64,000 nucleotides of DNA from Nitrospirota bacterium (GTDB lineage Bacteria > Nitrospirota > Nitrospiria > Nitrospirales > Nitrospiraceae): contig CAVPBK010000015.1 of the NCBI GenBank assembly GCA_963701855.1, positions 13,885-77,884 of the forward strand. Reading direction: 5' to 3'. Positions 1 through 64,000 of the stretch are shown here, piece after piece (the first letter of the stretch is position 1; every line of letters begins with the position of its first letter). A program made the translations under genes and the position numbers. The notes below the pieces were generated by a model. The model did no database searches. It was not told where the DNA came from and worked only from the letters and a program-made list of their open reading frames with translations.

Positions 1-45
1 GCACAATAAAGGGCAGCCTTGGCCACTCCCTTAAAGAGAGGTATA
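1..45 (+). repeat. Truncated right arm of the hairpin repeat family
   Basis: GCACAATAAAGGGCAGCCTTGGCCACTCCC nearly matches 933-964 and resembles ~8170-8197. Confidence 0.75.
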
Positions 46-61
46 GGAAAAAGGTGAACAT

Positions 62-781
62 GTGAATCGGTTGAAAGACAAAGTCGCGATTGTGACGGGC
101 AGCAGCAGCGGCATCGGCAAGGCGATCGCGCTGCGCTTTGGAGCCGAAGGTGCGAAAGTCATCGTCACGGCCAGGCGGATGGCCCTCTGTGAACAGACCG
201 TCGCACAGATCGCGAAGGCCGGCGGCGAGGCCTGGGCTGTGCATACCGACGTGGCCGATGAACGACAGGTGGACCGACTGATTGAGGAGACAGTCTCGCG
301 CTATGCGCGGCTGGACATTCTCGTGAACAATGCGGGAATTATTGCAGGCGGGCGGTTAGCCGAGACGACGACGGCATCGTTCGACGAGGTGCTGAACGTG
401 AACCTGCGCGGCACGTTCTTCTGTTGCCGGGCCGGGTTTAAGCAGATGAAGAAGCAAGGGGGGGGAATCATCATCAATATGTCGAGCGTCGCCGGCGTGC
501 AGGCCTGGACAGGCACGGGCACCTACAGCGCATCGAAGCACGGCATCATGGCGTTGACGAAGTCGCTCGCCGATGAAGGCCGTCCGTATCACATTAGAGT
601 GAGCGCCATTTGTCCAGGTGGGGTGGCTGACGATCTGGTGGATGCGTCGAAGGAAGAAATTCTCCGTAGCGAGAAGATCGACCCATTCGACGTGGCTGAA
701 ACGGCGGTTTACCTTGCGACACTCGGCAAGTATTCCGTGGTACATCAGGTCGTCATCGATCGGCTGGGGGCGGATTGGTAG
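62..781 (+). CDS. SDR family NAD(P)-dependent oxidoreductase (FabG-like)
   Basis: TGSSSGIG Rossmann motif, NNAG, YSASK catalytic motif; GTG start. Confidence 0.92.
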   Translation: MNRLKDKVAIVTGSSSGIGKAIALRFGAEGAKVIVTARRMALCEQTVAQIAKAGGEAWAVHTDVADERQVDRLIEETVSRYARLDILVNNAGIIAGGRLAETTTASFDEVLNVNLRGTFFCCRAGFKQMKKQGGGIIINMSSVAGVQAWTGTGTYSASKHGIMALTKSLADEGRPYHIRVSAICPGGVADDLVDASKEEILRSEKIDPFDVAETAVYLATLGKYSVVHQVVIDRLGADW

Positions 782-1010
782 AGGAGGGTAACCTGTTGGT
801 CTCTCGTGCTCGCGCAACGCGCGGTCTAGGAAGACCCTCGTTGAACGCGCGCAGTAAGAGACCAATCAGGCCGCCCTTGATGAGGGAAGTCATGAAGAAG
901 GGTGTGACGGTGAATCTGTGCTCGTTCGATGCGCACAGTAAAGGGCAGCCTTGGCCGCTCCCCTAAAAGAGCGGTATGAAGAATCGGAAGGTCTCAATGC
1001 GCGCATTGAA
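782..1010 (+). repeat. Hairpin repeat family cluster (one full hairpin plus extra right arms)
   Basis: GGGTAACCTGTTGGTCTCTCGTGCTCGCGCAACG pairs with CGTTGAACGCGCGCAGTAAGAGACCAATCAGGCCGCCC; begins right after the SDR stop codon. Confidence 0.8.
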
Positions 1011-1520
1011 GATTGTGATCATCAGAGTACGGGAGAGGGCGGACGATTGGTAGTTGTCGCCCAAGAAGCGTGAGGTGGTCTAGGAGAAACGTGCTACGCT
1101 TCACGAACGACTTGTCTAGTTAGCGTCTTTGTTATCGGCTTTTGTTCCCAACCTCTTGTCCCGTGCCTTCTCCAAACGCCATCTGATTTGCTCATTCACT
1201 ATCCATCATTCCACATTCGTCTGGCCTCTAGATCGCGCGGCATTCCTGGAGATAGCGGGGATCTCTGTCGGGTTCTAAGCATGAACAGATGACTGTCTCA
1301 TCCTTGTCTGAATGCGTATCCATACATAGGTTGACTCATACATCTTATGCAGCACTTCTTGTCCCGCTCTGACTATGCCATCGAGGAATGGTTGGAATTT
1401 CAATGTCTAAGAGAGCCTCGGAGATTAGCGTGACGGGCACATCTTATGCTCATTAGTAATGCCATGATCGGTCCTAAATTAATGGTGCACAGAAATTCAG
1501 CTATCTATAGGGAGGCTAAC

Positions 1521-2922
1521 ATGACTTCTCGCGCGGGTATCATGAAGTTCGGAGGCATCGGATTGTCGGTGGTATTTGCGGTGATCGGAGCGTCCTTTTC
1601 TGACGATGTCTGGTCACAGATGGCACGATTCGCGGCACGCGATCCTGGCGTACGTTCCGGCTCCGTTCCCACGGACCTCAAATTGCCGGGCCTCACCCCG
1701 TCGGAACAACGTGCCTTTGATGTAGGGCTGGGAGCCTTTCAGGAAGTGGCGTCCGTCCAAGGCGTGATCCCAGGCACAGAAGCCGGGCTTGGCCCGCGCT
1801 TCAACCTGGACGGTTGCGCCGGGTGTCATACGCAGCCGGCTGTCGGAGGGAGCAGTCCCGCCATCAATCCCCAGGTCCAGGTAGCCAAGAAAGAAGGTGC
1901 CAGCAATGACCTTCCACCGTTTATCAAGAGCGATGGACCGATTCGTGAAGCCCGATTCAAGTCTAACCCGGACGGTACGCCCGACGGCGGCGTGCATGCG
2001 CTCTTTACGATCTCTGGTCGAAAGGATGCGCCGGGCTGTTTCCTTCAACAGCCGGATTTCCGCACCGCGGTGGCGCGCCAGAATGTGGTGTTTCGCATTC
2101 CGACGCCGGTCTTCGGGGCTGGGTTGATCGAATCCATTGACGACGATGCCATACTCGCCAACATGCAAGCCAACCTTGCTGCCAAGCAGTCGCTTGGTAT
2201 TGGTGGCCGTGCGAATAAATTGACGGGCCGGCCCAATACCAGCGGAAACGACGGCACCGTGACGCGTTTTGGGTGGAAAGCCCAGAACAAGTCGCTCGAA
2301 ATCTTCGCAGGCGAAGCCTACAACGTTGAGCAGGGAGTCACGAACGATCTCTTTCCGCAGGAGCGAGATGAGGCACCGAATTGCCATTTTAATGCGACGC
2401 CGGAAAGTCGGACTAACTTTGAGGCCACGGAGCATCTTGAAGGACTCAGCGATGTGGTGAAATTTGCGATGTTCATGCGCTTCCTGGCGCCTCCGACACC
2501 GGCACCCGACACCGACACCATCGTCCGGGGCCGGAAGGTGTTCGCAGAACGTCGGCTGTGCGATGTGCCATACCCCGACGTTGCACACCGGCAAATCGTC
2601 GGTGGCGGCATTGCAGGGCAAGGATGTCAACCTGTACTCCGATCTGGCGCTCCATAACATGGGGCCGGGCCTGGCCGATGATGTGAGCCAGGGCAACGCT
2701 ACGGGGGATGAATTTCGCACAGCGCCCTTGTGGGGCCTCGGGAAACGAATCTTTTTCCTGCACGACGGGCGCACAAAAGATTTGATCGAAGCAATTCAGG
2801 ACCATGCAAGCAGCGGCAACGGGCGCTATGTGCCCTCGGAAGCGAATCAAGTCGTCGGGCAGTACAATCGGCTCAACGAGATCGACAAGCAGCATCTGCT
2901 GAACTTCCTTCGTGCCTTGTGA
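1521..2922 (+). pseudogene. Di-heme oxidoreductase (DHOR/thiol oxidoreductase family), frameshifted near 2548
   Basis: CAGCH heme motif in ORF 1446..2657; CAMCH, DLALHNMG and FRTAPLWGLG...FLHDGR in ORF 2464..2922; GLGPRFN and RFGWKAQ motifs; removing one base near TTCGCAGAACGTC fuses the frames; SD GGGAGG before 1521. Confidence 0.82.
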
Positions 2923-3002
2923 TCCAGAATAGGTGAACGTGTGGCCGCGTCGTGTCTTCATATGAAGGCACGACGCAGGTGCGAAAGGGGAGGAATAGGG
3001 TG

Positions 3003-4547
3003 ATGCCTCAACCCGGCAAGGTCGTGACTCTCTTCGTGATCCTGTTCGCGCTGGCGTCCCCACAGGGGCTCTCTGCGGAGGGATTACGCGGCGGATTCGA
3101 TGACGCGTTCGGTCCGCGGTTCAGTCCGGATGCCAGACCGGCCCCACCGGATTTGAAGCATCGCTCACGGCATGGATTCGATCGGGCCAACGTCGTCCGC
3201 CGTTGGAACCAGATCGCCATTGATGCCAGTGGTCTCGATCACACGCCGGTCGCCTCGGGAGAGACCCGCCTGTTCGGCGAACAACTTGGGCCGGGTCGCG
3301 CGGCCCGGGCGATGGCCATTGTCCATCTTGCCGTCTTCGAAGTGGTGAATGCCATCGAAGGCGACTTTAAAAGCTACGTCGGCCTGCCTCATGCAAAGCT
3401 GGGCACGTCGATGCAGGTGGGCGTCGCCCAAGCAGCCCACGATACGCTCGCCGCGCTCTTTCCTTCGCAAGCGCCGGCCTTCGACAACGTTCTCGCGGAG
3501 GAGCTGGCCGGAATTCCGGAAGGGCGCCTGAAAACCAACGGAATCGCGTTAGGGAAACGCGCGGCCTCGGCCATCCTCGCCGTGCGCGCCAACGACGGTT
3601 CGCAGCGCCCTGAGCCGCACGTCGGCATCGAGTTTCTCACGAGCAACGACCCGGGCAAGTGGCGGCAGGATCCCATCAGTATGATTCCGCTCGCATTGGG
3701 CGCCTACTGGGGTAAGGTCAAACCATTCGTACTCGAGCGAGGCGATCAATTTCGGGCGCCGGTGCCGCCCAGGATCGACAGTGCCGACTATGCCGTCGCC
3801 TATAACGAGGCGAAGATGTTGGGGGGAGACGGTGTTATCACTCCCACGACCCGCACGGCGGAGCAAACGCAGATCGGAATCTATTGGGCTTACGACGGCA
3901 CGCCGAGTTTGTGCGCGCCGCCGAGGCTCTACAACCAAATCACCATGCAGATCGCGAACAAGATGGGCACGGATACCGATGCCCTGGAACTCGCACGGCT
4001 TCTAGCCCTCGTGAATGTTGCGATGGCTGACGCCGGGATCGCGATATGGGAGTCCAAATACTATTATCAATACTGGCGGCCGATCACCGGCATTCGAGAA
4101 GCCGACGAGCGCACAGGGCCAAGCGGATTGGGTGACGGCAATCCTGCCACGGCCGGAGATTCGACTTTTTCACCCCTCGGTGCGCCGGCCAGCAACCTTA
4201 CCGGGCCGAACTTTACCCCGCCGTTTCCGGCCTATCCCTCCGGTCATGCCGGGTTTGGTGGGGCGCTCTTCCAAACGTTGCGGAATTTCTACCGGACCGA
4301 TCGTATCGCGTTTACCTTTGTCTCGGACGAATTCAACGGCGTGACTCAGGACAATAATGGCATCGTGCGGCCGGTCGTGGAGCGTCGCTTCTCTTCCCTC
4401 TCGCAGGCGGAGGAGGAAAACGGACAGAGTCGCATCTATCTCGGCATCCACTGGGCCTTCGACAAAACCGAGGGCATCGCGCAGGGCCGCAACGTGGCCG
4501 ACTACGTGTTCAAGAATATGTTGCGCCCGCAACACCCAGGACGGTAA
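3003..4547 (+). CDS. Vanadium-dependent haloperoxidase (chloroperoxidase-like), probably exported
   Basis: Vanadate-binding motifs KYYYQYWRP, PPFPAYPSGHA and SRIYLGIHW; YWAYDG; N-terminal hydrophobic signal. Confidence 0.88.
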   Translation: MPQPGKVVTLFVILFALASPQGLSAEGLRGGFDDAFGPRFSPDARPAPPDLKHRSRHGFDRANVVRRWNQIAIDASGLDHTPVASGETRLFGEQLGPGRAARAMAIVHLAVFEVVNAIEGDFKSYVGLPHAKLGTSMQVGVAQAAHDTLAALFPSQAPAFDNVLAEELAGIPEGRLKTNGIALGKRAASAILAVRANDGSQRPEPHVGIEFLTSNDPGKWRQDPISMIPLALGAYWGKVKPFVLERGDQFRAPVPPRIDSADYAVAYNEAKMLGGDGVITPTTRTAEQTQIGIYWAYDGTPSLCAPPRLYNQITMQIANKMGTDTDALELARLLALVNVAMADAGIAIWESKYYYQYWRPITGIREADERTGPSGLGDGNPATAGDSTFSPLGAPASNLTGPNFTPPFPAYPSGHAGFGGALFQTLRNFYRTDRIAFTFVSDEFNGVTQDNNGIVRPVVERRFSSLSQAEEENGQSRIYLGIHWAFDKTEGIAQGRNVADYVFKNMLRPQHPGR

Positions 4548-4641
4548 CGACTCAGGCATCCGTGAAAGGTCTGAATGAATCCGGAAACGAACGACTCTTC
4601 ACGTTCTTTCTTTGTGCAATCAGGGATCAACGATCGCCGGG

Positions 4642-4766
4642 CAGGATGCTCAAAAAATCCGTTCAGCAAGGCCGCAGGGAGATCGGCGACTGAAGCGTAC
4701 CCTTGGGGTACGTTGCAGGGAGACGAGCGACTGAGAACGACGCCGGCGGACTTTTTCAGCATCCTG
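4642..4766. mobile_element. MITE-like element with IS5-like terminal inverted repeats
   Basis: CAGGATGCTCAAAAAATCCG ... CGGACTTTTTCAGCATCCTG followed by CTAG; internal palindrome CGTACCCTTGGGGTACG. Confidence 0.7.
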
Positions 4767-5219
4767 CTAGCGATACTTGGCGAAGCAGATAAGATCCAGA
4801 TGATCGTAGTGGTCGGGGAGAATCGTTTCCGCCTTGTAGCCGAGACTGAAGAACAAATGAATGTTCCTGGCCGTACGCAGCATGGTGCAGGCGTAGAACT
4901 TATGGGCGTCGGTCGTGACCTGTTCGATTTCTCGTATCAACGCCTTTCCCACCCCATGGCCCTGGTGGGTGGGGCTCACGGATAACAGCCGGATGATGCA
5001 GACTCCAGCCACGGTCCAAAAACGCACCGATCCCACCACCACTCCCTCCGCCTCCGCCACAAAGATATGCTTCTCCTTGGCATCTTCCTGGAGACTGTCG
5101 AGCGTTTCCGTCGTCCATCCGCTTACTGTATAGACATTGGTGTATTCGCCGAACGCGGTCTGCTGTACGTGAAGAATAGCGGCGAAATCAGCTTCGGTTG
5201 CGGGTCTGATGTGAATCAT
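4767..5219 (-). CDS. GNAT family N-acetyltransferase
   Basis: IRPATEAD N-terminus, LSVSPTHQGHGVGKALI acetyl-CoA motif. Confidence 0.88.
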   Translation of the reverse strand: MIHIRPATEADFAAILHVQQTAFGEYTNVYTVSGWTTETLDSLQEDAKEKHIFVAEAEGVVVGSVRFWTVAGVCIIRLLSVSPTHQGHGVGKALIREIEQVTTDAHKFYACTMLRTARNIHLFFSLGYKAETILPDHYDHLDLICFAKYR

Positions 5220-5330
5220 GATCGGCGCTCCAGGCTGATGCTCCCATGGGAGGATATCAAAGCCCGTTACGATCTTCTATCTGACGCGATCAGTGCGAGA
5301 GCAATCGGACTACTGGGGAACGGCTCCTGG

Positions 5331-5545
5331 CAGGCTGCTCAAAAAGCCGACGGTTCTCACCCGCCCCGCCCTGGCACGCCAAGACGCGCCGTTCCCCAGG
5401 CAAGGCCGCAACCGATGAAAGTACCGGAAGCGTAGCTTTTCTCACCCGCCCACCCGAAGCTGCCAAGACAGCTTGTTCTCCAAGTGGGCTATGTTGAGGA
5501 GGTTTTCGAGGGGGGAACGCCGCTGGCGGACTTTTTCAGCAGCCG
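5331..5545. mobile_element. MITE-like element, same terminal family as 4642-4766
   Basis: CTGG|CAGGCTGCTCAAAAAG ... CGGACTTTTTCAGCAGCCG|CTAG; internal duplicated TCTCACCCGCCC. Confidence 0.65.
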
Positions 5546-6418
5546 CTAGCCTAGGGCTGCCAGTCCGGCAAACTTGTACTTCATCGCGTTGACTCGTGCG
5601 AGATAGCCCCGAACGTCGTGGTCGCCGCACCGTTGGTGGTGGGTCAGCCGGAAGCCGTGTGTCACATAGGCATGGCCGGCTCCGGCTCCGCAGAGGTGGA
5701 TCACGGCGGCCAGATCCTGCTTCTGCCGGAGCGTGACCGTGCCGATCCGTCGCGGTCCTACGGCACTCGCGACGCGTCGATCCAACAGCGCCGAGGTCAA
5801 TTGGATGGCATGACTCGGCACGACGCGGCTGTAGAGGCTGTTGAACCAACAAGAATTCGTGTCGTGCCAGGGGCCGTCCTCGATCACCCGATGATTGTGG
5901 ACGCAATAACGTGTCGCTTCCTGGAAGGTTCCGTCGGTGATCTGGTACATGCCGACGGCGCTCGACGCCGGTTGGTACCACTCCAAGGGGTTCCTCGTCA
6001 GATGCCACCGCCAGTAGGTCCGCGCCACCGGGTTCCCTCCGCCCTCGACCTGAGCCAGCGCAGCCAGCAACTCGGGTGTCATGACGGATGTTGCATGTTT
6101 GCGGAAGAGCGAGCCGTATTGCTCCCATGTCTCGGCGGGATTTTTATTGAGTGAGCGGTCCAAGGGAAAGAAGACTTCCGTCGGCTTGTTGAATGCATGA
6201 TAGGCCCAGTTGACGCCGAGGCAGAGGAGCAGGATACCCGATAGGATCACGACGGTACGCAGGGTCGGCGGTGAGGCGAGTACGGCCTTTCCAACCGCAC
6301 GGGACGTACGCCAACGTGCCTGTACGAAACGCCGGAGGGTCTTGAGGGTGAGCCTGCGTGTGCGCCGCTTGCGACGGCGAGGAGGGGTGGGGGTGCGGTG
6401 ATTGGGGCGGGAAGGCAT
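5546..6418 (-). CDS. Lytic transglycosylase (SLT-like) domain membrane protein
   Basis: LLAALAQVEGGGNP catalytic Glu motif, SAVGMYQIT; N-terminal TM segment. Confidence 0.75.
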   Translation of the reverse strand: MPSRPNHRTPTPPRRRKRRTRRLTLKTLRRFVQARWRTSRAVGKAVLASPPTLRTVVILSGILLLCLGVNWAYHAFNKPTEVFFPLDRSLNKNPAETWEQYGSLFRKHATSVMTPELLAALAQVEGGGNPVARTYWRWHLTRNPLEWYQPASSAVGMYQITDGTFQEATRYCVHNHRVIEDGPWHDTNSCWFNSLYSRVVPSHAIQLTSALLDRRVASAVGPRRIGTVTLRQKQDLAAVIHLCGAGAGHAYVTHGFRLTHHQRCGDHDVRGYLARVNAMKYKFAGLAALG

Positions 6419-6597
6419 ATGTCACTATAATAACCGAAAAAAAGGAAGGTAGTCCGCTTGGGCACTGGCTACATAGACCATACAAGTATTTCCTCACGTG
6501 ATCCACGCAATCTCCCTTGCGCGTTCTCTTCGCGCCTCTTACAATTGGATTTCCTGAGAGGCTCTCCATGCTGTCAGACCACCCGTATCAATCAAGG

Positions 6598-7935
6598 ATG
6601 AACATGCGCAAAAGAATCGTTCGCAGCTCTAACCTTCTCACCATCACATGGGTTGTGTGCCTGCTCTTCGTGCTCGGCGGATGCTCTATTCTGCCGGGTC
6701 ACTGGCGGCCAGGATGGAATCAGCCGTGGCCCGCCGACAAACCGGTGCCCGACACAGCCGGCTCATGGAAGTTGACCGAACTCGAATCGAATGACGGCCG
6801 CTTTGTCGCCCTGGCCATATCGGGTGGCGGGAGTCGAGCCGCCAACTTCGGAGCCGCCGTCATGTTGGAGCTCCGACAGAGGGGTTTGCTGGAACAAGTG
6901 GATGTGATTTCTGGCGTGTCTGGTGGAACGCTTCCGGCCGTGTACTACGGACTCGGAGACAAGGCCGGTGCATTTACCGAACCGGCGGTTCGCGAGGCCT
7001 TGGGCTACGATTTTCAGAGCAGTTGGATTCGCCGGTGGTTTCTACCGCAGAACATCTTCCGCTATTGGCTGTCCGACTTCACCCGTTCAGATATTATGGT
7101 GCAAGTCTTCAACAACAACCTGTACCACGACGCCACCTTTGCAGACCTCCAGCCGCATCCCAAGATCTTGATCAATTCGACCGTCCATAACGATCACACC
7201 CGGTTCACGTTTACGGATGACCGCTTCGCCACGCTCCATTCTGTGCTCGCCCCCTATCACGTCGCCAATGCCGTGAATGCGTCATCCGCATTTCCCGGCG
7301 CATTCCAGGACGTGACCCTGCAGTGGTATATGGAGCCGACGCAGTTCCTGCATCTCTATGACGGCGGTCCCATCGATAATCTAGGCGTACAGGCGATCAC
7401 CCAATACATGAATCTGAACATTTTAGGCACGTCGCTCGATCGGCTGTTTCCCAAGGGGTGTGTCATTTTTGTCATCGACGCCACGCCATCGAGTGATCAT
7501 GCTGACCTCAACACGCGTGAGTCCGATCGTACATTCGTCGACTATTTCGTCGACACCAATGCGCTCGATGCCACGGATGCCATGTTGATCGAATCCCGCC
7601 GCTCCCTACTCGAGAGAATGGGCATTCCGGTCGAGAAGCAGGATCGGGAGCCGAGGGGCCGGCTCCCGGTGAACGATCTCCGGCAATGCGGCTGCGAAGT
7701 CCGCCATATCTCGCTTCGGCATCTGCTCTATGCCGAAGTATCCGAAGCGAATGAGGAATTGGCCGAACGTGTGACGCGAATTAAGACGAAGTTTTGGCTT
7801 GCCGACGGAGAACAGAACGATCTCTTCCAAGCCGCCAAGGTCATCATGCAGCTGCTCGACGACACACATCTATTATCGGACTCCTCGTTTAAAGTTCCTT
7901 GTGCCGGCGGACCAACACAGAAACCACCAGCCTGA
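6598..7935 (+). CDS. Patatin-like phospholipase, lipoprotein
   Basis: SGGGSRAA oxyanion motif, GVSGG nucleophile motif, DGG; lipobox LGGC. Confidence 0.85.
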   Translation: MNMRKRIVRSSNLLTITWVVCLLFVLGGCSILPGHWRPGWNQPWPADKPVPDTAGSWKLTELESNDGRFVALAISGGGSRAANFGAAVMLELRQRGLLEQVDVISGVSGGTLPAVYYGLGDKAGAFTEPAVREALGYDFQSSWIRRWFLPQNIFRYWLSDFTRSDIMVQVFNNNLYHDATFADLQPHPKILINSTVHNDHTRFTFTDDRFATLHSVLAPYHVANAVNASSAFPGAFQDVTLQWYMEPTQFLHLYDGGPIDNLGVQAITQYMNLNILGTSLDRLFPKGCVIFVIDATPSSDHADLNTRESDRTFVDYFVDTNALDATDAMLIESRRSLLERMGIPVEKQDREPRGRLPVNDLRQCGCEVRHISLRHLLYAEVSEANEELAERVTRIKTKFWLADGEQNDLFQAAKVIMQLLDDTHLLSDSSFKVPCAGGPTQKPPA

Positions 7936-7939
7936 GGGG

Positions 7940-8282
7940 AGGGGATGGAGCCTGATGATCTTCTGTGCTCGCGCAACGCGCACGATCAGAATGTGCTCGT
8001 CCGACGCGCGCAATCGAGGATCAACCAGGCCACCCTTTGAAGAGGGTAACGAGCAAGCTTGGAAGGAGCATCATACGTTGGACGCGCGCAGTAGAAGCTC
8101 AATCAGCCCCCATCCCTAAGAGAGAACGAGCGAGCTTGGAGGGACCATAATATTGATCGTCCGATGCGCGCAGTGAAGGACAGCCTGGCCACTCCCTAGA
8201 GAGAGGTTATACAAAGATTGGTCGGAAAAATGTATTGAACGCGCGCAGTGGAGACCAGCTGGGCCGCTATTTTGAGAGAGAG
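7940..8282 (+). repeat. Hairpin repeat family cluster: one left arm plus four right-arm/tail units at ~80-bp spacing
   Basis: GGGATGGAGCCTGATGATCTTCTGTGCTCGCGCAACG followed by recurring (G/A)A(C/T)GCGCGCA(G/A)T cores and ACGAGC(A/G)AGCTTGGA tails. Confidence 0.85.
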
Positions 8283-8348
8283 ACGGGTATCACAGTTTTT
8301 CTCCCTCGTCCTATGGAAGCCAGCGTACCATCATCTGAAAGGTTCCTC

Positions 8349-9053
8349 ATGTTGCCTCCGTCTGATTGCCAGCGCGCATGGAGTTCCACTGCTGCATGGA
8401 AAGTCATGGCGATCTTCTTGCTCGGAGGACTCCTGATCGTCCTGCACGCGTCTCCTGCGCCGGCGGGGCCCGAATTCGCGCCGTCGTCAATCAAGAAAGG
8501 TGTGCTCTTAGTAGCCAGCCCGTTGCTGGAAGATCCAAATTTCCACCAAACCGTCGTGCTCATCTTAGAGCATGGGCCTCAGGGAACATTCGGGGTCATT
8601 CTGAATCGCTCCACGAAAGTCCTTCTGTCCGAAGCGCTGCCGAAGCTCACGGTGCTCGAGGGGACCAGGCATCGTGTGTTTTCGGGTGGGCCGGTTGAAC
8701 AAGGCCGCCTTCTCCTGCTGTTCCGACTCAAGGAGCCTCCAGGAGATGCACGGTCGGTCTTCGATGGGATCTACGTGGGGGGGACACCGAGCACCCTGGA
8801 GCGCATCATTACACAGGCCAAACCTACCGAAACCTTCAGAGCCTTTGCAGGATCTGCCGGATGGGCTCCCAAGCAGCTGGAAGCTGAGATGCTTGTCGGC
8901 GCGTGGGGGGTCTTGCCACCGGATCCGATCGGTATGTTTGACAAAGATCCGGCCGTACTCTGGCAGGATTGTATCAGCCGGCTGCAGGGGCCGAGGGTGG
9001 TGGGGGTAACCTGGTTAGTCCCCAGTGCTCATGGAACCCCCACGATAAAATGA
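8349..9053 (+). CDS. YqgE/AlgH family protein; C-terminus runs into a repeat arm
   Basis: LLVASPLLEDPNFHQTVVLI, GVILNR, GGPVE, GSAGWAPKQLEAE motifs; start uncertain. Confidence 0.85.
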   Translation: MLPPSDCQRAWSSTAAWKVMAIFLLGGLLIVLHASPAPAGPEFAPSSIKKGVLLVASPLLEDPNFHQTVVLILEHGPQGTFGVILNRSTKVLLSEALPKLTVLEGTRHRVFSGGPVEQGRLLLLFRLKEPPGDARSVFDGIYVGGTPSTLERIITQAKPTETFRAFAGSAGWAPKQLEAEMLVGAWGVLPPDPIGMFDKDPAVLWQDCISRLQGPRVVGVTWLVPSAHGTPTIK

Positions 9054-9402
9054 CTGGGAGGACACCCACGTTAGTCCTGTGCTCCCGGAACAGAGGAGGG
9101 GATGGAGCCTGATGATCTTCTGTGCTCGCGCAACGCGCGGTCGAGGACTCCCCTCGTTGGACGCGCGCAGTGGAAGATCAATCAGGCCCCATCCCTGAGA
9201 GAGGACGAGCGAGCTTGGAGGGATCATCTGTAGCCTCGTTCGACGGCCGCACATAGATCAAGATGGGTGCCCTCCCAGGGAAGGAATTGCAAGCAAGCTT
9301 GGAAGGGTTAATTAGATGAATGGTGGTCGTTCGACGTGCGCAGTTGGGGACCGATCCAGGCCACCCCTTAATAGAAAATGAAACCGAGCAGGCTCGGAAG
9401 AG
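9002..9402 (+). repeat. Triple-nested hairpin repeat (La-Lb-Lc-Rc-tail-Rb-tail-Ra-tail)
   Basis: La 9002-9037 pairs with Ra 9329-9367; Lb 9054-9096 with Rb 9234-9278; Lc 9099-9135 with Rc 9155-9195. Confidence 0.85.
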
Positions 9403-9598
9403 AAGAAAATGGCAGTCTGGTCGTCCTCCTGGGTCCGACCGCTTCCCTTTCGTCCGGACGGTTGAGTATCAGGGGGTTGTTGATTATCTAACTCCCCTTA
9501 AATACCGGAATTGTTTTTGAAGATGTCGACACGATTGCTAGCAATAAGTAGCCTGGCCCCGCTTCACTCCAATCATGGAACTTGAGGCGCCGAATGTT

Positions 9599-10033
9599 TT
9601 ATTCGGCCATGCTGACGCCCGAGCCACCCATTTCCTTCGGGATGTCTCTCATCTTTGGCAACCCGTCCTTCATTCGCAACTTCGTCTCTTCATAGTTGAC
9701 ATGGATGCCGGCGTGGTACGGAAAGTCCGGAATGACTGCCGCATAGACGTCGGTGAGTCCCCAGCTGGGATGCTCGGTGAAGATGTGGCCCCCACAAGTC
9801 TTACACCACTTGCGATAACTGAGAGGCGTCTTGTTGTACGTGCCGATGTTGTCTGCTCCCTGCGTGAGCTGTACCGCTTCGGGTTTCCATAAGGTGAAGG
9901 CGTTGACTGGTGCCGCCGACCAGCTTCGACAGGATTCACAATGGCAATACCCCATTGCGGCTGGCTCACCGCTGACTGTGAACTGAACTGCGCCGCAAAA
10001 GCAGCTGCCTCTGTACACTTTTCCGTTACTCAT
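9599..10033 (-). CDS. GFA (glutathione-dependent formaldehyde-activating/CENP-V) family protein
   Basis: GSCFCGAV, CHCESCR, WCKTCG zinc motifs. Confidence 0.9.
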   Translation of the reverse strand: MSNGKVYRGSCFCGAVQFTVSGEPAAMGYCHCESCRSWSAAPVNAFTLWKPEAVQLTQGADNIGTYNKTPLSYRKWCKTCGGHIFTEHPSWGLTDVYAAVIPDFPYHAGIHVNYEETKLRMKDGLPKMRDIPKEMGGSGVSMAE

Positions 10034-10199
10034 GATGCACCTCCTTGGTGGCGTGCACTCATATTAACGTATCTTGGGATGCTTTCGCTCCATAAGGTAG
10101 GGCTTGTACCTTTCCGGGAAATCAGCACCGGACCATTCGAACCCATCGAGACTCAATGAATCTTTCCGATTCACGAACCCGATGGGGCGCACACCAAGG

Positions 10200-10423
10200 G
10201 AGGAGGGGATGGAGCCTGATGATCTCCTGTGCTCGCGCAACGCGCGGTCGAGGACTCCCCTCGTTGGATGCGCGCAGTGGAAGATCAATCAGCCCCCATC
10301 CCTGAGAGAGAACGAGCGAGCTTGGAGAAGGGAAGGGGAGCGGCCAGGTGCCCTTTTTGCTCGCAGAACGCGCACGATAGGAATGTGCTCGTTCGATGCG
10401 CGCAGTCAAGGGAAACCTGACCG
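10200..10423 (+). repeat. Two consecutive hairpin repeat units
   Basis: 10205-10326 is almost identical to 9097-9220; followed by a GGGGAGCGGCCAGGTGCCCT-type unit. Confidence 0.85.
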
Positions 10424-10526
10424 TGTAAATGCAACCATTTCAGAAAGCCGTTCGTTTGATTTCATGCCTTGAACAGGGTATTTCTATGCGGCGAGAGAGG
10501 AGTTTTCCCGAGAATAGGAGCGAGTC

Positions 10527-11036
10527 ATGAGTGCGGTATTTCCGAGCGAGCGAATAGAGCAAACCATTCTCTTGCTTCGCGGCCACAAGATCATCCTTGA
10601 TAGAGACCTGGCTGCAATGTATGGCGTCTCAACCAGGGACCTCAATAAGGCGGTATCGAGGAATCTGGACAGATTCCCCGATGATTTTATGCTGCAGTTG
10701 ACACGTTCAGAGTTCAACGACTTGAAGTTCCAATTTGGAACATCAAGTTGGGGAGGGACCAGGAAGCTACCAAGGGCCTTTACGGAACAAGGGATTGCCA
10801 TGCTCTCCAGCGTTCTCCGAAGCAAACGGGCCATCCATGTGAATATCGCGATTATGAGAGCCTTTGTGAAGCTGCGAGAGTTTGCAGCAAGCCATAAGAC
10901 CTTGGCGGCGAAGTTGGAGCAACTTGAGCGGAAAGTGGGAGGGCATGATGGACAGATTCGGTCGCTATTCGATGCCATCCGTCAGCTCATGGAGCCGCCG
11001 ACTCCGAAATCCCGCCGCATCGGATTCAAGGCCTGA
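10527..11036 (+). CDS. ORF6N domain DNA-binding protein
   Basis: LRGHKIILDRDLAAMYGVSTRDLNKAVSRNLDRFPDDFMLQLT, AFTEQGIAMLSSVL, C-terminal RRIGF. Confidence 0.9.
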   Translation: MSAVFPSERIEQTILLLRGHKIILDRDLAAMYGVSTRDLNKAVSRNLDRFPDDFMLQLTRSEFNDLKFQFGTSSWGGTRKLPRAFTEQGIAMLSSVLRSKRAIHVNIAIMRAFVKLREFAASHKTLAAKLEQLERKVGGHDGQIRSLFDAIRQLMEPPTPKSRRIGFKA

Positions 11037-11102
11037 GCAGACACTTCTGTCCTCAGCGGCTCTTTGCCGTGCCCCCTCAACCATAACCCCAGCCTCGATC
11101 TT

Positions 11103-11515
11103 CGTTATGGACGCGCGCAGTGGAAGATCAATCGGGCCACATCACTGAGAGAGAACGAGAGAGCTTGGAAGGAGTAGGGAGGGCAGACTAGATGGTCTCC
11201 TGTGCTCGCGCAATGCGCGGTCGTTCCACAGGTTAAGGTTTAGGCTGAGGTTGAGCAGTGACCAATCATGCCTCGGTGTCTTTTTCCCCCTCAACTTCAA
11301 CCTAAGCCTTGGCCTGCCAATGAGACGCGCGCAGTGGGAGACCAATCTAGCCCGCCCTCAAGAGAGAAGATGGAAGAGCGGTGGTCGCTCAATGTGCGCA
11401 GTAGGGGATAGATCCAGACCACCCTTCGGGGGGAAGTACGAGCAAGTTTGGACGGGGCATTGTAGTAGGAGTTGGTCCGACGTGCGCAAATGAGAATAGA
11501 CCAGACCGACCCTGA
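11103..11515 (+). repeat. Hairpin repeat family cluster with an inserted hexamer-repeat hairpin (11229-11316)
   Basis: GAGGGCAGACTAGATGGTCTCC pairs with GGGAGACCAATCTAGCCCGCCCTC; loop holds CAGGTTAAGGTTTAGGCTGAGGTTGAG...CTCAACTTCAACCTAAGCCTTGGCCTG. Confidence 0.8.
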
Positions 11516-11607
11516 AAAAGTACAATGTCCCCGTTTCTTCATTCCTCGAAGCCTGGCCCCATTTTTCTCGACAGGCTGAGGTGTCGGCCTGGTAGGATGC
11601 GTCGGCC

Positions 11608-12888
11608 ATGAACGACCGACCTACTGTCTCCACCCCTCGCTCTGCCGCGGTGCTGTTTATCCTCATCACAGTCATGCTCGACATGCTGTCCTTCGGCATC
11701 ATCATTCCCGTGCTGCCGAAACTCGTCGAGGAGTTTCTCTCCGGCGATACGGCCCAGGCGGCCATGATCTACGGACTGATGGGTACGACCTGGGCGGTCA
11801 TGCAGTTCTTTTGCTCGCCGATTCAGGGAGCCCTGTCCGACCGGTTCGGCCGCCGGCCGATCGTGCTGCTGTCCAATCTGGGATTGGGACTCGACTATAT
11901 CGTCATGGCGCTGGCGCCGACCGTCGCCTGGCTGTTCCTGGGTCGTGCCATCTCCGGCCTCGCCTCATCCAGCTTCAGCACCGCCGGTGCGTACATTGCC
12001 GACGTGACGCCTCCGGAACACCGGGCGGCGGCGTTCGGCAAGATCGGCATGGCGTTCGGCATCGGCTTCATACTCGGTCCTGCACTGGGCGGCTGGCTCG
12101 GCGAGATCGATCCGCGACTCCCGTTTTGGGGCGCGGCGGCGCTCAGCCTGGCGAACGCCTGCTATGGGTTCTTCGTGTTGCCCGAATCCCTGACGCATGA
12201 CAAGCGGATGGCCTTCTCGTGGAAGCGGGCGAATCCGGTCGGCTCGCTGGTGCTGTTGCGCTCGCACCATGAACTCTTCGGGCTCGCGGCCGTCGCCTTC
12301 TTCGGCTATCTGGCCCATACGGTGTTGCCGAACGTGTCGGTGCTGTATATGGGTTACCGGTACGGATGGGGGACCGCCACAGTCGGTCTGACGCTCGCCG
12401 GCGTCGGCGTGGCCGTGATGATCGTCCAGGGGGGGCTGATCCGTCCGGTCACGGCCCGATTAGGCTTGCGCACGACATTGCTGGTGGGGTTGCTCTGCGG
12501 AGCGATCGGGTTTTCGGTCTACGGCGTGGCGCCCGAGGGATGGATCTTTTGGCTGGGCATTCCCGTCATGGCCTTTTGGGGCCTCGCGGGTCCGGCGGCG
12601 CAGGCACTGATGAGTCGCCGCGTGAGCAGTTCCGAGCAGGGCCAACTCCAGGGAGCCATTGCAAGCATCAACGGCTTAACCGGTCTGATCGGGCCGATCC
12701 TCTTCACGCAAAGCTTTGCGTATTTCATCGGACCGAGCGCCGCCTGGCACCTGCCGGGCGCGCCTTTCTTATTAGCCTCGCTCATGATGCTCAGCGCCGC
12801 AGCCATTGCCTGGTGGGCGACGCATCCCGGTCGATCAGCCATCCCGAACGTTGAATCAGTCGGCACAAGTAGGAGGGATGGAGCCTGA
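11608..12888 (+). CDS. TCR/Tet family MFS transporter (TetA-like)
   Basis: LDMLSFGIIIPVLP, GALSDRFGRRP motif A, GFILGPALGG motif C; about 12 TM segments; stop lies inside a repeat arm. Confidence 0.9.
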   Translation: MNDRPTVSTPRSAAVLFILITVMLDMLSFGIIIPVLPKLVEEFLSGDTAQAAMIYGLMGTTWAVMQFFCSPIQGALSDRFGRRPIVLLSNLGLGLDYIVMALAPTVAWLFLGRAISGLASSSFSTAGAYIADVTPPEHRAAAFGKIGMAFGIGFILGPALGGWLGEIDPRLPFWGAAALSLANACYGFFVLPESLTHDKRMAFSWKRANPVGSLVLLRSHHELFGLAAVAFFGYLAHTVLPNVSVLYMGYRYGWGTATVGLTLAGVGVAVMIVQGGLIRPVTARLGLRTTLLVGLLCGAIGFSVYGVAPEGWIFWLGIPVMAFWGLAGPAAQALMSRRVSSSEQGQLQGAIASINGLTGLIGPILFTQSFAYFIGPSAAWHLPGAPFLLASLMMLSAAAIAWWATHPGRSAIPNVESVGTSRRDGA

Positions 12889-13335
12889 TGATCTTCTTTG
12901 CTCGCGCAACGCGCGGTCTCAGAAGGATGGGGAGGGTAGCCTGGTCGTCCTCCTGCTCGTGGAACGCGCACGATCAGAATGTGCTCGTTCGACGCGCGCA
13001 ATCGAGGATCGACCAGGCCACCCTTGAAAATGAAATGGGGAAGTGGGAAGACGCGCGCAGTGGAAGATCAATCAGCCCCCATCCCTTGAGAAATAACGAG
13101 CGAGTGTGGAGGATCATTTATAGCCTCGTTCGACGGCCGCACTTTGGGAGACCGAAACGGTGTCAGGAACAGTTTCCCGGTCCGTGTATTCCGGGGACGG
13201 CCTTCATTAGAACGAGGAAACTGTTCCTGACACCGTTCATTCTCCCCAGGTGCCCTTCTTGCTCACAGAACGCGCACGGTGAAACAGTGCTCGTCCGATG
13301 CGCGCAATAGCGGGCAGTCTCGTCCACTCCCCTTT
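12872..13335 (+). repeat. Doubly nested hairpin repeat cluster plus a further unit
   Basis: L1 (GGATGGAGCCTGATGATC) - L2 (GAGGGTAGCCTGGTCGTCCTC) - R2 (GAGGATCGACCAGGCCACCCT) - R1 (GATCAATCAGCCCCCATCCC). Confidence 0.85.
13156..13237. repeat. REP-like perfect 22-bp inverted repeat
   Basis: AACGGTGTCAGGAACAGTTTCC (13156-13177) and GGAAACTGTTCCTGACACCGTT (13216-13237); another arm at 15585-15601. Confidence 0.85.
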
Positions 13336-13565
13336 GTAGATGTTTGGAGTAGGAGAGGGATTTAGCTCGAACGTGGTGGTGGATCGCGTCTCAGCGGGAA
13401 GGAGTGTTCCCAATATTTAAAATGTTTCCACTTCCTCTCGTATCGAATAGACAGTTTTCACCCACAGTGCTAGCATTGCACCCGCCTGCTCGCCAGCGGC
13501 TCTAGATCTACCGAGTGAGAACTCTGCAAGTTCCTTAAGGCTCAAAGCTGTTTTGAAATAACCGT

Positions 13566-14813
13566 ATGTCGGTAACAAATCTAGCGCTACAAAATTTCAA
13601 GAGTTTTAACTCCCTGAGTGTCGAGCTTAGGAACTTTAATGTCTTGATAGGCGCAAATGCTTCGGGCAAATCCAATTTCACACAAATTTTTAAATTCATA
13701 AAAGACATACGTGTTCACGGCCTTGATAATGCAGTTTCATTGCAAGGAGGAGTCGAGTTCCTGAGGAATATCAATCTCGGCTCTTCTGTACCCTTATCAT
13801 TATCAATTCGATACAACGACAAATACACGAGTGCATCAGTTCTTGCTCGTGAAAGAGAGATGGGGCGAGTTCATGTCGATGATACAGAATATAAGTTCGC
13901 AATAGGGTTCAAAAAGACACGTCTAAGTTTCGATATTATTGAGGACCGATTGATACAAAGAGGTGAGTACATTTCACGAGGGCCTAAACGAAAAGATGAA
14001 CAGCAAGCCAGGGCGGAGATCGTTCATTCGATTAATGACGGCAAACTCAAGAAGGATGTGAAAATATTTGAGGGGGAAAGCATTCGATCGGGGAATCTCT
14101 TCCCGACCATGCGCTTTAATCAAGGGGCGTTCAGGACGGAACAATGGGACAAAAAGACGTTGATCCTTCAAACCCCACTGCCGCATTTTCCAAGCATTGG
14201 AATTTACGACTTCGATCCGAAGCTTCCCAAGAAGGCAACTCCGATTACGGGCAAAGTTGATTTAGAAGAAGACGGTGCAAATCTGGCAATAGTCATCAAG
14301 CAGATCATCTCGAGACCAAGTGCGAGAAAGCAACTAGCCGACTTATTTAAAGACTTGCTTCCATTCATAAGTAACGTAGATATCGAAAAGTTTTCCGACC
14401 GCTCCTTGCTCTTCAAGCTAAAGGAAATATACTTCAAAGATAGGACATTGCCCGCATCGTCGCTTTCTGATGGCACAATTAATGTGGCTGCCCTGATCGT
14501 CGCTTTATTTTTCGAGCATAGTCTATTGACGGTAATTGAAGAGCCGGAAAGAAACATACACCCATCTCTCATTTCAAAAGTTGCGTCGATGATGAAAGAG
14601 GCTGCCTTAAATAAACAAATAGTAGTCACGACTCAAAATGCAGAATTTGTAAAGCATGCGGGGATAGAGAGCCTGCTTTTTGTGTCCAGGGATAAGCAGG
14701 GATTCTCGGAAATATATAGACCGGGAGAAAAGGAAGCCGTAAAAGCCTTCCTTCAGAACGAAATAGGGATTGAGGAACTTTACATTCAGAATCTGTTAGG
14801 TGTCTCAGCTTGA
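13566..14813 (+). CDS. ABC/AAA_21-like ATPase
   Basis: LQNFKSF start, Walker A GANASGKSN, signature LSDGT, Walker B VIEEPE, TTQN; AT-rich. Confidence 0.88.
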   Translation: MSVTNLALQNFKSFNSLSVELRNFNVLIGANASGKSNFTQIFKFIKDIRVHGLDNAVSLQGGVEFLRNINLGSSVPLSLSIRYNDKYTSASVLAREREMGRVHVDDTEYKFAIGFKKTRLSFDIIEDRLIQRGEYISRGPKRKDEQQARAEIVHSINDGKLKKDVKIFEGESIRSGNLFPTMRFNQGAFRTEQWDKKTLILQTPLPHFPSIGIYDFDPKLPKKATPITGKVDLEEDGANLAIVIKQIISRPSARKQLADLFKDLLPFISNVDIEKFSDRSLLFKLKEIYFKDRTLPASSLSDGTINVAALIVALFFEHSLLTVIEEPERNIHPSLISKVASMMKEAALNKQIVVTTQNAEFVKHAGIESLLFVSRDKQGFSEIYRPGEKEAVKAFLQNEIGIEELYIQNLLGVSA

Positions 14814-15343
14814 GTTATATCCGGCTGTTCGTATTCTTAGAGGGAGATGATGATGAAAGATTGTTTGACGCAGTTTTGAGGCCCAGTTTTAATATCCAGT
14901 ATGACTTAGTGCAGACAATCAAATACGCAGGATTAAAAAGCGACAAAGTCGATAGCTATTTAACGTCGATTAAGGGGATGGGCGCTAACTATCTATTCTT
15001 GAGAGATATGGATCAGGGGCAGTGCGTTAGCAGTAAAAAATTAGAACTAGTAGGTCGATATAAAAAGCTCGATACGTCGAACATCCATCTTGTAATTAGA
15101 GAAATGGAAAGTTGGTATCTGGCTGGTATTACAAAAGCTCACGCAAGAAAAATAAAGCTAGCTACTTCCGGGACCACAGATTCAATTACGAAGGAAGCAT
15201 TTGACGGTCTAAAGCCAAGACGATTCATTAGCAGGATTGATTTCATGGTGGAGCTTCTGAACTTCTTCTCTGTTTCTGCTGCCATAGCCAACAATCAGTC
15301 CTTCAAACATTTCATTGAGGCGAATGGTCTCCCGCGATCATGA
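14810..15343 (+). CDS. TOPRIM-like (DUF4276/DUF4435-like) partner of the ATPase
   Basis: FLEGDDDE (EGxxD), RDMD (DxD), EMESWYLAG; 4-bp overlap with the ATPase stop. Confidence 0.65.
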   Translation: MSYIRLFVFLEGDDDERLFDAVLRPSFNIQYDLVQTIKYAGLKSDKVDSYLTSIKGMGANYLFLRDMDQGQCVSSKKLELVGRYKKLDTSNIHLVIREMESWYLAGITKAHARKIKLATSGTTDSITKEAFDGLKPRRFISRIDFMVELLNFFSVSAAIANNQSFKHFIEANGLPRS

Positions 15344-15376
15344 GAAAGAAAGTGGTGTCAGCAACTGTCTTGGGAT

Positions 15377-15559
15377 TTAGGTATGATGCGCCTCCATCTG
15401 CCGCCAGGGAGTCCGATGTTTCAGCATCGCATTGAGAATCGTCAGCAACTTCCGCATGCAGGCGGTGAGCGCCACCTTCTTCGCCTTTCCCACTCGCTGC
15501 AAGCGCTGATAGAAGGCCCGAATCACCGGATTGAATCGGGCGGCCACAATCGCGCCCAT
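15377..15559 (-). pseudogene. IS110 family transposase C-terminal fragment
   Basis: AARFNPVIRAFYQRLQRVGKAKKVALTACMRKLLTILNAMLK is the typical IS110 C-terminus. Confidence 0.85.
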
Positions 15560-15681
15560 ATAGATAGAGGACGAAAAAATAAAAGGTGTCAGGAACAGTT
15601 TTCGCCTCGCCCGCGCGCACGTTGCGATCGTCGAATACTTTGAGGGTTCCTTGTGCGCGCTTTAAACTTTGAGAGGGATCT

Positions 15682-16467
15682 ATGAATAAGACACACATCG
15701 TGGCGGTAGCTGCAGCGGTGCTCTTGGTTGCGTCGGCGGCTGCGGCTGAAGTTCAAACTAGAGAAATCGAATACAAAGAGGGCGGGACGGTTCTACAGGG
15801 ACTCATTGCCTGGGATGACGCTTCGAAGGGTCTACGTCCCGGCGTGCTTGTCGTCCACGAGTGGTGGGGCCACAACGAGCACGCGCGGTATCAGGCCAAG
15901 CGACTCGCGGAGGCCGGCTACGTCGGCTTTGCGCTGGATATGTATGGGAAGGGCAAGGTGACCACGCATCCGAAGGATGCCCAGGGCTTCATGGCCGAGG
16001 TCAAGAAGGATCCGGCGGTGATCCCGGCGAGATTTCACGCGGCGCTAGAGCTGCTCAAGCAGGATCCCCACGTCTCGGTGGACCACATCGCCGCTATCGG
16101 ATACTGCTTCGGCGGAGCTGTGGTTCTTGGCGAGGCGCGTTCCGGGGCCGATTTGGATGCGGTGGTCAGCTTCCACGGCGCACTCGCGACGAACAGTCCT
16201 GCGGAACCGGGTAGGGTCCGGGCTCGGGTTCTTGTGCTCACAGGCGCAGCCGATCCGTTTGTGCCGAAGGAGCAAGTGGAAGCCTTTACTCAGGAGATGA
16301 AGGCGGCGGGGGCGAAATTCCGTGTGATCACCTATCCGGGCGTCAAACACGGATTCACCAATCCGGATGCCGGCAAGGCGGGGATGGATGCCCTCGAGTA
16401 CAATGCGGAAGCCGACAAAAAGTCTTGGGCGGCGATGCTGGAGCTGTTTAAGGAAGTGTTCCATTGA
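15682..16467 (+). CDS. Dienelactone hydrolase family protein, signal peptide
   Basis: HEWWG, GYCFGG nucleophile motif, HGFTNP. Confidence 0.9.
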   Translation: MNKTHIVAVAAAVLLVASAAAAEVQTREIEYKEGGTVLQGLIAWDDASKGLRPGVLVVHEWWGHNEHARYQAKRLAEAGYVGFALDMYGKGKVTTHPKDAQGFMAEVKKDPAVIPARFHAALELLKQDPHVSVDHIAAIGYCFGGAVVLGEARSGADLDAVVSFHGALATNSPAEPGRVRARVLVLTGAADPFVPKEQVEAFTQEMKAAGAKFRVITYPGVKHGFTNPDAGKAGMDALEYNAEADKKSWAAMLELFKEVFH

Positions 16468-16772
16468 AGACTCTCGTCCGCGCGCGGGAGACACTACCTT
16501 CATCGAACAGAGGATCAGATGGAGCTGACTGGAGGGACGCGGGACCATCTTTAAGAAAAACCGTCGGAAGCCGCAACTCTGTTCCTGAAAGTGGATTTTA
16601 CCGATTGCATTTCGTCCGGTTAATCGCCTAGGCTATACCACGTCAACTTCTATCCCATCATTGCGAGACGCCTGCGGAGGTCAGTCCTTGTGATGATCAT
16701 TCCAGCACACATTGTTTTCGCGCAAAGCATTTCTTGTCGGATGATACCCGCTATGGGCGGGGAGAGGAGGGT

Positions 16773-17195
16773 ATGATGGCTGATCTGATTCGAATCGCTC
16801 AATATTTCAAGGTGCAGATTGCGGATAAGCCCGGGACATTAGCCGGCATCCTTGCTCCGTTGCGTGAGGCCGGAGGGAATCTGATGGCCGTGCATGCCTT
16901 TCCCCGGAATCGCCGCACACAGGTGGATGTGGTGCCGGAAGATCCTACTGCGTTCAAGAACATCGCGAAGATGCATAAGTTGAAAGTGCAGGGACCGAAA
17001 ATGTGCTTGCTGGTGGACGGGGATGATCGCCCTGGAGCGCTGGCCGATCTGACCGAGCGACTCCGCTTAGCCAAGATCAACATGACGGCGGTGACCGGCC
17101 TCGCTGCCGGCCAGGGACGCTTCGGAGCCATTCTATGGGTCAATCCACGGGATGTGAAAAAAGCAGCCAAAGTCTTCGGCGTCGGACTGAGTTAG
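16773..17195 (+). CDS. ACT domain protein (tandem ACT)
   Basis: DKPGTLA and DRPGALA repeats; SD GAGGAGG. Confidence 0.8.
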   Translation: MMADLIRIAQYFKVQIADKPGTLAGILAPLREAGGNLMAVHAFPRNRRTQVDVVPEDPTAFKNIAKMHKLKVQGPKMCLLVDGDDRPGALADLTERLRLAKINMTAVTGLAAGQGRFGAILWVNPRDVKKAAKVFGVGLS

Positions 17196-17673
17196 CGACG
17201 CGCGTCCGCTATTCTGGTGAGCGCGGGTAGATAGGGTGTCGGGACTTGCAATCCAACATTGCGGCCCTTTTCCCCGCACGAAGAATCAGCCATCACGATG
17301 GTGAATGCTTTCCTGGCGGGGGAGGGCTCAATCGACTTCCCTGGCGAGCACGCCGCGCAATGTGCGGTCGTCTCAGAAGTCTTCACTCGTGTTGACAGGG
17401 CTGGAGTTGAGCCGTCGCCGCCTGTCCGTGAATAAGTCTAAGCCGAATCCCTTGTATTCGATGTCTTTGATCGGACGGTGTAGGTGCGAAGGATTGACGG
17501 ACGGTGGCGTCTGTTTCTTGTCGTATGGTTCGGTTTCATCTCTCCCGTGCGGCACAGCTAACGTGTGAGTGGTAGATTCCTTCCGGATGAATTGGATCTT
17601 GTTTGATACGGTCGAGTGCCTATCGAGACCCTTATTCTCGCGAGTTGTTTTGGTTTCAATACTGATTTAAGCT

Positions 17674-17688
17674 TGGCACATCTCCTGC
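17674..17688 (+). promoter_or_regulatory. Putative sigma54 (-24/-12) promoter
   Basis: TGGCACATCTCCTGC with exact GG-N10-GC spacing, ~45 bp upstream of ATG 17734. Confidence 0.55.
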
Positions 17689-17733
17689 TCGTGTAAGCCT
17701 TGGTAGTGCGTGCAGCCATCGTGGAGGTGTCAG

Positions 17734-18839
17734 ATGAGTGCTCAATCGTCGCGTCTCACAGACAAGACCCCGATTCTTCACCGATCAGATGGAGAAATCT
17801 GTTTCCAGGTTGATGACGTGGAGCCGTGCACGGAACGATTGCCCGTGACGGAATTTAGACCAAAGTTGAAAAGGCTGTGGGTGGACCTCTGTTGGCTTTT
17901 AGTCATGAATCGTCTTCCACGGTTGTGTCAGGAAGTGAGGTCGGCGAGCACGGGCTGGTGAATGCGGTCCATCTTGCATTCAGCCAGCACAGACCGCTGG
18001 TGCTCACACCGGATGCCGTTTGGCTCACGCTCGCTCAGGGGTTTGCCCAGCACATCAATAATCATGCGGAAGCGCTTCGGTCCCGCTTCGTAGGCCACAA
18101 AGGCAAAATAGAGTTGAGGGTAGATGCTCAACTGCTCACTACGGCGGAGGATTGGAGCGCTGTTGTTCATCAATGGAGTGCAAATATCAGTGAGCATGTC
18201 GGCCTAGGGCTCTATGAACTGATGATTTGTAATTTCAGCACAACAACGCCGGTCGTAAAAACGGCGAGCGAGGTAGCCATGATGGACGCGTTCCAGCGGT
18301 ATTTCGAATACGAGGTTCGCTTCATTTGTGGAATCCCTACTGTGACACTAAAAGGGACAGTTACTGATTGGGTCGAGATTCGAAGACGCGTTGACGTCAT
18401 AGAGGGGTACCATCTTGAATGGTGGACGGACAGACTCAAGCCTCTCTGTGACGCGTTTATTGAAACGGCTAAAGGAGTTCCCTTGCGCACGTTCTGGCGG
18501 CACATCTACAGCCCTAAGGAGATATATGGGGGAGAAGCTATCACTGGCTGGCTTGCGGATCTGTTTCCGTATATTAACGACTATCGGACCGAGGCGCCCA
18601 CTGTCAGAAATCCTATCTTGGGTATTGTGCGCGAGAAACTGACTACCCAAAATGGTCTCTCGCCGAACTCTGTGCCCTCAGGCCTCTCTCAAGCTCCGTT
18701 TCTATTGAAAATGCCGCCGACCCAGGACAAACAGGAGTTGGAACTTGTTGCAGGGTTCATCGGTGTTCGGGAAAATCAGACAACAGGCCAAGTTCAGCCC
18801 GATATTGGGTGGGCTGTGTGCAAGCAAAGAAAACATTGA
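17734..18839 (+). pseudogene. DUF4419 domain protein, frameshifted near 17860
   Basis: FQVDDV N-terminus in one frame; AFSQHRPLVLTPDAVWLTLAQGFAQHIN, FSTTT, CGIPTVTLKGTVTDW and ITGWL in ORF 17877..18839. Confidence 0.75.
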
Positions 18840-19096
18840 TGGGAACCATTTCACCTCGTCCATGCTTGTGCGGGAGATGCGATTGCCTCGGTGGTCGTCG
18901 CCCGCGTTGACAGGTTCGGAGTCGAGCCGTCGCCTCCCCTTCGTAAGCGAGCTTCAAGCCGGATCCACGATGTTCGATGTCTTTGGTCGGACGATGCAGG
19001 TGCGGAGGACTGACGGGCTCGTGCAGCTGTGTGCAGGAAGTCCCGTCTCCACATTTTCCCATTGACCGGTTTTGCTAACTCTGGGGCGATGATCGC

Positions 19097-19327
19097 CTAT
19101 ATTTCGAGCTTCTGGAGCAGATTACCTACATCGAGACGTTCGCGATTGGCTCACGGATTGGGGAAGTTGCGCGGCTTCGTAAGCTGTATGGGAAAGGTCG
19201 CTGGCGAAAGCGGAAGGGGATTGCGAAAGTTCGGCTGATCGATGGGAACGTGCAGTTTGCTGAAGTGCACTGGTATGAGGCAACGGGAATTGGTCGGAAG
19301 AAATACAAGATCAAACGATTGTTGTGA
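19097..19327 (+). pseudogene. Small basic putative toxin-like protein lacking a start codon (not in the ORF track)
   Basis: Open frame YFELLEQITYIETFAIGSRIGEVARLRKLYGKGRWRKRKGIAKVRLIDGNVQFAEVHWYEATGIGRKKYKIKRLL*; CTA where ATG is expected, in-frame TAA at 19076. Confidence 0.6.
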
Positions 19328-19336
19328 GGCCGATTG

Positions 19337-19573
19337 ATGAGAAAGGCTACAGTTGCACCAGCACGATTGGTCATCTGTGTGGAGAACAAGGGCTACGCAG
19401 TGTCTCTGGAAAAGAAAAAGATCTATGTCGCGCTGGCTGATCGTCAAGCCGCGAAGCATGGCCACATGCGAGTCATTGACGAGTCCGGCGAAGACTATCT
19501 GTATCCGAAACAGTTCTTCCTACCAGTCACTTTGCCTCAGTCCATCAGAAAGGCAGTCCTGAAAGCGGCTTAA
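19337..19573 (+). CDS. Small conserved protein, putative antitoxin/immunity partner
   Basis: ICVENKGYAVSLEKKKIY and RVIDESGEDYLYP motifs; starts 10 bp after the upstream frame. Confidence 0.65.
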   Translation: MRKATVAPARLVICVENKGYAVSLEKKKIYVALADRQAAKHGHMRVIDESGEDYLYPKQFFLPVTLPQSIRKAVLKAA

Positions 19574-19756
19574 AGGAAGCCCTCATCTGCCCGATTCCGA
19601 CCTCTACAGGCACCATATCTCCGCCGACAGCCTCATTACCTGCGATCACTCTCTGACCATTGAATCAGCACGATTGAGAAGTTATGCTGGTTTTCTCATC
19701 GCTTTACCCGCGCGAAGCGATGGCAATTCTGTCTAAGGCGCAACCGGAGGCATTGG

Positions 19757-20284
19757 ATGAAACCGGGAGAGAATGAAAAAGCCGGGCCTATCACGGATTT
19801 CCTTGTGAAAGACCACGGGAGGCTTGAAGGGCTGCTGCAATCGGCTGTGGCTCATGCCGACCATGTGGATCAGGGAGCGTATTCTCAGTTTCGGGCCGGG
19901 CTTCTCCGCCACATCGGCATGGAAGAAAAGATTCTCATACCCGCCGCCCAGCGACTGCGAGGCGGAGAGCCGCTTTTCATTGCCTCGAAGCTCCGGCTCG
20001 ATCATGGAGCACTCGGCACGTTGCTCATACCGACTCCCACGACCGCCGTCATTGCGAGTATCCGCGGCATTCTCAAGGAGCACAATGTTTTGGAGGAAGG
20101 CCCGGGGGGCTTGTATGAAACCTGCGACGAACTAGCCGGAGCAGAAGCTGCGCAGCTTCTGGCCAAACTGAAGGCTGCACCGGAGGTGGTTGTGCTGCCG
20201 CATTCCGATACTCCTACAGTGATGAGTACCGTACGTCGGGCGATGGAGCGAGCTGGTTATACCTTCCGCGAAGATGAAACTTGA
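19757..20284 (+). CDS. Hemerythrin/HHE domain protein
   Basis: DHGRLE, LRHIGMEEKIL, DHG, HNVLEE metal ligands. Confidence 0.82.
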   Translation: MKPGENEKAGPITDFLVKDHGRLEGLLQSAVAHADHVDQGAYSQFRAGLLRHIGMEEKILIPAAQRLRGGEPLFIASKLRLDHGALGTLLIPTPTTAVIASIRGILKEHNVLEEGPGGLYETCDELAGAEAAQLLAKLKAAPEVVVLPHSDTPTVMSTVRRAMERAGYTFREDET

Positions 20285-20372
20285 GAAATTGTACGGTCGG
20301 TTTTCGAGTCTTGTAATCCAATAATGCGAAGTTCGTCCGCACGCAGCATTGTTGTAATTCTTGAGTAGCGCC

Positions 20373-20630
20373 ATGGCCTATCTTCGATATTCACGAGACT
20401 GTGATTGGCATGTTTTCGATGAGGGCCGGACAGGTGAGTCTGAGAGCCGTCTTGCCGTGTGGCACAAGGACCATGAGGCTCAAGGTGCGTCGTATACTGT
20501 GAGCATGATTCAGAAGATGCTGGAATTGGAAGACTACTCCGGTATCCCCGGGTACCAGCCGCACCATAAACGCATGATCCGTGAAGCCTTCGAATCCTGG
20601 CTGCTCGAGCAATCAAGTGCAGAGATCTAG
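20373..20630 (+). CDS. Hypothetical protein
   Basis: Plausible globular 85-aa ORF (MAYLRYSRDCDWHVF...). Confidence 0.55.
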   Translation: MAYLRYSRDCDWHVFDEGRTGESESRLAVWHKDHEAQGASYTVSMIQKMLELEDYSGIPGYQPHHKRMIREAFESWLLEQSSAEI

Positions 20631-20698
20631 CGCCGGTTTCGTCTCATAACCTCGTCCGCGCGCGGGATGTGTTGATGAGCCGTCTTATCGGTGTGGCG

Positions 20699-21025
20699 TT
20701 AGCTGTGGCCGGCTGTGGTTTTGAGCCGCTGCAGGATATGGTCCAATCGTTCCTGATGGGGTGAGGCGAGGGACTGAAACTCAATGCCGATCCCCTGTGC
20801 TCCGGACCAGCGCACAACGGCGCCTTGAATGAGGATCGGGGTCTTGTCTTCGGGGATATAGAGCAGGAGATCCACCTTCATTCCCGCGAAGGCTCGAAAG
20901 GGACTTTCGAGCCGACATCCTTTGCGCGAGAGATCCAGCGCCTTGTCGATCTGATGAAGGCGGTGTTGGTGAATGAGGGTGCCGGAAAAAGTTGCCTGGA
21001 ATCTGGGATATTGTCGCACCACCAT
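20699..21025 (-). CDS. PilZ domain protein
   Basis: RQYPR (RxxxR) and DLSRKG (D/NxSxxG), GIGIEF. Confidence 0.85.
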   Translation of the reverse strand: MVVRQYPRFQATFSGTLIHQHRLHQIDKALDLSRKGCRLESPFRAFAGMKVDLLLYIPEDKTPILIQGAVVRWSGAQGIGIEFQSLASPHQERLDHILQRLKTTAGHS

Positions 21026-21458
21026 AACGAGGTTCTTTTCTGCGGCCTTGCCGCGGGATGGCCGTACGAATTCTCATTGGTGAGAGTATGCAGGTGCGGT
21101 GCCTAGTTGGAAGCCATGGCGATCGTCTTTTCCCTCATACATATGCATGTTTGAAAGTCATTGACTCAGACAGCCCTGTTCGCTCATGAGCAGAGGTGAA
21201 GGCAAACGGAAACGTCATGTTGACGTTGTGCGCGTGATTACGGACGAGAAGCAGAGGGCAGCGCTGATCCAAAGCAATCCGCGGTCGGACATCGCGCTGC
21301 TCCAGGCTGGAGATCTCTGTTTGAGCATGAAAAGTGTCAGTCCCTATCGAGCACTTGTTGTGGAGAAATCCATCTCACATCGACCGCGGACCTAACCCAT
21401 TATCCTTCCTCCTCCCTTCCTCACTGTTCTGATCTTCCAAACCCCTTCCCCCCGGCAC

Positions 21459-21474
21459 GTAGGAATTGTCTTAC
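21459..21474 (+). promoter_or_regulatory. Candidate response-regulator operator
   Basis: GTAGGAATTGTCTTAC matches the reverse complement of 27280-27295 at 14/16. Confidence 0.4.
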
Positions 21475-21621
21475 GGAAAGACGGCTGAATATCTGACATT
21501 AAGGCTGGACGCCATCTGATCGTGCGCCATGCTGATGTCGTGTGGAATGCCGCTATATATCTGAAGAAACAGGCAATCCTGCCTACGTGAGCATAGGTCT
21601 ACATGAAAGGGAGGGAGCATC

Positions 21622-21876
21622 ATGAAGTTGGAGAAAGCACAAGAAACAGGAGAGAGGAAGCCACGCACGGTGATGTCCAATCAGACCGGTGTAACTAGGC
21701 CGATCAGCAAGACTGCGAAGCACGCGCAACCATCGTTCGACGATATGCATGCGCACATCGCCACACGGGCCTATGATTTGTACATCCAGCGGGGTTGCCG
21801 AGAAGGCTGTGCCGTGGATGATTGGCTGGATGCCGAACGGGAAATCGTGGGCCGTGAATTTCCAGTCTCGCCCTAA
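21622..21876 (+). CDS. DUF2934 domain protein
   Basis: IATRAYDLYIQRGCREGCAVDDWLDAEREI. Confidence 0.85.
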   Translation: MKLEKAQETGERKPRTVMSNQTGVTRPISKTAKHAQPSFDDMHAHIATRAYDLYIQRGCREGCAVDDWLDAEREIVGREFPVSP

Positions 21877-22252
21877 TCAGGGAAAGGAGACTCACTGTGA
21901 TCCCTACATAGACGGTGTGTTCGCGGTGATCGCCTATCCGGCACACTAAGGCGTCTCAGGCACTATGGGTTTCTGGTCGATCCAGACAGAGTGGGCCACG
22001 AACAGAATGTGGGCTTGAACACTACGGCGGTCGTCTTCACGATAACCACCTTCAATTCCGGCGAGAGCTGGATACAGGCACCCCTTCTCACCAACGCTTG
22101 TTCACAGTGAGCTCAAGGCTCTTTGTGGATTGATCGAGCAACATTGCTCTTCTAAAGTGCGAGCGACGACGGAGCGTGGCTGGCGGGTCCAACGTCTCCG
22201 ACTCCCTCCGCGATTGTCATGGAATACACGGCGAACTATCAGAAAGGGATAT

Positions 22253-23413
22253 ATGACAGGTTGCCACGTTCACAGAGGGTATCTTTTCCCCTGGTTAGTT
22301 GTCTGTCTGGTGCTGGCCGTTTGGGTGGGGAGTCCCCGGCTTCTCGCGGCTGCTTTGGTCACGCAGGAAGAAATGAATAGCGTGCGGGTCTACAAGCAGA
22401 TGGCAAAATCCACCGTTCTGATCGCCTCAGCCTATGTCAGCGCCCATCACGTCGCCCAGGCATCGGGGAAAGGGTTGGCATCGGGTGTCTTGATCGACGA
22501 GCATGGCTCGATCGTAACCAATGCACACGTTGTGGCAGGGGCGGCCAACATCACGGTGACATTGCACGATGGAACTCGTCTTCCGGCAGAGCTGATCGGA
22601 AGCGATCCGCAATCGGATGTTGCGCTGCTCCACGTGACACTTCCGAAGGGGCCGTATACCCCTGCTCATCTGGGTGATTCAGACAAGCTGGAAATAGGCC
22701 AGAAAGTCCTGGCGATTGGGCATCCTTTTGGATTGGGCTATGCATTTTCGACCGGCATTGTGAGCGGATTCGGCAAACTATTTGAGACCAAGCAAGAAGT
22801 ATTTCAAGAGCGTGTCATACAGACCACGACGCCGATCAACCCCGGCAATAGCGGCGGGCCGCTGGTCGATTCCGAGGATCGTGTGATCGGAATCAACGCG
22901 TCCATTTTGGCCGGCGCTCAGAATATCGGATTCGCCATCCCGATCAATACGGTCAAATCCATCGTCGCGGAACTACGCAAGAATGGCCGTGTGATTCGTC
23001 CCTGGCTCGGCATCAAAGGTAAACTTGTGACCGATGAATTGCAAAACTTAATTGCGCTTCCGCTACCCAGCGGCTTACTCATCATCGATGTGGACGATGG
23101 GAGTCCGGCTGAGGCGCTCGGGCTCCATGCCGGCAAACTGGATGTCATTATCGAGGGAGAGCCGTGGGTCTTGGGCGGCGATATTATCGTCGCAGTCAAT
23201 GGGCAAGATGTGAAGACCGGCGAGGACTATGGCAAGATGTTCCAGCAGCTGAAAGCCCAACAGCTCATTGAGATCACGGTGTCCCGAGACGGCGTAAAGC
23301 GCACGATGAGCGTCACGCTGGGGGAGCGCCCGACGCCGTCCGGCTCCCTAGAACATCCCAAGTTCGAGGTGCCTCCTGTCGTCCCACAGGGGCTGAACTT
23401 TGTGCCGTTTTGA
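22253..23413 (+). CDS. HtrA/DegQ-like serine protease with PDZ domain
   Basis: TNAHVV, SDVALL, INPGNSGGPL triad; C-terminal PDZ. Confidence 0.92.
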   Translation: MTGCHVHRGYLFPWLVVCLVLAVWVGSPRLLAAALVTQEEMNSVRVYKQMAKSTVLIASAYVSAHHVAQASGKGLASGVLIDEHGSIVTNAHVVAGAANITVTLHDGTRLPAELIGSDPQSDVALLHVTLPKGPYTPAHLGDSDKLEIGQKVLAIGHPFGLGYAFSTGIVSGFGKLFETKQEVFQERVIQTTTPINPGNSGGPLVDSEDRVIGINASILAGAQNIGFAIPINTVKSIVAELRKNGRVIRPWLGIKGKLVTDELQNLIALPLPSGLLIIDVDDGSPAEALGLHAGKLDVIIEGEPWVLGGDIIVAVNGQDVKTGEDYGKMFQQLKAQQLIEITVSRDGVKRTMSVTLGERPTPSGSLEHPKFEVPPVVPQGLNFVPF

Positions 23414-23552
23414 TGTAGTTCGAGGGACACAAGAGCGGTGCGCGATCAAGATCAAGATACCGAAGACCAGGAGCTTTTCACGGGAGATCGGTCACAGTGC
23501 GTAACGCATGATCGGAGTAGGGGCAACTCCTAGTTTACCCGCAGAAGAAATC

Positions 23553-24045
23553 ATGAGCCCTGTGGGAATCGGTTCAATCGTGTTTGTGTGTATCTTCGGC
23601 AGCGCGATGCTCGGACGTTATCTTCGCACCGTGCTGCCAGACCATCACCTGACCGATGATCCAATGCGTGTCGTTACGCTGAGTACCGGCCTGATCGCGA
23701 CGTTGGTTGTGATGGTGCTGGGCTTGCTGATCTCTTCTGCAAAGACCTTCTTCGAAAGTATCAACGAGGAGGCCACGCAGAACGCCTCCAAGGTCGTCCT
23801 CCCAGACCGTGCCCTAGTTAATTACGGGCCGGAGGCGAAGGAAACCCGCGAACGGCTCCATCATATTCGTTGGGCCCGGTGTACACGGGCCCAACAACTC
23901 AATCGTCTTGGCGACTTTGTTCGCCTCCGCGCTGTCGGTCTCCGGCGCGGTCTTTCTGATCGAAGCGTTGGATCATCCGCTCGATGGGTTGATGCAGGTC
24001 TCCAGTGCTCCGTTGCGCAACGCGCTCGCCCAGCTTAGGCAGTAG
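23553..24045 (+). pseudogene. DUF4239-like membrane protein with internal deletion and frameshift
   Basis: N-half LPDHHL...GLIATLVVMVLGLLISSAK...DRALVNYGPEA; C-terminal SALSVSGAVFLIEALDHPLDGLMQVSSAPLRNAL in another frame; middle missing. Confidence 0.65.
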
Positions 24046-24454
24046 ATGCTTATTCGCCAGGCTCTACGTACAACGGCTGAATCGCGACGCAATTGCGCGT
24101 AGATCTCGAAGAGAGCGACCCAATTGGGATAATTTCTCGGTCGGGTATTGAGGCGACGGGCGGGTGTTGGCTGCTGCATGACCAGGTTGAGCAGGAGCCA
24201 GGATTATCTGGACCGCGCTAGTGTGTGTAGATCACAATATGTCCAGGGCTGGTGAGAATGCGGCGTATTTCCATGGCGGTTGTCGCCACTCTTCCCACAT
24301 TCTACTAAGGAAACGCATCGATGCTTGAACGGATGATCATCGGTTCGCATACGCAGCGGCTCTTGGTCTGCTTCGCTTGGCTCGTGCTGATGTGCAGCGA
24401 GTTCTACACGTTTCGCTACATTGTATGCCGGTCACCCTGGCAACTGGGTTCAGC

Positions 24455-26551
24455 ATGAACATGTCGCTAGAGAAGAAGATTGTGGTGGGCCTCGTGTTCG
24501 TAATCATCCTGCTGTCTGGAGTCGGGATCGTCTCTTATTGGAACACGACCGACCTCATAGATCGTGAAGTCCGGGTCTCCCAAACCCATCAGGTGCGGGA
24601 AGTAATCGAGCACCTGTTTTCTCTGATGGAGGACTTAGAATCCACGCAACGGATCGATCTTCTCACCGGTGAGAACCAGTACCTGCAATATTATCGTGAG
24701 ATGAGCCAAAGCGTGGAAGCCGTGCTGCACAATCTTGAAGTCTTGACGAAGGATGACCAGGCCCAGCAACAACACCTTCTTGCATTGCGTCCGCTGATTG
24801 ATTTGAGATTGACACAACTCAAAACATCGATCGACTTAAGGGATGTGGGAAGGGTTGACCTGAATGAGTTGAAAGTCGTTCTGCATGCCGGCAAAGAGAC
24901 CATGGACAAGACCAAAGTGGTGCTCGATGCGATGCGAGACCATGAGCAGCTTCTGCTGACCAACTGGTCGAAGCAAGCAGACAGGGCGGCCTCGTTCACG
25001 CTGTCGTTCGTTGTAGGCGGAACGTTCTTGACCATCGTGCTTGCTATCGGGGGAGGAAGGCGGATCTTATACGACCTGTCGAAGCGCAGGCAGGCCGAGA
25101 GAGATGTGCTTGCCGGCCGTGCCCGAGAAGCATTGATTTTGCGTACCGTGCCCGCTGTGATGTATTCTGCAAAGCCATCTGGGGATTACGGTGCATTGTG
25201 GGTGAGTGACAATATTGAGGCGTTGACCGGTTATTTTCCACGTTCATTTTTGGATGACTCATCCCTCTGGGCCTCGAGACTGCACCCCCTCGACCAGGAG
25301 AGAGTCTTCATGGAATTTGAGAAGATATCTGTTGGTGGCGCACTAGCGACGGAATATCGCTGGCAGGTGCACAGCGGCGAGTACCGCTGGTTTCGAGATG
25401 AGGCGGTATTGATTCGGCGATCGGACGAAACCCCACAGGAAATCGTCGGTCTCTGGACCGACGTCACCGCACGAAGACAAGCGAGTGAGGTGATACGAAG
25501 ACAGGCCGACATTATCAATCAGATCCAGGAAACCGTTATCTCCATCGATCTGGACGGCCATGTGCTGAGCTGGAATAGAGGGGCGGAAAAGATGTTGGGA
25601 TATTCGGTGGAAGAGGCGCTTGGCAAGCATATCTCATTCATCTACCCGGAGGAAGACCGAGAGTTCCTAGAGCGTGAGGTCATCGGCCCTGTGAAGGTTA
25701 AGGGAACCCACCAGGTCGAGGTTCGCAGGAGAACCAAGTCCGGGGTGCTGCGTTTTGCCCAGCTTTCACTCACGTTGCTGAAGGATGACACAAATTCTCC
25801 AACCGGCATCATCGGGTATTCGATGGACATCACCGATCGGAAGCGCGGGCAAGAGGCGCTGCTCAATTCTCGCAACCAACTCGCTGCGCTCGCCGTTCGC
25901 CTCGAATCGGTGCGAGAAGAAGAGCGAACAAGAATCGCGCTGGAGGTTCATGATGTGTTGGGACAGGCGTTGACGGGATTGAAGCTGGATGTGGCATGGG
26001 TCCACAAACGGATCACAGAATCGATCGAGCCAGCCCGGCCTGCCGCTGTGCTTGCAAGACTGGCTTCGGCGCTTGAACTCCTTGACTCGACCATTCAATC
26101 GGTGCGTGATGTCGCGACGACCTTGAGGCCTGGCGTCTTGGACGAACTCGGCTTGGAGGCTGCGGTCGAATGGCAGGTGCGAGAGTTTCAGCATCGAACT
26201 GGGATTGCATGTGAAACAACCATCTGGCCTCATAACATGGCATTCGGGCCTGAGCAATCAACCGCGCTGTTCCGTATCCTCCAAGAGGTCTTGACCAACG
26301 TGGTGCGGCATGCGCAAGCCACCAAGGTCCACATCAGGTTGGAGCAGTCTGGTGAGCAGGTGTCCTTGCAAGTTCAAGATGACGGCAGGGGTATTAGTGG
26401 CGTGGAGCAGTCCGGGCCGAAAGCGTTCGGTCTGCTGGGGATGCGCCTGCGGGCCCAGCAGCAGGGCGGTTCGTTCGACATTCAGGGCACGCCGGGAATG
26501 GGAACGATGGTCACCGTCAGTATCCCGCTGTATCGGGTAACAGATGATTAA
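24455..26551 (+). CDS. Sensor histidine kinase (CHASE3, two PAS, HisKA_3, HATPase)
   Basis: Two TM segments around a CHASE3-like domain; PAS motifs; EERTRIALEVHDVLGQ; QEVLTNVVRHA; DDGRG. Confidence 0.92.
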   Translation: MNMSLEKKIVVGLVFVIILLSGVGIVSYWNTTDLIDREVRVSQTHQVREVIEHLFSLMEDLESTQRIDLLTGENQYLQYYREMSQSVEAVLHNLEVLTKDDQAQQQHLLALRPLIDLRLTQLKTSIDLRDVGRVDLNELKVVLHAGKETMDKTKVVLDAMRDHEQLLLTNWSKQADRAASFTLSFVVGGTFLTIVLAIGGGRRILYDLSKRRQAERDVLAGRAREALILRTVPAVMYSAKPSGDYGALWVSDNIEALTGYFPRSFLDDSSLWASRLHPLDQERVFMEFEKISVGGALATEYRWQVHSGEYRWFRDEAVLIRRSDETPQEIVGLWTDVTARRQASEVIRRQADIINQIQETVISIDLDGHVLSWNRGAEKMLGYSVEEALGKHISFIYPEEDREFLEREVIGPVKVKGTHQVEVRRRTKSGVLRFAQLSLTLLKDDTNSPTGIIGYSMDITDRKRGQEALLNSRNQLAALAVRLESVREEERTRIALEVHDVLGQALTGLKLDVAWVHKRITESIEPARPAAVLARLASALELLDSTIQSVRDVATTLRPGVLDELGLEAAVEWQVREFQHRTGIACETTIWPHNMAFGPEQSTALFRILQEVLTNVVRHAQATKVHIRLEQSGEQVSLQVQDDGRGISGVEQSGPKAFGLLGMRLRAQQQGGSFDIQGTPGMGTMVTVSIPLYRVTDD

Positions 26552-27182
26552 CATTATCCTTGCAGACGATCATCCGTACCTGCGCCGCGGTCTCGTCCAG
26601 ATTCTCATCGATGAATTCCCTGGAGCCGTGGTCGGTGAAGCATCGAATGTCCCAGAGCTGCTGGAGCTAGCGCAAAAACAGCGGTGGGACGTGGTCGTGC
26701 TGGATCTGACGATGCCGGGACGCGGCGGGCTGGAGGGGTTGCACGAACTAAAACGGCTCTGCCCGAGCCTTCCCGTGCTGGTGCTGAGTATGCATCCTGA
26801 GGATCAGTTTGCCGTGCGGGTGTTACGCGCAGGGGGCGCTGGATACCTGACGAAGGAAAGCGCTCCGCAGGAATTAGTTCATGCCATTAAGACAATCTGG
26901 AAGGGGGGGAAATACATCACGCCCAACACGGCTGAACTCCTTGCGGCACACCTTCAGCAACACGGTGACAGCGAGCAGCCGCTTCACAATTCCCTATCCG
27001 ATCGTGAGCACCAGGTGTTCAGTTTGATCGCCGCCGGACACACGATTACGGACATTTCCGATCAACTCTCCCTCAGCGTCAAAACCATCAGTACCTACCG
27101 TTCCCGCATCCTGGTGAAGTTGAATGTCAAAACGAATGCGGACTTGGCGCGTTATGCTGTTCAACATCGTATCGTAGAGTGA
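26544..27182 (+). CDS. NarL/LuxR family response regulator
   Basis: ADDH, LDLTMPG, LSDREHQV, LSVKTISTYRSRI; overlaps the kinase stop. Confidence 0.93.
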   Translation: MINIILADDHPYLRRGLVQILIDEFPGAVVGEASNVPELLELAQKQRWDVVVLDLTMPGRGGLEGLHELKRLCPSLPVLVLSMHPEDQFAVRVLRAGGAGYLTKESAPQELVHAIKTIWKGGKYITPNTAELLAAHLQQHGDSEQPLHNSLSDREHQVFSLIAAGHTITDISDQLSLSVKTISTYRSRILVKLNVKTNADLARYAVQHRIVE

Positions 27183-27279
27183 TTACAACAATATTATATC
27201 CATCCTGGGCTCTCTAAAGTAGTTCACTGCCAGCGGACATCTACGCTAGGTTTTCCCTTTCTTGCTCTATCGTTTCTCT

Positions 27280-27295
27280 GTCAGACGATTCCTAC
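27280..27295 (-). promoter_or_regulatory. Candidate response-regulator operator (second copy)
   Basis: Reverse complement GTAGGAATCGTCTGAC; compare 21459-21474. Confidence 0.4.
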
Positions 27296-27484
27296 AGACG
27301 GCATCGGCCAATTACCACAGGCATGAGCGACTTACTCTTATCCCTCCCAATGAGGGGATGGTGTGTACTTCAGTTCACAGGCCATTGGGGAGAATGATCT
27401 CTGACTCATTGTAACGGGCCAGGCAATGTACGCATACGTCACTCATGGGGCAGGGAGCCGACTGGGGAGAAAAGGGGGCTGGAG

Positions 27485-27697
27485 ATGAGTTGTCAGCGCT
27501 GCGGGGGTGTGGTGGCTGCCGAACTTGCGGCTGCGATGTACAAATTGGTTTGTGAAAGGGGCGTGATCGAGAACCAATACTGCCATTGCGACGAGGACGA
27601 CCGTCCGGTGCAAGCGGATTTGCATCGAGATGGGAGAGGTGCTCTCGCCGAGAAACCGCCTCCTGAAATCACGATGTCGGAAGGGGGAACCCCATGA
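27485..27697 (+). CDS. Small hypothetical protein with MSCxRCGG start
   Basis: Same N-terminal CxxCGG motif as 29511..29891; overlaps the next start. Confidence 0.4.
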   Translation: MSCQRCGGVVAAELAAAMYKLVCERGVIENQYCHCDEDDRPVQADLHRDGRGALAEKPPPEITMSEGGTP

Positions 27698-28119
27698 TTG
27701 GCTATGGAAAACGTGTGCTGGTGGTCGACGATACGGACATGATGCGGCTGTTTCTCGCTGAGGTGCTAGGGCAAGAGGGGTTTGCTGTGGTGCAGGTGTG
27801 TGATGGTGTTCAGGCGTTATGTGAACTGCAACGGCGTCATTTTGATGTGGTGGTTACCGACTATCACATGCCTCGCCTCGATGGGCTCGATTTCCTCCGG
27901 CAATCTCAAATGACCTGGCCTGAGATACCGGTCATTTTTTTCTCGGAGATAGAGTGGGATAAGAACGACCTGGCGGAGGCCGGAGGAGCCTTTGCCTGGG
28001 TTCGTAAGTCATCTGATGCCGGTGTTCTTGTGAGTATGCTGGGCCTGGCTGTGGCGCAGGGCGTGGAGCAGGGTATGGAGTGGGGATCGCAGCACGTAAT
28101 GGAGCGAGTTGGCGCATAG
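27694..28119 (+). CDS. Single-domain response regulator (receiver)
   Basis: VLVVDD, TDYHMPRLDG, conserved Lys. Confidence 0.88.
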   Translation: MIGYGKRVLVVDDTDMMRLFLAEVLGQEGFAVVQVCDGVQALCELQRRHFDVVVTDYHMPRLDGLDFLRQSQMTWPEIPVIFFSEIEWDKNDLAEAGGAFAWVRKSSDAGVLVSMLGLAVAQGVEQGMEWGSQHVMERVGA

Positions 28120-28154
28120 GAAAGTCTGTGCATAGGAAAAAGGAGGAAGCGATC

Positions 28155-28415
28155 ATGGGCACAGGAAATGCGGATGCGGACGAGGCCGTTCTGAATATGC
28201 TTCAACGCTATGATGTGCTTATGGTGGAAGACCTCATCATTGGGCGGCCGGATTTCAGCTATTCACAATTGTTTCTCGCCATCGACCGACTGAGCCGAAA
28301 GAACCTGATCGCGCTCCATCGAACGGGCATGAGCTACCAGATCCGTCCGATGAACCAAGAGCGGACCCTCGGCCAGGACCAACAGCATGAGGATCTGGCT
28401 GCTTCTCACCGGTGA
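28155..28415 (+). CDS. Small hypothetical protein (possible winged helix)
   Basis: SD AGGAGG; SYSQLFLAIDRLSRKNLI. Confidence 0.6.
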   Translation: MGTGNADADEAVLNMLQRYDVLMVEDLIIGRPDFSYSQLFLAIDRLSRKNLIALHRTGMSYQIRPMNQERTLGQDQQHEDLAASHR

Positions 28416-28774
28416 CGAGCCTGACATTTGCGAAGTGGTCGTTGGATTCCTGCGAGGCTATAACCCGTGCTAACCACCCCCCTCTTGTGCCTCGTGGTAT
28501 TCTCTGGGCTCGTATTGCTTGGGGTGGGGGTGTGGTTCGTGGTGCAGCAATTGAGGTAAGGATGGGTAAGCCAACGGAGTTAAACATCTGTGGTCTCGGC
28601 TCAAAGATTAATACTCAGTCACCAATGAGCAAGTTATACGAAGAGAGTATCTATGCTTAACCCAAGAGGAAGCTCACGCACTACTGCTACGAGTGGGAAT
28701 GGCGTGGCTATAGATGAAACCTGCAGGAATTTGAGATGTGCCTCTGTTTCAAAAGGTAGAGAGGGAGGGCGATT

Positions 28775-29272
28775 ATGTCGGCCGCTATGCGAATTCTTCT
28801 GGCCGTCGACGAATCCGAGAACTCCCATCGCATTGTCCAGTATGTCGGATCTCTCCTTGGCCGAACACCTGATGTCGTCGTCACCCTCTTTCATGTGCTC
28901 AAGCCCATGCCGCGGGGGTTGCTGGAGCATGGCGGATCGGAGAATCCTGCCGCTGAAGCGCGATTGAGCGAGCAGTTGCGCGATGAGCAGGAAGGCTGGA
29001 TTCGGAAGGAACGGGAATCCGAGTGCCATGTCCTGAAGCAGGCGTGCGAGACACTGGCACAATTTGGGTTCGACTTGGGCCATATTGAGGTGAAGTATGG
29101 CCATGAGGACGATATTGCCAGAAACATTCTCGAAGCGGCGCAAAGCGGGCATCATGGAACCATCGTTGTGGGGCGGCAGGGGACATCCAGGATCAAACAG
29201 ATCTTCGGCGGCGGTGTAACCGATCAATTACTGCGCGATGCTAAGGGCTTTGCGATCTGGGTGGTGGAGTGA
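28775..29272 (+). CDS. Universal stress protein
   Basis: ILLAVDESENS, TIVVGRQG, GGVTDQLL. Confidence 0.9.
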   Translation: MSAAMRILLAVDESENSHRIVQYVGSLLGRTPDVVVTLFHVLKPMPRGLLEHGGSENPAAEARLSEQLRDEQEGWIRKERESECHVLKQACETLAQFGFDLGHIEVKYGHEDDIARNILEAAQSGHHGTIVVGRQGTSRIKQIFGGGVTDQLLRDAKGFAIWVVE

Positions 29273-29333
29273 CACGATCGGTACCTATCGAGCATCCATT
29301 GTGGAGAAGCCTATCTCGAATCGTCCGCACGGC

Positions 29334-29445
29334 GAATGTCTTTGAAGTCCGATGAACTAGGCCTGTGCCGGTTGAGTCATTCGGAAATCTGTATTTGGTT
29401 GGATGCCGACGGATATTCGGCCCCTGTCACTATCTGTCGTTTTAG
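29334..29445 (+). pseudogene. 3' remnant of a paralogue of 41273..41728
   Basis: NVFEVR*TRPVPVESFGNLYLVGCRRIFGPCHYLSF* versus NVFETRWAKPLQVEAFGNLYLVGCQRIFGPLHYLSF*. Confidence 0.75.
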
Positions 29446-29510
29446 TCGAAACGTTCGGGCCACCAGTGCTCGCACAAGAATAGGAGCGACAAACGCAAGG
29501 AGGAAACGAT

Positions 29511-29891
29511 ATGTCGTGTGAACGATGTGGGGGATTGATGGTCATCGAAGCTATTTGTGATCTCATGGAAGAAGAATCCCACAGGGGGATCAATACGAGA
29601 CGGTGTGTGAACTGCGGAAACTTTGAGGACTCGACCATTCGTGCTAACAGAGTTGTTTCCCGTTTGCCGAGACCTATTACGCCACACATAGTGGGAGCCA
29701 GAAGACTGAGCACTACTCAGCCACGCGTGTTGGAGCGAGCCATACAAACTGACAGTGTCATTGCGGAGAGCCCGCGGGTTCGTGCCCCTCGTCTTCCTAT
29801 AGGCACCCCTTCCGCCAAAACACGGAGACTTGAACCTGCATCCATTGAACGACACATCCAGATCGTACAGACCCAAAGGCGGTACGCATGA
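29511..29891 (+). CDS. Zinc-ribbon hypothetical protein
   Basis: CERCGG...RCVNCG; SD AGGAGG. Confidence 0.7.
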   Translation: MSCERCGGLMVIEAICDLMEEESHRGINTRRCVNCGNFEDSTIRANRVVSRLPRPITPHIVGARRLSTTQPRVLERAIQTDSVIAESPRVRAPRLPIGTPSAKTRRLEPASIERHIQIVQTQRRYA

Positions 29892-30089
29892 GTATTGCAC
29901 AGTCGTTTCTACGGAGACGCTCTCGATAATCTGGCCTCGCGACTGACCAGCTGTGCTCGCGTCTCTTACACGTCGCATCATGTGGCTGGATCGGAGGTCG
30001 GGGTATCTTCAGCGTGTTGTACGGGCGTAGTTGTTACGGTAACCATTGGGCATGGTTTTGTGCGTCGGTAACGGGTGTCTGTGGCCGTA

Positions 30090-31295
30090 TCACTTGGCAA
30101 TCGTGATACTGGGAACCCCGACGCGAGGCACCTCGCTGACGGTCATTTGGAACAAGAGATACAGCATTTGGAATGCCTCGCGGTTCCAGCGAGCCAGCGG
30201 CCCCGTGGTGTTGACCGAGTAATATTTCCCATGGGACTGAATCGATAGATCTGCTTCCGAGGGAGCGCTATCCGACAGCACGAGCTCCATGGTGCGGACG
30301 GGATTTTCGAGGACCTCTGGGGTTCGAGGATCTTTGTCAACGTAGTATTCAGGTTCTTCTCCGAGCGATCGGCCAAGAAAGTTGAGAATGGTATAGAAGC
30401 TCCGCAGCCGGAAATCTCCCTTGAGGGGGTATTCGCCTCCGACGTGCCCGGGACGAATATCGAAGGAGACATCGTTGAGGTACCCTTCCTCCGTTTCATC
30501 GATCAACCTGGCCCGTTCCTCAGGTGGAAGTGTGTAGGGGTCATAGTTGGTGATGAGAATTGGTCCCGTGATTTGTTTTTGAAGGGTGTAACTGTTGTCT
30601 TTCTGATTGTAAGTGACGAGATACTCTTTCTGTAATGCCTGAAAACCTTCGGCTGTGACCGAATTGGCGGGAATGGTCCAGGTCCGATTATGGACGAGCG
30701 GTTCGGTATGGAGATGGTTCTGGTCTTGAATGGCCGAAAGGTGCGTCACCACCCGGCGGAACATCTCGTAGCCCGTCCGATCTGCCGGTGAATTGCGATA
30801 GGCGACCTCCTGGCCATTCTCCGTGATCCGCAGTTCCTGGGCCATCAGCCGGAGCAATAGATCGATGTCGTACCGCTGCCGGAGGAGGAGGAGGAACTTG
30901 GTTTCCTGAAAGGGGGTCAAGAGCCGCTTGGTAAACTCTTCCCCTTCGATCGGTGCGATACTGATGGTAGGGTTCTCAGCCACGCTGCCGCCGAAGATCG
31001 GCATGAGCGCCCTGCTGGCCTCTCCCGTGAGTGCCGGAGTGGCGCCGGCGCTGACACGGAAATCGAACGTCGCGGCGATATTCGAGACGCCGGTGAAGTG
31101 AATCGGTTGATGCTGATGGGCGCGGGCGATGTTGATGAGCAGTTGTTTGGAGATGGCATCCGTGATCGCCTGATCATAGGCTGTCACGGCGCGATTCAGC
31201 GTGATGGGTGAGAGGCAGCCGGTTACGGCCAGGCTGCAGACGATTCCCGACAGAATCAATTGTGCGGGGGATGTTAAACGCTGTCCCATCGTCAT
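30090..31295 (-). CDS. Hypothetical lipoprotein
   Basis: Lipobox VTGC; QLLINIARA...PIHF; NPTISIAPIEGEEF. Confidence 0.75.
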   Translation of the reverse strand: MTMGQRLTSPAQLILSGIVCSLAVTGCLSPITLNRAVTAYDQAITDAISKQLLINIARAHQHQPIHFTGVSNIAATFDFRVSAGATPALTGEASRALMPIFGGSVAENPTISIAPIEGEEFTKRLLTPFQETKFLLLLRQRYDIDLLLRLMAQELRITENGQEVAYRNSPADRTGYEMFRRVVTHLSAIQDQNHLHTEPLVHNRTWTIPANSVTAEGFQALQKEYLVTYNQKDNSYTLQKQITGPILITNYDPYTLPPEERARLIDETEEGYLNDVSFDIRPGHVGGEYPLKGDFRLRSFYTILNFLGRSLGEEPEYYVDKDPRTPEVLENPVRTMELVLSDSAPSEADLSIQSHGKYYSVNTTGPLARWNREAFQMLYLLFQMTVSEVPRVGVPSITIAK

Positions 31296-31667
31296 GTGAA
31301 CCACCTTCGAGCGAGCCCGACCATCCTTCGGCAGGTTTGTAGCATAACTGGCATGGGATGCCTAGCGGATCGTTGCCAGATTGTTTGATGCTGGGAGCCC
31401 TCTGTGGAGAGGATGTGGGTCAAGCCTGCGATTGACTGATTGAAGAGGGATTGCGGTCGTGCGGCATATCCGGATTCTCTTTTTTGCAAGAGGTCGAATC
31501 GTAAAGGAGGAATCATCTGATCGAGAGCGTCCACCCTCCTGCGACCGGGTTTTCGATGATTGAGCCTCAGGCTCTTGCTCTTGGCTTAGATCACAGAGTC
31601 TGAGCTATTCCCAATAGCACAACCGACAAGACGATCATCCACCGACAAGAACATCGTTGCTGTATGG

Positions 31668-34600
31668 TCATCCCATTCCCTCCTCATCGCTAGGACCCGC
31701 ATCACGCCGATGGACGATCTCGTACAGCACCGGCAAGACGACCAAAATCAATACCGCCGCCGTCAGCATTCCGCCGACCACTACTCGTGCCAGCGGCAGC
31801 TGCGACTGCGAACCAATTCCTGTGGCCACAGCGGCCGGCAAAAGACCGATAGCTGCCCCCAAAGTTGTCATCAGTACTGGCCGCATGCGCTCCCCGGCAC
31901 TTTTCAAGATGGCGGCCCTCAGATCATATCCTGCCTTCCTGCGGTCTTGGATCCGAACGATCAGGATTAAGCCACCCTGGATTGCCACTCCGAACAGCGA
32001 GATGAATCCCACCGCCGCTGAAATGCTGAAATCCGTTCCGGTGAGCAGGAGCGACAACACGCCTCCGACCAAGGCAAAGGGAACCGCACACAATACCAGT
32101 AACGAATCGCGCAAGGAGTCTAAGGCGAGGAAAGCCAGGAGAAAGATGACCACAAGGCTTACTGGTACGATGGTCATCAGGCGCTTTTTTTCATCCTGCA
32201 ACTGATCATACTCTCCATGCCATTCCATCCGGTACCGTTCAGGCAAGGTGACCTGTTGGTGAATCAGCGCTTCCGCCTCCGTGACGGTGCCCTCTAAATC
32301 ACGCCCTCGCACGCTGAACTTGATCGGGATGTACCGCTCGTTGTTTTCGCGATAAATGGTAAACGCCCCGGTCTGCATCGTGACCGTTGCGAGCTGCTTC
32401 AGCGGAATACGCGCGCCTGCCGGCGTGCTGACCAGGATGTTGCTGATCGATTCAGTATCCTGTCGATACTCCGGCAAAAACCGTACGACCAGATCAAACA
32501 ACTTCTCACCTTCATATACCTGCGTCACCGCTTGACCCCCGATCGCGGCCTGGACCACCACATTCACATCCGACACTTGCAACCCATAGCGCGCACTCGC
32601 CTCACGATCGACCTGGATGAGCAGGTTCGGCTGCCCCACCAGGTGAAAGATACCGAGATCTTTCACGCCCCGAACCCCGTGCATAACATGCTCAATCTCG
32701 CTAGCCTTTGCCTCCATAATCTTCAGATCAGGGCCGAAGAGTTTGATGGAGTTCTCTGCCTTCACCCCCGACATGGCCTCTTCAACGTTGTCCTGAATCA
32801 CCTGCGAGAAATTGAAAATGACCCCCGGAATTTCTTTCAGCCGCCCATCAATCTCTTCAATCAGCGCTTCTTTACTCAATCCGGGACGCCATTCCTTTTT
32901 CGGCTTGAGATTGGCCAAAAACTCGGCATTGGAGAAGCTCGTTGGATCGGTGCCGTCGTCGGGACGCCCCAGTTGCGACATAACAGTCGTGATTTCTGGC
33001 GAGTCGCGGAACAACCGACGAACCTCGCTCGTCAACCGTGCCGCCTGGTCGAAGGATATATCCACAGGCATCGTGGCACGAACCCAGAGGTTCCCTTCTT
33101 CCAAGGCCGGCATGAATTCCCCTCCAATCGACTTCAACGCCACGAACGTAATAGCCAGAAGTCCGACGCAGACGCCGACGACAGCAGTCCGATGGCCTAA
33201 CGCCCACCCCAAGATGCTGTTGTAGAGGCGACGGATTCGGCGCACGACCATCGTATCATCCTCACTGATCGTGCCCTTGAGTAAGAAAGAACAGAGCACG
33301 GGGGCCAGCGTAAAGGCCATCAAGAGTGCGCCCACCAAGGCAAACCCATAGGTAATGGACATAGGGGCGAAAATCTTCCCCGGCACACCCGTCATCGTGA
33401 AGAGCGGAATGAACGCGACCACGATAATGGTCGTCGAAAAGAAAATCGGTCTTCCGACCTGCCGCGCCGCGCGGACAATCTGTTGGGGCATCGTTAAATT
33501 GTGGAGCTTCCTGTGCGCCAAGACGGAGAAGATGTTTTCCACCATGATCAAGGTGGCGTCAACCACAATACCGAAGTCGATGGCTCCGAGTGAAATGAGA
33601 TTCGCCGACTCTCCGATCAGGACCATCATCGAAAAGGTAAAAAGCAATGAGACCGGAATGGTCAACGCTACAATCACCGCCGCACGCAAATGGCCCAAAA
33701 ACACAAAAAGAATGATGAAGACCAAGACCATGCCGCTGATGAGAATGTCCATGACGGTCTCCACCGTCGTCTGGATCAAGGCCGAGCGATCGTAGAAGGT
33801 TTTGACCTTGACCCCGGCCGGCAACTTCCAGGTGTTGAGTTCCTCCACCTTGTGCAGCACCTTTTCGAGGACGGGCCGTGACTTGTAGCCCCGTTGGAGA
33901 AGGATGACACCTTCGACGACATCGTCGCGCTCATCGATACCAACTTTCCCCAATCGAACCCGGGACCCGACCGTGACATTCCCCAGAGTCTTGATGAAGA
34001 TCGGTGTCCCGTCTTTTTCCGCCACCATCACGTTCTCGATATCTGGGATCCCGTTGATGAGGCCCAGTCCACGAATGTTGTAGTTCTGCGGGCCAATGGT
34101 CAGATAGTTGCCTCCGACGTTGGCATTGCTATTGGTCAAGGCGGACATGACTTGCGACAGGTTGACGCCGTAGCTGATCAATCGTCCCGGATCGATATCG
34201 ACGTGATATTCTTTGGTCGTCCCACCGAACGCCGTCACATCGATGACGCCGGGAATGCGCCGGAACTCCCGTCGAACCTGCCAGTCCTGAATCGTCTTCA
34301 AGTCTGTGAGCGTGGTCTCGTCGGTCCCCGTAAGTTCATATCGATAGATTTCGGCAATCGTCCACCAAGGGGATAGCGACGGCACCGCTCCGGGAGGCAG
34401 TTTCACCGAGCCCAGTCGATTCAAGACTTCCTGGCGGTCGCGAAAGATCTCCGTATCAAAATTGAAATAGATCTTGATGTCGCTCAACCCGAAGATCGAG
34501 ATCGAGCGAACGTCCGAGACGCCTGGCATACCGTTGAGTGCGACCTCGATAGGAATTGTGATTTGGCGTTCGATCTCTTCAGCCGACCAACTGGGATACT

Positions 34601-34754
34601 GGGTGATCAATTCGACCATCGGCGGCGAGGGATCGGGATAGGCGACGATATCGAGGGTATGAAAGGCGTAGAGCCCGCCGAACAGGAGGAGAAAGCCCAG
34701 GATGCAGACCATGACCCGCTGGATGAGAGAAAGTTCGACGATTCTGGCTATCAT
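31668..34754 (-). CDS. CusA/CzcA family heavy-metal RND efflux transporter
   Basis: 1028 aa; AYPD, SANLISLGAIDFGIVVD, RMRPVLMT. Confidence 0.95.
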   Translation of the reverse strand: MIARIVELSLIQRVMVCILGFLLLFGGLYAFHTLDIVAYPDPSPPMVELITQYPSWSAEEIERQITIPIEVALNGMPGVSDVRSISIFGLSDIKIYFNFDTEIFRDRQEVLNRLGSVKLPPGAVPSLSPWWTIAEIYRYELTGTDETTLTDLKTIQDWQVRREFRRIPGVIDVTAFGGTTKEYHVDIDPGRLISYGVNLSQVMSALTNSNANVGGNYLTIGPQNYNIRGLGLINGIPDIENVMVAEKDGTPIFIKTLGNVTVGSRVRLGKVGIDERDDVVEGVILLQRGYKSRPVLEKVLHKVEELNTWKLPAGVKVKTFYDRSALIQTTVETVMDILISGMVLVFIILFVFLGHLRAAVIVALTIPVSLLFTFSMMVLIGESANLISLGAIDFGIVVDATLIMVENIFSVLAHRKLHNLTMPQQIVRAARQVGRPIFFSTTIIVVAFIPLFTMTGVPGKIFAPMSITYGFALVGALLMAFTLAPVLCSFLLKGTISEDDTMVVRRIRRLYNSILGWALGHRTAVVGVCVGLLAITFVALKSIGGEFMPALEEGNLWVRATMPVDISFDQAARLTSEVRRLFRDSPEITTVMSQLGRPDDGTDPTSFSNAEFLANLKPKKEWRPGLSKEALIEEIDGRLKEIPGVIFNFSQVIQDNVEEAMSGVKAENSIKLFGPDLKIMEAKASEIEHVMHGVRGVKDLGIFHLVGQPNLLIQVDREASARYGLQVSDVNVVVQAAIGGQAVTQVYEGEKLFDLVVRFLPEYRQDTESISNILVSTPAGARIPLKQLATVTMQTGAFTIYRENNERYIPIKFSVRGRDLEGTVTEAEALIHQQVTLPERYRMEWHGEYDQLQDEKKRLMTIVPVSLVVIFLLAFLALDSLRDSLLVLCAVPFALVGGVLSLLLTGTDFSISAAVGFISLFGVAIQGGLILIVRIQDRRKAGYDLRAAILKSAGERMRPVLMTTLGAAIGLLPAAVATGIGSQSQLPLARVVVGGMLTAAVLILVVLPVLYEIVHRRDAGPSDEEGMG

Positions 34755-34804
34755 GGGGTGCGATTAGATTCCAATTCGAAAGAGGAGAGCCGTGCGTGGG
34801 AGCG

Positions 34805-35995
34805 CTATCCTTTGACTTCCTGTCCCTTGATCAAGACCGCGCCCTTCGTCACGATACGTTGTCCCGATGTCAAGCCTTCCAGGACCCGCACCTGATCCGG
34901 TGAAATCGTGCTCACTTTGACTTCCCGTTTGACATAGTGACCGGCGCCTTCGACGACGTATACAAACTGTTTCCCATCCACTTCCAGCACCGCTTCACGA
35001 GGAATCATCAGGAGCGGCGTGGATTCTCCGACCTCAATATGGAGGCGCGCGAACATTTCCGGCTTTAGCCGATGATCCTTATTGTTGACCCAGGCACGGA
35101 GCTTGATGGTTCTGGAGGTCGGGTCAACCACGTCACCGATGGTGGCCACGGTCGCGGGGAAATTCACGTCCGAATACGCCTCTACGCTGACTTTGGCAGA
35201 CTGCCCCTCCTTCACCAAAGAGAGATCCCGTTCATAGACATCCGCTACTATCTGCAGCATATCGAGATCGGCTACCGTAAACACGACCTGGCCGGAATCT
35301 CCTCCGATCGACTGGCCTGGCGTCACATTCCGTTCCACGACGGTCCCGGCCAAGGGACTCTTCATTTCGAATCGCGACGTGATTTTTTGCCGGTCGAGTG
35401 GCTTATCGAGTTCCTCCGCGGGAACCCGCAAGGACAACAACCGTTCTTTCGCACGGCGGAATTCCGCGCGCGCCTTGATCAATTCATTCTCCGCTTGCTT
35501 GAGGTCCTTCAACGCCAGCGCCTTACTCTCATACAAATCCTTGGCCAACTCGTGGGCGCGTGTCGCATATTGTAGATCCGAGTCTTCCTTGACGTATTCT
35601 GAATAGGCTTGGGCAATTTCCTGACTATCCAACACCAACAACACATTTCCTGCCTGCACACGATCACCCAAATGCGCCCGCACCTCAAGGACCCGCCCTT
35701 GGAGCGGAGAGGAAATTCTTGAATAGCGATCTTCGCCGTAAGCAACCTTTCCGGATAAACTGAGGTCATGAACTCCCGACCTGAGCTCGACGAGAGCTGT
35801 TTCCACCCGTGGATGCGGTTCCGCAACTGATCCGGCTACCTGGGATGGAGGCGGGGCAGCGGCGGAAACTGTGGGTTGTTCTTCTCGCCCACAGGCAGAG
35901 AGCACCAGGCAGCCTAAAACGAAGGTTGAGACCGTTAGAGTAATCAGTGGGCCGCGAGAGTCAATCGTACGCGCACCCTTAACCTGGCTCGTCAC
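34805..35995 (-). CDS. RND periplasmic adaptor (CzcB-like)
   Basis: Lipobox LSAC; SPLAGTVVER; LKPEMFA. Confidence 0.92.
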   Translation of the reverse strand: MTSQVKGARTIDSRGPLITLTVSTFVLGCLVLSACGREEQPTVSAAAPPPSQVAGSVAEPHPRVETALVELRSGVHDLSLSGKVAYGEDRYSRISSPLQGRVLEVRAHLGDRVQAGNVLLVLDSQEIAQAYSEYVKEDSDLQYATRAHELAKDLYESKALALKDLKQAENELIKARAEFRRAKERLLSLRVPAEELDKPLDRQKITSRFEMKSPLAGTVVERNVTPGQSIGGDSGQVVFTVADLDMLQIVADVYERDLSLVKEGQSAKVSVEAYSDVNFPATVATIGDVVDPTSRTIKLRAWVNNKDHRLKPEMFARLHIEVGESTPLLMIPREAVLEVDGKQFVYVVEGAGHYVKREVKVSTISPDQVRVLEGLTSGQRIVTKGAVLIKGQEVKG

Positions 35996-37305
35996 GACCC
36001 GATCTCCTGCCCCACGGCGCTTTCCAGCTGAAAGAGATTATGCTGGTAGTTGAACAAGGCTTCGATATAGTTTTGCTGAATCGTCCGCGAGGTGCGCGCG
36101 GCATCGAGCAAATCGATAATCGTCGCGCCGCCCCGTTCATAGGCCCGTTCGACGATCGTAAAAGTCGAGCGGGCATCTTCCAATACCTCACCGAAATAGG
36201 CTTCGACCAATCGCCGGCTCTGCAGCAGGTTGCGATAGGCGACGTCCACTTCATTCTCAACTAGATTGGTGGTCTTATCCAAGTCGGCTTCCGCCGACTG
36301 GAGGGAGACTTCCGCCTGGAGAATCCCACCTTGGTTTCGGTTAAACAGGGGCAAGGGAATGCCTGCACTGAGCGCGACTTGGCCTGGATTATCAGGCCCG
36401 CGCGCTCCCTGAATCGCGTATCCGGCCCCGATCGTCACATCGGGAATCCGGTAGGACTTCGCCAGCTTCAGATCGGACTCCCTCTGGGAAAAGGTATAGC
36501 GTTTTGCGCGGATATCCGGACGCGCATCGAGAGCGGTCACGCGCAATTTTTCGATGTCGGGATCGATCCGGCGAAAACCCAATTCCGTGGTCAATTCCAG
36601 CACCGTCTTTGGGGATAACCGCAGCAGCTGACGAAGATCGCCTTTCGCCGATTCTGCCTCCTGCAATGATCGGATCACCTGCGAGTAAAAGTCCACCATC
36701 TGCAAGCGAATCCGAATAAGATCGACTTCCGCGATGTACCCTTTATTGAATCGGATGGTATTGATCGCGAGGATACGGGAGAAACGTTCACGATTTTCTT
36801 CTGCCAACACTAACCTGCGCTGAGCCAACTGAATCCGGTAATAGGTGTCCTTGACGGTAAACCCGAGTTGCCGCACCGCATCTTCGAAGGCTGCTTCTGC
36901 CGATTGCGTGCCGTACCCAGCACTTTCGATTCGATAGCCCCGTTTCCCTGCTAACTCGAACAACTGAGAGACTTGCGTAAACAACTGTCCGCTATTGGAC
37001 AGAGTCCTCCCTTGCGTATAGGAGCTGAGTGTCCCGACCGAAACAAACGGATTCGGGAAGAGCCGCGCGGTGACTTCCTGCCCTTTTGTATGCTCAATTC
37101 CGTACTTGGCAATGAGCACATCAAGGTTTTGACTGAGGAACAGTCCCAGCGCCTCGTTCACGCTGAGACGAAGTGTTTTCGATGCCATGGTAGCCTGTTC
37201 AGGAGCCGGAGATGGCGAGGCCGCACCGGAGGGATATGCAGAAAGGCTCAAAATGCTGAAAACGATGATGTGGCAGATGGGACGCAATTGTCGATCCGCA
37301 AACAC
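35992..37305 (-). CDS. TolC/CzcC family outer-membrane efflux protein
   Basis: IPLPLFNRNQG, AYERGG...DLLDA; operon with the adaptor and RND pump. Confidence 0.92.
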   Translation of the reverse strand: MFADRQLRPICHIIVFSILSLSAYPSGAASPSPAPEQATMASKTLRLSVNEALGLFLSQNLDVLIAKYGIEHTKGQEVTARLFPNPFVSVGTLSSYTQGRTLSNSGQLFTQVSQLFELAGKRGYRIESAGYGTQSAEAAFEDAVRQLGFTVKDTYYRIQLAQRRLVLAEENRERFSRILAINTIRFNKGYIAEVDLIRIRLQMVDFYSQVIRSLQEAESAKGDLRQLLRLSPKTVLELTTELGFRRIDPDIEKLRVTALDARPDIRAKRYTFSQRESDLKLAKSYRIPDVTIGAGYAIQGARGPDNPGQVALSAGIPLPLFNRNQGGILQAEVSLQSAEADLDKTTNLVENEVDVAYRNLLQSRRLVEAYFGEVLEDARSTFTIVERAYERGGATIIDLLDAARTSRTIQQNYIEALFNYQHNLFQLESAVGQEIGS

Positions 37306-37490
37306 AAACAGTCCTCCGTGTAAACCACTGTATGGTGTGGGAGGTGAGCACAGTTGACCGCATCAACCTCTCAAGCGAATCTTGATTATACAGCGTGCGG
37401 GGGGCGAAGCAAGGAACCTCTTGATAAATATGTTCTTAGTCCGCATTATTCAAATTTCATACTCATCGGTAGACCGACTCCTGCACGTCA

Positions 37491-38483
37491 CTACTTCCAG
37501 AACCGCTTGGGAACGTCAAACGAGTACCGGAGTTGAACGGCCGTATATTTTTGAACGAGTCCTGCCTTATCTAACGGTTGGTCCTGCTCCTGATACAGGC
37601 TCAGTTCCATATCGTCGCGAAACCGCAGCGCCACCCCTATAACCCAGTCCAACTCGGTGGGGTTGAGCTTGTTTCCGGCCTCCCGGTCTGTAAAGAAATT
37701 CATATCTCCGTACAGCACGACTCTATTTTTATAGAGGTCGAGATCCGCATGGGCCACATACCGAAAAAGGGCTCTCCCGGTATTATCCGGTCGCGCAAAG
37801 TAGCTACTGTTATGAAACAGCCAGCCGGCACCGGCATAGGCTGTCAGGTTCTGATTGGGAAAGGTGCGCTGCCACCAACTGAAATCCTGTCTGGCTTGAA
37901 ATCGAGAAGTCAGTAACGTATCGGCATACGCTTGGACGAGACCGCTCTTGTCAAGCGGCGCATCGCGCTCGTACTGGAGACGCCAGCCCCACCGGTCGAT
38001 CAGCCCGGTGAAGGCATAGGTGCCATCCCATTCGCTCAGAGTGATCCATCCTTTTGTTCGATCTGAGAAGAAGTTTTGATCAGTGTAGAAGGTCAGATAC
38101 TGCTTGTAGAGGTCAGTTTCCAGGTGAAGCATGTGTCGAAGACCGACCAATCCTGTGTTATCGGGGCGAGCAGCGAAACTCGGGTTGGACACGAAGGCGG
38201 CCGTGAGGAAGTATCCTCCGAACAAGGTCTCTTCGGCTTCCCGTGCTGCCACGGTGTCCGGCTGCTCCATCGATGGCAGCGGACGGCCATACTTTTCCAA
38301 CGCAAAGGACAAGGATGGTGAGGCCAGAAGCCCAATGCTACTCAGGGCCAGGAAACCAACCGCAAGGACAAGGGTGGTAATCTGGCGCTGTTCCAGACGC
38401 CTCTTTCTCCCTATTCGGGCAACGAGCCACACTGAGTAAACGGTGAGGTAAACCTGTGTGTGACGGACGATGAGAAACGTCAT
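37491..38483 (-). CDS. Hypothetical outer-membrane beta-barrel protein with an internal duplication
   Basis: FAARPDNTG/YFARPDNTG, DLYK...NFF(S/T)DR and PLDK(S/A)GLVQ each occur twice; SD AAGGAG before 38483. Confidence 0.65.
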   Translation of the reverse strand: MTFLIVRHTQVYLTVYSVWLVARIGRKRRLEQRQITTLVLAVGFLALSSIGLLASPSLSFALEKYGRPLPSMEQPDTVAAREAEETLFGGYFLTAAFVSNPSFAARPDNTGLVGLRHMLHLETDLYKQYLTFYTDQNFFSDRTKGWITLSEWDGTYAFTGLIDRWGWRLQYERDAPLDKSGLVQAYADTLLTSRFQARQDFSWWQRTFPNQNLTAYAGAGWLFHNSSYFARPDNTGRALFRYVAHADLDLYKNRVVLYGDMNFFTDREAGNKLNPTELDWVIGVALRFRDDMELSLYQEQDQPLDKAGLVQKYTAVQLRYSFDVPKRFWK

Positions 38484-38798
38484 GATGTACTCCTTTCTCC
38501 CTGTCCCCGAGGACCGGGCCGAAGCCATCATCACGCTCGTTGGATTAGGCCACGAGAGGAAAGGCTACGCAGAGGGATCGGTAGGGATTTGAGGGTATGG
38601 CATTCAAGCCAGCTATATCAGATTGACTACTACTGCCTGCATCCATGTCTTTCCTCCCCTGACGAGATAATTATCCTGTATCTGTACGTTGTTGCGTAGC
38701 AGCGTTCAAACAACAGAACCTTGAGGCTTCTACCTCAGCGAACAAGATGTGTCAACTACAAACTTCGGCCATATGCCTCATGATCGATAGCACAGTCT

Positions 38799-39209
38799 TT
38801 ATTGAACACATACGTGAAAAATCTCTTCGCAGTGATCCGTAGCATCAATCGACCGGGGCACCGATCTATACTCTACCCCCACCACACGATCATCTGCCAT
38901 AAGGAGATGCGCCCAACATCCATGATGCGCTCCTGACCTACTGGACTTGGAGGAGGCAAATGATTCCTCAAGCATGGGCGCTTCTTTGTAGTATGACAGT
39001 ACAGTTCCCTCGTCCGTCTTGGCTTCTTTAAGAGGGCTGCCTGCACAAGCGACGAGTTCTTGTTTGCTTTTCCCAAGCAAGGCTTTCCCGGTAGGGCTCG
39101 CTTCGATCGGCTGAGACGCAGCACAGCCGATGAGCCCAACAAAGCCGATTATGAGGAGGAGTTCTACGATAGGGTACGGTGTGCCGGAAGCCAGCAAAGG
39201 TATTCTCAT
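38799..39209 (-). CDS. Hypothetical lipoprotein
   Basis: Lipobox LIGC; LLGKSKQELVACAG. Confidence 0.65.
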   Translation of the reverse strand: MRIPLLASGTPYPIVELLLIIGFVGLIGCAASQPIEASPTGKALLGKSKQELVACAGSPLKEAKTDEGTVLSYYKEAPMLEESFASSKSSRSGAHHGCWAHLLMADDRVVGVEYRSVPRSIDATDHCEEIFHVCVQ

Positions 39210-39532
39210 AAATGTGTTGTATATCAAAGGATAGGTTTTAGCTACCCCTCGACGTCACCGCGGTACCAAGTTCTCTGGGGTCCGGTGAAATCATGGTCAA
39301 TGATTGCTTGACCCTGGACGTCACGCCCCACGCTCTGTGGCCGTTGGCGGACTTCTTCAGCATCCTGTTAACGCTCTTGGTTAGAGAGGGAAAGAGAAGA
39401 TGTTCTCTTTCGCGGGGCTGGCATGCGCTGCATCGAAAATGACGACTCTCATTGCATTGCGGAAGCGGGCTCTGGATAATGCGCGAAAGGCTCTAAGCCC
39501 AGTGTCATTTCTTAGGCGATAGGCGGTATTGA

Positions 39533-40873
39533 ATGTCTTCCATTTCTTTGGCCCTGCTCATCTTCGGTGTCTGCTATCTAGTCATCATCACCGAGCGGAT
39601 CCACAAGACGATTGTGGCACTGTGCGGGGCTGCGGTGATGATCGGGCTCGGTGTGGTGTCACAAGAGGAGGCGTTTTACTCCCATGAGTTCGGTGTCGAC
39701 TACAACGTCGTGTTTCTGTTGATAGGGATGATGGTGATTGTGAACATCGTTCGAGAGACCGGTCTCTTCGAAGTCTTGGCCATCTGGGCGGCGCAGCGGG
39801 CCGATGCAAAGCCGTTTCGTTTGCTGGTATTGCTGGCGCTGTTGACGGCTGGGCTTTCGGCCATGCTCGACAATGTCACCACCGTTCTGCTCATGGCGCC
39901 CGTCACGTTGGCGATTACCAAGCGACTGGAGCTTAATCCCATTACATTCCTTGTGACCGAGGCGCTTGCATCCAATATCGGCGGGACTGCGACGCTGGTC
40001 GGTGATCCTCCCAATATCATGATTGCCAGCAAGGCTGAATTGAGCTATCTCGACTTTCTGGTGGTCTTGGGTCCGATCGCTGTGGCGATCATGGTCGTGT
40101 TTGTGGCTGCACTTTGGGTCATCGTTGGGCGGACAATGACCGTGGCCCCGCATCTGCGAACGGCGGTTCTGGCATTGAGTTCACGGGAGGCCGTGTCAGA
40201 TCGACCATTATTGCATCGCTGTCTCTGGCTGTTGGGACTCGTCAACGCGGGGTTCTGTATGCATTCGCTCATTCATCTTGAGCCGGCCACGATTGCCCTC
40301 CTTGGCGCAAGCTTGTTCATGCTGATCGGTCGTGCGAGACGGAAGCGGGAGGATGCAGAAGAGTTGTCGTATTTGACCGATGTCGAATGGAAAACCATCT
40401 TCTTTTTTATTGGGCTGTTTATACTGGTCGGTGGATTGGTGAAGGTTGGCGTGATTCGCTACCTGGCGGATCAGTTGGTTTCGGTGACGCAGGGGAATCT
40501 TGCGGGCTCTACGATGGCGGTGCTCTGGGGGTCGGCGATGCTCTCAGCCGTGGTGGATAACATCCCCTACGTCGCGGCGATGAATCCGTTGATTGTGGAC
40601 CTTGCCCGGTCGCTTCACCCTGAGATTTCTGATTATGTGACCTTGGTACATCAACCAGACATTATGCCGCTGTGGTGGGCGTTGGCGCTCGGAGCGTGTC
40701 TGGGGGGGAACGGCACGATCATCGGTGCGAGCGCGAACGTCGTCATTGTGGATATCGCGCGCAAAGCCGGCTATTCCATCTCATTCTGGCAATTCTTCAA
40801 GTTTGGGTTTCCCGTCATGGTGGGGTCGGTATTCATCAGCGCGTTGTATCTCTGGCTTCTGTTTCTCCGCTGA
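39533..40873 (+). CDS. ArsB/NhaD (P-protein-like) ion transporter
   Basis: SAMLDNVTTV, ASNIGGTATLVGDPPN, SAVVDNIP, GGNGTIIGASAN. Confidence 0.9.
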   Translation: MSSISLALLIFGVCYLVIITERIHKTIVALCGAAVMIGLGVVSQEEAFYSHEFGVDYNVVFLLIGMMVIVNIVRETGLFEVLAIWAAQRADAKPFRLLVLLALLTAGLSAMLDNVTTVLLMAPVTLAITKRLELNPITFLVTEALASNIGGTATLVGDPPNIMIASKAELSYLDFLVVLGPIAVAIMVVFVAALWVIVGRTMTVAPHLRTAVLALSSREAVSDRPLLHRCLWLLGLVNAGFCMHSLIHLEPATIALLGASLFMLIGRARRKREDAEELSYLTDVEWKTIFFFIGLFILVGGLVKVGVIRYLADQLVSVTQGNLAGSTMAVLWGSAMLSAVVDNIPYVAAMNPLIVDLARSLHPEISDYVTLVHQPDIMPLWWALALGACLGGNGTIIGASANVVIVDIARKAGYSISFWQFFKFGFPVMVGSVFISALYLWLLFLR

Positions 40874-40924
40874 CCTCGCCCCCTAGAAGGACCTGAAAAA
40901 TTCCGCCAGCGGCAGACGACTGTT

Positions 40925-41003
40925 AGTTTGGTCTATTTGGTTGAATTAGACTAACCGGATAAACCAGATGAACCAAATCAAGCAAATAAATCAGACCAAT
41001 CCA
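40925..41003. repeat. Degenerate 9-bp periodic repeat (AACCAGAT(A/G)-like)
   Basis: TTTGGTCTATTTGGTTGAATTAGACTAACCGGATAAACCAGATGAACCAAATC; similar tracts at 50822-50875 and 60256-60318. Confidence 0.6.
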
Positions 41004-41272
41004 TCTAGGCGAAGGAATTTCCTCGCTGCTGTATGTCATGGGCTACAGCCGTAAGATCCTCGTAAAAACAGCTTGATAGAGTGATGCTGGCCTCGATGGT
41101 GAACTCGTTTCCCTTCGTGATAGATATGGTTATTGAGAATAGAGGGGTGGCCCGTACTTCAAAATGCCCCATAAATAATGTTGTCGGCTCTCTTCTCACC
41201 GACGGTACGGTGCTTGCTTTTCTCTCTATAGAGTCTTAGCAGGCTGAGAAAAGGTGAAATCGGAGGCCTAGT

Positions 41273-41728
41273 ATGACAACGCACACCTATGAAGAAATGC
41301 TTTCCAGCTCCACAGCAGTCGCCCGGTGGGATTGGAACGTGAGAAATGGAAACAATGATGTTGACCAAGCGTCTGCTGCGATACCGGCTAGGACCATTCC
41401 TCCGGGCCGCCGGTGTGAGGCGCGCATGGACTATCGGCGCATGTGTTCGTATGAGGTGCTCGAAGCCATTGAGGGAGAGTCGATCATCATCGAGCAAGGA
41501 GAGGCCTTCGCACTCAACCGGAGCACGGAAGGAATACTTCTCCTCTTAGCCTTGGCTCCTCATGTGAAACAATTGATCGAAGTACACACTCCCCGTTTCG
41601 GATGGGGCCAGACCGTGAACGTATTTGAAACCCGATGGGCCAAACCCCTACAGGTAGAGGCATTCGGAAATCTGTACCTGGTTGGATGCCAACGGATATT
41701 TGGCCCCCTTCACTATCTGTCGTTCTAG
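41273..41728 (+). CDS. Hypothetical protein (degenerate PilZ-like motifs)
   Basis: RCEAR and NRSTEG motifs; SD GGAGG. Confidence 0.6.
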   Translation: MTTHTYEEMLSSSTAVARWDWNVRNGNNDVDQASAAIPARTIPPGRRCEARMDYRRMCSYEVLEAIEGESIIIEQGEAFALNRSTEGILLLLALAPHVKQLIEVHTPRFGWGQTVNVFETRWAKPLQVEAFGNLYLVGCQRIFGPLHYLSF

Positions 41729-41854
41729 TATCCCATACCACTGACGGTTGATGCTCCCCTTCAGAATTCAGCTCCTCCTGTCTGCCACTTGCCCTCGCTG
41801 ATACAGAGGGGTAAGATTGGTCGTCTCCGCTCACCTACATCGATAGGAGGTGCT

Positions 41855-42623
41855 ATGGCCGTTCGCACCACACCCTCAAAACCACGAGTTTCTCTCGACC
41901 GAAACATCGAGCGGATGCGGAAACAGCTGGTCGAATTCGCCCCGTTTTTGGGCAAGGGCAAGCAGACACGCAGCCTGGAGGAGTTCGATCTGGAAACCGA
42001 ACGGCTGATCGAAGATCTCCTCGGACAGACGTTCTGACTTGCTGCATGCCTATGAGTATGCTGAGCTAGGTGAGGCGGCAGGATTGGTCAATATGACAGA
42101 TGAGGCGCCGGAAGGCACCGGCATGGATAGTGAGCGCCAAAGCCTGTTGCAGCGAGGCCGCGTGTTGGAAAGTTGTGTGTCGGAATTGGAAGCACGCCGA
42201 TCTGCCGGAACGAAGAAAAGCAAGGTCGGACGTACGCTCATTGGTCCGCAGATCGCCGAGCACATGTCCACTGAGGTTCGGGACGTGTCGCAGGATGCCA
42301 GCCTGCGACAGGCAGCGCAGCTGATGCAGCAATGGAAGATGGGGTCGTTGCTTGTCACCAACAGCCAATCATACGTCGGTATCATTACTGATTCAGCCCT
42401 GACTCGCGAGGTGGTGGCCAAGGGGTTGGATCCCAATACGACCGTGGTCAAAACATGCATGCGATCACCTGTGGCGACCATTGAAGGTGATCGGTCGATT
42501 ATCGATGCCGTGCGCATGATGAAGGAACGGGCTACCAGGCATCTGGCCGTGACACAAGACGGACAGATCATGGGGGTGATATCAGTCTCCAATATTCTGC
42601 GGTACTACTCGGGTATCGCCTAA
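41855..42623 (+). pseudogene. CBS domain protein, frameshifted near 42033
   Basis: ACG TTC TGA CTT: removing one T gives LGQTSDLLHAYEYA and fuses ORFs 41789..42037 and 42039..42623; C-terminal CBS pair. Confidence 0.75.
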
Positions 42624-42756
42624 CAGCATGTTGCGTGTCGTTCGTACAGCGTGGCCTGACCGGAGCGCATAGCTGATGGCTCGAAGGAGCCTGGGGTTTC
42701 ACTTTCGCTGCCATCGGTTATAAGCCATTCGTTCCCATAAGAACGGGAGGTGAGAG

Positions 42757-43116
42757 ATGGGTCCAACTAAGGCGATCGTGAAAGAGAATGGGCTCTATGA
42801 AGTGGTAGGAGGAAGGCTGATTAAGGACGGTTTTGTCGGCCGACAGGAACTTGAAGACTACGTGAAACACCATTATGTAATATTGCCAGTGCTCGACAAC
42901 GCGGGAAATCCCTGGCTGCTCGATGAAAAGCCGGTGTATTGTCTCCGTGGCACGCAATACGAAACCGTAGATGATCAGAGGGTACACCTCGCGCGTTGTC
43001 CGGATTGCGGTGGCATGGGAATCAGATCAGACGAATTTACGGTCGAATCGGATTGCATTCGCTGTACGGCCTGCGGGCATGAATTCGATGCGCGATTGGA
43101 AATGATGGAAACATAA
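42757..43116 (+). CDS. Hypothetical protein with a C-terminal zinc finger
   Basis: CPDCGG...CTACG; SD GGAGGT. Confidence 0.75.
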   Translation: MGPTKAIVKENGLYEVVGGRLIKDGFVGRQELEDYVKHHYVILPVLDNAGNPWLLDEKPVYCLRGTQYETVDDQRVHLARCPDCGGMGIRSDEFTVESDCIRCTACGHEFDARLEMMET

Positions 43117-43117
43117 A

Positions 43118-43191
43118 GAGGGGGCGGCCTTGTTGGTTTCCCGTGCTCACGGAACTCCCACGATGAAGCTGTGGTCGTTCGACGCGCGCAG
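43118..43191 (+). repeat. Hairpin repeat family member, right arm truncated
   Basis: GTGCTCACGGAACTCCCACGATGAAGCTGTGGTCGTTCGACGCGCGCAG right after a stop codon. Confidence 0.75.
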
Positions 43192-43337
43192 GTACATGTG
43201 TGTTGCTCTCGATAACATTATCTTTCCGAAAGCTTCATTCTTCGCCCGAGCCTGCAAGGGGAATTTGGAATATGCCTATGTATATCCGGGGGAATTTGGA
43301 TGTACATCGTGATGTATACTGTATTGCCACATCTGTA

Positions 43338-43366
43338 TTGACACATAGAGTAAAGAGAGTTAGGAT
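43338..43366 (+). promoter_or_regulatory. Sigma70 promoter of the first amoC
   Basis: TTGACA-17 bp-TAGGAT; upstream palindrome TACATCGTGATGTA (43303-43316). Confidence 0.7.
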
Positions 43367-43491
43367 TTCAGGGCAGCACACATACAGATGAATCAATATA
43401 GATTATCTGGGTCGGCTATGGTGAATATCGGCGGTTCTTCATATTAAGACAGAGGGGTGGATCACAGTTTTCTTAACAAGGAGGTCAGTGT

Positions 43492-44292
43492 ATGGCTAGT
43501 ACAACATGGGGAGGGGGGGCGGATCGGGGCTACGACATGTCGCTCTGGTACGATTCCCGGCCCCTCAAGATCGGCTGGTTTACGATGTTGGCGGCGGTAG
43601 GGGCCGAGGTCGTCTTTCAGCGCGTCTTTGGGTATTCCCACGGCTTGGACTCCATGACGCCGGAGTTCGAAAACGTCTGGATGGGGCTGTGGCGCTTTAA
43701 CGTGATTTCCAACATCATCTTCTCGGCCTCCACCCTCGGGTGGATATGGAGTACCCGGGATCGCAACATTGCCAACGTGGATCCCAAGACCGAGCTCAAG
43801 CGGTACTTCTATTGGATGATGTGGCTTGCGGTATACGTGTTCGGCGTGTACTGGGCGGGTTCGTACACTTTGGAGCAGGATGCGTCGTGGCACCAGGTGA
43901 TCATCCGCGACACCAGCTTCACGGCCAGCCATATCATTGCCTTCTACTTCACCTTCCCGTTGTACATCACCTGTGGCGTGGCGAGCTATCTGTATGCCAT
44001 GACCCGGCTGCCGCAGTTCAGCAAGGCGGTGTCGTTCCCCTTGGTGGGGGCGATCGTGGGGCCGATGATGATTCTTCCCAACGTGGGCCTCAATGAGTGG
44101 GGGCATGCGTTCTGGTTCGTCGATGAACTCTTTGCGGCGCCATTGCACTGGGGCTTTGTGACCCTGGGCTGGTGCGGATTGTTCGGGGGCACGGGCGGCG
44201 TCGCGGCGCAGATCGTCGCGCGCATGTCGAACCTGTGCGATGTGGTCTGGAACGACGAGAGCAAGGACTGCTTGCACGTGATTCCATACTAA
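43492..44292 (+). CDS. amoC: Ammonia monooxygenase subunit C (comammox type), stand-alone copy 1
   Basis: [31 protein letters not shown] metal-site motifs; SD AAGGAGGT. Confidence 0.95.
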
Positions 44293-44327
44293 GCTGAGCT
44301 GTCAGTTTCGGCGTTCTAAGCGCCAAC

Positions 44328-44367
44328 CACGGGCGACCTCCTATCTAGGAGATCGCCCGTGTCGTTT
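44328..44367 (+). terminator. Stem-loop after amoC copy 1
   Basis: CACGGGCGACCTCCTATCTAGGAGATCGCCCGTG; homologous hairpin after copy 2. Confidence 0.7.
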
Positions 44368-44997
44368 CAAAGTCAGACCTATCGCAAGAGCAAGGAAAGA
44401 GTACGCATGAACTATGTGAGCAGGTTTACTGCGCCATAGGTTTGTAGTGCAGTGTTAGCGAGACATAAGCGATGAGACCCTTCCTGTCTGACCTGTCCGA
44501 ACTCCAGGAGATATTCTCTCATTGACATAAAGATGAAGGCAGGAATATGAAAAATGTGATTGTGCTCTCACCATCAGAGAGGAGGTCGCTGATGGAAGAC
44601 CTTGGTTCACCGGATCAGAATGTCTCGGCGAATTGAAGGCGGATTGCTCGGCTGGACTGACACTTTCATCATCGATGTTCACATCGTTCTCGTATGCGGG
44701 ATCCACATAACAAGACTCGATCGAGAGAAGGAAGCTGACACAGCGGCTCCACCGTATGAGGTGAGCCACACTGTCAACGTCGAGTCGGCTCAAGATTCTC
44801 AATTGCATACGGGTCTTCCGGTATCACAAGCACACAAGGGTCGCCGGTATCATCCTAAGCGTCCATCACCTGCAGCGCATGGGTCTTTCCTTTCTCTTTC
44901 CCTTGATGGCTGCCCGTGGTGTTTCTCGTGCTGATATCACCCGGGGGTGGGCTAGAAGGAGAAGTAATTCAGATTTGATTCACCAAAGGAGGCCACC

Positions 44998-45450
44998 ATG
45001 CTAGTCCAAGACGTCATGTCAACCGGGATTGTAACGGTTCAGAAGACAGATACGATCCGATCAGCCGTGATGAAAATGATGCACCGTCACTGTGGGTCCC
45101 TTCCTGTGGTCGAGGCAGACAATCGGCTCGTTGGAGTGGTGACGTTGCGAGATGTCTTGATACAACTGTATCCTAACTATGGCGACTATATTCACGATAG
45201 CGTGCACAGCCGGAGTTTTGTCGAGATGGAAGATGGGTATCCCGAGGTGCTTGGTGGGAAAGTCGAAGACATCATGAGCAAGAATCCAATGACGGTCGCG
45301 CCCCACGATCCTATTCTGGAAGCCGCCTCATACATGGGTCTCAAGAACTTCCGTCGCATGCCCGTTGTCGACAAGGGCACGCTCGTTGGGATAGTCAGTA
45401 TCAGCGACATCAACCGCGGGTTATTCATAGAGAAGGGGATGCAGCGCTGA
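44998..45450 (+). CDS. CBS domain protein
   Basis: VQDVMS...LPVV...GVVTLRD and DIMSKN...MPVV...GIVSISD; SD AAGGAGG. Confidence 0.9.
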   Translation: MLVQDVMSTGIVTVQKTDTIRSAVMKMMHRHCGSLPVVEADNRLVGVVTLRDVLIQLYPNYGDYIHDSVHSRSFVEMEDGYPEVLGGKVEDIMSKNPMTVAPHDPILEAASYMGLKNFRRMPVVDKGTLVGIVSISDINRGLFIEKGMQR

Positions 45451-45453
45451 GCG

Positions 45454-45569
45454 AGCCCGCATTATTCATGACGGTTCGTCGCGAAATCACGCAGTCGCGC
45501 CTTTCTGCCAGTCTCGTTTGAGTCATGGATCGGCGATTGCGCAGAAGCTGCTCATGAATAATGTGAGTT
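45454..45569. mobile_element. Short MITE-like element
   Basis: AGCCCGCATTATTCATGA ... TCATGAATAATGTGAGTT, 15/18 inverted match. Confidence 0.55.
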
Positions 45570-45717
45570 AGGCTTGGCTGGCCGAGAAAATTGAACAGTC
45601 AATCGCCATCTTACGCATCACCCTTAGGCGACTTTCTGCGGCGGGAGCCTGTGATGATTTTCTCCAAGGGTACTCATCTTGTTTTTGCCTCATTCTGCGT
45701 CGGAGTCTATGTGGGGC

Positions 45718-45732
45718 TGGCACGGGGTATGC
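45718..45732 (+). promoter_or_regulatory. Putative sigma54 promoter upstream of amoC copy 2
   Basis: TGGCACGGGGTATGC with exact GG-N10-GC; a sigma70-like TTGACT...TATACG also at 45767-45794. Confidence 0.6.
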
Positions 45733-45894
45733 GTGTACGTGCCGATAAAATGTGGAGACAGTCTTGTTGACTTTCGTTCAAGAGGGGTTATACGTTGAAA
45801 TTGTACGTACAACGATTCATGTGAAAGGGGACAGCCCCCGTACGCACTGTCAGTGCAATCCCCGAGGTCACTCCGAACCAAGGAGGAGGTGGAT

Positions 45895-45963
45895 ATGATG
45901 GCAGACTTTAGTCCACCAGACCACAACGGCCCGCCGAGTCATGGGCGGGCTTCTCGTCAGTAG
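45895..45963 (+). CDS. Putative 22-aa leader peptide (uORF) in the amoC copy 2 leader
   Basis: Strong SD AAGGAGGAGGT then MMADFSPPDHNGPPSHGRASRQ*. Confidence 0.4.
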   Translation: MMADFSPPDHNGPPSHGRASRQ

Positions 45964-46192
45964 GCTAGCCAGTTCTACAGCGGCTCTTGTCTTGGCGTGC
46001 AGGCAACATCCATAACATATCGATGAGCCGTTGTAGGGCACCTGGGCAGGCAGGTTGAACACCAGCGGCTTCACAGAGCCGCGTCTCTTCTGACGGGTCG
46101 CCTTTTAATCCTATTCCTCGCACGGGTTTTCGTTACCAACTCACAGGTGTGTGTCTTGCGTACGTGACGTACGTGAGAAGGAGGTAAGGAAC

Positions 46193-46990
46193 ATGTCTAG
46201 TACAACATGGGGAGGTACCGACCGTGGGTATGATATGTCTCTCTGGTACGATTCCAGACCCCTCAAGATCGGCTGGTTCGCAATGTTGTTCGCGGTGGGC
46301 GCCGAGGTCGTGTTTCAGCGTCTGTTCGGCTACTCTCACGGCTTGGACTCGATGACGCCAGAGTTCGAAAACGTCTGGATGGGGCTGTGGAAGTTCAACG
46401 TGATTTCCAACATTATCAACGCGTCCGTGATCCTGGGGTGGCTTTGGAGTACGCGGGATCGCAACTTGGCCAACTTGGACCCTAAGACAGAGCTGAAGCG
46501 GTATTTTTACTGGATGATGTGGCTCGCGGTGTATGTGTTCGGTGTGTATTGGGCGGGGAGTTATACGCTCGAGCAGGACGCGTCGTGGCATCAGGTGATC
46601 ATCCGCGATACGAGTTTCACGGCTAGCCATATCATCGCCTTCTATTTCACCTTCCCGCTCTACATCACTATGGGCGTCGCGAGTTACCTCTATGCCATGA
46701 CCCGGTTGCCGCAGTTCAGTAAGGCGGTCTCATTCCCCTTGGTGGGGGCAATCGTGGGGCCGATGATGATTCTTCCCAACGTGGGCCTCAATGAGTGGGG
46801 CCATGCGTTCTGGTTCGTCGATGAACTCTTTGCGGCGCCGTTGCACTGGGGCTTTGTGACCCTGGGCTGGTGCGGGTTGTTCGGGGGCACGGGGGGCGTG
46901 GCGGCGCAGATCGTGGCGCGCATGTCCAATCTGTGCGATGTGGTTTGGAACAACGAGAGCAAGGATTGTTTGCACGTGATTCCGTACTAG
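46193..46990 (+). CDS. amoC: Ammonia monooxygenase subunit C (comammox type), stand-alone copy 2
   Basis: Same motifs as copy 1; SD AAGGAGGT before ATG 46193. Confidence 0.95.
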
Positions 46991-47053
46991 ATCGTGCAGA
47001 CAGCTTTGGTGAGCTGGAAATAGAGAGGCCGTCGGTGTCCTCGTCGTTATCAT

Positions 47054-47096
47054 CGGGCGACCTCCTGCCTAGGGGGTCGCCCGTGTTGTTTATTTT
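47054..47096 (+). terminator. Intrinsic terminator after amoC copy 2
   Basis: CGGGCGACCTCCTGCCTAGGGGGTCGCCCG followed by TGTTGTTTATTTT. Confidence 0.75.
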
Positions 47097-47300
47097 GAAA
47101 AAGGAGCCCGAACCCGGCGGGGCGTTGCGCCCTGGTCATTCCACGACCTACAGCGTATAGCCTGACGCGTTGCGCAGCAGGGTGCTGGCATAGCAAGGGG
47201 CTCGGGCAGAGTCTTCAGAGTCATCGACGGCGATCAAGATTCGTGCGAGAAGATTATTCCCGCGAGGAGTTTCGTTGGGAGAGGATGCGACATCATAAAG

Positions 47301-47541
47301 TCACCAGACTTCTGTGGGGGAACGATGGAATTTCGCGACCACAGGAAACACGAGTGCGGCAACATCCCAGTAGCGCATGCGGATCGCGTTCGAATGGGTC
47401 CCGGCTTGGAATACGATTTCCTCGTCTTCCGTGAGCGATCGATCGACATACACAGGGAGCCTCTAGAGGTTGCCGAAGGGCGGCATGGCGCCCAACTCGC
47501 AGTCGGGAAACAGGCCTGTGATCTCATCCTCAGTTGCGACC
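47301..47541 (-). pseudogene. YbaK/EbsC (aminoacyl-tRNA deacylase) C-terminal remnant
   Basis: Minus frame ATEDEITGLFPDCELGAMPPFGNL*RLPVYVDRSLTEDEEIVFQAGTHSNAIRMRY...; internal TAG, no N-terminus. Confidence 0.8.
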
Positions 47542-47568
47542 TTTCTCTGAGGATCGTATGATAGGGCC

Positions 47569-48303
47569 ATGACTTTGGAACCTGTCACGCGCATCAAATC
47601 GAAGACGCCCGTGCCCTACGAACTCACGGCTATTCATCACGATACCCACGACACGAAGACCTTTTGCTTTGCCTTGCCTGACGACGCCACGTTGGACATG
47701 CTGCCCGGCGATTATCTTTACGTCCACGCGACGATCGATGGAAAAACAGTGAAACGGCCCTACACGCCCTCGTCGATGCCCGGCGCCACTGGGTACTTCG
47801 ACTTGACGGTCAAGCGGTACGAAACTGGCACGATTTCGAAGTATCTCCATGAGCGGGAGCCAGGAGATATCGTGCTGATGAGCGGGCCGAATCCTGGCGG
47901 CCATTGGGTAGACGGAATGGCGAAGCAGGTGGGGTTTGTGGCTGGCGGCACTGGCATCACCCCGATGATTGCCATCATTCGCTGGACTCTTGCCAAGAGC
48001 CTCCCTGTTGAGTTGTTTCTGGTCTTTGCCAACAAGGCCGAGGCCGACATCATCTTTCGAGACGAATGGGACGAGGATGCGCGCGAACACGCGAGCTTCA
48101 ATTGCTATCACGTTCTTGAGCAGCCACCTACAGGCTGGTCGCAGGGCACAGGCCGTATCACTGAGGACATTCTGCGAGGGCATCTTCCGCCGCCCGCTTC
48201 TGACACCGTGATCTTTCTCTGTGGCCCCCCGGCGATGGTCGATGCGCTGGAAGCCACTCTCAAATCGATCGGACATTCAGGGCAAGCCATCATTCTTCCA
48301 TAA
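47569..48303 (+). CDS. FAD/NAD(P)-binding oxidoreductase (cytochrome b5 reductase/FNR-like)
   Basis: KRPYTP, GTISKYL, AGGTGITPM, LCGPPAM. Confidence 0.9.
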   Translation: MTLEPVTRIKSKTPVPYELTAIHHDTHDTKTFCFALPDDATLDMLPGDYLYVHATIDGKTVKRPYTPSSMPGATGYFDLTVKRYETGTISKYLHEREPGDIVLMSGPNPGGHWVDGMAKQVGFVAGGTGITPMIAIIRWTLAKSLPVELFLVFANKAEADIIFRDEWDEDAREHASFNCYHVLEQPPTGWSQGTGRITEDILRGHLPPPASDTVIFLCGPPAMVDALEATLKSIGHSGQAIILP

Positions 48304-48447
48304 CTACTCCAACGTGCAGATTTTTCCTCTCTAGCCTCTGGCAATTGGGCTTGAACTCGCCCTGGTAACCCCCTGGTATCGGGTGATTCAAAGAAGGATA
48401 ATACATTCATCGTTGCACTGGTCGCTTTCACTTCCCGGGAGGCCGCT

Positions 48448-48933
48448 ATGCGAATCCTTCTAGCCGTCGACGAGTCCGAGAACTCCCATCGCGTTGTCCA
48501 GTATGTTGGATCTCTCCTGGGCCGAACACCAGATGTCGTCGTCACCCTCTTTCATGTGCTCAAGCCCATGCCCCGAGAGTTGTTGGAGCATGGCGGATCG
48601 GAGAATCCTGCCGCTGAGGAGGAATTGAGCGTGCAGTTGCGCAATGATCAGGATGCCTGGATTCGCAAGGAACGGGAATCCGAGTGCCATGTTCTGAAGA
48701 AGGCGTGCGAGATGCTGATAGAGGCAGGATTCGACACGAGCCACTTGGCGGTGAAGTATGGCCATGAGGATGATATTGCCAGAAATATTCTCGAAGAGGC
48801 GCGAATCGGATGTTACGACACCATCGTCATGGGGCGGCAGGGGACATCCCGAATCAAGCAGATCTTCGGCGGCGGCGTGACCGATCAATTACTGCGTGAC
48901 GCAAAGGGCTTTGCGATTTGGGTGGTGGAGTGA
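48448..48933 (+). CDS. Universal stress protein, close paralogue of 28775..29272
   Basis: Near-identical N-terminus and identical last 33 residues. Confidence 0.9.
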   Translation: MRILLAVDESENSHRVVQYVGSLLGRTPDVVVTLFHVLKPMPRELLEHGGSENPAAEEELSVQLRNDQDAWIRKERESECHVLKKACEMLIEAGFDTSHLAVKYGHEDDIARNILEEARIGCYDTIVMGRQGTSRIKQIFGGGVTDQLLRDAKGFAIWVVE

Positions 48934-49161
48934 AACGGTCAATGCCTCTCATATTGAGCAAGAGCTTGCCGCGAGAAGAAACGGAGCCGGGAGTTTCTGT
49001 TGGAGTGCCTCGTTTCGTGTGCGGCATTGCGTGGTTGCTCCTGCCTCGGTAAAATCACCCGCGTTGATCTTTTCTCCGAGACTGGCTGATCCCACGTGGT
49101 ATTTCGCTTACGCATCGAATATGAATCGTCGCAAATTGAAGGAGAATCGTCATAGCTGCCA

Positions 49162-49577
49162 TTGGCGTACGTTTCGGCTTTCTGGTCACTGGTCACACTC
49201 CTCTTTCTGAGTTGTGTCTCAGCGTCTGCGAAGTGGGTGGTTGTGGAGAAAGACTATTTGTTGCCAGGGCTACAGACTGTATATATCGATCCAGACACCA
49301 TTCACAGAGAGGGGAGTCGGGTGACGATGCGGCAATTAATTAACTTTAAGCGGATGCAAGGGAGTGCGAGAGGACCCACCAAATTTTTGTCTATGGAGAT
49401 GTACAAACAATTCGATTGTATGGAAAAGCGCTTTCGATTGTTTGCCTTCACGGGTTCTCAGGCCGTTTGGCAACCGGTATATCGGCTAATGGATAGGTAG
49501 AGAAGGACAACTGGATACCGGTTGAACCAGAGAGCATTAACCAAGCTCTATGGGAAGTGGTCTGCGGTAAAGAGTGA
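49162..49577 (+). pseudogene. Surface-adhesin E-like exported protein, frameshift plus stop
   Basis: AKWVVV...TVYIDPDTI...FDCMEKR; continues in another frame as FSGRLATGISANG*VEKDNWIPVEPESINQALWEVVCGKE*. Confidence 0.65.
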
Positions 49578-49763
49578 TCACACGACTGCTAGCAATCTTT
49601 GGCATAGAAGGTCACCCGCGATTACAGCATAGGGTCAACTGGTTCTGCCACTTGTCCCGAGGCATATGAGGCAGGGAATGATACAGAGCCTAAAGAAGTG
49701 CCGGTATGTGAGAAAAGGCGGCCTAGCCTTCCCTTTCCCAGTCCCCTGTGGATTCTGCCATTT

Positions 49764-50147
49764 CTATGTCTTCAACTTCCCGAAGATGCCTAGTGGCGAA
49801 TAGAGGGTATACCGCCAACTACTTGGGCCAAAGGAATAAAACGTGTATGCCCAGATAGCCACATCGGTCAGGTTGCCCCATTCGGCCTTTCCCTGCCACG
49901 CATGATACACCACTAACAAAATGCCTATGATAGAAATAAAGCGAAGGAGATGGCAGCCCACCGACAGCCGAAGAAGAGAGAGCGCCGTGGCTCCCATGAG
50001 ACCGCCAGCGAACAAATCCGATGCGAAGAGGGCACCATCGGTAAGATCTCTAGAAAAAAAATGCCATGCTCCCATCCACATGAGGAGAACATGAAAACCC
50101 CACCACGTAATCGTCCCAAGAATCACATCCCTCTGCGAGGTCTCCAT
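49764..50147 (-). CDS. Hypothetical membrane protein
   Basis: Three to four hydrophobic segments; start uncertain. Confidence 0.45.
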   Translation of the reverse strand: METSQRDVILGTITWWGFHVLLMWMGAWHFFSRDLTDGALFASDLFAGGLMGATALSLLRLSVGCHLLRFISIIGILLVVYHAWQGKAEWGNLTDVAIWAYTFYSFGPSSWRYTLYSPLGIFGKLKT

Positions 50148-50430
50148 GGAACAGTCCTCATCTACTCCGGTTACTGACGACAGTCTTTCGCTCCAATGCA
50201 ATTCTTCGCACCTGTGTCTGCGACCAACCGCCACATACATTATGTGGCTCAGTGCGTCCGTGCTACCGCACGCGAGCGGGATACTATAGCAGAAACCGAT
50301 AACGAAAAGCGGCATTGCGTGGGCGCCTAAGTCTCGTTAGAATCCACCCACCTTGATCTTCTCTCAGAGACTGGTTGATCTCATGTGGTATTTTACGGAT
50401 GCATCAAATATGAATCGTCGGCCAATTGGG

Positions 50431-50817
50431 ATGAGGTACTATGTAGCGGTGTCCGCGCTATTTGTCTTTGCCGTTCTGGCAAATCCATGTGGCGCGCAAG
50501 CGCCGCCACCCGTGCCAACCACGCCTCCGGTTCAGACTCAAGCCGGACAGACGCCACAAGCCACTATGCCATCGGCTACGTCGAGTGCTGGGGCCTCCAC
50601 AGCCGGGTCCGCATCTGTGTCGAGTCCCGGGGTTGGCTCCTCAAGGAGTTCAGATGTCGGGAAGAGGTTTGGTTCCGTCGGACAAGGTCTCCCCGGAATG
50701 CCTGGCGGCCCGCCGATTAAGGAATCAATGGGGTTCCAGGATCCCTCAAGCCGGTACATGCGCCCCCCGGTGATTCCAGCTTTGCTGTGCGACCCGGCCA
50801 TCAATATCCCTTGCTAG
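50431..50817 (+). CDS. Hypothetical exported low-complexity protein
   Basis: Signal peptide, P/S/T-rich linker, C-terminal LCDPAINIPC. Confidence 0.55.
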   Translation: MRYYVAVSALFVFAVLANPCGAQAPPPVPTTPPVQTQAGQTPQATMPSATSSAGASTAGSASVSSPGVGSSRSSDVGKRFGSVGQGLPGMPGGPPIKESMGFQDPSSRYMRPPVIPALLCDPAINIPC

Positions 50818-50875
50818 CTGATTGTTCTGGTTCTTCTGGCCCATCTGGTTCAACCAAACAAACCAGAGCAACTAG

Positions 50876-52250
50876 CAGGCTGTTGACAAACTCGCCGGTT
50901 GAAACGGATTCACCGTCACGGCTGTACTCACGCAGGTCTCTGTGTGGTGATTGGTCCGTCTGGTCTGCTGGGTGAGCCGTCCATGTCCTGTTCTCTCCTG
51001 CCTCCCGCACATCCCCAGGTCCCATGTGCCCCCTAGGTCGGCGTCGGGAGTACGTTGGCCAGCCGCTTCAGGTTGCGCAGCCAGCCCAGCAGAGAGGCTT
51101 CGTCTCGGACCTGCAGGAGCCCTCGCCGCTGAAAGCGCCGGAAGCCGTGCCAGCATTTCGCCTCGCCCCAGAGTTCTTCGATCTTCTTCCGTGCCCGCTG
51201 TGAGAGGCGGTAGCCCACCGTCCGGCTCAGCCGTCGCACCCGCTGATGGATGGCCTCTCCTCCAGTCGTCTTGGCGGCAATGTGTGGGCTGATCCGCCGT
51301 CGCACGAGGGCGGTCAGGAACGGTTTGGCAACATACCCCTTGTCCGCGCCCACGGTCTGAATCCGAAGATCGTGCGTCGCATGAAACCGATCGATCAACG
51401 CCCGCCCGCCGTCCGTCTCTGAGGCCGGCCCTCGAAACGGCTCCACATTGATCCCCACTCACAGCCGATGCCGAGTTTCCATCAGGCCATTCACGGTATA
51501 GCCGACCATTGCCGCGGTCCCATTCCCCTTGTTCGCCAGCTTGGCATCGGGATCCGTCGTCGAGACATGCGTCTGATTCGAGCGCCGCTCCCCGCGAAAC
51601 GTGACCGTGGGATTCCCCGGATCCTGGTCCGACTCCGACCCCGCATCCAGGGACCGAATCCGTTTCTTGTAGTCCTCTGGCTTCAGAAATACTTCTATCG
51701 GAACAACGCGCTTGTGCGACGCATTGGCCTGCACCAGCGTCCCATCGAGCGTCGTATGATGCGACACCAACTTCTGCTTGATCGCCAAGGCGACCGTCTC
51801 ATCAAACAACCGTTCGAGCAGCCCGCTTTCCGTAACGCGCCGCTTCCGATTCTGTGAGAACGTCGAGTGGTCCCACGGCATCTGCTCTAACGCTAGGCCC
51901 ACAAACCAGCGGAGGACCAGGTTCCCGGTCAGCTCGCGCACCAAGGCCCGTTCCGAGGTCACGCCCAGCAGATACCCGCCCAGGAGAGCCAGGAACAGTT
52001 GTTCGGGCGGAATGGACGGGCGGCCGGTCTCGGCATACAGCGGCTCGCAGAGCTGCCGGATTCGCGCCGGGTCGATCAACGGGCGGATCGTCCGCATCGG
52101 ATGATCGGCGGTCACATACTGCTCCAGATTGATGTGGTAGAACATCGACGGCTGGGGATCGGCGGGACCCATCATGATAGTGGCCCTCCTGATGGAGCCT
52201 TCTCGTATCACAACTGCGACGGAAGGAGGAGAGGGTTTGTCAACAGCCTG
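50876..52250 (-). mobile_element. IS5-family insertion sequence (1375 bp) with CTAG target duplication
   Basis: Perfect 16-bp TIRs CAGGCTGTTGACAAAC / GTTTGTCAACAGCCTG; CTAG at 50872-50875 and 52251-52254. Confidence 0.92.
51033..52175 (-). pseudogene. IS5-family DDE transposase with an in-frame TGA at 51459-51461
   Basis: GRPSIPPE, DHSTFSQNR, LDGTLVQA, TTDPDA, GADKGY, RKKIEE; both ORFs lie in the same frame. Confidence 0.88.
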
Positions 52251-52364
52251 CTAGATAACCGCAAGCCAAGAAGATAGCTTTTCTCCCCGTCCGGTAGTCG
52301 TCTATACTCCCCCATTATTTTGACCTGTCTGATCTTCTGTTCTAATTGGGAGCGAGGTCGTGGC

Positions 52365-53166
52365 ATGGTCCAATCGGAGTACGTCTTTCAGCGAGTTGAA
52401 GATCAACGAGAATTGGAACGGCTCAGGATGATCGAGCAGGTGTTCGATCCGGCGAGTCGGAGACGGCTGCTCGGTACTGGTCTGCAACCAGGCTGGCGCT
52501 GTCTTGATGTCGGGCTCGGCGCTAGGTCGATCATGACTTGGATGAGCGTGGCGGTTGGTCCGACGGGCCAGGTTGTAGCGGTGGATCTTGATCCGAAGTT
52601 CCTCGGTGAATTGGGGACAATCGAATGTGAAGATTGTCCGGGCCGATATTGGGACCGCACAGCTCCCAGAACGGTCGTTTGATCTGGTTCATGCCCGGTA
52701 CGTCTTGATCCATCTTCCTGGCTATGAGGTAGTGGTGACGAAGATGTTCGACAGCCTCAAGCCGGGAGGCTGGCTTGCTCTGGAGGAGCCTGATTTTTCA
52801 GCCTCCCGTGGCATCACTGGCGATGAGCAGGAATTGGCGTCTCTGCGCAAGGTCAATCAGACCATCGAACAGATGTATGCGACATTGAGAATGGACTCCG
52901 CGCTGGGACTGAAGTTGCCTGCCTTAATGCAACGGTGTGGACTACAATATCTCACCGTAGAGAACGACGCCCTGCTCTGCGCTGGGGGGGGCGGCATAGC
53001 CACAGTGATGAAGCTGTCTACTGAGCAATTGCGTGGGAAGTATCTGGCCACAGGAGTCGTTGGACAGTCCGATCTTGAGCAGTATTGCCGATTTGCTGAT
53101 GATCCGAACACCTGGGCCATCTACTACGCCACAATCGCCGTGAGCGGTCGGAAAGCCGGAGGCTGA
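52365..53166 (+). pseudogene. Class I SAM-dependent methyltransferase, frameshifted near 52615
   Basis: CLDVGLG motif I; FDLVHARYVL and LKPGGW in the second frame; one extra G in TTGGGGACAA. Confidence 0.78.
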
Positions 53167-53167
53167 G

Positions 53168-53704
53168 ATGTCCGTAGATACACCGGTGTTAGTTTTACCC
53201 GGTCTTGGTAACTCTGGCCCGCAACATTGGCAAACGCTCTGGGAGTTGCGCCATCCCCAGTGGCAGCGCGTGGATCTTGGGAATTGGAACAGGCCGATAT
53301 GTGACGATTGGGTTCATGCGTTGGATGTTGCCGTACAGGCTTGTCCTTCTCCGCCCATGCTGGTGGCTCACAGCCTCGCCTGTCTCCTGGTGGCTCATTG
53401 GGCACATCGTTCAGCGCTGGTTCCAAAGGGAGCGTTTCTCGTGGCGGTGCCCGATCCCCAACGCGCCAGTTTCCCTGCCACGGTGCTTGGATTTGTACCG
53501 GTGCCGATGGCGCCGTTCGCGTTTCGGAGTCTCGTGGTCGCCAGCGCGAATGACTCGTTCGGATCGCTGGCCCATGCCAACCATTGTGCGATTGCTTGGG
53601 GAAGCACGTTCATCGATATCGGCCAGGCGGGACACATCAATGCCGACAGTGGGCATGGTGAATGGACGGAGGGGCATGCGCTCCTGCAACAATTCATGGC
53701 CTAG
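53168..53704 (+). CDS. RBBP9/YdeN family alpha/beta hydrolase
   Basis: PGLGNSGPQHWQ, AHSLAC, ASAND, AGHINADSG. Confidence 0.9.
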   Translation: MSVDTPVLVLPGLGNSGPQHWQTLWELRHPQWQRVDLGNWNRPICDDWVHALDVAVQACPSPPMLVAHSLACLLVAHWAHRSALVPKGAFLVAVPDPQRASFPATVLGFVPVPMAPFAFRSLVVASANDSFGSLAHANHCAIAWGSTFIDIGQAGHINADSGHGEWTEGHALLQQFMA

Positions 53705-53917
53705 GAGCCTGCCTCGCATAACTGAAAATGACAGATTTGATGGACAAATCACGTTAGCTGAGCCGAGATCGACGACCCAGAGCCGAACACATGTTCAAAA
53801 TTTTTGTGCTTCCTCATATGGGACAGGCATCTAGCTCCCTGCAAAGATTTTTAGTACAATCCATACGTGTCGCCCCGGAGGCCAGTCATCCTGACCGTGA
53901 TTCTTCGCTGAGACACC

Positions 53918-54919
53918 ATGGTGTTAAAGAAATTACCTGTTACCGTCATTTCCGGATTTCTCGGTGCGGGCAAGACGACTCTCGTCAATCATATACTCAC
54001 GCAAAACACCGGCGCCAACATCGGGGTGATCGTCAATGAATTTGGAGAGGTCGGGATCGACGGTGAACTCATTGTCGCCGACGAAGACGCACTGATAGAG
54101 ATACGCAACGGCTGCATCTGCTGCACCGTGCGCACTGATCTGGTGGCAGGCGTGAAGGTCCTTCTGGAGCGCAATGACATCAAGTTGGATCGCCTGATCA
54201 TCGAAACCTCTGGACTGGCCGATCCGGCGCCGGTGTTGCAAACTTTTCTTGCTGACACTGATCTGTTGAACCGAGTCGAACTGGAGTCCGTCGTGACACT
54301 GGTCGACGCAGTCAATTTCCAACGTCAGATCGACGACGGCATTGCACGTGAACAGATAGCCTTCGCCGATCTGATTGTGTTGAACAAAGTCGGTCTACTG
54401 AAAACTGATGACATCGCATCCCTGGAACATGAGTTGCGCGCGATCAATCCGGTCGCGGCTCTCATTTGCACCAATAACTCCGAAGTGGCCACCAATACGC
54501 TGCTTGGTGTGCACCGGTTCTCGTTGCCCCATGTGCTGACGATAGAACCCGGCATCCTGGGAGACGAGCACGATCATGAACACGACAATTCAATTATCTC
54601 CTGTGCAGTTGAGACCATCCATGCGCTTAACCCGGACCGCTTCAATCGCTGGGTCAATCAGCTGGTTCAGCAGCAGGGCCAGCACATCATGCGCATGAAA
54701 GGTGTGTTGAATTTCCACGGCGAAGCGCGGCAGTTCTATTTTCACAGCGTGCACATGCTGCTGGAAGCGAAGCCCGGAAAGCGCTGGCCATCCGATGAGA
54801 TGCGGCAGAGCCGGTTCGTGTTCATCGGCCGTCATCTCGACAGTGCTGTGCTGCAACGCAGTTTTCTCGATTGCGCGCACGAAATCTCTCGTCGTTCCGT
54901 TGCCCAACCTGTCTGTTAA
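53918..54919 (+). CDS. CobW/COG0523 family metallochaperone GTPase
   Basis: GFLGAGKTT, NEFGE, GCICC, IETSGLADP, NK, His-rich EHDHEHD, RMKG. Confidence 0.93.
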   Translation: MVLKKLPVTVISGFLGAGKTTLVNHILTQNTGANIGVIVNEFGEVGIDGELIVADEDALIEIRNGCICCTVRTDLVAGVKVLLERNDIKLDRLIIETSGLADPAPVLQTFLADTDLLNRVELESVVTLVDAVNFQRQIDDGIAREQIAFADLIVLNKVGLLKTDDIASLEHELRAINPVAALICTNNSEVATNTLLGVHRFSLPHVLTIEPGILGDEHDHEHDNSIISCAVETIHALNPDRFNRWVNQLVQQQGQHIMRMKGVLNFHGEARQFYFHSVHMLLEAKPGKRWPSDEMRQSRFVFIGRHLDSAVLQRSFLDCAHEISRRSVAQPVC

Positions 54920-54931
54920 TCGGAGCCTATT

Positions 54932-55678
54932 GTGAAACTACCACACTACCTCGGCGGCCTGGAAAATCTTGGGCCGGTCAATTTTTTTGAAAAGAAAGTA
55001 TTCATGGCGGAGTGGGAAAAGCGCATCTTTGGCATTCACACGGTGATGATGGCCGAAAGCACCCATTTGGCTCACGCGCTGCCCAAATATCCGATTGCGC
55101 AAGTGCCGACGACGTTCAAGGAAATCTGGACCTGGGCATCGCTGCGCACCGGCGCCGAAAGCATGCAGCCGTTCGAATATTTCAAATATCGCTATTATGA
55201 AAAATGGCTGATGGGTATCAGTCAATTCTTCATCGATCGCGGCTATGTGGCCGCCAAAGAATTGGCCACATTGACCGAGCATTACCGTGCGAATCCCAAT
55301 GCGCCACTACCGGAGCACCCCAATCCGATACTCAAGGAACAGGTGGTCCGGTACCTTCATCACGGCGACTCCGGTCTGCGCGCACCCGCAATTCCGGCTC
55401 GTTTTACCGTCGGCGACACCGTCTACGCTGCCGACCCAGAGGCCGCCGATCACACCAGACTGCCGGGATTTTTGCGCAACAAGCAGGGCACCGTTACCGA
55501 AGTGTACCCAGGCGCTTTCGAATACTTTGTGTCGACCGGACCTGACGGTCTGGCCGGGCCGCAGCATGTGTATTGTGTATCGTTCAAGGCTTCAGACATC
55601 TGGGGGGCAGGCAAGAGCGAACCCAACACCGTCATTTATGCCGACCTTTTTGACGCGTACCTGAAGCCTGCGCACTAA
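54932..55678 (+). CDS. Nitrile hydratase beta subunit-like protein
   Basis: HYLGG, WEKRIFG, YYEKWL, HTRLPGFLRNKQG, DLFDAYL; GTG start. Confidence 0.85.
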   Translation: MKLPHYLGGLENLGPVNFFEKKVFMAEWEKRIFGIHTVMMAESTHLAHALPKYPIAQVPTTFKEIWTWASLRTGAESMQPFEYFKYRYYEKWLMGISQFFIDRGYVAAKELATLTEHYRANPNAPLPEHPNPILKEQVVRYLHHGDSGLRAPAIPARFTVGDTVYAADPEAADHTRLPGFLRNKQGTVTEVYPGAFEYFVSTGPDGLAGPQHVYCVSFKASDIWGAGKSEPNTVIYADLFDAYLKPAH

Positions 55679-55698
55679 ATTCACGTGAAGAAAGTCTC

Positions 55699-56322
55699 AT
55701 GGCCGAACTCTTTGATTACGATGAAAACCGAGAAGCCGTCAGCGCGGCCAAAGTACGCGCGTTGGAAGCGTTGCTGATCAAAAAAGGCGTGCTTGGAAGT
55801 GACTCTGTCGATGCGGTGCTCAGCCATTTCGAAACCGTTGCCGGCCCTTTCAACGGCGCCCGTATCGTGGCGCGGGCGTGGCTCGACTCAGCATACAAAC
55901 GTCGGTTGCTTGAAGATACTCCGAAGGCTATCGCCGAACTGAACTTCCCGGGCATGAATGGCGCCGAAGGCGAGCACATGAAAGCCGTCGCCAACAGTGA
56001 GTCTGTGCACAACCTGGTGATCTGCACCCTGTGCTCCTGCTATCCGTGGCCGATGCTGGGCCTGCCACCCTACTGGTACAAAGATCCGGTGTTTCGCTCG
56101 CGCGGTGTGCGTGAACCGCGTGCCGTACTGCGTGAGTTTGGTGTGGCGATTTCCGCAGACAAGGAAGTGAAGATATGGGACAGCAGTGCGCAGATCCGCT
56201 GGTTCGTCATTCCTGAACGACCAGCCAACTCCGAGCATCTGAACGAAGCCCAGCTCGCGGCATTGGTCACACCGGAAGCTATGATGGGGGTCGCGCTGGT
56301 TCCTTCTCCGCCGGCCGTATAA
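55699..56322 (+). CDS. nthA: Cobalt-type nitrile hydratase alpha subunit (NHase/thiocyanate hydrolase gamma family)
   Basis: VICTLCSCYPWP metal claw, GARIVARAW, LGLPPYWYK, REPRAVL. Confidence 0.9.
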   Translation: MAELFDYDENREAVSAAKVRALEALLIKKGVLGSDSVDAVLSHFETVAGPFNGARIVARAWLDSAYKRRLLEDTPKAIAELNFPGMNGAEGEHMKAVANSESVHNLVICTLCSCYPWPMLGLPPYWYKDPVFRSRGVREPRAVLREFGVAISADKEVKIWDSSAQIRWFVIPERPANSEHLNEAQLAALVTPEAMMGVALVPSPPAV

Positions 56323-56330
56323 GGCTCCTG

Positions 56331-56672
56331 ATGTTTACTCGATTCGAAGAATATGCCGCAACCCAGATGCTTGGGCAACCTGACTCGCCACCACGCAGTG
56401 AGGGAAAGCTGTTCTTTAGCGAAGCATGGCAACGCACGGTGTTCGGTATGGCGCTGGCCTTGTCCAAGGAGGGTCATTTCGAATGGGAGGATTTCAGGCA
56501 AAATCTGATTGACACCATCGCGGCCTGGGAAAAAGATGCTTGCGTCGGCGATACCAGGTGGGACTACTACGAGCGCTATACCCTGGCCCTGATTGCAATA
56601 CTCGAGCAACGCGGAATTCTCAAGCCTGGCGAACTGGCGCGGCAGATGATCACAGACGAAGCGAGCAAGTGA
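56331..56672 (+). CDS. Nitrile hydratase accessory protein (P14K-like)
   Basis: PPRSEGKLFFSEAWQRTVFGMA, FEWEDFRQNLI, YYERY. Confidence 0.85.
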   Translation: MFTRFEEYAATQMLGQPDSPPRSEGKLFFSEAWQRTVFGMALALSKEGHFEWEDFRQNLIDTIAAWEKDACVGDTRWDYYERYTLALIAILEQRGILKPGELARQMITDEASK

Positions 56673-56907
56673 ACTACATAACACCCATTCAATGCGGGGT
56701 GTCGCACATCTGTCTGCACGAGAAGTCCCATAGGTAGTTTCAGAACGCTAGCTTGGCTCGATGGAGTACCTAGGAGCCGTGGCTCATACAGTTCTCACCC
56801 CGTGACGAACGGCCTCGTGGTTCACGTGATCGAGCCGATCCAGGACGATGCCATGCCCTGAAGCGAACCGTGGGACAAGCGCACTACCGGTCAGGAAAGG
56901 AGGACGT

Positions 56908-57879
56908 ATGTCAGAGCAGCCGGTGAGTCAATTCGATACCTTGTCGCTTGATAGTCTCACTCTTGCCCTGGTCGTCAACGGTATGGGTGTCTGTACCGAC
57001 GAGGCGGTTGCGGATCTTCGCCGCTATGTTGAATCCAAAGCGATCACTCACACCGCGATGGAATTCAATGCGTCCCTGGAGCGTGCGAAACAGTACTTTG
57101 CCGAAGGGGACGCCCACTTCTTTCTCTGCGACGGGGAGCCCTGTCAGCGACAAAGACGTTTTGAGGCCACCGCCAACGCTTTGCAGTATGAGGCTGAGCG
57201 CATCGGCTGTCGGATTTCACCCACTGCCTGTCAAGGACCCTGCAAGCAAGCGCCGCTGGCGTTGCTGCGTGTGGGCCACGGATGTGAATTATTTTCTCAG
57301 TTCGCGCACCGTCGGGAGTGGGAGGCTGTGTTGGGTTTTGTCCAACGAGCGGCTCAGGCGAAGACTGTGCTCGTCGATGCCGGGACAGCGAAGCCGTTCC
57401 GGTTCGATCCCGTCCATGAACCGGAGAAGCCCAGTGCGGCGCTTGAATACGTCCAGTTCCTGTTAGGGCATTTCGAAGGCGCGGTGGAGTTGCCTCTAGA
57501 GCAACGCTCCATCCAGAAGGAGGTTGTTGGAAGTTGGGAGGCCGGCGGCCGCTTTCTGAGTCTTCGAATGGCTGCCACGTATCGACGGACGAATGGCTCG
57601 TGGGATCGGCATCAGGTCTTTATTATCGTCGGTCCTGACGAGGAGACCGGTGCACTCGTGAGCAGGGCATACACGGACGGGGGAATGATCCACGAGTTTC
57701 ACATCGTCATCGAAGAGAAGCGGCTGATGTTTGCGGATCGCGTGCCGCACCACGTACCTGCTGTGGCCGCTCGAAAAGTGCTGACTCCCACCACGCATGG
57801 ATATGAAGAGACGCTGGAAATCGACCGGGGCCTCGGGGTCTTCGAACCCTATTACAGTATGCCCATACTGAGAAAGTAA
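56908..57879 (+). CDS. Thioredoxin-like [2Fe-2S] ferredoxin fused to a C-terminal beta-barrel-like domain
   Basis: LCDGEPC...TACQGPCKQAP (Cx4C, Cx3C); C-terminal LLGHFEG...GGRFL...RAYTDGG; SD AAGGAGG. Confidence 0.65.
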   Translation: MSEQPVSQFDTLSLDSLTLALVVNGMGVCTDEAVADLRRYVESKAITHTAMEFNASLERAKQYFAEGDAHFFLCDGEPCQRQRRFEATANALQYEAERIGCRISPTACQGPCKQAPLALLRVGHGCELFSQFAHRREWEAVLGFVQRAAQAKTVLVDAGTAKPFRFDPVHEPEKPSAALEYVQFLLGHFEGAVELPLEQRSIQKEVVGSWEAGGRFLSLRMAATYRRTNGSWDRHQVFIIVGPDEETGALVSRAYTDGGMIHEFHIVIEEKRLMFADRVPHHVPAVAARKVLTPTTHGYEETLEIDRGLGVFEPYYSMPILRK

Positions 57880-57953
57880 ATCTTGGCTTCTTCATGCCTT
57901 CGCTAAGAGGGCAGGGAAAAATGATCATGAAGGACGGATTTTTTGAGCATCTG

Positions 57954-58736
57954 CTAGACGTATAGGGTCCGGTAGTCCATCGTTGCCAACGTCTGTCTTC
58001 CCAGATCCCACTCGATAGCGAACACCGCCGAACGTGCCGAAGACAAGGACAGCAGACGCTTCCCGTCCTTGGCTACCACACTTTCGGCTTGACGAAAATC
58101 GAGGGTCTTGTCTGGCCCGGTCCGATTGCACACCAAGAGTGGGAGCCCTGTGTCTCCGGTGCACCGTTCCCATTCGCCATTCGGGCCATGTAGGCCCGGC
58201 GCCCATGCGGCCGATGAGACCAGTAGTTGCGCTCCTTGGTTCAGGAGGTTTTTGGCAATCTCCGATGTATATGCATCTGCACAGATCAGCATCCCGACAC
58301 GTGTAAACGGAGGAACTGAAATGGCGACCGCTTGCGTTCCGGGGGTCGACCAGGCCTCCGATCCAACTCGCAATGTATGAATTTTTCGATGTGTGCCGAG
58401 GATGGTTCCATTCGCTGCGATCACAAACAGGCTGTTGTAGAACTTGCGGGATTTTCGGTCCTGTTCGGGAGAGGATAGAAATACAGTCACGCGCAGTTGC
58501 GCGGCGAGTCGTGATATGCGTGTCATCCACGAGTCTGGCTGCGGCAAGATCCACTCTGTCCCGATGCTGTCGGCAAACGTATAGCCGGTGAGAATGAGTT
58601 CTGGCGTGATGATCCATGTCGCGCCGAGTCGTGCGGCGGCGGTGACTGCCTTCTCGACAAGCCGGCGGTTTCCTGTGAGGTCCCCCGGGACAGGCGCAAG
58701 ATGGAGCAACGCGATGCGTAATGTGCGTGTCGGCAT
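57954..58736 (-). CDS. Carbon-nitrogen hydrolase (nitrilase/amidase superfamily)
   Basis: TPELILTGY (Glu), HRKIH (Lys), ICADAY (Cys) triad. Confidence 0.9.
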   Translation of the reverse strand: MPTRTLRIALLHLAPVPGDLTGNRRLVEKAVTAAARLGATWIITPELILTGYTFADSIGTEWILPQPDSWMTRISRLAAQLRVTVFLSSPEQDRKSRKFYNSLFVIAANGTILGTHRKIHTLRVGSEAWSTPGTQAVAISVPPFTRVGMLICADAYTSEIAKNLLNQGAQLLVSSAAWAPGLHGPNGEWERCTGDTGLPLLVCNRTGPDKTLDFRQAESVVAKDGKRLLSLSSARSAVFAIEWDLGRQTLATMDYRTLYV

Positions 58737-58996
58737 GTGATCGGGCCGTCAGATGAGAGACAACAAGGCCATTACCGTCCACGAACGTAGCACAGTCGAA
58801 CGCACAGGTGAAACCTTGAATCGGCGTCACCCACTTCTTGACAAGGCGCCGTGATATGGGAAATATGCATGAAAGACCTGGTGGGGGCACGCCTGTCGTA
58901 TTCTCGAGAAGGATTGGCCATGGGCCGCTCCGCGGCCTTCTATCAACGGACGGGGCCCAGTATCTCCGGAGGACGGAAGCAGAAGCGAGCGTGGTT

Positions 58997-59410
58997 ATGA
59001 AGCCGGTCATCCAATGTGAACGGACGGGCTGTGGTATTGCCAGCGTCGCCGCGCTGGCTGGTGTGAGGTATCGGGAGATGCAGCGTGTAGCGAATAGGCT
59101 TGGCATTGTTGCCGACGATCCCAGATTGTGCTCCGAGACCGGCTACGTTCGGAGACTGCTTCAGGAGTCTGGAATCAGGTCTGCGAGTGCCGAAGTATCC
59201 TTTTCCTCATGGGACGCCCTGCCGGATCTTGCGCTGCTCGCCGTCAAATGGCACAGAGTACGGGGTCGCTCGTTCTGGCATTGGGTTGTGTTTTGGCGAG
59301 GACCGTATGGACCTGTTGTGCTCGACTCGAAGCGTGAACTCCGCAACCATGTACGCACCGACTTCGGTCGCATAAAGCCAAAATGGTTCATTCCTATTAA
59401 CTCCACATAA
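58997..59410 (+). CDS. Peptidase C39-like hypothetical protein
   Basis: QCERTGCGIASVA (Q-x5-C), HWVV, LDS. Confidence 0.65.
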   Translation: MKPVIQCERTGCGIASVAALAGVRYREMQRVANRLGIVADDPRLCSETGYVRRLLQESGIRSASAEVSFSSWDALPDLALLAVKWHRVRGRSFWHWVVFWRGPYGPVVLDSKRELRNHVRTDFGRIKPKWFIPINST

Positions 59411-59446
59411 GGAAGCGGCTACATCCTTGAGCCGATTACTCTGTCG

Positions 59447-60037
59447 ATGACCAAGCCTTTCCCTCCCATCTCGGATGGCAAGCCTCGCTGCGGCTGGGTC
59501 GGCGGCAAGCCACATTTCATCGCCTATCATGACCGTGAGTGGGGAGTGCCGGTTCACGATGACCGGAAGCATTTCGAGATGTTGCTGTTGGAAGGCGCGC
59601 AGGCGGGTCTCACGTGGGAAACGATCTTGCTGCGGCGGGATGGCTATCGTCGAGCGTTTGCGGAATTCGAACCCAAGAAAGTGGCGCGATTCACGGCAAA
59701 GAAAAAAGCCGCGCTGCTGAAGGATCCCGGGATCATCCGCAACCGGCTCAAGATCGACTCGGCGGTGACCAACGCGCAGGCCTTTCTCTCTGTCCAGGAA
59801 GAATTCGGATCGTTCGATCGCTATGTCTGGCCGTTCGTGGGAGGCACACCGATCGTGAACCGCTGGGGTATGATGGCCCGGGTGCCGGCGACGAGCGCGG
59901 TCAGCGATGCATTGTCCAAGGATCTCAAGAAGCGCGGCTTCAGATTTGTCGGCAGCACAATCATCTATGCCTACATGCAGGCGATTGGGCTGGTCAACGA
60001 TCACACGAGTGATTGTTTCAGACAAGCTTCACGCTAA
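59447..60037 (+). CDS. tag: DNA-3-methyladenine glycosylase I
   Basis: RCGW, YHDREWG, LEGAQAGLTW, IIRNRLKI, GLVNDH. Confidence 0.93.
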   Translation: MTKPFPPISDGKPRCGWVGGKPHFIAYHDREWGVPVHDDRKHFEMLLLEGAQAGLTWETILLRRDGYRRAFAEFEPKKVARFTAKKKAALLKDPGIIRNRLKIDSAVTNAQAFLSVQEEFGSFDRYVWPFVGGTPIVNRWGMMARVPATSAVSDALSKDLKKRGFRFVGSTIIYAYMQAIGLVNDHTSDCFRQASR

Positions 60038-60329
60038 CAGCTGGCGCATGGTAGCTGTCCTTGTTTCTTGTCAGCAGGGAGAGGTTGCCTGATGATGAAA
60101 CGATATCGGTGCGCTGCCGCATCGCGGGAGGCGGCAGCGCCGGTATGATGTTGGCCCGCTCTTGGCGCGCGCAGGCGTTGACGTTGCGGTGTTAGAGAAA
60201 CATGCCGACTTTCTCCGTGATTTGGGGGCCGCATCGCACTAACAGCGGTTCCTCTTGGTTATTTGGCTGAACCAAACAAACGAGACAGACCGGATCAACC
60301 AAACAAACCAGATGACCCTGCCTTGCGTC

Positions 60330-61577
60330 TTAGTTGGAGTTCTCCGATGAAGTAACGAAGGCTTTCCGGTAGCCGGTCACTTTTTCCAAGTAGTGGCGGG
60401 TCTCTTCATAGGGCAGATGTTGGTGCAATTGGTCGTAGACGCCGGCCGGTTGGAGGCTATTGATTTGGTTGACGGCAGTGGTGCGGTCACGCGAAAAGGT
60501 GCGGAAGACGTTGCTCGGGCCGGTATTGTAGGCGGCAATCACACAGTACTCGCGCGACACATTGTGATCCACGGCCTCCAGCTGATTAAACATCAACACG
60601 TTCAAATAGGCAGTTCCCAACTCGACGTTGTTGGCTGGATCGAATAGGTAATCTCGTGAAGGGGCCACGTCCTGGCCTTTGGCCTTTCGGTAGGCTTCAC
60701 GGCCCCCGCTGGTGGGAACCAGTTGCATGAGCCCATAGGCGGGGGCCGAGCTGACGGCATAGGGGTTGAAGTTGCTCTCTGTGCGGATGACGGCGAAGAC
60801 CAGGCTGGGGCTGATGCGATATTCTTCTGCAAACTGCTGAACTAGCGGACGGTATTTATCCGCCTGCTTCATCGGGAGATTGGATACCATCGGGATCTTG
60901 ACGTAGTGAGCCGTCTTCTTGTTCCCATCCTGGTTGACCACGCGAGTGGAAGATTTTTCCTCGAGGAGATAGGCGGCAAACGGCTCGGCGTCCTCCGGTG
61001 TGCGCATTGGTTTATTCTGCTGATTGAGAACGAGACCAAAGAGGTAGGGGGCCTTGTCGCCGGTGAGGACTATTTCTTTGTCGGAAAATAAATCGACCGA
61101 TCGGGGATCTTGAGGGGTCAGGATCGTCGTGATCACGGCATTCTTGAGACTGCGTTGGGGGTCTTGATCGTCGAGGGTCTCAACCAGGATCTCGCCTGCA
61201 TCAAAGTCGACGATCGCCCGGCTCTTGTAGTTCTGCGTGTATTTCACATACTTCTTGCGTTCGGGCAGTTGGATTTCCTTCTTCCCCCAGGTCTTTCCGA
61301 CATTCACCCCAAGGACGGCGAGGATGGTCTCAAAGTCTTTCTTTGCCTCGCGAAGATCTCTGAACAGCGCTTCAGGGTCGCGCGTGTATTGGTCGAGACG
61401 CTTCTTGGCGATCTGTGCCGGATCTTTCCCTGATGCAAGATCGATGATGGCCTTGCCAGTCTGGCCCTTGGTGACTCGTTTAGCCGCTGTGAGGACTCGA
61501 TCAGTCGTCTCACAGCCGGATGTGAGCAAGGCGAAGGTAAGGATCAAAAGCGTATAGAGCGAGATCGATGGGCGCAT
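60330..61577 (-). CDS. mltC: Membrane-bound lytic murein transglycosylase C-like lipoprotein
   Basis: Lipobox TSGC; YVKYTQNYKSR; IRTESNFNPYAVS, AYGLMQLVP, AYNTG; start placed at ATG 61577. Confidence 0.85.
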   Translation of the reverse strand: MRPSISLYTLLILTFALLTSGCETTDRVLTAAKRVTKGQTGKAIIDLASGKDPAQIAKKRLDQYTRDPEALFRDLREAKKDFETILAVLGVNVGKTWGKKEIQLPERKKYVKYTQNYKSRAIVDFDAGEILVETLDDQDPQRSLKNAVITTILTPQDPRSVDLFSDKEIVLTGDKAPYLFGLVLNQQNKPMRTPEDAEPFAAYLLEEKSSTRVVNQDGNKKTAHYVKIPMVSNLPMKQADKYRPLVQQFAEEYRISPSLVFAVIRTESNFNPYAVSSAPAYGLMQLVPTSGGREAYRKAKGQDVAPSRDYLFDPANNVELGTAYLNVLMFNQLEAVDHNVSREYCVIAAYNTGPSNVFRTFSRDRTTAVNQINSLQPAGVYDQLHQHLPYEETRHYLEKVTGYRKAFVTSSENSN

Positions 61578-61769
61578 GGGTGCATTGTACAGATTTTGTA
61601 AGGGTCTACAAGGGCGCGTGGGGGGAGGGTTGGCCCGGTGAGTCCCCTGAGGGCAATGTAGAGAAAATCGGAAGCCCTCGCTCGGGTATATGGCATGTCC
61701 CTGGGAAATCGATTGCGCAGCAATCGGAAGGTAGGGCGGGTGAAAAATGCCTGCCAGCGGGTGGGCGAG

Positions 61770-61835
61770 TAAGAACGTTGCGCGCAGTGGGGGACTCTTC
61801 CAGGCCATCCAAGAATAACGTAAACGAGCAAGAGT
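61770..61835 (+). repeat. Divergent right arm and tail of the hairpin repeat family
   Basis: CGTTGCGCGCAGTGGGGGACTCTTCCAGGCCATCC...AACGAGCAAG. Confidence 0.55.
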
Positions 61836-61919
61836 CTGCTTTGCCCTCCTGTCCTCACCAGCTTTCAACGTGCTAAATTATGAACCTCGTGATCGTCTAT
61901 TTGTGGAAAGGAGAACATC

Positions 61920-62870
61920 ATGTCTGAGAGGAAAATCATTGCAGTGGTGGGAGCAACAGGCGCGCAGGGAGGCGGATTGGTTCACGCCATTCTCAACGAC
62001 AAGAATAGCGGTTTCAGTGTGCGCGCGATCACTCGAGATGGGCAATCTGACAAGGCGAAGGGGCTGGCGGCGCTGGGGGCCGAGGTCGTGGTGGCAAACT
62101 TGGACAGCCCTGAGAGTCTGAAGCAGGCCTTCGCGAGAGCCTATGGGGTGTTTTGTCTGACGAACTTTTGGGAGCACTTCTCGCCGGAGAAAGAATTGAC
62201 CCAGGCCAAAAGTCAGGCGCAGGCTGCCAAGGACACCGGAGTCCAGCATGTGATCTGGTCTACCCTGGAAGACACTCGCAAGTGGGTGCCGCTCAGCGAT
62301 AATCGCATGCCGACTTTGATGGGGAAGTATAAGGTGCCGCACTTCGATAGCAAGGGCGAGGCCGATGGCGAGTTCACGAAGATCGGGGTACCCACGACCT
62401 TCCTGCTCACGTCCTTCTACTGGGACAATCTGATTCACTTCGGCATGGGTCCGAAGAAAGGGCCGGATGGGACACTGGCGTTCACATTACCGACAGATGA
62501 CAAGAAGCTCCCTGGTATTGCAGCTGAAGACATTGGAAAGTGTGCGCTCGGCATTTTCAAGAAGGGCCGTGAGTATATCGGCAAGACTGTTGGCATTGCA
62601 GGCGAGCATCTGACCGCTACACAGATGGCTGCCGCGTTGACCAAGGCGCTGGGCCAAACAGTGCGCTACAATGCCGTGACGCCTGAGATGTATCGTGGTT
62701 TTGGATTCGTCGGCGCCGAGGATCTCGGCAACATGTTTCAGTTCAACCGCGATTTCGAAGCGGTCTTCTGCGGGGCGCGCAATCTCGACGTATCGCGCTC
62801 ATTGAATCCCGCATTACAGACATTCGAGCAGTGGCTTTCTCAGAACAAGCGCCGTATTCCGCTCAAATAA
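61920..62870 (+). CDS. NmrA/HSCARG family protein
   Basis: GATGAQGG, TNFWEH, VPHFDSKG. Confidence 0.92.
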   Translation: MSERKIIAVVGATGAQGGGLVHAILNDKNSGFSVRAITRDGQSDKAKGLAALGAEVVVANLDSPESLKQAFARAYGVFCLTNFWEHFSPEKELTQAKSQAQAAKDTGVQHVIWSTLEDTRKWVPLSDNRMPTLMGKYKVPHFDSKGEADGEFTKIGVPTTFLLTSFYWDNLIHFGMGPKKGPDGTLAFTLPTDDKKLPGIAAEDIGKCALGIFKKGREYIGKTVGIAGEHLTATQMAAALTKALGQTVRYNAVTPEMYRGFGFVGAEDLGNMFQFNRDFEAVFCGARNLDVSRSLNPALQTFEQWLSQNKRRIPLK

Positions 62871-63105
62871 TGCCTCCCAGTATTTGATGATACCCTGTCC
62901 GATCCGCGACAACGGGCGATCCCTTCTTGCTCTGGATTACGTATATAATTAGGCTTTCGCTCTCCCTGAGGTTATATTTAGATCGAGGTGAAAAATTCAA
63001 GTTCTTCCATCATTCGGTGCTCCAGCAGGCAGTTGAAGCAGCCCGCCAGCGGATCAGACCGTGCCGTGTGACGCGCGAGAAGGGTGACCACAAGGAGACG
63101 TTTCT

Positions 63106-63720
63106 ATGAGCATTCTAATCGTCAACGATTCCGAAGAGCAGCGTGAATTGCTCGCGCTGATTCTCAAGACAGCCGGGTATCGCTCGTTGCTGTTTATGGA
63201 GTCGGCCGAAGAGGCATTGAAACGTTTAGGCATCGGCGCCGAACCCCATCCATCCGAACGAATTGAAGTCGTGCTGATGGATTTCCTGATGCCTGGTATG
63301 GATGGGCTGGAGGCCTGTCGTCGGATCCGGTCAGAGGAACGACTCAAGCATCTTCCGGTGATCGTCGTGACGGCAAAAACAGAGCCGCCCGATCTCATGG
63401 ATGCCTATACAGCCGGTGCGACGGATTATATTCGCAAACCGGTGGTTCCCATGGAACTTGTGGCGCGTGTCTCGATGGCGATGACGATAAAGGAGGAATA
63501 CGATAACCGGGAAGAGCGCGAGCGAGAGCTTGATTCTAAGACCAAAGAATTGACTCGGGCGGTGGACGAACTGAAAACCCTTCGAGGTACACTCTGCCTC
63601 TGTATCAAATGTAAGCGAGTCCGGACGACTAGCGGCGTCTGGCAACGGATCGAAGATTATCTGGAAGAAAAGTTCAGTGCCAAGATTACGTCAGGGGTTT
63701 GCAATCGCTGTGAGAAATGA
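63106..63720 (+). CDS. Response regulator with a coiled coil and C-terminal zinc-binding tail
   Basis: LMDFLMPGMDG, DYIRKP, CIKCK...CNRC. Confidence 0.88.
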   Translation: MSILIVNDSEEQRELLALILKTAGYRSLLFMESAEEALKRLGIGAEPHPSERIEVVLMDFLMPGMDGLEACRRIRSEERLKHLPVIVVTAKTEPPDLMDAYTAGATDYIRKPVVPMELVARVSMAMTIKEEYDNREERERELDSKTKELTRAVDELKTLRGTLCLCIKCKRVRTTSGVWQRIEDYLEEKFSAKITSGVCNRCEK

Positions 63721-63799
63721 GGTGTCTCTCTCGACATCCGTGAATCGCGAGAATTGGCTGGCGCTTTGATTCATCTAGAGCAGTTTTGATTTAAGTGTA

Positions 63800-64000
63800 T
63801 ACATTCTGTAGGATACCCTCCATTGTGTTCTTGATGGAGGTAACAGGATGGATGCCTATTCGCAGGATCTACGGGACCGGGTGTTGCGAGCACTGGAGCG
63901 TGGGGATCGTCCGACGGCCATTGCAGAGCGATTTGAAGTCAGCCGGGTCTGGGTGTATCAGGTGCGGAACCGACTCACGCAGACGGGACAGCGTGGCAGT
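63800..64000 (+). mobile_element. IS630-family element, left part; transposase starts at 63848 and runs off the window
   Basis: MDAYSQDLRDRVLRALERGDRPTAIAERFEVSRVWVY is the typical IS630 HTH start; left boundary approximate. Confidence 0.8.

Follow-up and report, generated by a model that had tools for sequence, protein, structure and literature searches.

IS200/IS605 elements have a hairpin near each end, and integron attC sites carry RYYYAAC / GTTRRRY boxes. The small dispersed repeats of Nostoc/Anabaena, reportedly a subject of Elhai and co-workers in 2008, are said to be very small (21-27 nt), mobile and nested in one another, and to be without the long stem, core and tail of the Nitrospira unit treated here. 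We know of no enzyme for these repeats.

REPINs are REP doublets that form hairpins and occur with RAYT transposases in Pseudomonas, and a single-strand hairpin intermediate has been proposed for them (PMC3116915). The same paper describes their clusters as tandem and makes no use of the word 'nested' (PMC3116915). Bacterial MITEs have conserved ends matching a full-length insertion sequence and target duplications at their flanks (PMC10969869; PMC3184786). The palindromic repeats of Volvox carteri organelles are about 50 nt long and AT-rich, have loops of 3-5 nt and are found in both orientations (PMC2670323).

The window analysed here is a stretch of 64,000 nt from a genome of the Nitrospiraceae. 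Positions 9001-9402 of the window hold a three-deep nest of one repeat family, in which one copy lies inside the loop of the next. The parts of this locus are as follows.

9001..9023, + strand: unit a, 5' arm of the outer stem, TGGGGGTAACCTGGTTAGTCCCC; orthologous arm in L052-L054, L057 and L058
9024..9037, + strand: unit a, left core, AGTGCTCATGGAAC; one of three direct core copies
9038..9053, + strand: unit a, 5' piece of the split apical hairpin, CCCCACGATAAA; GATAAA at 9044-9049, then ATGA, the start of the insert
9054..9077, + strand: unit b, 5' arm of the outer stem, from the repeat search and the arm pairing energies
9078..9091, + strand: unit b, left core, TGTGCTCCCGGAAC; motif match with 0 mismatches
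9092..9098, + strand: purine leader AGAGGAG of unit c, directly adjoining the left core of host b; the apical 5' half of b is absent
9099..9195, + strand: unit c, a complete simple unit; covariance model match at 9093-9197, 98.6 bits, E 9.9e-29
9099..9154, + strand: within unit c, stem arm (9099-9120), left core (9121-9134) and apical hairpin (9135-9154)
9155..9195, + strand: within unit c, right core (9155-9170) and stem arm (9171-9195)
9196..9233, + strand: unit c tail, ..ACGAGCGAGCTTGGAGGGATCATCTGTAG
9234..9278, + strand: unit b, 3-nt apical remnant CCT, right core (9237-9252) and 3' stem arm (9253-9278)
9279..9320, + strand: unit b tail, ..GCAAGCAAGCTTGGAAGGGTTAATTAGATGAA, ending in GATGAA (9315-9320)
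9321..9369, + strand: unit a, 3' apical remnant TGGTGGT, right core (9328-9343) and 3' stem arm (9344-9369)
9370..9402, + strand: unit a tail, ..CCGAGCAGGCTCGGAAGAG

The 5' arm of unit a overlaps the last codons of the open frame at 8235-9053.

The original prediction, made from the letters of the window, placed three left arms (La, Lb, Lc) before three right arms in the reverse order (Rc, Rb, Ra), and it agrees with the sequence in both order and position. A repeat search recovered the arms of b (9054-9068 / 9264-9278) and of c (9099-9113 / 9181-9195), each over 15 nt at 93%, and found each conserved core in three direct copies (9023/9077/9120 and 9152/9234/9325). The arms of a, whose pairing has two A.C mismatches, are absent from the output of that search. 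Each left arm was said to pair with its own partner, and each does prefer its own right arm in RNA as well as DNA energies. For arm a, the RNA value is -28.4 kcal/mol with its own partner, against -19.0 and -22.2 with the others, and the DNA value is -15.6 against -7.9 and -9.7. The corresponding values are -26.7 against -16.2 and -10.6 (RNA) and -16.0 against -8.6 and -5.7 (DNA) for arm b, and -32.6 against -20.9 and -21.4 (RNA) and -21.3 against -12.6 and -10.3 (DNA) for arm c. Folding of the region as RNA and as DNA recovers the three nested stems, with z of -4.69 for RNA of the + strand, -5.61 for RNA of the - strand and -4.29 for DNA; the + strand RNA fold and the DNA fold are each equalled by 0 of 100 shuffles.

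A tail stands behind every right arm, as had been noticed (CGAGCGAGCTTGGA, CAAGCAAGCTTGGA and CGAGCAGGCTCGGA), and GAT(A/G)AA is found on both sides of the insert in unit a, as GATAAA (9044-9049) and GATGAA (9315-9320). The similar nest pointed out at 12872-13110 is real, and so is the related uninterrupted loop at 43152-43180, which lies within an uninterrupted unit at about 43114-43214. Matches to the right-core motif number 16 in the window, all on the + strand, against 0.94 expected, and those to the left-core motif 12 against 1.97.

The unit is about 100 nt long. A purine-rich leader precedes a variable outer stem of about 22 bp, and inside this lie a conserved asymmetric core, interrupted by a GA bulge and a 2x2 internal loop, and an apical hairpin of 20 nt; the tail measures about 25-40 nt and ends in TTGGA(A/G)GG. 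The arms of the outer stem are the most variable part and differ in sequence between subfamilies. The spacing from left to right core, by motif matches with at most 2 mismatches, is exactly 20 nt in 74 of the 77 units with adjacent cores. Among the 40 tail matches with a right core at most 80 nt upstream, 34 lie 36-38 nt after the right arm. B-type cores read GAAC/GTTC. The hairpin of REP-type elements is made of a pair of short inverted palindromes bearing a conserved tag, GTAG or CGTC; in the Nitrospira unit GTRR often stands behind the right core (..GCGCAGTAG / GTGG / GTAA), the left half is without a tag, and the halves are not clear palindromes. Thirty-seven diverse units align free of gaps; the proposed structure pairs 82.6% of the cells of this alignment, against 64.1% in shuffles and 35-43% when slid, and both-side changes occur in 227 cells, where shuffles give 90. 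Pairing reaches 97.3% in the core helix, which has pair switches at 36-72, 38-70, 39-67 and 41-65. Judged from the aligned units, the structure is evidently maintained by compensating changes.

Like REPINs, the Nitrospira unit is about 100 nt long, forms a long hairpin with conserved parts and compensating changes, is extragenic and clustered, occurs in tens to hundreds of copies and persists for long within a lineage (PMC3116915). Unlike them, it conserves the inner core and varies the outer stem, and its leader, GA bulge and tail make it asymmetric (PMC3116915). It departs from a REP/REPIN-RAYT system in that the RAYT-like gene of the genome is flanked by another repeat and, by a search with one protein, does not occur together with the unit across genomes. 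Several features appear to be shared with IS200/IS605 transposition, including an irregular folded hairpin as the likely recognition element, entry in one orientation behind a short specific sequence (GAAGG/GATRAA), and a similar short sequence at the element's own right end. A lagging-strand-template bias may be shared as well, seen here in 72/104 clusters and confounded with gene direction. The bias of IS608 and ISDra2 is stronger than this. Unlike IS200/IS605 elements, the Nitrospira element has one hairpin, the IS200 copies of the genome have unrelated hairpins, and no TnpB was found there. A small element derived from IS200/IS605 with the hairpins of the resident TnpA type was discarded, the resident IS200 hairpins being unrelated to the unit.

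The unit resembles bacterial MITEs in being small, non-coding, multicopy, foldable, intergenic and sometimes one inside another, and differs from them in the variable ends of its stem and in that no full-length partner was found (PMC10969869; PMC3184786). It was not assigned to the MITEs, as its stem arms are the most variable part, the ends of IS200 and IS110 are unrelated to it, and no transposase recurs near the clusters. From the repeats of Volvox carteri it differs in the bacterial host, the longer unit, the bulged core, the tail, the fixed junctions and the same-strand rule (PMC2670323). Assignment to integron attC sites failed on the position of the AAC/GTT pair, at the top of the core inside the 22-bp outer stem, and on the scatter of the units over all contigs.

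A covariance-model scan of the genome and its relatives confirmed a multicopy family. This genome has at least 143 units (E<=0.01, among 150 candidates scored), which are intergenic and lie in about 120 clusters scattered over all contigs. All 24 relatives in the genus carry units (24 to at least 96 matches each), and matches were found in 55 of 60 other genomes of the Nitrospiraceae, covering 36 of 39 genera; copy number across the genomes of the family runs from 0 to over 60, with 0-2 units in nine genera and with 34, 18 and 10 matches in the single-contig genomes G079, G109 and G067. Genomes of two sister families gave no matches (0/6 and 0/5). By this distribution, the repeat family is abundant, old and spread across nearly the whole bacterial family. 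Members of the unit-c subfamily are 96-98% identical in other species of the genus, where the neighbouring gene is at most 84% identical; the genomes nearest to this one are only about 80-84% identical. The conservation of this subfamily appears to exceed the neutral expectation.

Identity of the unit with a described Rfam family had been named as a point against the prediction. The whole window gave 0 Rfam matches at the gathering score, and the interval 7900-13400, searched at E up to 5, gave three matches at chance level only (19-21 bits, where the gathering scores are 40-93). Viral contigs gave no match to a degenerate core pattern of 46 nt. No description of these Nitrospira repeats was found in the literature searched. 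One table gives a repeat count for Nitrospira moscoviensis with no description of the repeats (PMC12306157), and another source mentions Nitrospirales in a figure legend only (PMC6006769). The repeat family is judged new, but of a known general kind.

Conserved structure of this sort may belong to an RNA that serves the host within transcripts, perhaps by stabilising 3' ends, as a processing site or as a platform for proteins to bind, and that selection has spread and kept; nesting would then be tolerated, since an insert in the apical loop disturbs neither the functional stem nor the core. Such a function fits the compensating changes, the conservation of the core over the whole bacterial family and the retention of individual units at the same site in several species. 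The inserts, of four different kinds, are all in the apical loop, the place where an RNA tolerates them best, and covariance-model scores are much higher on the + strand than on the - strand (for example 81.9 vs 18.9 bits). Most units also lie behind a same-direction gene, in 64 vs 25 intergenic single units and 83 vs 39 clusters, but this orientation is explained equally well by the direction of replication. The unit strand is the G-rich strand (lagging-strand template) in 72/104 clusters, a bias expected for single-strand transposition; it is modest and agrees to 69% with replication and to 68% with the upstream gene, the two being inseparable, with 18 clusters following replication only and 17 the gene only. 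Mismatches in the outer stem count 107 G.T (G.U in RNA) and 105 A.C, whereas selection on one RNA strand should favour G.U. At the window locus no T-run follows the stems, so the units do not look like intrinsic terminators, and there is no match to an Rfam family even at E up to 5. The range of copy number, together with the turnover of occupants at one site, fits selfish spread better, and a host RNA function is doubtful.

This turnover is visible at the site orthologous to the window nest, where a search for empty, single and nested alleles found simple, two-level and unit-free forms. In L053, unit a is a simple hairpin whose apical hairpin of 20 nt, ccccacgataaagcggtggt, is intact, and the same loop is split by b(c) in the window. 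The simple unit that L052, L054 and L057 have at this site differs in its apical hairpin, L055 and L058 have a two-level nest, and L070 and L072 have no unit. First arrivals, behind a gene without an earlier unit, are seen in L063 and L067. No clean presence/absence insertion was found among near-identical genomes. Two metagenome contigs (L122 and L123), with flanks 99.1% and 97.9% identical, have a 168-nt vs 23-nt difference inside a cluster, which by its sequence is a recent change and a replacement rather than a clean insertion. The proposal of a short non-autonomous element entering loops thus stands for the multicopy unit and for the ortholog with a simple hairpin, while movement is what the comparison of sites suggests.

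Nested clusters make up about a quarter of the multi-core clusters of the genome. Nesting depths of 1, 2 and 3 are found in 98, 30 and 2 clusters, respectively, and the locus at 9001-9402 would make the third case of depth 3. Nested and tandem copies are always on the same strand, and only 1 of 242 clusters is of mixed strand. New copies are found in the apical loop of older copies or directly behind their tail, whose end also serves as a landing place and gives tandem copies. With ^ marking the junction, insertions read ..CAGAAGG^(A/G)T-unit-tail..TTGGAAGG^CCCT.. in GGCC-type loops and ..GATRAA^unit-tail..TTAGATGAA^.. in CACGAT-type loops. Left cores without a following right core number 41, and about 19 of them (hand count) read GCGCGG..GAAGG + (A/G)T + next unit; matching right junctions read ..GAAGG^CCCT-CGTTGG. 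A clean example is C3:+121336 (GAGAAGG^AT..unit..AATCAGAAGG^CCCT). A word of 5-7 nt (GAAGG or GATRAA) stands on both sides of inserts, with paired core copies that are not always identical (AGAAGG vs GGAAGG, in one case TTGGGG). The right word is nearly always TTGGAAGG whatever the left word, so it looks borne by the element and not like a target duplication.

Parts of the original prediction need amendment here. The tail, taken to be an appendage of the right arm, is real, but its TTGGA(A/G)GG is a second copy of the loop insertion sequence CAGAAGG. Loop insertion holds for unit a, which is split after GATAAA by b(c), but the b/c junction is not simple, and the apical 5' part of host b is entirely gone (GAAC^AGAGGAG ... 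GTAG^CCT-CGTT). Junctions of the b/c type recur in 5 hosts of different subfamilies, and their origin calls for a further deletion or for another route. Also lodged in these loops are at least three elements unrelated to the family.

The nests may have formed by microhomology-guided template switching, with no dedicated enzyme. Hairpins would stall replication or repair, a strand ending in ..GAAGG would slip to another GAAGG ahead of a different unit, copy this unit and its tail as far as the next GAAGG and slip back, and short core exchanges would also occur; nesting and tandem arrays would simply follow from the presence of many short direct repeats within strong palindromes. The segment copied always extends between two successive GAAGG-like cores and the donors are already in that context, the b/c-type junction falls exactly at the conserved core ends in its 5 hosts, as core exchange would give, and no enzyme has been found. 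Frequent deletion between repeats would account for the many half-units (LLR 16, LRR 14) and for junctions at words in common, for instance TTAGATG / TTCGATG, L122 and L123 differ by replacement, and the near-equal G.T and A.C counts of the outer stem are as in the unselected decay of a DNA palindrome. The microhomologies, however, are only 5-7 nt long, homology arms of 14-16 nt are short for frequent exchange, and the first arrivals in L063 and L067 need a start that slippage between units cannot give. Template switching also leaves to be explained the strict same-strand rule, a subfamily near-identical across species with genes about 80% identical, and the family-wide conservation of an asymmetric bulged core, all three of which point to recognition by a protein. 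As an account of the nests, template switching is possible, if rather unlikely.

In another reading, the units would be folded sites of an integron-like or Xer-like tyrosine recombinase, with contents swapped between ..AAC and GTT... The insert replaces exactly the AAC-to-CGTT interval in 5 hosts, the core (..GCGCAAC / GTTGGAC..) resembles attC boxes, and the variable sequence, kept structure and extra-helical bases would suit such a site; the genome also has 22 tyrosine recombinase matches (PF00589 search). In the unit, however, AAC/GTT adjoins the apical hairpin under a 22-bp outer stem, whereas attC has it at the base, and the B-type cores have GAAC/GTTC instead. The approximately 120 clusters form no cassette array beside an integrase, most insertions are at GAAGG in the loop and not at AAC/GTT, and no recombinase gene was found linked to units. 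Recombination sites of this kind are very improbable.

No mobilising enzyme had been recognised in the window, and none was found in searches of the genome either. Four Y1 transposase genes are present, three of them IS200 copies and one RAYT-like (229 aa, C11). No covariance model match lies within about 1.5 kb of the RAYT-like gene, and the sequence flanking it encodes ..NGVRNSF.., as another repeat, AACGGTGTCAGGAACAGTTTCC, does when translated. In a search with one protein query at E<=1e-10, the RAYT-like protein was not found in G001, G060, G067, G071, G088 and G091, which have 10-64 units, and was found in G090 and G113, both with 0 units. The suggested co-occurrence was thus not borne out, and the RAYT-like gene was dismissed as mobiliser for its own different repeat and its wrong distribution among genomes. 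IS200 was dismissed for its end hairpins, CCCCGTAGCTTGCTACGGGG and CCCCGCAGCTTGCTGCGGGG, which are unrelated to the unit.

A test for a link to IS110 had also been proposed. The genome has 11 IS110 and 4 reverse transcriptase matches, and no units or cores were found at the ends of the loci examined. A search for TnpB found none in the genome. The Y2 transposase search gave no match in the genome, but 0/14 control genomes matched either, so this null does not show that the family is absent. No recombinase or transposase recurs among genes near clusters. In 445 open frames at most 2 kb from clusters, only histidine kinases, AcrB, ABC transporters, Sel1 and similar recur; these are large housekeeping families and give no candidate for a linked enzyme. 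Where clusters of opposite orientation flank a gene, that gene is unnamed or of a housekeeping kind, for instance a UvrD-type helicase, FtsK or arginase.

The repeat family behaves like small selfish DNA landing in its own kind. The reading preferred here, at a probability of roughly 55%, is that the units are non-autonomous DNA hairpin elements piled up by entering a short core sequence that their relatives bear in loop and tail. The segment from one short core (GAAGG or GATRAA) to the next would be cut out or copied and joined in at another copy of this core, and the family would target itself because every element has the core in its own loop and tail. The likeliest chemistry would be nicking and strand transfer on folded single-stranded DNA by a protein reading the conserved bulged core, akin to IS200/IS605 or REP-type HUH enzymes or to rolling-circle initiators with nicking activity on hairpin loops. 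Junctions such as b/c may have been blurred afterwards by small deletions between short repeats, of which there are many.

A more speculative extension, which we consider improbable, is an ancient, family-wide mobile class of bare hairpins that bear their own landing site and are moved by an unlinked, probably single-copy and host-resident enzyme, which would read the bulged helix and nick the hairpin loop, with the landing word (GAAGG/GATRAA) set by the subfamily. If true, this would be a DNA insertion system of a new kind, guided by hairpins, perhaps re-targetable, and distinct from the RAYT, IS200/IS605 and IS110 families.

In soils, waters and treatment plants, Nitrospira are the main nitrite oxidisers and complete nitrifiers. 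Their genomes are mostly derived from metagenomes, in which a clustered repeat of tens to over 100 copies breaks assemblies and creates false open frames. In the window, false open frames arise from repeats at 10104-10472 and 12888-13310. A covariance model of the unit would improve annotation. The nested layers are a built-in relative clock of insertion events that could serve in strain typing. In biological terms, the unit is an element, selfish or domesticated, that has persisted; its structure is clear, its landing word is fixed and no mobiliser is known for it. Identifying the protein by which it is read could bring to light a new DNA-joining activity directed by hairpins.

The three nested units lie on the + strand of window 9001-9402, where three left halves come first and then three right halves, each of the latter with a tail. 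This order, noted originally for 9002..9402, is borne out by sequence reading and by a repeat search, which recovered the stems of the middle and innermost units b and c (15 nt, 93% each) and three direct copies each of the conserved blocks CTGTGCTC..GGAAC and CCTCGTT.GACG..GCA. Each left arm was held to pair only with its own right arm, and arm-versus-arm duplex energies do favour the own partner in 3/3 arms, with RNA as with DNA parameters. The region folds into three nested stems (z -4.69 for the RNA + strand, -5.61 for the RNA - strand and -4.29 for DNA; 0/100 shuffles as good in each case). In the window 16 right-core matches, every one on the + strand, compare with 0.94 expected, and 12 left-core matches with 1.97. 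A second nest at 12872-13110 is present as described, and the related uninterrupted loop placed at 43152-43180 belongs to a simple unit. A covariance model built from a 37-unit alignment gives nine strong + strand matches in the window, where the family is found at:

777-940, + strand, cluster
7936-8200, + strand, cluster: unit-c subfamily left arm, then four right halves (pattern LRRRR)
9001-9402, + strand, nested units a (outermost), b and c
10200-10430, + strand, cluster
12872-13334, + strand, cluster
near 43114-43214, simple, uninterrupted unit

The clusters come after the stop codons of patatin-like, AlgH-like, ORF6N and MFS genes, all on the + strand. Some open reading frames are extended or created by the repeats. 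The AlgH-like frame (8235-9053) runs 50 nt into unit a, its stop being the TGA of the insert junction, and frames of 122 and 140 aa (10104-10472, 12888-13310), lying entirely within clusters, are probably not genes.

Genome-wide (4.30 Mb in 15 contigs, C1-C15, with the window at C15:13885-77884), the unit consists of the following parts:

Leader: purine-rich (positions -31 to -14 before the left core have 74-93% purine, except -15 with 59%)
5' stem arm: about 22 nt, varying between subfamilies
Left core: TGTGCTCGCGCAAC
Apical hairpin: 20 nt, of a few types (GCGCGGCCTCAGAAGGCCCT, GCGCACGATAAGAATGTGCT, CCCCACGATGAAGCGGTGGT)
Right core: CGTTGGACGCGCGCAG
3' stem arm: after the right core
Tail: ..ACGAGCGAGCTTGGAGGGA.., in most subfamilies

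Adjacent left and right cores (motif with at most 2 mismatches) are spaced by exactly 20 nt in 74/77 units. Rows for a gap-free alignment were hand-chosen for diversity: 74 units gave 67 past a stem-pairing filter and 44 at <80% arm identity, and 34 of the 44 plus 3 window units make up the 37. In the proposed structure the outer stem is followed by two 3-bp helices separated by a 2x2 internal loop, then by a 3'-side GA bulge and 4 bp CAAC/GTTG. Its cells pair in 82.6%, versus 64.1% when shuffled and 35-43% with the partner slid, a control that somewhat flatters the structure because this was partly derived from the same sequences. Pairing in the core helix reaches 97.3%, with switches at 36-72 (GC 27, CG 9, AU 1), 38-70 (GC 29, AU 6, GU 2), 39-67 (GC 19, CG 15) and 41-65 (AU 33, GC 4).

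Nesting is the rule in this family, not an accident. Core matches form 242 clusters, of which one has mixed strands, and the bracket depth of multi-core clusters is 1 in 98, 2 in 30 and 3 in two. The locus at 9001-9402 came out as LLRRR, since unit a's weak left core scored under the cut-off; it is therefore a third case of depth 3.

Junctions were grouped by hand count over 41 left cores without a following right core. About 19 of them read GCGCGG(C/T)C..GAAGG and lead via (A/G)T into the next unit's purine leader and stem. Five read ..GAAC|AGAGGAG plus the unit-c subfamily, like the entry of c into b, and one reads GCGCACGATGAAA| plus the unit-b subfamily, in agreement with the entry of b into a (CCCCACGATAAA|ATGA..). 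Unrelated inserts follow others (the GGCACGTCTCGGCGTGCC element, n=5; the AGGTTGAGGCTCAGG long hairpin, n=3; the CCAGATAGAC hairpin, n=2), and the residue look like chance hits. Right junctions agree with the left group by group: ..(A/T)T(C/T)(A/G)GAAGG|CCCT-CGTTGG in the GAAGG group, ..GGAGGGA.CAT.TATAT|CGTTCGA in the b/c-type group, where the host retains 0-6 nt of its apical 3' half (GTGCT, GGTGGT, CCT), and ..TTAGATGAA|TGGTGGT in the a/b-type group. A clean example is C3:+121336, GAGAAGG|AT..unit..AATCAGAAGG|CCCT.

The tail motif has 75 matches in the genome (at most 2 mismatches). For 40 of them a scored right core lies within 80 nt upstream, in 34 cases at a distance of 36-38 nt. The remaining 35 include some chance hits, and in most a weaker but recognisable right arm precedes the tail. 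Another right core follows within 60 nt in 28 (nested), and a left core in 7, at 26-29 nt in 6 of these (tandem). Every tail thus ends in the word GAAGG, which one apical type also has in its loop, and new units stand directly behind either copy. The original claim of insertion into the loops of earlier copies fits the fixed junctions and an empty form at an orthologous site; it falls short in that units also sit behind tails. The main rival is template switching without an enzyme, together with exchange between the numerous short repeats. It accounts at least equally well for the b/c-type core-to-core junctions and for the frequent half-units (LLR 16, LRR 14), and is considered rather unlikely overall.

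Other elements are found in and around the units. The AGGTTGAGGCTCAGG long hairpin (..AGGTTAAGGTTTAGGCTGAGGTTGAGCA.. paired with ..CCTCAACCTCGACCT..) lies at window about 11201-11361 inside the apical loop of GGCC-loop-type units; the genome has 3 cases (including C9 and C11), and metagenome contigs L120, L122 and L123 have it also. An element of about 55 nt, CC.GGGCTAATGGCACGTCTCGGCGTGCCAGTGGGTGGGCGGGTGAGAAAG, stands behind CCCTCG between apical hairpin and right core in 5 units (on C6, C9 and C2, e.g., C6:+654588), and in the right flanks of many. In place of the apical hairpin, the units at C3:+120732 and C3:-102092, and one unit of a relative (L062), have a hairpin of about 110 nt with CCAGATAGAC-type words. 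One subfamily, whose stem is GGGGTAGCTGGGACGATCCC, is invariably flanked in the genome by ..GATGCTGAAAAA and ..TTCGCTGCGGCCTTGCTTGGG.. (e.g., C14:87403-87507, C4:280897-281001, C10:22533-22635), and is therefore embedded in another repeated element, which stands alone at the orthologous site of relatives L070 and L072.

The AlgH-like gene is present in 22/40 other genomes of the genus, at up to 84% identity. The DNA behind it was readable for 17 loci; 4/22 had no match to the 161-nt probe and one was the window's own. Unit a at locus L053 shares the window's stem and has an unbroken apical hairpin, ccccacgataaagcggtggt, the empty state of the loop that is split in the window. The unit-a stem encloses a different apical hairpin (gcgcgccctgagaagggcct) in L052, L054 and L057; L055 and L058 carry the unit-c subfamily with AGAGGAG leader and tail between the host's cores, L056 and L064 three left cores in succession, and L063, L067 and L069 a single truncated unit. 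No unit occurs at L070 and L072, and since the purine leader is missing at these two empty, but distant, loci, it may arrive with the element. The empty, single and nested alleles that were to be looked for at orthologous loci are represented by the vacant sites, the simple units and the two-level nests. Metagenome contigs L122 and L123 match at 99.1% over 1397 nt and 97.9% over 243 nt, with 168 nt versus 23 nt between these stretches inside a cluster, on comparison a recent structural change by replacement, not clean insertion.

The genome has at least 143 covariance-model matches at E<=0.01, a lower bound because only 150 candidates were scored. All 24 genus relatives have matches (24 to at least 96 each), as do 55/60 other genomes of the bacterial family in 36/39 genera (1 to at least 64 each; 53/58 genomes without G062 and G107, flagged unpublished). 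Two sister families gave none (0/6 and 0/5 genomes) and a third 1-3 weak matches in 3/5. Beyond the genus, recognisable likeness is confined to the core (about positions 19-78, ~85%), and stems differ; the unit-c subfamily is 96-98% identical across species whose genes are ~80% identical.

On a crude genome-wide open-frame map 37/126 simple units lie inside called frames, several of which are created by the repeats themselves. A co-directional gene is on the 5' side of 64 of the remaining 89 and not of 25, and of 83 clusters versus 39. Clusters on the G-rich strand number 72 versus 32 on the other, inseparable from the gene-direction effect. A host RNA function of the unit is improbable. RNA selection on one strand is expected to tolerate G.U and purge A.C. 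Across 115 units, outer stems hold 107 G.U pairs and 105 single A.C mismatches (36 other single mismatches together), the equality that transition decay of a DNA palindrome yields, which speaks against the outer stem being under selection as RNA at present; the core may have an RNA role.

No mobilising enzyme had been recognised in the window, and a genome-wide search likewise gave no linked transposase. Four Y1 transposase genes are present, with no unit within 1.5 kb of any. Three belong to copies, 98.7-99.3% identical, of an IS200-type element 550 bp long, which has a single 149-aa transposase and the hairpins CCCCGTAGCTTGCTACGGGG and CCCCGCAGCTTGCTGCGGGG at its ends:

C5:11607-11969, IS200-type copy
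C12:66015-66377, IS200-type copy
C1:189485-189847, IS200-type copy

IS200 was rejected as mobiliser, its end hairpins being unrelated to the unit. The fourth gene, the genome's only RAYT-like one (229 aa; L038, on C11), is flanked by another repeat, AACGGTGTCAGGAACAGTTTCC (L038 around 900-1900; from ..NGVRNSF.. frames), which also forms an inverted, REPIN-like pair at window 13153-13238 inside cluster 12872-13334. Together they resemble a classical REPIN-RAYT pair, distinct from the hairpin family. The suggested co-occurrence with HUH/RAYT genes did not hold, the RAYT-like protein being present in 33/60 family genomes regardless of unit number, and this gene was likewise rejected. Nor did a link to IS110: the loci retrieved for it (11 matches) and for reverse transcriptases (4 matches) have no units and no cores at element ends. 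Searches of the genome found no TnpB and no Y2 transposase, control genomes being equally silent for Y2, and viral contigs had no match to the unit core. Recurring open frames near clusters belong to large ordinary families only, and genes between oppositely oriented clusters are ordinary.

The best fit, at a probability of about 0.55, is that the units are non-autonomous DNA elements, each joined in at a short core word carried in the loop and tail of its relatives. It rests on fixed words at the junctions, the rule that copies share one strand, an empty orthologous site, changing occupants at a single site, the cross-species near-identity of one subfamily, and the conserved, asymmetric, bulged core. 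An attC-like recombination site is very improbable. For the non-autonomous element, a core-reading protein would nick folded single strands and transfer a strand, by likeness to IS200/IS605, REP-type enzymes and rolling-circle initiators.

Elhai and co-workers reportedly described very small nested repeats in Nostoc in 2008. Among bacteria, REPINs come closest in behaviour; compensating changes and tandem clusters are reported for them, and the word 'nested' is not used (PMC3116915). In Volvox organelles, hairpin repeats are 'inserted into one another', the mechanism being open (PMC2670323). A full-text literature search found no description of the Nitrospira repeats, and the units are filed as a new family of interspersed hairpin elements in bacteria, unusual in the lack of a linked transposase, in self-targeting through the loop and tail word, in reciprocal nesting of subfamilies and in spread across the bacterial family.
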